Shown here: in pieces, positions 1 to 26,105 of the stretch
How positions within the stretch are numbered: the first letter of the stretch is position 1
Layout of the letters: every line of letters starts with the position of its first letter
Virus record (IMG/VR): IMGVR_UViG_3300042371_000459
Coordinates: 1 to 26,105 of that record
DNA: 26,105 nucleotides
DNA from: a virus
Lineage: Duplodnaviria > Caudoviricetes
Reading direction: 5' to 3' (one strand)
Translations under genes and position numbers: made by a program
The notes under the pieces: model-generated
Told to the model about the DNA's origin: nothing
What the model saw: only the letters and a program-made list of their open reading frames with translations
The model's database searches: none

Positions 1-99
1 ATGAGTGTGATGAGTGCCAATAGCCCTAAGCGTAGCGTAGCAGTTACTAATAGGAAGTTCACTGAGTACGCTGTAGAGAACGGCTACTTGTTTAGTTGA
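1..99 (+). CDS. C-terminal end of a gene truncated by the window edge; possibly the AAA+ ATPase partner of the downstream VWA protein
   Basis: Open frame from base 1 to TGA at 97-99 (…AVTNRKFTEYAVENGYLFS*). The product is inferred only from the usual pairing of MoxR-like ATPases with VWA proteins. Confidence 0.45.
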   Translation: MSVMSANSPKRSVAVTNRKFTEYAVENGYLFS

Positions 100-109
100 G
101 GGGGATACA

Positions 110-1267
110 ATGACAGCACTAAGTGTAGAAGATAGAATAACAAAAGCCCATATTTCATTGATGCAAGATAAGCGTACCCTAGCGTACTCAGGGCTACTGA
201 TGGTGGGCAGTACAGAGGTAAGAGATGATTGTCCTACTGCGTCTACCAATGGTCGTGATGTTACTTACGGTAGGGCTTTCGTTGAGAGTCTTACTGATGG
301 GGAGCTAAGGTTTCTAGTATTGCATGAGACCAAGCACAAGCTGTATCAGCACCTATTCGTATGGCGTAAGTTGTATGAAGAAGATGCACAGTTAGCTAAC
401 CAAGCATGTGACTATGTGATTAACCTAGAAATCAAAGACCTTAACAAGTGGGGCGACTTCCTTGTGATGCCAGAGGGTGGGCTGTGTGATGAGGAGTATA
501 GAGGCTTAGATAGCGGCGAGGTGTTCGCTAGGTTGAAGGAGGACAAGGCGAGTGGTAAGGACGGTAAGGGTGAGCCGATGGATGGGCATGAGTGGGAGGA
601 AGCTAAGGCGTTAGGTGAGCTAGAGAAAGAGCAGTTAGCTAAGGACATATCAGCGGCAGTACGTACTGGTGCTCTACTAGCAGGTAAGCAGGGTGGTGAG
701 GTAGATCGTAGCTTTGATGCAATGATGCAGTCTAAGGTTGACTGGGCTGAGCAGTTACGTGAGTTCGTGTCTAGTGTCTGTGTTGGTAAGGGGGATAGCA
801 CATGGGCTAAGCCTAACAGAAGATGGTTGCAACATAACATGTACTTACCTAGTCAGATCAGTGAGAGCATCGGTAGTATATGTGTAGCTATAGATACGTC
901 AGGTAGTATATCAGGGGAGGATATAACAAAAGCATTGTCAGAGTTAGTTTCTATATGTGATAATACAACTCCCGAAAAGATTGATCTGTTGTACTGGGAT
1001 ACAGCAGTTGCCGCTCACGAGCAATATCGTGAAGATAATTATGCTGGACTTGTATCGTCTACTAAGCCTAAAGGTGGTGGTGGTTCAAGTAGTGTATGTG
1101 TGTTTGACTACGTAGTTAAGCACAAGCTAGAGCCTCAGTGCATCATCTTAATTACTGACGGCTATGTGGAGTACCCACAACTAACCCCATCGTGCCCTGT
1201 TATATGGGTGATGGTCAATAACAAACATACAGTACCTCCATTTGGTTCTGTGATAAGGGTGGACTAA
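110..1267 (+). CDS. DUF2201-type putative metallopeptidase with C-terminal VWA-like domain
   Basis: 385 aa. TASTNG motif, HExxH (LHETKH), N-x-A-x-D-x-x-I-N (NQACDYVIN), MIDAS DTSGS, GGGG loop and ITDG. Confidence 0.85.
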   Translation: MTALSVEDRITKAHISLMQDKRTLAYSGLLMVGSTEVRDDCPTASTNGRDVTYGRAFVESLTDGELRFLVLHETKHKLYQHLFVWRKLYEEDAQLANQACDYVINLEIKDLNKWGDFLVMPEGGLCDEEYRGLDSGEVFARLKEDKASGKDGKGEPMDGHEWEEAKALGELEKEQLAKDISAAVRTGALLAGKQGGEVDRSFDAMMQSKVDWAEQLREFVSSVCVGKGDSTWAKPNRRWLQHNMYLPSQISESIGSICVAIDTSGSISGEDITKALSELVSICDNTTPEKIDLLYWDTAVAAHEQYREDNYAGLVSSTKPKGGGGSSSVCVFDYVVKHKLEPQCIILITDGYVEYPQLTPSCPVIWVMVNNKHTVPPFGSVIRVD

Positions 1268-1482
1268 TGACAATAAGGGTAGACTTGAAGTCTAAGATAG
1301 CTACCTCTATGGATAACGTGGTGCAGAAGCAGGGGGATGTGGTTAAGTTTAGTGATGTGTCTGAGCTTGACCCTCCTGTACCAGAGAGGGTAGCGTTACT
1401 TAAACTATGTGCGATAGGTGATATTGTGCCTGATGTAGGTATGAAGTTAGATGAAGATGTGTACATAGTACAACAAATGTGA
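1267..1482 (+). CDS. hypothetical protein
   Basis: 71-aa ORF with TAATG stop/start overlap with the upstream gene. Confidence 0.7.
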   Translation: MTIRVDLKSKIATSMDNVVQKQGDVVKFSDVSELDPPVPERVALLKLCAIGDIVPDVGMKLDEDVYIVQQM

Positions 1483-1488
1483 GGGTAT

Positions 1489-1578
1489 ATGAAAGATATT
1501 ATGTGGTTTGTGTTAGGTGTAGTAGTGATAGTAGGGGTAATACTATCTGCACTGATAGATGCAATTAAAGGGGTGTGA
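1489..1578 (+). CDS. small single-TM membrane peptide (29 aa)
   Basis: Manual translation MKDIMWFVLGVVVIVGVILSALIDAIGK-type hydrophobic peptide (MKDIMWFVLGVVVIVGVILSALIDAIKGV*). GAGG lies upstream and the ORF fills the gap. Confidence 0.6.
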   Translation: MKDIMWFVLGVVVIVGVILSALIDAIKGV

Positions 1579-1579
1579 T

Positions 1580-1613
1580 AAAAAAAGTGGGGTTACATAT
1601 GAACTGTAACCCC
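1580..1613 (-). terminator. stem-loop; terminator-like, with the U-tract on the minus strand
   Basis: GGGGTTACA (1589-1597), 7-nt loop, TGTAACCCC (1605-1613). An A7 run at 1580-1586 precedes it. Confidence 0.5.
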
Positions 1614-1649
1614 TTATGAGCGCAAAACAGCACAACGAGGAGTAACACA

Positions 1650-2300
1650 ATGAAAACAAAATATATCATGAGTGAGGAAGAGATAGCAAGAAAAAAAGAA
1701 CAACGCAATGCTAAGGCTAGAGAAGTAAGGAAGACTTTAACAGAGGAGAGAAAGGCACAGATGGCTATTGTCTCTAACAAATGGTATGCCGCTAACAAGG
1801 TTGAGGCTAATAGGATAAGTAAAATTTCGTATCGTGAGAACAGAAAGAAAATATCTGAGGCTCAGAAAGTAAGGCGAGCAGAAGCTAAAAAAGAATTAGC
1901 ACTAAGTAAACAAAAGTACGCTTTAACCCTACCCCCCTCGAAACCTGTACCCTACGCCAACGCACAAGCTTATGCGTTCAAAGATATAGCAAAACTTATT
2001 GGTGTGACTAGTACCCAACTGATTAGGGTTAGAGATACGTTGACATACAAGATGCCTCCTCACATGTATATACGCTTAGATGGTACTGTCATTTACGAGA
2101 AAAAGGTTATTGATGAATGGGTGCCGTATGTAAAAGAACTCTTAGCGTTTTATAATATAGATGCACGAGGCAAGAAGAGGAAGAAAGGTTTTACAATAAC
2201 AGGCAATGCTCTCATGACAATTCTTTTAAGGCGGAAGAACAAGAAAGTAACAGCCCATTGTGATAAAGAACGTAGAGGTATAGGTAAAGTATATGGTTAG
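1650..2300 (+). CDS. basic hypothetical protein, possible DNA-binding (helical N-terminus plus HTH-like segment)
   Basis: 216 aa, GAGGAG SD, Lys/Arg-rich, with HTH-like FKDIAKLIGVTSTQLIRVR. Confidence 0.7.
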   Translation: MKTKYIMSEEEIARKKEQRNAKAREVRKTLTEERKAQMAIVSNKWYAANKVEANRISKISYRENRKKISEAQKVRRAEAKKELALSKQKYALTLPPSKPVPYANAQAYAFKDIAKLIGVTSTQLIRVRDTLTYKMPPHMYIRLDGTVIYEKKVIDEWVPYVKELLAFYNIDARGKKRKKGFTITGNALMTILLRRKNKKVTAHCDKERRGIGKVYG

Positions 2301-2547
2301 GGACTTAGACTTTGCACTAATGATAAAAGTGCTGTATGCAAAAGGGTGTGGCTTGTCAGAGATTGCTAGGCAGACTGACACAGCTATAGGTACGCTAAGT
2401 AGTGTGAAACAAGAGACAAAGAACCCCCCAGCAGGGTGGTTAGAGGGTGTAGCTCTATTAGACTACTGGCTTAAGATAACAGGTGAGAACCCACCACGTG
2501 TGGGGGATCATTACGAGATAGATGGGGAGCAGGTAGATGAGAACTAA
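2293..2547 (+). CDS. small HTH (Cro-like) DNA-binding protein
   Basis: 84 aa with HTH pattern GLSEIARQTDTAIGTLSSVK. Overlaps both neighbours. Confidence 0.65.
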   Translation: MVRDLDFALMIKVLYAKGCGLSEIARQTDTAIGTLSSVKQETKNPPAGWLEGVALLDYWLKITGENPPRVGDHYEIDGEQVDEN

Positions 2548-2833
2548 AGAGGGTGAAGTAAAGGCTATGGTTAAGAAGATACTGGAAGATGCAGGTGTAT
2601 GGTACTTCTTTCCAGCGGCTAATGGGTATGGCAGATCAGCAATACCAGATATAATATGCTGTGTTCGTGGCGAGTTCTTAGCCATTGAATGTAAGGCGGC
2701 TAACCTACAACCTACAGCTCTACAAGAACGTGAGCTGACTAGGATTAAAGCAAGCGGTGGGGTAGGTGTGTGCATCAATGCAGAGAACGTAGATAAGTTA
2801 ACAAACTTTATATCAGGTATGGGGTACAAGTAA
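2537..2833 (+). CDS. VRR-NUC domain nuclease (putative junction resolvase)
   Basis: 98 aa. EGEVK…IPDII…FLAIECKA…PTALQ is the PD-(D/E)XK VRR-NUC signature. Confidence 0.88.
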   Translation: MRTKEGEVKAMVKKILEDAGVWYFFPAANGYGRSAIPDIICCVRGEFLAIECKAANLQPTALQERELTRIKASGGVGVCINAENVDKLTNFISGMGYK

Positions 2834-2943
2834 TGAAGGTGTTCGAGCTGATATTAATTTGGTTCTTTGTACTGGTGATGGTAACGGTGAACATTCTATT
2901 GTTCCCTATCTATGCGGTGGTGACTTTAAGTAGGAGAAGGTGA
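2833..2943 (+). CDS. small membrane peptide (36 aa)
   Basis: MKVFELILIWFFVLVMVTVNILLFPIYAVVTLSRRR*. TAATG and TGATG overlaps at the two ends. Confidence 0.65.
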   Translation: MKVFELILIWFFVLVMVTVNILLFPIYAVVTLSRRR

Positions 2944-3098
2944 TGAGGGTTATAAATCCGAGGTGCCGTATAGCATGGTTCTTAGAAGCCAAGAGAGACG
3001 GTAAGTTTAAAGATGATTCTAAATATACATTTGAGGTTATACCACCTATACGTAGGTGTACTAAGGCAATACATAGCATGTACTGGAGAGCGAAATGA
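2943..3098 (+). CDS. hypothetical protein (51 aa)
   Basis: MRVINPRCRIAWFLEAKRDGK…MYWRAK*. AGGAG SD upstream and stop/start overlaps at both ends. Confidence 0.6.
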   Translation: MRVINPRCRIAWFLEAKRDGKFKDDSKYTFEVIPPIRRCTKAIHSMYWRAK

Positions 3099-3298
3099 AA
3101 CTACATCAAATGAGCAGACCTTTAAACAATGACACATCTAGGTGTGTAGGATCGATGTGCGATAAGAAGAACGTATGCCAACGGTATTTAACTATTGAGA
3201 TAGATGGTACTGACCCATACAAATGGTTTATGGATGCAAGTATTGAACTGAATGGTGATGATACTAACTGTGATTTCTTTATAGAGTGGGGTGTGTGA
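3095..3298 (+). CDS. small Cys-rich (putative Zn-binding) phage protein
   Basis: 67 aa with C-x4-C-x5-C-x-R-Y and a C-terminal C-x-F-F. GGAG SD. Confidence 0.7.
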   Translation: MKLHQMSRPLNNDTSRCVGSMCDKKNVCQRYLTIEIDGTDPYKWFMDASIELNGDDTNCDFFIEWGV

Positions 3299-3663
3299 TG
3301 AGTAAAGAAAGAGAGTTACTGAAAAAGATTTTAGCAACTAGATGGTTAGATTACGAGCTAAGTTGTGAAGCTGAAGAACTATTGGAACAACCTGAGCAAG
3401 AGCCTGTGGCTTGGATTGATGATGGGAGTCTAAAGAGCTTGCAAGAGTCTACAGGATACGCATTAAGATTTTTAACAAACGATACTGAAAGCCTTAAAAA
3501 TACTGATGTTCCTTTGTACCTAGCACCGCCAACTCGTAATCCTTTAACACCACAGCAAATAAGCGTGGGTAATCAATCAATGTTTAATGTTACAAGAGAG
3601 GCTTTTGTAAAGGGTGTTAAGTGGGCTGAAAAAGCACACGGTATTGGAGTAGATGATGAGTGA
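3298..3663 (+). CDS. modular array protein 1 (MSKERELL…QPEQEPVAW…AHGIG family)
   Basis: Start refined to ATG 3298 (TGATG overlap). Shares anchor motifs with the next four genes. Confidence 0.8.
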   Translation: MSKERELLKKILATRWLDYELSCEAEELLEQPEQEPVAWIDDGSLKSLQESTGYALRFLTNDTESLKNTDVPLYLAPPTRNPLTPQQISVGNQSMFNVTREAFVKGVKWAEKAHGIGVDDE

Positions 3664-4114
3664 AGAAAGAGAGCTGTTGAAAAGGTGTTTAGATTTTATG
3701 ATTGATGTAGGTGCAAACCTTAACCCGTTATTTAAAGAAGCTAATGATGTACTACTCACCCAACCTGAGCAAGAGCCTGTGGCTTGGATGTATGAATGGG
3801 ATACAACGACTACAGGGCAACCTACCTGTAAGTATGTAAATATGGGAAAAGATAAGCCTAATGTTGAAGCTAATTTTTTAGCTAGAAATTTTATACCACT
3901 CTACACAGTTCCACAAAACCATGATTTACGAGAAGCTTTACGAGAAGGGTACAATCAAGGATTTAACGATGGTAAATATTTAAGTTCACCAAAACGTGAA
4001 CCTTTGAGTGATGAAGAAATGAGGGCTATCTGGAAGGAGGGAGTTAGAGGGGAAATACCTTTTGTTGAAATCGGAAGAGCAATAGAAAAAGCACACGGCA
4101 TTGGAGGTGAGTGA
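3656..4114 (+). CDS. modular array protein 2
   Basis: GGAG at 3646-3649 then ATG 3656. MSEERELL…QPEQEPVAWMYEW…PLYT…KREPLSDEE…AIEKAHGIGGE. Confidence 0.8.
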   Translation: MSEERELLKRCLDFMIDVGANLNPLFKEANDVLLTQPEQEPVAWMYEWDTTTTGQPTCKYVNMGKDKPNVEANFLARNFIPLYTVPQNHDLREALREGYNQGFNDGKYLSSPKREPLSDEEMRAIWKEGVRGEIPFVEIGRAIEKAHGIGGE

Positions 4115-4410
4115 TGAGTAAAGAAAGAGAGATACTTAGAAAAATTGTAGATTATATGTGGGAAGGCGAGCTTGTTGATGAAATAAAAGAACTCCTCGCC
4201 CAACCTGAGCAAGAGGCTGTTGAGGATAGGATTGCGCGATGGCATCGGCTGGGATATGAGCAAGGTAAAAAAGCTTCACAACGTGAGCCTTTGAGTGATG
4301 AGGAAATTGCTATTTTGTGGGGTGATAAACATTCTGGTAAAACTTTTATGGTTCGTAACTTTGCAAGAGCAATAGAAAAAGCACACGGTATTGGAGGTGA
4401 CGATGAGTAA
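4114..4410 (+). CDS. modular array protein 3
   Basis: GGAGGTGA SD and TGATG overlap. MSKEREIL…LLAQPEQE…REPLSDEE…AIEKAHGIGG. Lacks the PVAW-PLY module. Confidence 0.8.
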   Translation: MSKEREILRKIVDYMWEGELVDEIKELLAQPEQEAVEDRIARWHRLGYEQGKKASQREPLSDEEIAILWGDKHSGKTFMVRNFARAIEKAHGIGGDDE

Positions 4411-4792
4411 AGAAAGAGAGTTGTTGGAACGTGCATTACAATTAATTGATGATGCGTATGAGGGGAAGATAGTTCTATCATTATGCAATGAGATAAAAGA
4501 ACTCTTCGCCCAACCTGAGCAAGAGCAAGAGCCTGTGGCTTGGATGTACGAGTGGGAAGAAATTGGTGGCAAAGAATGGACATCTGTAAAGAACGGAAAA
4601 TATCCACCTATTGTAGAAGAAGAATATTGTATGAGAAATCTTCGACCACTCTACACCGCACCACCAACTCGTAATCCTTTAACACCACAGCAAATCAGCG
4701 TAGGTAATCAATCAATGTTAAATGTTACAAGAGAAGCTTTTGTAAAAGGTGTTAAATGGGCAGAGCAACAACACGGTATTGGAGGTGAGTGA
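4403..4792 (+). CDS. modular array protein 4
   Basis: GGAGGTGA SD, ATG 4403. MSKERELL…AQPEQEQEPVAWMYEW…PLYTAPPTRNPLTPQQ…HGIGGE. Confidence 0.8.
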   Translation: MSKERELLERALQLIDDAYEGKIVLSLCNEIKELFAQPEQEQEPVAWMYEWEEIGGKEWTSVKNGKYPPIVEEEYCMRNLRPLYTAPPTRNPLTPQQISVGNQSMLNVTREAFVKGVKWAEQQHGIGGE

Positions 4793-5325
4793 TGAGTAAA
4801 GAAAGAGAGTTATTAGTAAGAGCACGAGATGTATTGCGCGGACTAAAAGAAACCCATTATGACTTATATTGGGACATACAAGAACTCCTCGACAAACCTG
4901 AGCAAGAGGAAAGAGAGTTGTTAAGAAGAATATCAAGCCATAGTGAGTCTAGGATACCTGCCCATTTTATTTACGAACTAAAAGAACTCCTCGCCCAACC
5001 AGAGCATATCGTTGATGTTACCGATATGGTAGAGCCTGTGGCTTGGATGTATGAGTGGTACGAGAATGACCTTGAGTCAACACAAGCATATTGTGGGAGT
5101 GAAAAACCATTTAAAGGTGAGATAAAGCAACCATTTAACTTAAGACCTTTATATGCCGCACCACCAAAACGTGAGCCTTTGAGTGAGCAAGAGCCTTTTG
5201 CCTATGTAGCAGATAGCTCAGTTGGATTTGACGTTAGTCATTCTGTACAAGGTATGCCGTTACTATGGTTAGGTAAACTGGAGTACGGGGATAAACTTTA
5301 TAGAGTGAGGGCTAAAGATGAGTAA
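4792..5325 (+). CDS. modular array protein 5 (chimeric, with duplicated modules)
   Basis: GGAGGTGA SD and TGATG overlap. Contains two ERELL…ELL-x-x-PE modules and a second EQEP(F)A module. Confidence 0.8.
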   Translation: MSKERELLVRARDVLRGLKETHYDLYWDIQELLDKPEQEERELLRRISSHSESRIPAHFIYELKELLAQPEHIVDVTDMVEPVAWMYEWYENDLESTQAYCGSEKPFKGEIKQPFNLRPLYAAPPKREPLSEQEPFAYVADSSVGFDVSHSVQGMPLLWLGKLEYGDKLYRVRAKDE

Positions 5326-5470
5326 AGAGATGTGTAGTTATATAGAGATAATGGTTTTAGTATTGCTTAGCTGTATAACACTTATAGTTGTGATGGGTGT
5401 TGTAGGTCTTGTTTGTTATGTAGTTTCAAACTGGGAAGACTTATGTAATGAATTAAGGGAAAGGCGATGA
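5318..5470 (+). CDS. small membrane peptide (50 aa)
   Basis: MSKEMCSYIEIMVLVLLSCITLIVVMGVVGLVCYVVSNWEDLCNELRERR*. Starts with the array-type ATGAGTAAAGA. Confidence 0.65.
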   Translation: MSKEMCSYIEIMVLVLLSCITLIVVMGVVGLVCYVVSNWEDLCNELRERR

Positions 5471-5589
5471 TTAAAGAATGGCTCATGCTTATGGGTGGAA
5501 TATTTATGTTTAATATGGTTGTTTTGTTTTTTGGCGTTATTATGACAATAATAATTAATTACTTCCTTGGAAATGTAGGAGTATGTTAA
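5467..5589 (+). CDS. small membrane peptide (40 aa)
   Basis: MIKEWLMLMGGIFMFNMVVLFFGVIMTIIINYFLGNVGVC*. ATGA overlap with the upstream gene. Confidence 0.65.
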   Translation: MIKEWLMLMGGIFMFNMVVLFFGVIMTIIINYFLGNVGVC

Positions 5590-5720
5590 TGACACTTGCA
5601 CTAATAGTTTTAGCAGTAGAGATAGTAGCTCTTATATGGATGGTCCCTATTTTGATAAAGGTAAACAAAATAGATAGGGATTTGAAAGCTATGAACGAGA
5701 GACTGGGAGGTGAGGAATGA
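5589..5720 (+). CDS. small membrane peptide (43 aa)
   Basis: MTLALIVLAVEIVALIWMVPILIKVNKIDRDLKAMNERLGGEE*. AGGAG SD and TAATG overlap. Confidence 0.65.
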   Translation: MTLALIVLAVEIVALIWMVPILIKVNKIDRDLKAMNERLGGEE

Positions 5721-5746
5721 AAGAGTTATGTTTGAGGGGTAGATAA
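5717..5746 (+). other. 9-codon mini-ORF coupling the peptide genes to the DNA polymerase
   Basis: GGAGGTGAGGA precedes ATG 5717. Encodes MKELCLRGR*, and its TAA (5744-5746) overlaps the polymerase ATG. Confidence 0.45.
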
Positions 5747-7575
5747 TGCAACTAATGTCGATAGATTTTGAGAGCTTCTATTCCAAATCATATAGCCTAT
5801 CTAAACTTACTACAGAAGAGTATATAAATGGTGATGAGTTTGAAGTTATTGGACTGTCTATTAAGTTAGGGGATACACCAACGGCGTGGTACACAGGCAG
5901 TCAATTAGAGATAGCTGAAACGCTTAATCAATTTAATTGGAAGAACATTACCCTGATAGCACACAACTGTTTCTTTGATGCCAGCATCTTGTCTCTTGCG
6001 TTTAACATTTACCCTGCTAGATATATCGACACTCTATCTATGGCTAGAGCTATACATGGTATATCGGTAGGGGGGAGCCTAGCTAAACTAGCGACACATT
6101 ATGAGCTAGGAGAGAAAGGTACTGAGGTAGTAGATGCATTGGGTAAGCACTTAAAAGACTTTACTGCGGCTGAGTTAGCTAAGTATGGAGAGTATTGTAT
6201 TAATGATACTGAGTTAACCTATGCCTTATTCCAAAAGCTTATAGCCCATTACAACGCCACTGAGTTAAGCCTAATAGATATGACCATTAAGATGGGTGTT
6301 GTGCCTAGGTTGATGGTAGATATGGCTATACTGGAGAGCCACTTGTATGAAGTGAAGAGAGCCAAGGAGTTTATACTAGAACAAGTATCTGCTGATAAGT
6401 CTGAGATTATGAGTAACCCTAAGTTCGCTAAGTTGTTAGAATACTATGGGGTAGATGTGCCAATGAAGTTATCTCTTAGGACAGGTAAGATGACCTATGC
6501 GTTTGCTAAGACGGATGATGGGCTGAAGGACTTACTTGAACACCCTAACTTAGTAGTACAAGCATTGGTTGCCGCTAGGTTAGGAGTTAAGTCTACTATA
6601 GAAGAGACACGCACTGAGCGGTTTATAGGCATTGCAAATCGTATGGGTAGGCTACCTATCCCCCTTAACTACTATGGTGCGGCTACAGGTAGATGGTCTG
6701 CGGGTGGTGGGCAGAAGGTGAACTTCCAGAACCTACCTAGGGGAAGCATGATTAAAGAAGCGATCATAGCCCCTGAAGGCTATCTAATAGTAGGTGCTGA
6801 CTTATCAAACATAGAACTACGTGTGGGTATGTGGGTAGCTGGTGAGACAGAAGCACTAAGGTTATTAGGTGAGGGTGGGGATTTATATAAAGAGTTTGCT
6901 AGTAAAGCCTTTGATGTTCCCTATGATGAGGTTACTAAAGAACAAAGGTTTATAGGTAAGCAATCGCAGCTATCATTAATATTTGGGGTGGGGGCTACCA
7001 AGCTAAGGCTGGCAATAAAAACTCTTTCGGGGGTAGACTTAGGCGAGGTAGAGTCTAAGCGGATCGTTGACCTATACAGAGCCACTTACACAGGCGTTAC
7101 TAATCTATGGAAGTTATGTACTACTGCTATTAAAACTATAGCAGAGAACGGGGAGTACACGTTTGGCACTGGGAACTTGTATGTAGTAGAGGGTACTAAA
7201 GGCATTAGGTTCCCATCAGGTATGTACATGCAGTATCCACAACTTGCTAATGTTATAGATGAGAAGACAGGAGAGCAAGGATATAAGTACAAACTACGCA
7301 ATGGCTATGATAGACTATACGGCGGTAAATTAACAAACAATCTAGTGCAGGGCACAGCCCGATGCATTATGTCAGAAGCAATGGTTAGAGTGAATAAGCG
7401 GTATCCTATCGTACTTACTATTCATGATGCTCTATATATCCTTGCTCCTGAAGCTGAGGCACAGGAAGCCTTAGACTTTTTAATAGAAGAGATGACTAAG
7501 GTTCCCTCATGGATGCCCGGTATACCACTAGCGGCTGAAGGTGGGTATGGTAGAAGCTTAAAAGATGCAGGATAA
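5746..7575 (+). CDS. polA: phage family A DNA polymerase with 3'-5' exonuclease domain
   Basis: 609 aa. Exo I DFE, Exo II HNCFFD, Exo III YCIND; TGRWS; NFQNLP; motif A DLSNIELR; motif B RFIGKQSQLSLIFG; NLVQG; motif C TIHDA. Confidence 0.95.
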   Translation: MQLMSIDFESFYSKSYSLSKLTTEEYINGDEFEVIGLSIKLGDTPTAWYTGSQLEIAETLNQFNWKNITLIAHNCFFDASILSLAFNIYPARYIDTLSMARAIHGISVGGSLAKLATHYELGEKGTEVVDALGKHLKDFTAAELAKYGEYCINDTELTYALFQKLIAHYNATELSLIDMTIKMGVVPRLMVDMAILESHLYEVKRAKEFILEQVSADKSEIMSNPKFAKLLEYYGVDVPMKLSLRTGKMTYAFAKTDDGLKDLLEHPNLVVQALVAARLGVKSTIEETRTERFIGIANRMGRLPIPLNYYGAATGRWSAGGGQKVNFQNLPRGSMIKEAIIAPEGYLIVGADLSNIELRVGMWVAGETEALRLLGEGGDLYKEFASKAFDVPYDEVTKEQRFIGKQSQLSLIFGVGATKLRLAIKTLSGVDLGEVESKRIVDLYRATYTGVTNLWKLCTTAIKTIAENGEYTFGTGNLYVVEGTKGIRFPSGMYMQYPQLANVIDEKTGEQGYKYKLRNGYDRLYGGKLTNNLVQGTARCIMSEAMVRVNKRYPIVLTIHDALYILAPEAEAQEALDFLIEEMTKVPSWMPGIPLAAEGGYGRSLKDAG

Positions 7576-7576
7576 G

Positions 7577-7648
7577 ATGGCACTTAAACAATCGAACAAG
7601 AACCGTAAGAAAAAGAACCCTTTTAAAGCAAGAGAAAGATATGGCTGA
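7577..7648 (+). CDS. possible short basic peptide (23 aa)
   Basis: MALKQSNKNRKKKNPFKARERYG*. AGGA upstream; fills the gap and overlaps the next start. Confidence 0.4.
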   Translation: MALKQSNKNRKKKNPFKARERYG

Positions 7649-7838
7649 CATTGCAGATAAAGCCAACGACCAAGCCCAGCTTATACTAGACAAGCAGATA
7701 GAGATGGCAAAAGGTGCTAAATTAGACATCTTTCCTAATCAGTCGGGGCAATGCTGGGAATGTGACGCCCCTATAACAGATGGTAGGCGGTGGTGTAGTA
7801 AAGAATGTACTGAAAGCGCAGAGAGGAGTGGATGGTGA
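7641..7838 (+). CDS. TraR/DksA-like C4 zinc-finger protein
   Basis: 65 aa with N-terminal DxxDxA (DIADKA), a helix, then CWEC…RRWCSKEC. Confidence 0.7.
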   Translation: MADIADKANDQAQLILDKQIEMAKGAKLDIFPNQSGQCWECDAPITDGRRWCSKECTESAERSGW

Positions 7839-8002
7839 TGGGTAGAGAAGAAAATGTGTACATGAAAGCGTTTCCAAAATTTGTTACTTTATCTGAGCAA
7901 ACACGACTAAACGTGCTTAGGATGATATTAACGGAGGAAGAATACGAACAAGTAGTAGAGCTATACGAAAAAGAAAAAACTTTAAAAAATGAAATGGGCT
8001 GA
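7838..8002 (+). CDS. hypothetical protein (54 aa)
   Basis: TGATG overlap with the upstream gene. MGREENVYMKAFPKF…KNEMG*. Confidence 0.55.
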   Translation: MGREENVYMKAFPKFVTLSEQTRLNVLRMILTEEEYEQVVELYEKEKTLKNEMG

Positions 8003-8060
8003 CTTCATATTCCCCCCTATAAACCTTTGGTGCTACCCTAAACAATATGAGGATTATAAA

Positions 8061-8327
8061 ATGATTACCGAAGAGACAACTGTGAAACCCTTATGGAAAG
8101 CAAAGAGTAGTGTAGACAACATGCAGGTTGGTGGGGATCACTATAAAGATATGTCAATACAACCTTGGACAGTAATGGAATCTATATTAACTTATGAAGA
8201 GTTTGTAGGTTTTCTTAAAGGGAACATTATTAAATACTCAATGAGAGACGGTAAGAAAGAGCACTCTCAAGATGCAGGGAAGGCGGCTCATTACATAGCT
8301 AAACTAATAGAGGTGCAACAGAAATGA
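8061..8327 (+). CDS. DUF3310 / SaV-like / T7 gp1.7-like protein (putative nucleotide kinase family)
   Basis: QVGGDHY…IQPW…GFLKGNIIKY-x-x-R-x-G-K-K…D-x-x-KA-x-HY. GAGGA SD before ATG 8061. The frame is open from ATG 7989, which is an alternative start. Confidence 0.85.
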   Translation: MITEETTVKPLWKAKSSVDNMQVGGDHYKDMSIQPWTVMESILTYEEFVGFLKGNIIKYSMRDGKKEHSQDAGKAAHYIAKLIEVQQK

Positions 8328-8470
8328 GAAAACTATTTAAGAGATGGTTCTGTCCTCCACATAAGTGCTCAAGGTTCCGACAATACTATTCGCTTAACTT
8401 AAAGATATGCACTGAGTGTTATAAAGAGTCCGAGCTTTGGGGCGATAACATAATTAAACACCAACGATGA
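8324..8470 (+). CDS. small Cys/His (Zn-ribbon-like) protein (48 aa)
   Basis: MRKLFKRWFCPPHKC…ICTECYKE…HQR*. GAGG SD and ATGA overlaps at both ends. Confidence 0.6.
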   Translation: MRKLFKRWFCPPHKCSRFRQYYSLNLKICTECYKESELWGDNIIKHQR

Positions 8471-9159
8471 AAACACCTAGCTTCTCATACAGTTCACTGA
8501 GCCAGTTTATCACTTGCCCAAAACAATACGAAGCCCATAAGGTTTTAAAGTACGTTCCTTTTACTGATACAGATGCCACACTGTATGGTAAGGATGTCCA
8601 TTCGGCGGCAGAACACTATATAGGATCAAGCACCCCGTTGCCTGAGAAGTACAACTATATTAAGAGCTACCTTGATACATTAAATAATATCAATGGCGAT
8701 AAGTTCTGTGAGCTTGAACTGGGTATTAAGTTAGAAGATGGAGAGTACGCACTGTGCGAGTTTGAGGCAGAGGATAGGTACTGGCGGGGAATTGCGGATT
8801 TAGTTATTGTAGACGAGGCGGCAGGTAAGGCGTATATTGTGGACTATAAGACAGGTAAGTCTGCCAAGTATGCAGACCCTAAGCAGCTTGCACTACTAGC
8901 TGCGGCGGTGTTCTTGAAATACCCAGCCCTTAAAGTTATTAAAGGGATGCTACTGTTTGTAGTGTCGAAAGAGATAATAAAAGCTGAGTACACGTATGAT
9001 AAACGATTCGAGATATTTGACAAGCTAAAAGAAGTCCTCACTCAGCGTGAGGTAGCTTACGAAACAGGTATCTTTAATACTAAGCCTAATGGCTTGTGCC
9101 GTCAGTGGTGCCAAGCTACACGGTGTATACATAACGGGAGATACAATGGGGATAAGTAG
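8467..9159 (+). CDS. Cas4-like / RecB-family PD-(D/E)XK exonuclease
   Basis: 230 aa. SYSSL…CP, G-x-x-x-H, RGIADL, IVDYKTG, QL, and C-terminal LCRQWC…C. Confidence 0.88.
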   Translation: MKTPSFSYSSLSQFITCPKQYEAHKVLKYVPFTDTDATLYGKDVHSAAEHYIGSSTPLPEKYNYIKSYLDTLNNINGDKFCELELGIKLEDGEYALCEFEAEDRYWRGIADLVIVDEAAGKAYIVDYKTGKSAKYADPKQLALLAAAVFLKYPALKVIKGMLLFVVSKEIIKAEYTYDKRFEIFDKLKEVLTQREVAYETGIFNTKPNGLCRQWCQATRCIHNGRYNGDK

Positions 9160-9313
9160 AACAAGTAACGCAACGCATAGATATTACGACGTTCGTACTG
9201 ACTCGGTGGATTACAAGCGGATCGAACTTGATTTGAAAATTGAACAGATAATACATAACGAAGCAGTAAAACAAAGGGACATACAAAATGCCATACAAAA
9301 ACAAAGCAGATAG
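9146..9313 (+). CDS. hypothetical protein (55 aa)
   Basis: GGAG then ATG 9146 (MGISRTSN…). Fills the gap between two nucleases. Confidence 0.5.
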   Translation: MGISRTSNATHRYYDVRTDSVDYKRIELDLKIEQIIHNEAVKQRDIQNAIQKQSR

Positions 9314-9572
9314 GAACGTAGCTCGTGAGATAGAGCTGGAGAAGAGCCGTCCCGGTGCACATGAGGCTAGGATGGAAAGACAACGTGCTAGGAGAGCGGC
9401 AGACAAAGCGGGTGTAAACAGAACGGGTAAGGACATAGACCATATCAAAGGTACTAAAGCAGGTAATGGAGCGGCTAACTTAAGACTAAGAACCCCTTCA
9501 CAAAACCGATCCTTCTCACGTAATGCAGACCACACAGTAAAAAAGAATGAGCCTCTAGGTAAAAAGAAATGA
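9288..9572 (+). CDS. small HNH endonuclease-like protein
   Basis: 94 aa with GKDIDHIK…NLRL…SQNRS. Confidence 0.75.
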   Translation: MPYKNKADRNVAREIELEKSRPGAHEARMERQRARRAADKAGVNRTGKDIDHIKGTKAGNGAANLRLRTPSQNRSFSRNADHTVKKNEPLGKKK

Positions 9573-9781
9573 AGATAGAGGTAGCGGTTAAATCCGTTCA
9601 GACTATGGCAGTTGATGCAGGACTGCCAGAGAGTTTAATAGACCGTCATATAGATGCACTTTGTAAGATGGCAATAAGGGTTAAGTCTCAAGAAAGGAAA
9701 AACTGTAAGAATCAGTTACGCAAGTGGATGCATGAGACCCCATTGACAAGAGACCCATTACTAAGTATACTAGACGAATAA
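9569..9781 (+). CDS. hypothetical protein
   Basis: 70-aa ORF with ATGA overlap. Confidence 0.65.
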   Translation: MKIEVAVKSVQTMAVDAGLPESLIDRHIDALCKMAIRVKSQERKNCKNQLRKWMHETPLTRDPLLSILDE

Positions 9782-9827
9782 TTTGATTTACTGACTCGTC
9801 CCCATAAGGGACTGTAGAGGATAAATA

Positions 9828-11372
9828 ATGATAATAGAAGTTAAACAGGACAAACTCCTGTCCATAAAAACTGATGACCCTGACGCTATTACGTCAGTGA
9901 TTGATAGAAGTAGGCTGGTAGCTGAAGGAGAAGTGTGGGTTAATTTTGGTTTAGGTGAAGCGCATATACTAAACAACATGAAACTCCCTAATGTGCCATC
10001 ACCTATCCGTACTCAGTATAAGTGGACAGGCATGTATAAACCTTTTGACCACCAGCGGGTAACAGCAGAGTTCTTGACCCTAAATAAGAAGGCGTTCTGT
10101 CTATCTGAAATGGGCACAGGCAAGACCAACTCTGTTATCTGGGCGGCAGACTACCTAATGAAGCTAGGTGTGATAAGACGTATGCTAGTAATCTGCCCTC
10201 TATCCATTATGGATGCCGCTTGGCGTAGGGACTTATTCAGAACAGTCATGCACCGATCAGTAGAGATAGCACATGGTAGTCGTGATAAGAGAGCTGCGAT
10301 TATTAAGGGTAGTGCTGAGATAATCATTATCAATTACGATGGTGTAGAGATTGTTCAAGATGAGATAGATGCAGGAGGCTTTGATCTGATCGTAGTGGAT
10401 GAGGCAACACATCTTAAGAACGTAGCTACTAAGCGTTGGAAAGTACTAAACAAACTAATCAAGGACGATACGTGGTTATGGTTACTGACAGGTACACCTG
10501 CGGCGCAGTCTCCGGTAGATGCCTATGGACTAGCTAAGATAATGAACCCCAAGAGTGTGCCTAGAGCGTTCAATGCATTCAGGGATTTAGTACAGATACG
10601 GCAGTCTATGTTTGTGTTTAGGAACCGTCCAGAGGCAGAGGAGATAGTACATAGCATCTTACAACCTGCCATACGGTACACAAAGGAAGAGTGCTTAGAC
10701 TTACCAGAACTTGTGTATCAGACCAGAGATGTACCGTTAACAGCACAGCAAGAGAAGTACTACAAGTTACTCAAGAAAGAGATGCTTATGATGGCAGGAG
10801 GTGAGGAGATATCTGCGGCTAATGCGGCAGTAGCTTTGAACAAGTTGCTCCAACTATCAGCAGGTGCTGTGTACTCAGATACAGGTGGGGTTATTGAGTT
10901 TGATGTTAAGAACCGATCTACTGAGCTACTAAGTATTATTGATGAGACAGCGCACAAGGTGATCGTGTTCGTTATGTTTAGGCATACTATCGAGATGGTG
11001 CAGAAAGTTCTGACAGATGCAGGGCATACCGTAGACATAATACATGGTGGGGTAAGTGTTGGTAAGAGGGCGGAGATATTCAATCAGTTTCAGACTAGCA
11101 AAGACCCACGCATACTAGTTATTCAACCACAATCTGCTAGTCATGGAGTTACTCTACATGCAGCCGCTACAATTATCTGGTGGGGTATGACCCTATCACT
11201 AGAAACATACATGCAAGCTAATGCACGTATACACAGAGCAGGGCAGATTAACAGATGTACAGTCGTGCATTTAATAGGAAGCTCAGTAGAGAAGAAGGTA
11301 CTAGGTGTACTGGAGAACAAAGGGGCTTCCCAAACGAAGCTATTAGACTTATTTAAAGAGGTATTAGAATGA
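9828..11372 (+). CDS. SNF2-family (SF2) helicase
   Basis: 514 aa. MGTGKT, ICPLS, DEATH, LLTGTP, GVTL, QANARIHRAGQ. Confidence 0.93.
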   Translation: MIIEVKQDKLLSIKTDDPDAITSVIDRSRLVAEGEVWVNFGLGEAHILNNMKLPNVPSPIRTQYKWTGMYKPFDHQRVTAEFLTLNKKAFCLSEMGTGKTNSVIWAADYLMKLGVIRRMLVICPLSIMDAAWRRDLFRTVMHRSVEIAHGSRDKRAAIIKGSAEIIIINYDGVEIVQDEIDAGGFDLIVVDEATHLKNVATKRWKVLNKLIKDDTWLWLLTGTPAAQSPVDAYGLAKIMNPKSVPRAFNAFRDLVQIRQSMFVFRNRPEAEEIVHSILQPAIRYTKEECLDLPELVYQTRDVPLTAQQEKYYKLLKKEMLMMAGGEEISAANAAVALNKLLQLSAGAVYSDTGGVIEFDVKNRSTELLSIIDETAHKVIVFVMFRHTIEMVQKVLTDAGHTVDIIHGGVSVGKRAEIFNQFQTSKDPRILVIQPQSASHGVTLHAAATIIWWGMTLSLETYMQANARIHRAGQINRCTVVHLIGSSVEKKVLGVLENKGASQTKLLDLFKEVLE

Positions 11373-11653
11373 ACGAAGACTTAGAAATACTAGAAATAGA
11401 AGAAGATGGTGATGAAGATGATGAGGGGTTATACGTACTTGTAAAGATTCAGGAGAGTGATCTAGGTATAGGATTTAGTGTACCAGTCGATGAGCCAAAT
11501 GCTGACTACTTTATGAATGTCTTAGATACCCTTTATAAGACTGCAACTGTACAAGCTCTGGAGAATTTAATTAGAAGCTGTGAAAGAAATGAACGAGGCG
11601 TACTTGCTAAAGAGATACGTGCTTATTTAGATACACCCAAAACTTTACACTAG
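11369..11653 (+). CDS. acidic hypothetical protein
   Basis: 94 aa, GAGG SD, ATGA overlap, D/E-rich N-terminus. Confidence 0.7.
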   Translation: MNEDLEILEIEEDGDEDDEGLYVLVKIQESDLGIGFSVPVDEPNADYFMNVLDTLYKTATVQALENLIRSCERNERGVLAKEIRAYLDTPKTLH

Positions 11654-11662
11654 GAGAAAGAT

Positions 11663-11950
11663 ATGAAGAACATATTATTTTTAATGCTATTAGCACCAAC
11701 TATATCTATAGCGGCGGCACTTATACTAACGCCGGGACAGCCTATGCAAGCCATCGTACCTACAGCTAACGGGTACAACATATTAGATATGGGCGGTAAT
11801 GGGGTCACGCAGGTTATGGACGTAGGTGGCATGACAGCCATAGTAGGACCGAATGCACCAGCTACATTTATTTTACATGATAGTGGAACACCAACACCTG
11901 AGATGCTTGTACCTTTACCAAACACTGAGTTAGCCCTACCAATAGAATAG
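11663..11950 (+). CDS. putative exported protein with signal peptide
   Basis: AGGAG SD. MKNILFLMLLAPTISIAAA is signal-peptide-like and is followed by a Gly/Pro/hydrophobic beta-type mature part. Confidence 0.65.
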   Translation: MKNILFLMLLAPTISIAAALILTPGQPMQAIVPTANGYNILDMGGNGVTQVMDVGGMTAIVGPNAPATFILHDSGTPTPEMLVPLPNTELALPIE

Positions 11951-11956
11951 GAGACA

Positions 11957-12343
11957 ATGATGAACGCAGAACAATTAGTTACGGTCTATATAAAGATGCG
12001 TGATGCACTAGTAAAACTCCAAAGAGAGTTTGATGAGAAAGAAGGTGCTATCAAGGCACAGCAAGATATTATTACGCAAGCCTTGTTAGAGATGTGCAAA
12101 GAAATGGGTGCCGAGGGGTTACGTACACCTGCAGGTAGTGTGTTTAAAACAGTTAAAACTAGGTACTGGACTTCAGACTGGGGGAGCATGAAACAATTCA
12201 TTAAAGATAATGATGCATTAGACCTAATGGAACAGAGGGTACACCAAACCAATATGAAAAACTTTTTAGAAGAAAACCCTACTCTCATGCCACCCGGTAT
12301 GAACGTAGATAGTCGTTATAGCATCACAGTTAGGAGAAAGTAA
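11957..12343 (+). CDS. conserved phage replication-module protein, function unknown
   Basis: 128 aa, AGGAG SD. N-terminal coiled coil, then RTPAGS…DW…F…LMEQRV…PPG. Confidence 0.75.
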   Translation: MMNAEQLVTVYIKMRDALVKLQREFDEKEGAIKAQQDIITQALLEMCKEMGAEGLRTPAGSVFKTVKTRYWTSDWGSMKQFIKDNDALDLMEQRVHQTNMKNFLEENPTLMPPGMNVDSRYSITVRRK

Positions 12344-12577
12344 ATGGATGAGGAAGAAGTTTTCTTGACGGGAGCAGAAGTTAGTAAGATACTAGGTCTC
12401 TCCAGCAGGACACTACGTAGGCTTAGACAGGCAGGGGCACTCGACACCTACTATAAAGGTGTACGTAGTACTGTTGTTACCAATGAAAGGCCAGTATACA
12501 GTGCTACTAATGTGGCAGAGTTCTTACGCTTAAAAAATACCATAACCAAAAAACAACCAAACGAGGAAGTACAATGA
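12344..12577 (+). CDS. MerR/excisionase-like winged-HTH DNA-binding protein
   Basis: 77 aa with FLTGAEVSKILGLSSRTLRRLRQAG…Y-S-x-x-x-V-x-x-F. Confidence 0.75.
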   Translation: MDEEEVFLTGAEVSKILGLSSRTLRRLRQAGALDTYYKGVRSTVVTNERPVYSATNVAEFLRLKNTITKKQPNEEVQ

Positions 12578-13464
12578 GCAATGAAATGAGTATCTTTAAA
12601 AATGGCGGTGCAGTACCAGCACATTTTAGAAACGTAGAGCTGAGTGAAACTACTAGAGCCCTTATGGGTGGTACTAGCACTAGACGTATCTCAATCAAAG
12701 GTAATATCTTTCGTATGGTAGTAGGCGGTCAAGAGATTGCTAAGAACGAAGATAGAGCAATGAACATTATCATTGCGGCGGCAGCTCCAAAAACATCTAG
12801 GCAGTTTTATTCTGCGGCTTATCAAGAGGGTGTAGTAACTGCTCCTTCTTGCTGGAGTAATGATGGAGACCAACCTGATAAGAACAGTGAGTCTGCACAA
12901 TCTGTAAACTGTGCAACATGCCCACAAAACATCGCAGGGTCTGCAAAACAAGGATCAGGTAGAGCTTGTCGTTACACACATAGACTGGCTGTACTGTTAG
13001 AGAACGATGCTATCAGTGGTGAGCTGTATGAACTATCTCTAGCCGCTACTTCTCTATTCGGTAAGGGTGAGAACAACAAGATGCCTCTTATGCAGTACGC
13101 TAAGTTGTTAGGTTCAAACGGTCTTAATATTACTGATGTAGTAACTGAGATGCGTTTTGATACAGATTCAGCTACACCTAAGATGGTATTTAGAGCAGTT
13201 CGTGCTTTAGAGATAGAAGAGCTGGAAGCTGTTACTACACATGGCAAATCTCCAGAGGCTAAGATGGCAGTTACTATGTCATTCCAACCAGCTTCAGCTA
13301 AGTCTGCACGATCTGAAGAGCCTGAAGAATTAGAGTTCATAAAGAAAGAAGCACCTAAGCCTAAAGCAGTTGAGACTGCAGAACCTATAGTACGAGAAAA
13401 GAAAGCATCTGCTACCCCTACACCGACCACTATGGAGTCGATTCTTGGGGAGTGGGCTGACTAG
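12574..13464 (+). CDS. putative ssDNA-binding/annealing protein with Cys cluster
   Basis: 296 aa. RISIKG, CWS…CATCPQN…RAC, low-complexity linker and acidic C-terminal tip (LGEWAD). Function inferred from architecture and context. Confidence 0.55.
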   Translation: MSNEMSIFKNGGAVPAHFRNVELSETTRALMGGTSTRRISIKGNIFRMVVGGQEIAKNEDRAMNIIIAAAAPKTSRQFYSAAYQEGVVTAPSCWSNDGDQPDKNSESAQSVNCATCPQNIAGSAKQGSGRACRYTHRLAVLLENDAISGELYELSLAATSLFGKGENNKMPLMQYAKLLGSNGLNITDVVTEMRFDTDSATPKMVFRAVRALEIEELEAVTTHGKSPEAKMAVTMSFQPASAKSARSEEPEELEFIKKEAPKPKAVETAEPIVREKKASATPTPTTMESILGEWAD

Positions 13465-13484
13465 GTAAAACTAGTTACGCTTGT

Positions 13485-13511
13485 GGGGCGGTACAATCCG
13501 CCCCTTTTTTT
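13485..13511 (+). terminator. rho-independent terminator
   Basis: GGGGCGG-tacaat-CCGCCCC followed by T7, 20 nt after the stop at 13464. Confidence 0.88.
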
Positions 13512-13532
13512 CCCGTAAAAAAGGTAGATGCC

Positions 13533-14015
13533 ATGTTAACAGAAAACCAACTAAAAAATTACTGGCGTAAAGTAGATAAAAAAGAGGAGGCTGAGTGCTG
13601 GAACTGGAAGTCCCCTTCTATTGCTAGTGGTTATGGAGTGTTTAAATTTAATTCTCCTAGAGAACAAGGAAGTGCTCATAGAGTAGCTGCTTATATTGCA
13701 GGATTAATTCCGAGTATAAGAAGCCTAAATAACCATGACTATGTATTACATACTTGTGATAATAAGCTCTGCCAAAACCCCGCTCATTTTTTTATCGGAG
13801 ACGCCTCTGATAATAACCGTGATAAATCTCTTAAAGGAAGAGCCCCTAAAGGGGAGACGCATAAAAATTCTAAATTAACTGAGAAGGACGTTGTTTCTAT
13901 TAGAGATACATATTTACAAGGGGGTATTACACATCAAAGACTTGCTGATATATACGGGGTATGTAATCAATTAATATGTATGATTATAAACCGTAGAATT
14001 TGGAGACATGTGTGA
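13533..14015 (+). CDS. free-standing HNH homing-type endonuclease with C-terminal HTH
   Basis: 160 aa. CWNW…GYG…AHR…VLHTCDNKLCQNPAH…DNNRD, then SKLT…LADIYGV…II. Confidence 0.88.
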   Translation: MLTENQLKNYWRKVDKKEEAECWNWKSPSIASGYGVFKFNSPREQGSAHRVAAYIAGLIPSIRSLNNHDYVLHTCDNKLCQNPAHFFIGDASDNNRDKSLKGRAPKGETHKNSKLTEKDVVSIRDTYLQGGITHQRLADIYGVCNQLICMIINRRIWRHV

Positions 14016-16813
14016 ACCGTTTAGAGTTCCTTAAGCAAATTCTACCTTTTGAAGGCGTGTATTGTGTAGTCGGGATCAAAAAAGGTAAAGCTCAACAGAC
14101 ATTTTTAAATACCCTTGAGGAAGTAGACCAGTGGGCAGAGCAACAACCATTAGATAATAGGGATGCTTACTTTTCACCTGCATCATACAACGATAGATCG
14201 GGTAGATTTGCCAAGAACACTAAAGGATTTAGAAGTCTTTATATTGATTTAGATATCGGTAAAGGAACAGAGTTTCCTACTCAGCATGATGGGTTGGTTG
14301 CACTAAAGAACTTCTCAGGTGCATTACAACTACCTACACCTACGATAGTTAGCTCAGGGTACGGTATACATTGCTATTGGACGTTTACTGAAGCAGTTGA
14401 TTACAACACTTGGAAGCCCTTAGCGGTAGCTCTTGTACAACGCATTATGTCCGAGGGGTTCAAGGTAAAGGACAAAGGACTAACTACTGATGCTGTGCGT
14501 ATATTGCGGCTACCAGATACTACTAACTTTAAAGGCGGTCTGGAAGCAGATGTAACTGTATTAAAGCTAAGCCCTTCCAAACCTATAGAGTTGTTTAAAT
14601 CATTACTAAATACAGGTGAGTTAACCCCTGTCACTATGCTGGAACTATCAGGAGGCAATACAGGTTCTGGTTTAAATGACACAACTAGAGCACTGCTAGG
14701 GAATACAATTTATAAGTTCTCTCGGATTATGAAGAAGAGCTTAGCAGGTAAGGGATGTGCTCATCTAGCACATATATACAATTTCCCTAATGAAGAAGAC
14801 AACGAACCTTTATGGAGGGCAGGACTATCAATAGCCCAATACTGCTCTGACAAAGAAACAGCCATACATAACATATCCAACCAGTACGATACCTACGACC
14901 CAGCAGAGACAGAGTATGAGGCATCTAGGATTAGTGGTCCGTTCTTATGCGACACCTTTAACACCACCGGACCTGCAGGGCTGTGTGAGACATGTGTACA
15001 CAGGGGTAAGATAAAAACTCCTTTGATGCTAGGCAAGGACATACTGGAAGCCACACCTACTGAGAACATTATCACGGCAGTTAGTCCTGATCTAGGTGAG
15101 GTAGATATAGAGATACCTGAGTATCCGTTCCCTTATTTCAGAGGCCCTAAAGGCGGTGTGTATATCAAGAAGCCGCTTGATGATGCTGATGAAGGAGAAG
15201 AGGATAAGAACCTTGTATATGAAAACGACTTCTATGTAGTGGGTAGACGTACAGACCCAGATGTAGGTGAAGTTATCCACATGCGACTTATCAGACCTCA
15301 TGATGGAATTAGTGATTTTGTGGCACCTCTCGCTACGGTAACAGCAGGGGATAAATGTAGGGATATGTTATCAAAACGTGGTGTCGCCGCTAGTACATAC
15401 CAGATGAAAGGGTTAATGGGCTACTTGGTGACATGGACTAAACATTTACAAAATACATCGGCGGCGGAACTAGTGAGACAACAATTTGGATGGAATGACG
15501 GGGGTAAGTCTTTTGTTATCGGTACAAGAGAACTTACAAAAAATGCAGCTCCTAAGTATAGCCCTCCTTCAGAGGCTACGGAGAACATAACACACATCTA
15601 CTCTAAACAAGGCACAGTAGATGAATGGAAAAAGGTAGCAGACTGCTATGCATTAGAGGGTAATGAGATAAGAGCCTTTGCTTTGTTCTTAAGTTTAGGT
15701 GCACCTATGTTTAAGTTCTTTGCTTTAGGTGGTGCTATTGTGCATCTTACCAATGCCTCTTCTGGGGTAGGTAAGTCAACTATACAGAAAGTAGCTAACA
15801 GCGTTTGGGGCCATCCTGATCTAGCTATGCTGGTTAAAGATGATACTGTGCAGTCTAAGTACCACCGTATGGGCGTAGTTCAAAACATGATTTTATGCAT
15901 GGATGAGCTTACTAATCTACACCCTACAGAGGTTAGCAATCTGGCATTTGGTGTTACTAATGGGCGAGGTAAGAATAGGCTACAAGCTGCGGCTAACTCA
16001 GAACGAGTGAACAACACTACATGGTCTTTACCTTGCATCACCTCTGGTAACAACAGTCTGCATGAGGTCTTGCAGATGGAGAAAGCTGATCCTGAAGGAG
16101 AACTCTTACGAGTGCTTGAAGTAGAGGTTGTACGTAGTGATACTATGACTAAGCAACAGACAGACCAGATATTCTCTAGGGACTTAATGGAGAACTACGG
16201 ACATGCTGGCGAGGTTATGATGCAGTATGTACTAGATAACTACGATGACTGTGTTGAAGACTTAAAGATGATACAAGTAGACTTCGATACAACTGCAGGT
16301 CTTGAACAACCTGATAGATACTACTCAGCTCTATGTGCAACAGCTCTGTGGGGTGGTAAAGTAGCTAATGACCTAGGCTTGATAGAGGTTCCAGTTAAGC
16401 CTGTATTTGATCGTATGGTTAAGCAGTTGAGCAGGAAGGTAAGAGCTAGTAATGAGTCTTCTTTGGATAGGTCAAGTGCCTTTCTAGGCACGTTCATGTT
16501 AGAGCATATACAGAATCAGCTTATCATAAACCAGAAGGCACCTAATATAGAGGGTATGCTGACTGTACCTATAGAGACACCACGTGGTCCACTAGCTATT
16601 AGGAGGGAGCCAGATGTGAAACGAGCGTATATCATATCTTCTGTGTTGAAGTCTTGGTGTGCTAAAAAGCAGATATCCTATAGCTGTATGACGGACGACT
16701 TATCTAAGCTAGGTGTACTACTTGATGTATCTAGAATACGTATGTCTGCAGGTACTCCACAAGACAGCCCTGCAGTATTAGCATTAGTATTAGACGCAAC
16801 TAAAATCCACTAA
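14012..16813 (+). CDS. primase-helicase (RepB/AEP-like primase, DUF927-like domain, P-loop helicase)
   Basis: YIDLD and SSGYGIHCYW primase motifs, RILRLP, Cys cluster, GW, Walker A SSGVGKST and Walker B CMDE. GTG start at 14012 is preceded by GGAG and overlaps the HNH stop. Confidence 0.88.
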   Translation: MNRLEFLKQILPFEGVYCVVGIKKGKAQQTFLNTLEEVDQWAEQQPLDNRDAYFSPASYNDRSGRFAKNTKGFRSLYIDLDIGKGTEFPTQHDGLVALKNFSGALQLPTPTIVSSGYGIHCYWTFTEAVDYNTWKPLAVALVQRIMSEGFKVKDKGLTTDAVRILRLPDTTNFKGGLEADVTVLKLSPSKPIELFKSLLNTGELTPVTMLELSGGNTGSGLNDTTRALLGNTIYKFSRIMKKSLAGKGCAHLAHIYNFPNEEDNEPLWRAGLSIAQYCSDKETAIHNISNQYDTYDPAETEYEASRISGPFLCDTFNTTGPAGLCETCVHRGKIKTPLMLGKDILEATPTENIITAVSPDLGEVDIEIPEYPFPYFRGPKGGVYIKKPLDDADEGEEDKNLVYENDFYVVGRRTDPDVGEVIHMRLIRPHDGISDFVAPLATVTAGDKCRDMLSKRGVAASTYQMKGLMGYLVTWTKHLQNTSAAELVRQQFGWNDGGKSFVIGTRELTKNAAPKYSPPSEATENITHIYSKQGTVDEWKKVADCYALEGNEIRAFALFLSLGAPMFKFFALGGAIVHLTNASSGVGKSTIQKVANSVWGHPDLAMLVKDDTVQSKYHRMGVVQNMILCMDELTNLHPTEVSNLAFGVTNGRGKNRLQAAANSERVNNTTWSLPCITSGNNSLHEVLQMEKADPEGELLRVLEVEVVRSDTMTKQQTDQIFSRDLMENYGHAGEVMMQYVLDNYDDCVEDLKMIQVDFDTTAGLEQPDRYYSALCATALWGGKVANDLGLIEVPVKPVFDRMVKQLSRKVRASNESSLDRSSAFLGTFMLEHIQNQLIINQKAPNIEGMLTVPIETPRGPLAIRREPDVKRAYIISSVLKSWCAKKQISYSCMTDDLSKLGVLLDVSRIRMSAGTPQDSPAVLALVLDATKIH

Positions 16814-16842
16814 AAGAGAGGGGGCTTTACGCCCCCTTTTCT
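16814..16842. terminator. bidirectional terminator between convergent gene blocks
   Basis: AAAAGAGA-GGGGGC-tttac-GCCCCC-TTTTCT lies between the stops at 16813 (+) and 16841 (-). Confidence 0.85.
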
Positions 16843-19800
16843 ACCTGCTTACGCCTTTTTCATCAGCTCGTTTTATTGCCCGATTTGCCAGCTTATTAAT
16901 CTTTTCTTGAAGTACCCGTATACGTGTAGCTTTTTCATCAGGTGACATTTCAGTATCAGGCGTATTCTTTATACGAGCTATACGCCCTTGCATAGTTCCG
17001 ATCTGTTCCCCTGTTGCTCCTAGTAGAGGAGCCATCTTACGTAGTTTCTCATTCTCAGGTTCGTTCCTTAAAGCCTTAGCTTCCTCTTTATCCCCAACTT
17101 GCTTATAAGCTCTAATACCATTAACAATTTGTTCTGCTGACTTAGCTAAGGCGTAGTAATCACTAAGAGCTTTGTCTTTAGCTGGAGCAGTTACTACCCC
17201 TTTCCATAAGAACTTTTCTCCTAACTCTTTCGTGGGAGCAGATACCCCCGTAACACTAGAGATATAGGCATCCGCCAACAAAGCAGATAGTGCCCACGCC
17301 TCTGTAAACCAACCTTTACCTAAATGCTCTATATCATTAGGGGACATATTTAAAAAGCTTGGTAACCCCCCTGCTATTTTCTCAGCTAAAGGAGTTGCGT
17401 GTGCTGTACGTTGGTTTAAAGGCAGTCTACTTTCTGTAAAACTATTAATAGGGTTGCCTGTATAAAGGTCATGGTTCATTAATACTTCCCCTACAGGCTT
17501 AACTGTTTGAGGGAGTATTGGAGGTACCGATAGAGCCTTAAACGCCTCCCACAACGCTTTCCTACCCCCTTTAGGTGTAAGCGATCCCCTACTTACACGC
17601 ACCAGTATTTCAGGGATAACTTTAAATAAAAACCCCGCTTCAAAATGGATAGGTATTTTTATAAAAGGGTTATCTTTATTTCCTGTAGGTATTAGCCAAC
17701 TAGTTATCCAGTCGGTGGATTTCCTATACTCCTCATCATCGTCCATCTGTAGAGCGTACAATATAGAAGCTGTTGTTACCATAGCCGCATTAGCATAGAA
17801 GTGCTTTCTAACAGTAGCCGCATCTTTTACGTTTAAATTACCGTAACCCCCCGGAATTGCGGCTCTAGCAAGGGTGTCCATACCATTTAACGTAGAAGCA
17901 AAGAAAGGGACAGAGTCTCGCATAGCCGCATGATTCCTAGACTTTCCTTTTTTAGAGAAGTTTATTAATTCCTTAGCTTGCATCGCAGCAAAATTCTTAC
18001 GTTGTTGAGGGTCTACTATCCCACGTTTAGCTGCCAGCTTAAGAGCCTTTTCATAAACAGCAACCCTAGTACCTGCATCGGACGCTTCATGTACGTGTAC
18101 AATAAAGTCCCTAAGCCAACCTGATACCCCACGTTTAGTTGCTATGCTTTTTACAAGTTGTGTTGTATCTGTTAAGGTATCTACGGCACCCGTAATACCC
18201 CTTCTCTGTAGCTCGTTATACCCCTCAGAACGGCGGGCTACAATTTTACCCATGTGATATAAAGCGTGTAGGGGTGTAATAAGGCCCGACTGCGTTACTA
18301 AGTTTGCCATCAAAGGGTCCCGTATAAGCTGACGGTACCAGTATACGGGGGTGGTCAAGGTAACTTTCCTAAAAACATTTGCGTGTGCTTTAGCTACTTT
18401 TCTCATCCACCCCGGCTGAAGGGGTATCATAGTTTGGAATGCTTCAAACGCTAGAGTGTCCCCTATGTGGTAGTAAACATCCTCCCCATTCACCTTAAAC
18501 TTAGTTGCCTGTGGGTCACTTCGGTCCTTCGTTTCATAAAAAAGAGTATCCGCAACTGCGTTTAACTGCATAGCCGCAGTCTGCCTTGCAATGTTTTGAG
18601 CCGCCGCCCCTGCCATAAGCGCAGAGTGCTTTACTAAGTTTTCTGCGACATTAACCGTTTGCTTACTCCCTTCACGTGATTTAACTTCCCAAGAATGTTT
18701 AGCCCCTAGTGAGAGCACCTCTACGTATTTAGAAGGGTCGTCAGATAAATCTTCTATACTTTTATATAGGGGGATATAAGCAGGGTTTGATCGCCAATCA
18801 TTGGCTGTAGTACTATTAATAATCCCTGCTTTTTCAAATAGGTCTACATCTTTACGGAGCCTCTCAAATATATTATTCATGATGTCCCCTAGTCTAGGGT
18901 CTTCAATCAGTAACGCTTCAGTCAAGGCAATATCTTCTGGCGTAACACGTTGTTCAGTACCCACACCTACTTCTAGTGTTTTAGTTAACCTATCAACATC
19001 ATTTCTAAGCTTCTCCACTTGGTCTAGTAAGGAGTCACGTTTAGTCTTGTCTGTAGTAGTAGCCACAAGTGCTTCTTTCTTCTCTGCTTTTGCTATCTTA
19101 GCATCTATGTCAGCTTGTACGTCAACTGCAGATTTCTTACCATGCTTAGCGTATAGCTTATTAGAGGCTTCTTTTAACTGAGTGGCTCTAGTAGTAAGGG
19201 CTACTTTTTCTTTAGTAATGATGGATATAACACTCTTAAAGTCTTTTATTTGAACTGCATCTTTAGCAGTAACCGCAGCGGCAAGTGCCCTTCTTGCGTC
19301 TACTAACGCACCTGTTAGGTGATCTATATCCCCTTGTAGGACCTTTTCAAAATCTTTATATAACTTAGCATCAGCCCGGCGCTCTACATCTATACGGAGT
19401 ATCTCTTTCCCAGCCACTACACGCAGAGCTGTGAAGAATGTTTTGCGGTTGTCCTTATACCCTAGTCCGTCAATAAGTTTAATATTATTATGCAAGTCTA
19501 GTCTAGGGTCGTCTACAGACATAAGAGTTCCGTCACCAGTTGTGTCTATATACCCCCTGCTATTACGCAACATATTGCTAAGGTTTCCTATTGACTGAAG
19601 TACGAAGTCTCCTCGCATCTTTCCTTTTGGGTCAAACATATCTAGCGGTTTCAATAAACGGCTTATCGCAGCTGAGTCATCTATCCACCCAGCCCGCAAC
19701 TTAACTATATTGTCCCCTGTCATAAAACCAGAAACAGCCTCTCGGATAACCCCACTTATACTTTTATCTGAAGTCTTAACAAGGCCCAAACCAACTAATG

Positions 19801-22800
19801 CTTTACCAATATCCTGTGCATCTTTAGTTGGTTTGATTGAATAAGACGTACCTTCTTTACGAGCGGTTCGTACTGCAGTTTTAGACTCTCTGCGTAAGGC
19901 TTTAACAGCTAGGTGCCTAGCATCAGCTTCAGTTAGTTGTAGCTTCATACCCAAATGCATACGGGCAAAGTTCCTAACTGCAGATACAATCTTTTTAACG
20001 ACAGGTAAGTTTGGAGCGTTCTCTACTAGATAAGCAAGTGCCTCATGGTGGCGCAAGTGTGTAGGTGTATCTTTAGGAATAGAAGCACGAGCCTTATCAA
20101 AAACTTCCCCTACATTGTTCAGGGCTTGGTTTGCAATATCTTTGTATACTTTAGACCCAACTAAGTTCTCCATACCTACATGGGTTCCCACCTCATGCAA
20201 TGCTACGTTCTCTAGAGTCTCAGGCGTTAGCTTGTTAGCTACATAGTGAGTTACACCTTCAGCAGTAGTTAGCCCTTGCACGTTCGCAGGGTGTTTGCCT
20301 TCAGGTAGAGTCTCAGCAGTATCATGCATAACAGCCTTACCAGATGCCACTAGGCGTTTCATCTCAGGTGATAAGGTCTTAGACAACGAAGCGGCGGTGT
20401 GTTCGGTAAGTTCAGAAGTAGGTGCTACTGATTGGTAATCATGCCCGCTATAGTCAAAATCACCAAAATCCATTTGTTCAGCTATATCGCTATCGTCCTC
20501 AAAATCATACATAGAGTCATCTGATAACGTCTTAGTTGTATCTTCTACATCTTCCTCTACATCTTCATCTACAACTTTCTTAGTTTTTTTAGCTTTCTTA
20601 CCCTGCACTTCTAATAACTTTTTAGCTTCAGCTTCTTTGTTTTTCCTTAATACTTCAGCTGCGTCATCAGCTACGATCTTAGCATCTGCAGCTTCCTTAG
20701 CGGCTTTTTTATCAGCAAACCCTTGCACTATCAGTTGGTTCTTCTCATACTCACCAACTTCACCCTCATCAACAACACCATTTTTAGTCTTTGATTGACC
20801 GCGTTCTTTATTATATTCATCTATATAATCTGGATGGTACTTTCTCCACAAACCAGTTGACGCAGCGTTAAATAATTTGGACGTACTATTACCAAATCCT
20901 AGTTTATCAATAACATGAAGAGCCCCTTCCTCAGAAGGTTTTGTTAACGAGTCATATAATATTTTATTTAGTTCTTTAGAACCGTATTTGCTATTTAATA
21001 AGTCTGATAAATTGTTTTCAACTATATTAAAATGAGCTAGTGGGACTGGAACCCCTGATTTATTGCGCCCAGTAAAGGTTATACTGCCTTTAACATAATC
21101 TACCGATACTTTTCCTTTATTTGCAGTTTCAAGATATAATACCTCCCCTCTATCTTGTGCATTTATGGCTTTTATATTATAGGTCTGTGCAGGATTATTT
21201 GAAGTTATATAAAGACCCCGACCTGCGGTATCTATAGAGGCTTCTCCTTTATCTGTTGTATGTTCGTAATGCTCAGCATACATCTCATCTCTAGGTATAT
21301 ATGAAACCCCTTCTACACCAACTTCACCCTCATCCTTCTTACCTGCTTTATCTATTACACTATCAATCCCTTGCTGGTTTATCTGTAGCCCTACACCTAT
21401 TTTTTGTGCCGTAGGTGTTATAGCCTGTTCTATCTGTTTAGCTACTCCTGAATGAGGCATATCTGGGTCTATATCTAAGCCCAGTCTTGTAGCAATATTA
21501 TATAAAGCATCTATGTTAGTTTGAGAAGGTTCCCTAGTTTTTGACTTTCTTATACTTGCATCATACTTATCTAACACAGTTTGTGACGCACTTATTAATG
21601 CAGGGGCTACTTCTTCTTTAGCGCCTGTTTCAATAGCTTCGATCCCTTGTCCTTCTGATTCCATTCCTTTGCCAACTTGGGTGATATCTTCAGCTGCTTG
21701 GCTTTCTTGGGATTGTGTGCTGCCATCGCCATTAATCGGGCTTGTGCTGGGGATTTGCTGGGCATCAGTTGTCTCTCCTAGTGTAGGTGTAGTTTGTCCT
21801 TGTTGTATTGCTTCCATGTAGTTCGGTAGTATTTTTGATTGCTCCTCTGTTATAGTACCTGCTCTTTTAAGTTCTGCAATAACAGGGGCTGTTATCTTTC
21901 TAATAGCTTCATGGTCAGCAGGGTTGTTAATATCCAAACCTTTAGATGCAATATTTTTATATACTCCACTTTTTTTATGCAGTCCTAGCATATCTGTAAC
22001 CCAAGTAGGCTCAGTCTTTACAGGCTTTACAGGCTTTTCTTTTTTCCCTCTTAGTATAGGTTCTTTCACAGCTACTACTGGTGCTCCTGCTACAACTTCT
22101 TCCACCCCTGCTACTACTGGTGGGCCACCTGCCGCTGCTTCAGCTACACGTGCTCTTTCTTCAGGAGTGATAATTAAAGGATTTACTGGAGGTGCAGGTA
22201 CTTCGCCTTGAGGGGGTACAGGTATCTCACCTGCTGGAGGGTTTACGGGTGGTGGAGGTGGAGGAGGTGCTTGTTCTGTAGTACCTGCTATTTGACTAGC
22301 AGTGTTTGCACCACCACCCATGATAGCGCCCATAAGAGCGCCCTTCACACTTTCATCCTCAACACCGTCTAGTAAACCTTTGGGGTTGTCTGTAGCATAG
22401 TTCTGAGCCATTTGTTCTATGGCTGATTGAGGCGCTTCTTGGAATACACCTTCGCCTATCATAGATACTAGGGTAGACCTAAAGAACCCCGGAGTATTAG
22501 CAACATCCCCAAACTCTTGCAGTGCCATCTTCCTAGCGTTGCCTGAGAGAAGTATGTTGGGGTCAATACCCCCTAATGCCGTAGTAAGCTTAGCACCTGC
22601 AGCTCCAACTACACCCGTCCCAACTCCTGTAAGTAACGCCGCTTGGGTGTTTGCTCCTGTTGCTTCGCCTTCTGGGTTGGTAACTCTTAAGTTTTCTTTC
22701 TGAGCACCTGCACCTACACCTGCTTCACCTATACCTGCAGCAAAATAAGGAGCAACTGCTGGTACTTTAGTTAAAACTTTACCTAACCCCATTAACCCTG

Positions 22801-23929
22801 CTTTAGCTATACCTGCACCACCTACCATTTGACCTGCAGACTCACCTATAGCTGAAACTACTGCTGAGGGGTTATCTTTAGCGGCTTGTAGGACAGCTCT
22901 CCATCCATGAGCTGCAGCTAAGTTCTTAATGGCTTCTTGTTGTTGAGGAGAGTATTGCGTACTTAAGTACTCTTGCACTTTGTTGAGGTCAAGCCCTGCA
23001 TCTTCAACGGCCCCCCCTAAATCTCCCGGTGTAAGAAGATCAGCTAAGCCTATAAAAGATTGACCTAGACCTACACCGCCTTTCATAGCGCCTACACCAA
23101 TATCTTCCAATACCTTAGTACCACGACCTTCTGTTTCTTTTTTGGGTAGGGAGAAATCTATAGTAGGGTCTGCTTCTGAGGCTCGTTTAACAGCTTCTTC
23201 GTCTGACATATTATCAGGAACCCGTAATGTGCCCCCATTAGCTAAAGGTACTTCTCTTAGACCAACTGCATCTATACCGTGTGCTCTAGCATCTGCAATA
23301 GCTTGCTCTCTAGGCATACCAACAGGAGCATGTAAAGAACCCCCATTAGCTAAAGGAATTTCATACATCTCCCCTTTAGGGCCTTCTTGTTCAGGAGGAG
23401 GCGCCCCACCTAGTACATTAGATACGTATAATTGTGTTTCTCTAGGAGTAGCTGATAGCCAGTTGTCCCCTGCTTTTCGTATAGCTTTATTAAGATTGCC
23501 TTCACCGTAGTTATAAGCAGCAACAGCCTTAGCCATATCACCGTTATAATACTTAACCAAACCTGCCATCTTCTTACCAGCAGCATCAATAGATGCATAC
23601 GGATCAAGTGCATCAACCCCATACTCTTTAGCAGTAGGAGGCATTAACTGCATCAAACCAGTAGCACCTGCAGGACTTACGGCATTAGGGTTGTACCTAC
23701 TTTCATTGTAGCCTATAGTAGATAGTAAGCCTTCTGGTAATCCGTATTGACCCTCAGCTTTTAGAAACGCTTCTCCGTATGAGGAGGCGGGACCTTGTTG
23801 GGGTTGAGGCATATACTGAGATATGTCCTCTTCAGGAAGTGCTTGTGTAGGAGTAGCAGGTTGTATTCCAAAAAGGTCTGCGGAAACAGCAGGGTTATAA
23901 GCAAAAGGATTTGATTCTGTATTAGCCAT
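16841..23929 (-). CDS. giant polyvalent-type internal virion/ejection protein: N-terminal lytic transglycosylase (SLT), HExxH-like peptidase region, LPD38-like C-terminus
   Basis: 2362 aa. SLT motifs ESRYNPNAVS-GATGLMQLMP-AAYNYG; Gly/Ala-rich segment; ALHEVGTH…HEALAY; C-terminal PFF…W-x-I-P…IKIPIHFEAG. Confidence 0.85.
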   Translation of the reverse strand: MANTESNPFAYNPAVSADLFGIQPATPTQALPEEDISQYMPQPQQGPASSYGEAFLKAEGQYGLPEGLLSTIGYNESRYNPNAVSPAGATGLMQLMPPTAKEYGVDALDPYASIDAAGKKMAGLVKYYNGDMAKAVAAYNYGEGNLNKAIRKAGDNWLSATPRETQLYVSNVLGGAPPPEQEGPKGEMYEIPLANGGSLHAPVGMPREQAIADARAHGIDAVGLREVPLANGGTLRVPDNMSDEEAVKRASEADPTIDFSLPKKETEGRGTKVLEDIGVGAMKGGVGLGQSFIGLADLLTPGDLGGAVEDAGLDLNKVQEYLSTQYSPQQQEAIKNLAAAHGWRAVLQAAKDNPSAVVSAIGESAGQMVGGAGIAKAGLMGLGKVLTKVPAVAPYFAAGIGEAGVGAGAQKENLRVTNPEGEATGANTQAALLTGVGTGVVGAAGAKLTTALGGIDPNILLSGNARKMALQEFGDVANTPGFFRSTLVSMIGEGVFQEAPQSAIEQMAQNYATDNPKGLLDGVEDESVKGALMGAIMGGGANTASQIAGTTEQAPPPPPPPVNPPAGEIPVPPQGEVPAPPVNPLIITPEERARVAEAAAGGPPVVAGVEEVVAGAPVVAVKEPILRGKKEKPVKPVKTEPTWVTDMLGLHKKSGVYKNIASKGLDINNPADHEAIRKITAPVIAELKRAGTITEEQSKILPNYMEAIQQGQTTPTLGETTDAQQIPSTSPINGDGSTQSQESQAAEDITQVGKGMESEGQGIEAIETGAKEEVAPALISASQTVLDKYDASIRKSKTREPSQTNIDALYNIATRLGLDIDPDMPHSGVAKQIEQAITPTAQKIGVGLQINQQGIDSVIDKAGKKDEGEVGVEGVSYIPRDEMYAEHYEHTTDKGEASIDTAGRGLYITSNNPAQTYNIKAINAQDRGEVLYLETANKGKVSVDYVKGSITFTGRNKSGVPVPLAHFNIVENNLSDLLNSKYGSKELNKILYDSLTKPSEEGALHVIDKLGFGNSTSKLFNAASTGLWRKYHPDYIDEYNKERGQSKTKNGVVDEGEVGEYEKNQLIVQGFADKKAAKEAADAKIVADDAAEVLRKNKEAEAKKLLEVQGKKAKKTKKVVDEDVEEDVEDTTKTLSDDSMYDFEDDSDIAEQMDFGDFDYSGHDYQSVAPTSELTEHTAASLSKTLSPEMKRLVASGKAVMHDTAETLPEGKHPANVQGLTTAEGVTHYVANKLTPETLENVALHEVGTHVGMENLVGSKVYKDIANQALNNVGEVFDKARASIPKDTPTHLRHHEALAYLVENAPNLPVVKKIVSAVRNFARMHLGMKLQLTEADARHLAVKALRRESKTAVRTARKEGTSYSIKPTKDAQDIGKALVGLGLVKTSDKSISGVIREAVSGFMTGDNIVKLRAGWIDDSAAISRLLKPLDMFDPKGKMRGDFVLQSIGNLSNMLRNSRGYIDTTGDGTLMSVDDPRLDLHNNIKLIDGLGYKDNRKTFFTALRVVAGKEILRIDVERRADAKLYKDFEKVLQGDIDHLTGALVDARRALAAAVTAKDAVQIKDFKSVISIITKEKVALTTRATQLKEASNKLYAKHGKKSAVDVQADIDAKIAKAEKKEALVATTTDKTKRDSLLDQVEKLRNDVDRLTKTLEVGVGTEQRVTPEDIALTEALLIEDPRLGDIMNNIFERLRKDVDLFEKAGIINSTTANDWRSNPAYIPLYKSIEDLSDDPSKYVEVLSLGAKHSWEVKSREGSKQTVNVAENLVKHSALMAGAAAQNIARQTAAMQLNAVADTLFYETKDRSDPQATKFKVNGEDVYYHIGDTLAFEAFQTMIPLQPGWMRKVAKAHANVFRKVTLTTPVYWYRQLIRDPLMANLVTQSGLITPLHALYHMGKIVARRSEGYNELQRRGITGAVDTLTDTTQLVKSIATKRGVSGWLRDFIVHVHEASDAGTRVAVYEKALKLAAKRGIVDPQQRKNFAAMQAKELINFSKKGKSRNHAAMRDSVPFFASTLNGMDTLARAAIPGGYGNLNVKDAATVRKHFYANAAMVTTASILYALQMDDDEEYRKSTDWITSWLIPTGNKDNPFIKIPIHFEAGFLFKVIPEILVRVSRGSLTPKGGRKALWEAFKALSVPPILPQTVKPVGEVLMNHDLYTGNPINSFTESRLPLNQRTAHATPLAEKIAGGLPSFLNMSPNDIEHLGKGWFTEAWALSALLADAYISSVTGVSAPTKELGEKFLWKGVVTAPAKDKALSDYYALAKSAEQIVNGIRAYKQVGDKEEAKALRNEPENEKLRKMAPLLGATGEQIGTMQGRIARIKNTPDTEMSPDEKATRIRVLQEKINKLANRAIKRADEKGVSR
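20752..21334. repeat. perfect 19-bp direct repeat flanking an in-frame AT-rich segment
   Basis: CACCAACTTCACCCTCATC at 20752-20770 and 21316-21334 (offset 564 nt, 188 codons). Both copies encode DEGEVG. Confidence 0.9.
21607..21765 (-). CDS. nested out-of-frame small basic protein (52 aa) inside the giant gene
   Basis: The minus strand reads TAGGAGAGACAACTG-ATG…TAG and encodes MPSKSPAQARLMAMAAHNPKKAKQLKISPKLAKEWNQKDKGSKLLKQALKKK*. AGGAG is 9 nt upstream of the ATG. Confidence 0.72.
   Translation of the reverse strand: MPSKSPAQARLMAMAAHNPKKAKQLKISPKLAKEWNQKDKGSKLLKQALKKK
23232..23356. repeat. 17-bp direct repeat marking a tandemly duplicated ~36-aa module
   Basis: CCCCCATTAGCTAAAGG at 23232-23248 and 23340-23356. 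Protein copies are EIPLANGGSLHAPVGMPREQA and EVPLANGGTLRVPDNMSDEEA. Confidence 0.85.
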
Positions 23930-23972
23930 GCTGCTTCCAGTTAGTAAATTTATTAGGGGTTATTATATATTA

Positions 23973-25691
23973 CTATTTTTTAGGTTGGTTATAAAAAACT
24001 CCAGAATTTCCTACTGGGGCAAAGGGGTTACTAGAACCGCCCCCACTAGCACCACCCCTTCCTTTGTATTGATTCATAATTGTCATTAACCCTTGTACTC
24101 CCTCTTGTATCTCTTCTGGAGACCCTCCACCTTGCAGTCCACGACCATAGATTTCTGCTAGTTTATCCGCTGATAAATTACCTGCTTTAAACGCTGCTTC
24201 TTCCATCGTAGACATATTCTTCATTGCTTGTATGGCTTGCGCCTGTGAAGCTCTAAGCTGTTCTATATTCATAGCCCCCACATTCTTAAGCTTTTCAACG
24301 CCGTAATTTCCTCTAATTCCAAGCATTGTCTCTTCTCTTTTAGCCCTAGCTTCTGCTTCTTTCTCAGCCATCTTAGCTTGTTGACCTATATACGCCTCAG
24401 CAGCAGCCCTATGACCTGCAAGATCAGATTTCTTTTGAGCCATTTGTAGAGCCATTAATTCTTTGTCTGCAGTCCCTTGTTCTTTAGCACCTGATTGATA
24501 AGATGAGAGGCCAGACATAAGACCTGCACCTAGAGCTTGGCTCATATACGGAGTTTGAGCAGATAACATACCACCTATACCTCCAACTAATGCACCAAGC
24601 CCCTTGTCTCTTCTAGCGTTTGCAGCATTTTCTCTAGCCATACCTACTTCTTCAGACATATCAGCTTCAGGACCTAATAACTTCTGGTACTGTGCTATTG
24701 ATTCTTCTGCTGTAAGATGTGGAGTAGTATCTTTGTTTAACATAGACGCCACTACGGCGTCCGCATCATAAGAACTAGGGTTTACAACCCCTTTAGAGAG
24801 GTACTTATCTAAGCCTTGGTATGTCTCTCCTTTAGCTGTAGGAGAAGCGGCATTAGCTTCAGCAGAACTACCCGGTGCAGGAGCAGTATCTTTTTTACTA
24901 TGGTGAGCTTTAACTTTAGGTTTAGCTTTAGGAGCTACCATATCTGACAGTCTATAATCATTTTTAGGACTAGTTTGTTCAGTAGGCATACCCATATCAG
25001 AAATAGGAGCTTCTAATGTAGGTGCTTCGTACTGACCATAAGGTGAAGATGGGTCTCCTCCTAAATTAATAGACGGTAGTCCTGCACTAGGTGCTGTATT
25101 GGTATAAGCTTTATATTTATCTAAAAGATCAGTACCTGTGTTCTTAGCTTGTTTTGCAAAGTTATCAAACCACTTCCCTTCATTAGCTATACCATCTTCT
25201 TCAGTGGTAGCCGCGTCTTCTACTGCATTTTCGTCCTCTACTAACTTAGCTAAACTACCATCTGTACCATCAAAACCTCTAACCTCTCCACCACGAGCTA
25301 AAGCAGTTATACCACCTGTTGCTGCCATTTGTTGAGGAGCTTGTTCAGTATTCTCAGGGGCTACCGCTAGTCCTGCACCAAACATAGGGTTTTGTTGAGC
25401 TGTTTGTTGCATAGCCATCTGGTTTTGGCGTACTTGTGGTAAGCCTTGTGGAGATGTTTGTTGAAACTCTTGTAGCTTCTGTTGCAGTATAGTACCTTGT
25501 GGAGCTTGGGGACGAGGCGCTCTAGCTTGTTGTTGGTACTGAACGCCCATACCTATAGCTAGTAATAGAGGAGAATCTTTTGGTAGCCCTTGTTTAGCCG
25601 CCTCTATCTGCTGTGGAGTAGCTGTTTTTGCCCAATCAAAAAGCTGGTTGTTTTGCTGGCTGTAAGCTTCATTAGTTACTGGAACACTCAT
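23973..25691 (-). CDS. putative internal virion / DNA ejection protein
   Basis: 572 aa, Gln/Ala/Gly-rich, with ATGG…ARGGEV motif, a Gly-rich hydrophobic segment and a coiled coil. GAGG SD. Lies directly upstream of the giant protein. Confidence 0.65.
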   Translation of the reverse strand: MSVPVTNEAYSQQNNQLFDWAKTATPQQIEAAKQGLPKDSPLLLAIGMGVQYQQQARAPRPQAPQGTILQQKLQEFQQTSPQGLPQVRQNQMAMQQTAQQNPMFGAGLAVAPENTEQAPQQMAATGGITALARGGEVRGFDGTDGSLAKLVEDENAVEDAATTEEDGIANEGKWFDNFAKQAKNTGTDLLDKYKAYTNTAPSAGLPSINLGGDPSSPYGQYEAPTLEAPISDMGMPTEQTSPKNDYRLSDMVAPKAKPKVKAHHSKKDTAPAPGSSAEANAASPTAKGETYQGLDKYLSKGVVNPSSYDADAVVASMLNKDTTPHLTAEESIAQYQKLLGPEADMSEEVGMARENAANARRDKGLGALVGGIGGMLSAQTPYMSQALGAGLMSGLSSYQSGAKEQGTADKELMALQMAQKKSDLAGHRAAAEAYIGQQAKMAEKEAEARAKREETMLGIRGNYGVEKLKNVGAMNIEQLRASQAQAIQAMKNMSTMEEAAFKAGNLSADKLAEIYGRGLQGGGSPEEIQEGVQGLMTIMNQYKGRGGASGGGSSNPFAPVGNSGVFYNQPKK

Positions 25692-26104
25692 TATTTTTTA
25701 CCTCTGTTGCTTACTTTACCATTCTTAATTAACCCACCACGAGCCCATTTGCCGGGCGATCCTGTAGTTGTTGTGGTACCTCCTCCTCCTTGTACATTCT
25801 GACCTCCCAAGGTATTAACTACCCCTGCATTAATAGAAGTAGGAGCATTGAGCCAACTAGCGGCGTTACCTGATTGTGCATCAAGGACACTTTGAGCTAG
25901 GTTTTGTCCTGCATTAGCTGCTTGTCCTTGAGCCCCTAAGGTAGCTAAGTCAGCCGCATTTTGAGCAGAGCCTGTACTTGTTAATCCTGAAGCAACTTGC
26001 CCCATACCTTGAAGAGCCCCTATACCCTGTTGATTAGCAGTTAGCCCCGCTTGTTGATTACCTTGACCCGCGGTTAATTGGTTTTGCGCATAGGCGTTGT
26101 TAGC
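25691..26104 (-). CDS. C-terminal part of a putative pilot/ejection protein (truncated by the window edge)
   Basis: The frame stays open from the window end (…ANNAYAQNQLTAGQGNQQAG…) to a TAA that overlaps the next ATG. Ala/Gly/Gln/Asn-rich, with WARGGLIK near the C-terminus. Confidence 0.65.
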   Translation of the reverse strand, partial: ANNAYAQNQLTAGQGNQQAGLTANQQGIGALQGMGQVASGLTSTGSAQNAADLATLGAQGQAANAGQNLAQSVLDAQSGNAASWLNAPTSINAGVVNTLGGQNVQGGGGTTTTTGSPGKWARGGLIKNGKVSNRGKK

Positions 26105-26105
26105 A

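Follow-up and report, generated by a model that had tools for sequence, protein, structure and literature searches.

A conserved 52-codon gene lying one base out of register inside a giant phage polyvalent gene, with the inner frame as the probable older reading

Introduction

Small genes that lie wholly inside larger ones are known in phages, lambda Rz1 being a gene embedded in Rz. In phiX174 gene E is embedded in gene D, and passages of PMC8227390 describe +1 as the commonest frame for internal overlaps. The stretch of viral DNA analysed here (26,105 nucleotides, hereafter the window; a linear virus record, 41% complete, whose sequence is present in lake and freshwater runs) carries a giant gene in which a first-pass annotation had noticed a short open frame shifted by one base. 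Is this short frame a gene, which of the two overlapping readings is the older one, and what would its product do?

Results

The giant gene and its surroundings

The plus strand of the window carries replication genes (a family A polymerase, an SNF2 helicase and a primase-like protein) and the minus strand carries virion-type genes. The left end is occupied by a DUF2201 metallopeptidase/VWA gene (110-1267, plus), and the primase-like gene is preceded by one for a His-Me finger endonuclease (13533-14015, plus). The host of the nested frame (Table 1) is a large polyvalent protein, multidomain, with polyvalent-associated domains (SLT and LPD38) and encoded in the virion gene cluster. Passages of PMC5512222 list LPD38 among the domains exclusive to phage polyvalent proteins, a group believed to undergo packaging and injection; phi24B gp47, which bears LPD38, was detected in virions, and an ejection role has been proposed for it (bioRxiv 10.64898/2026.04.10.717836). 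By analogy, the giant protein of the window is likely to be an ejection (internal virion) protein.

Table 1. Coordinates of the features discussed, in window positions
Feature	Position	Strand	Remarks
Nested gene, 52 codons, phrog_16759 family	21607..21765	minus	+1 frame of host codons 722-775; ATG from 21765, TAG at 21609-21607
Shine-Dalgarno-like AGGAG	21775..21779	minus	9 nt upstream of the nested-gene ATG; read from 21779 to 21775
Acidic linker, the host-frame reading of the nested gene	21605..21766	minus	no aromatic residues
Host gene, 2362-aa large polyvalent protein, likely ejection (internal virion) protein	16841..23929	minus	SLT and LPD38 domains
Lytic transglycosylase SLT (PF01464), host residues 54-155	23465..23770	minus	E 6e-26
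LPD38 (PF18857), host residues 2065-2220	17270..17737	minus	E 6e-18
HEVGTH motif, host residue 1245, possible zincin-like peptidase site	20180..20197	minus	motif only
Conserved host segment, about residues 646-690, directly upstream of the nested gene	21860..21994	minus	judged by eye
Upstream 572-aa gene, same cluster, xxGG motifs, likely another ejection/cargo protein	23973..25691	minus	no family match

The conserved segment directly upstream of the nested gene is visible in 10 of the 14 giants compared (by eye, from the flanking sequences and BLAST segments) and flags the same site in distant homologues. Among close relatives the giant gene is a mosaic, its identity switching by blocks that flank the nested gene (21400-22400 against L082-L089), and the nested gene looks like a recombination anchor within it.

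A complete gene inside the linker

The first-pass annotation had described an AGGAG, a 9-nt spacer, an ATG and 52 codons on the minus strand; all of these elements were recovered, and the translated peptide is identical to the one it gave. Its start and stop both fall within a longer open frame on the same strand, which gives it the full anatomy of an embedded overlapping gene. The two shifted frames of the giant gene hold no other open frame of at least 35 codons with a Shine-Dalgarno-like site and an ATG or GTG start. Its product is small and basic (5.8 kDa, pI 10.8; 14 Lys and one Arg against one Asp and one Glu), and the host-frame linker is poor in hydrophobic residues (15%, against 28% across the giant gene). 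Around the start there is less predicted structure than in 90% of the giant gene's windows, which counts as weak evidence. A scan of 21300-22600 returned one promoter-like site, against 2.1 expected, and no terminator. Metatranscriptome contigs from two studies span the nested stretch and carry no information on strand, level or frame; DNA contigs from four runs over the same stretch contributed sequence variants only.

An excess of C-ending codons in the host frame had also been pointed out. It is there: 16 of the 54 codons over the nested stretch end in C, whereas 54-codon windows elsewhere in the gene average 6.7 and never exceed 15. By itself the excess is modest. As a chance control, we redrew the codons 2000 times with host-synonymous alternatives: the +1 frame stayed open in 34 draws, with an ATG in 21, and no draw agreed with the real peptide at more than 31 of its 52 residues. 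The host protein therefore does not dictate the peptide, as redraws rarely keep the frame open and never recover more of it than this.

Conservation of the nesting

Giant homologues were collected with the C-terminal part of the giant protein as query, a part that excludes the nested site. A look for homologues of the peptide inside other giant genes had been suggested, and they are there: in IMG/VR, 20 of 21 giant loci cover the site and all 20 have the +1 nested gene (one copy, in L133, being degenerate), and in metagenomes 11 of 13 giant loci cover it and 10 have the gene, L140 lacking it, with the caveat that many giant loci are near-identical or belong to the same phage and the counts are not independent. 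The hosts are 22-66% identical to that of the window over the C-terminal part, and their nested peptides 41-98% identical to ours. A sequence pattern built from nested copies matched 20 contigs, all of them nested, and a scan of GTDB gave three matches, one real nested copy and two chance ones.

The start and stop signals are kept along with the peptide, although their letters vary. All 26 nested copies have a Shine-Dalgarno-like motif in front of them, as do 321 of the 3157 remaining +1 starts of these genes (a 10% background); starts are ATG or GTG, stops are TAG or TAA, and the stop is kept in 26/26. An in-frame stop lies 0-4 codons before the nested start in 14 of the 26 copies, so read-in from upstream is unlikely. 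Across 17 giants, only four other open frames with a Shine-Dalgarno-like site and a start were found, none resembling the peptide family. In the five records tested, three of them complete, the nested copy is the sole family copy.

The host reading of the nested stretch leaves a trace in protein sequences too. Run against 1.84 billion representatives, a profile of it retrieved 106 proteins; 57 of these have at least 700 residues and belong to different 50%-identity clusters. All 57 can encode a family-like peptide in +1 (score at least 111, whereas none of 1330 control stretches scored above 26), bearing in mind that they were selected by this same likeness and that the +1 reading is deduced from the protein. 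BLAST clustering joins 46 of them to the giant of the window, places five in a second cluster and leaves six single. Pfam domains were found in 11 of 20 such proteins searched (InPase, LPD39, ART, helicase, GGDEF and PBECR5 among them) and none in the other nine.

The nested gene is nevertheless dispensable in the wider family, being absent from L140, degenerate in L133 and absent from five of five cultured phages with distant LPD38 proteins. The L133 copy (7212-7334, plus) has shrunk to 40 codons, its Shine-Dalgarno-like site, ATG and first ten residues intact and the remainder diverged. At the same site in L140 there is instead a 69-codon +2 open frame (3959-4168, plus) preceded by AGGAGG and encoding four cysteines; family and Atlas searches with it were empty, and the contig search gave one doubtful 23-residue match. 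By eye, an intein-like insert appears to interrupt the SLT domain of the L140 giant.

Selection on the inner frame

The first-pass annotation had also proposed a test for suppressed synonymous variation in the host frame. Inside the nest such variation is suppressed, with host synonymous divergence from L084, L003 and L105 of 0.05-0.07 there, against 0.45-0.73 in four other regions. The comparison of the window with L084 makes the asymmetry plain: counted in the small frame, the changes are 19.5 synonymous and 4.5 non-synonymous; counted in the host frame, 0.3 synonymous and 23.7 non-synonymous. Changes concentrate at third positions of the small frame, where they are non-synonymous for the host. 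When 16 sequences are pooled across 46 codons, the small frame has a pN/pS of 0.35 and the host frame one of 1.78 (uncorrected values from non-independent pairs). Taken as a whole, these patterns point to selection on the small frame and not on the host frame.

The host frame does still constrain the nested DNA, as seen in the linker without an aromatic residue and in the avoidance of T. Thymine occupies 1.8% of small-frame third positions in 25 nested copies, against 12.9% in 53 free ones, and where no stop would result it is found at 23 of 860 positions against 270 of 2014, genome composition being uncontrolled in both comparisons.

Could the nested frame be an untranslated relic or by-product, its conservation due to the host protein or to an RNA or DNA signal? 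The degenerate copy in one relative and the lack of any copy in another would suit a relic. Such a reading would have to accommodate substitutions that spare the small frame at the expense of the host, a Shine-Dalgarno-like site, start and stop that persist while their letters change, and a host stretch that cannot on its own dictate the peptide; we consider it very improbable. We are, on the contrary, highly confident that the nested 52-codon gene is real. Because related giant genes keep the small gene under selection, one DNA stretch very likely encodes two proteins.

A family that mostly lives outside the overlap

The peptide belongs to the family phrog_16759 (E 5e-12, over positions 1-45 of 58) and also matches the first 48 positions of phrog_22033 and phrog_25121, both annotated as virion structural proteins; its PHROG matches range from E 5e-12 to 8e-10. 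It matched 93 of 95 candidate proteins of similar length, 5532 of the 8000 longer candidates scored, and 75 phage records, BUCT555, 201phi2-1, RaK2 and 121Q among them. Named relatives (201phi2-1 gp383, phAPEC6 gp161c and BUCT555 QQM14872.1) share 45-70% identity with the peptide and the same predicted fold. Pfam, on the other hand, returned no family for the peptide and 72 family members, three single chance matches apart. A cluster of 394 members in the ESM Atlas (rank 8, score 0.94) carries DUF3008 on 37% of its members, which we treat as a lead only. DUF3008 (PF11450) was rejected as the family's identity, with no Pfam match in the 72 members at E up to 1 and none in the window's genome.

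In the 80 best IMG/VR loci, six copies are nested and 74 are not, the latter comprising 60 free-standing genes, six N-terminal modules and eight internal in-frame modules. The first-pass annotation had likened the peptide to a family of small basic phage proteins that stand alone elsewhere, and the PHROG match and these 60 of 74 loci agree with it. In one locus, two copies of the small gene (L014:1477-1650 and 2595-2798, plus) flank a 309-codon gene, the first copy being broken by a stop.

This distribution speaks to the age of the two frames. Passages of PMC8227390 give wider distribution as the criterion for the ancestral frame of an overlap; since free-standing and fused homologues far outnumber nested ones, the small frame would be the ancestral one and the host linker the new frame. 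The term "overprinted" that had been used for the peptide is thus backwards, the inner frame being widespread and its homologues beyond the overlap numerous. De novo birth by overprinting, which needs a narrower inner frame without outside homologues, was rejected for the same reason, free and fused homologues being far commoner.

How the old gene came to lie inside the giant one can be narrowed less. An independent gene engulfed by fusion had been suggested: the independent gene stands, in that the family is free-standing elsewhere, and fusion of flanking genes would be one possible route. A split arrangement of upstream gene, small gene and downstream gene was found at none of 77 loci with non-nested copies, compared with 15 giants; the search gave one weak match of at least 70 residues (L014, 24%), which does not flank the small gene as it should. 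Insertion or replacement fits as well as fusion or read-through of flanking genes. The overlap step itself is easy: 4 of 53 free copies already have the shifted frame open.

More than one such event may have occurred. Peptide identity does not track host identity (Spearman -0.40 over 66 non-independent pairs). In a peptide tree of 46 columns and 61 rows the nested copies need three changes, and a single change sufficed in 0 of 200 bootstrap trees, but the well-supported branches force only one, so that a single origin is compatible. The hosts of L025 and P0105 have no BLAST likeness to the LPD38 giants. The discordance between peptide and host, the tree and these two hosts are consistent with exchange or several captures. 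The L025 copy (8001-8156, plus) has a GTG start, lies in a GC-rich phage and is a possible separate capture.

The product and where it would act

Structure prediction gives four short helices (residues 6-17, 19-24, 29-40 and 44-50; pLDDT 78, pTM 0.51). Against a viral library the fold search found family members only, other matches being insignificant (E above 3); against 48,161 solved chains the best Z was 3.7, and a sequence search of solved structures gave a single match at E 0.78, so that neither kind of search tied the peptide to a known DNA-binding family. A likeness to helix-turn-helix DNA-binding proteins is unsupported, with no HTH Pfam match in the peptide or 72 members and no significant fold match.

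The virion-module setting first proposed for the family holds in part: of 59 neighbours of free copies scanned (86 being listed), 14 are head, packaging or tail genes, four have other names, nine belong to unknown families, and 32 match nothing. In BUCT555 the free small gene comes after the portal gene. The N-terminus of phAPEC6 gp161c is the module, and this protein is in the virion proteome with six unique peptides, which are not mapped to the module (PMC7247149, Table 1). For 201phi2-1, homologue gp383 is unmarked for mass-spectrometry detection in virions while its neighbour is marked, and passages of the RaK2 paper (PMC3622015) do not name ORF156. A virion role for the peptide is plausible.

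Several of these observations could also be read as a real gene whose peptide acts inside the infected cell rather than in the virion, the nesting tying its synthesis to that of the giant protein. It might be a chaperone of the giant or inhibit it, or act as a head-assembly helper that is not retained, or as a counter-defence factor. The small gene is physically linked to a giant gene in about 30 records, free copies adjoin many kinds of genes, and the unmarked gp383 points the same way. Yet the peptide also occurs in jumbo phages and next to genes for portal, scaffold or capsid proteins, and its fused form (gp161c) is in a virion proteome. The giants that harbour it differ greatly in domain content, from InPase and LPD39 through ART and helicase to GGDEF and PBECR5, which argues against one specific partner. 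We hold an in-cell role to be a tentative alternative, unlikely but worth keeping in mind.

Fused relatives suggest how the virion form might arise. Of 120 longer proteins with the module, 111 have it at the N-terminus and 99 contain xxGG motifs, about 30 of which end at residue 47 (a raw count with no background control); in all eight internal in-frame copies the module begins directly after a Glu. Proteins upstream of the giant also contain xxGG repeats (such as LARGG, WARGG and LAHGG; window 23973-26105, minus, and L083:572-7957, plus). Passages of PMC5694885 report that the prohead proteases of T4 and giant phages cut after Glu. Cleavage of the longer proteins at xxGG, around residue 47, may be inferred from these motifs, which in the upstream proteins and the module-bearing ones are possibly a shared processing or sorting signal.

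The N-terminal placement (111/120) would also suit a quite different scheme, in which the internal start and a -1 shift near the Lys-rich end join the module to the last ~1590 residues of the giant, tagging them for packaging. An A_AAG falls within the last six codons in 20 of 25 nested copies against 18 of 53 free ones, but this excess follows from the Lys tails, T avoidance and kinship. A programmed -1 frameshift site is not apparent: a slippery heptamer occurs in only 2 of 25 nested copies and none is conserved, the tails differ, the downstream 40-nt folds are weak and variable with none conserved, and the stop codon is retained in 26/26. We judge the frameshift scheme improbable.

We thus lean, with moderate confidence, towards a conserved and selected nested gene that is likely translated by itself, with a basic helical product that is likely a DNA-binding peptide internal to the head. 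The internal Shine-Dalgarno-like site and ATG would start independent translation of the nested frame, and ribosomes on the giant gene would read the same bases as a disposable acidic linker, which would separate the N-terminal lysozyme/ejection part from the C-terminal polyvalent part. The small gene would be older than this linker, having arrived through insertion or read-through. Its product would be packaged in the phage head as a small internal DNA-binding protein, and in fused relatives protease cuts would release the module from longer head proteins. A free peptide of about 50 residues would be the common working form, because of the N-terminal module, the xxGG motifs and the post-Glu starts taken together.

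Other genes nested in giant genes

In the five cultured phages with distant LPD38 proteins, the peptide is absent genome-wide, while the same query is positive in 5/5 nested-copy records. Three of the five have other +1 open frames led by a Shine-Dalgarno-like site inside giant genes. The Aeromonas phage phiARM81mr (KT898134.1) has an unrelated 64-codon +1 nested gene (L152:5375-5566, plus; GAGGT site), nested in 38 of 38 relatives (L155-L192), with a pN/pS of 0.35 against 1.27 for the host frame over 27 distinct sequences, and whose 64-aa product has no PHROG match. The host frame of this giant is open for about 2 kb upstream of its annotated start. The Planktothrix phage Pag-Yong1 (OL906435.1) has a 69-codon +1 frame with a strong Shine-Dalgarno-like site in a polyvalent gene (L151:2122-2328, plus), its relatives being identical copies only, in three phage records. 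Over the nested frames of both phages the codon bias is displaced by one base, host positions 1 and 3 having a G+C of 0.99 and 0.56 in Pag-Yong1 (0.71 and 0.90 gene-wide) and 0.82 and 0.35 in phiARM81mr (0.66 and 0.74 gene-wide). In Vibrio phage D274, a 35-codon basic +1 frame with a GAGGT site lies in a giant gene (L153:7091-7195, plus); it has no family match and may be there by chance.

The nested peptide gene is probably one case of a general passenger site. In a broader form of this idea, to which we give an even chance, the linker behind the ejection part would be a general passenger slot, which complete, older small genes repeatedly enter in +1 and where they are swapped between lineages while the giant frame is re-tuned to allow read-through; of these passengers our peptide would have spread furthest, after more than one capture, and it would serve universally as a head-packaging or DNA-binding module of about 50 residues. 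If so, phage annotation would be overlooking a class of hidden, co-expressed peptides with head or effector roles.

Discussion

The overlap described here would have arisen in the direction opposite to textbook overprinting, an old gene lying within a larger one whose frame is the new sequence. The arrangement persists across giants that share about a quarter of their residues and leaves its host-frame trace in 57 long proteins; gene callers are therefore likely to miss the nested gene in many phage genomes, and the search for that trace is a simple route to more such genes. It also brings to light a very large uncharacterised module family, whose fused and free copies number in the thousands and which lends itself to tests in cultured phages. 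Our literature search, whose coverage mostly excluded subscription papers, found no description of the peptide family or of a gene nested in a polyvalent gene.

Among known systems, the closest in form are lambda Rz1/Rz and phiX174 E/D, each a complete small gene with its own start, on the same strand and in +1, wholly inside a larger gene. Embedded +1 phage genes are thus already known, and what is new here is the reversed genealogy and the wide spread: unlike the overprinting model, in which the inner frame is new and narrow, the inner gene would be old and widespread and the outer frame a drifting linker. In contrast to the lambda spanins, no functional pair of that kind is known for the nested gene and its host.

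On the side of the host, the giant resembles LPD38 polyvalent proteins and phi24B gp47 in its size, its SLT and LPD38 domains and its place at the end of the virion cluster; the passages of PMC5512222 and bioRxiv 10.64898/2026.04.10.717836 on these proteins mention no gene inside a polyvalent gene. On the side of the peptide, phrog_16759 (of unknown function) and the N-termini of phrog_22033 and phrog_25121 (from RaK2/121Q-like jumbo phages) are of the same family. The annotated relatives examined are free-standing or in-frame N-terminal modules, none lying out of frame within another gene.

The T4 internal proteins and capsid-targeting propeptides, as described in passages of PMC5694885, are small head-packaged pieces cut at Glu by a prohead protease, and a Glu immediately precedes the module in all eight of its internal copies. 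The T4 targeting sequences have 10-20 residues and are removed (PMC5694885, in the same passages), whereas the module has about 45-50 residues, is also made alone, and has no sequence relation to them that we could find.
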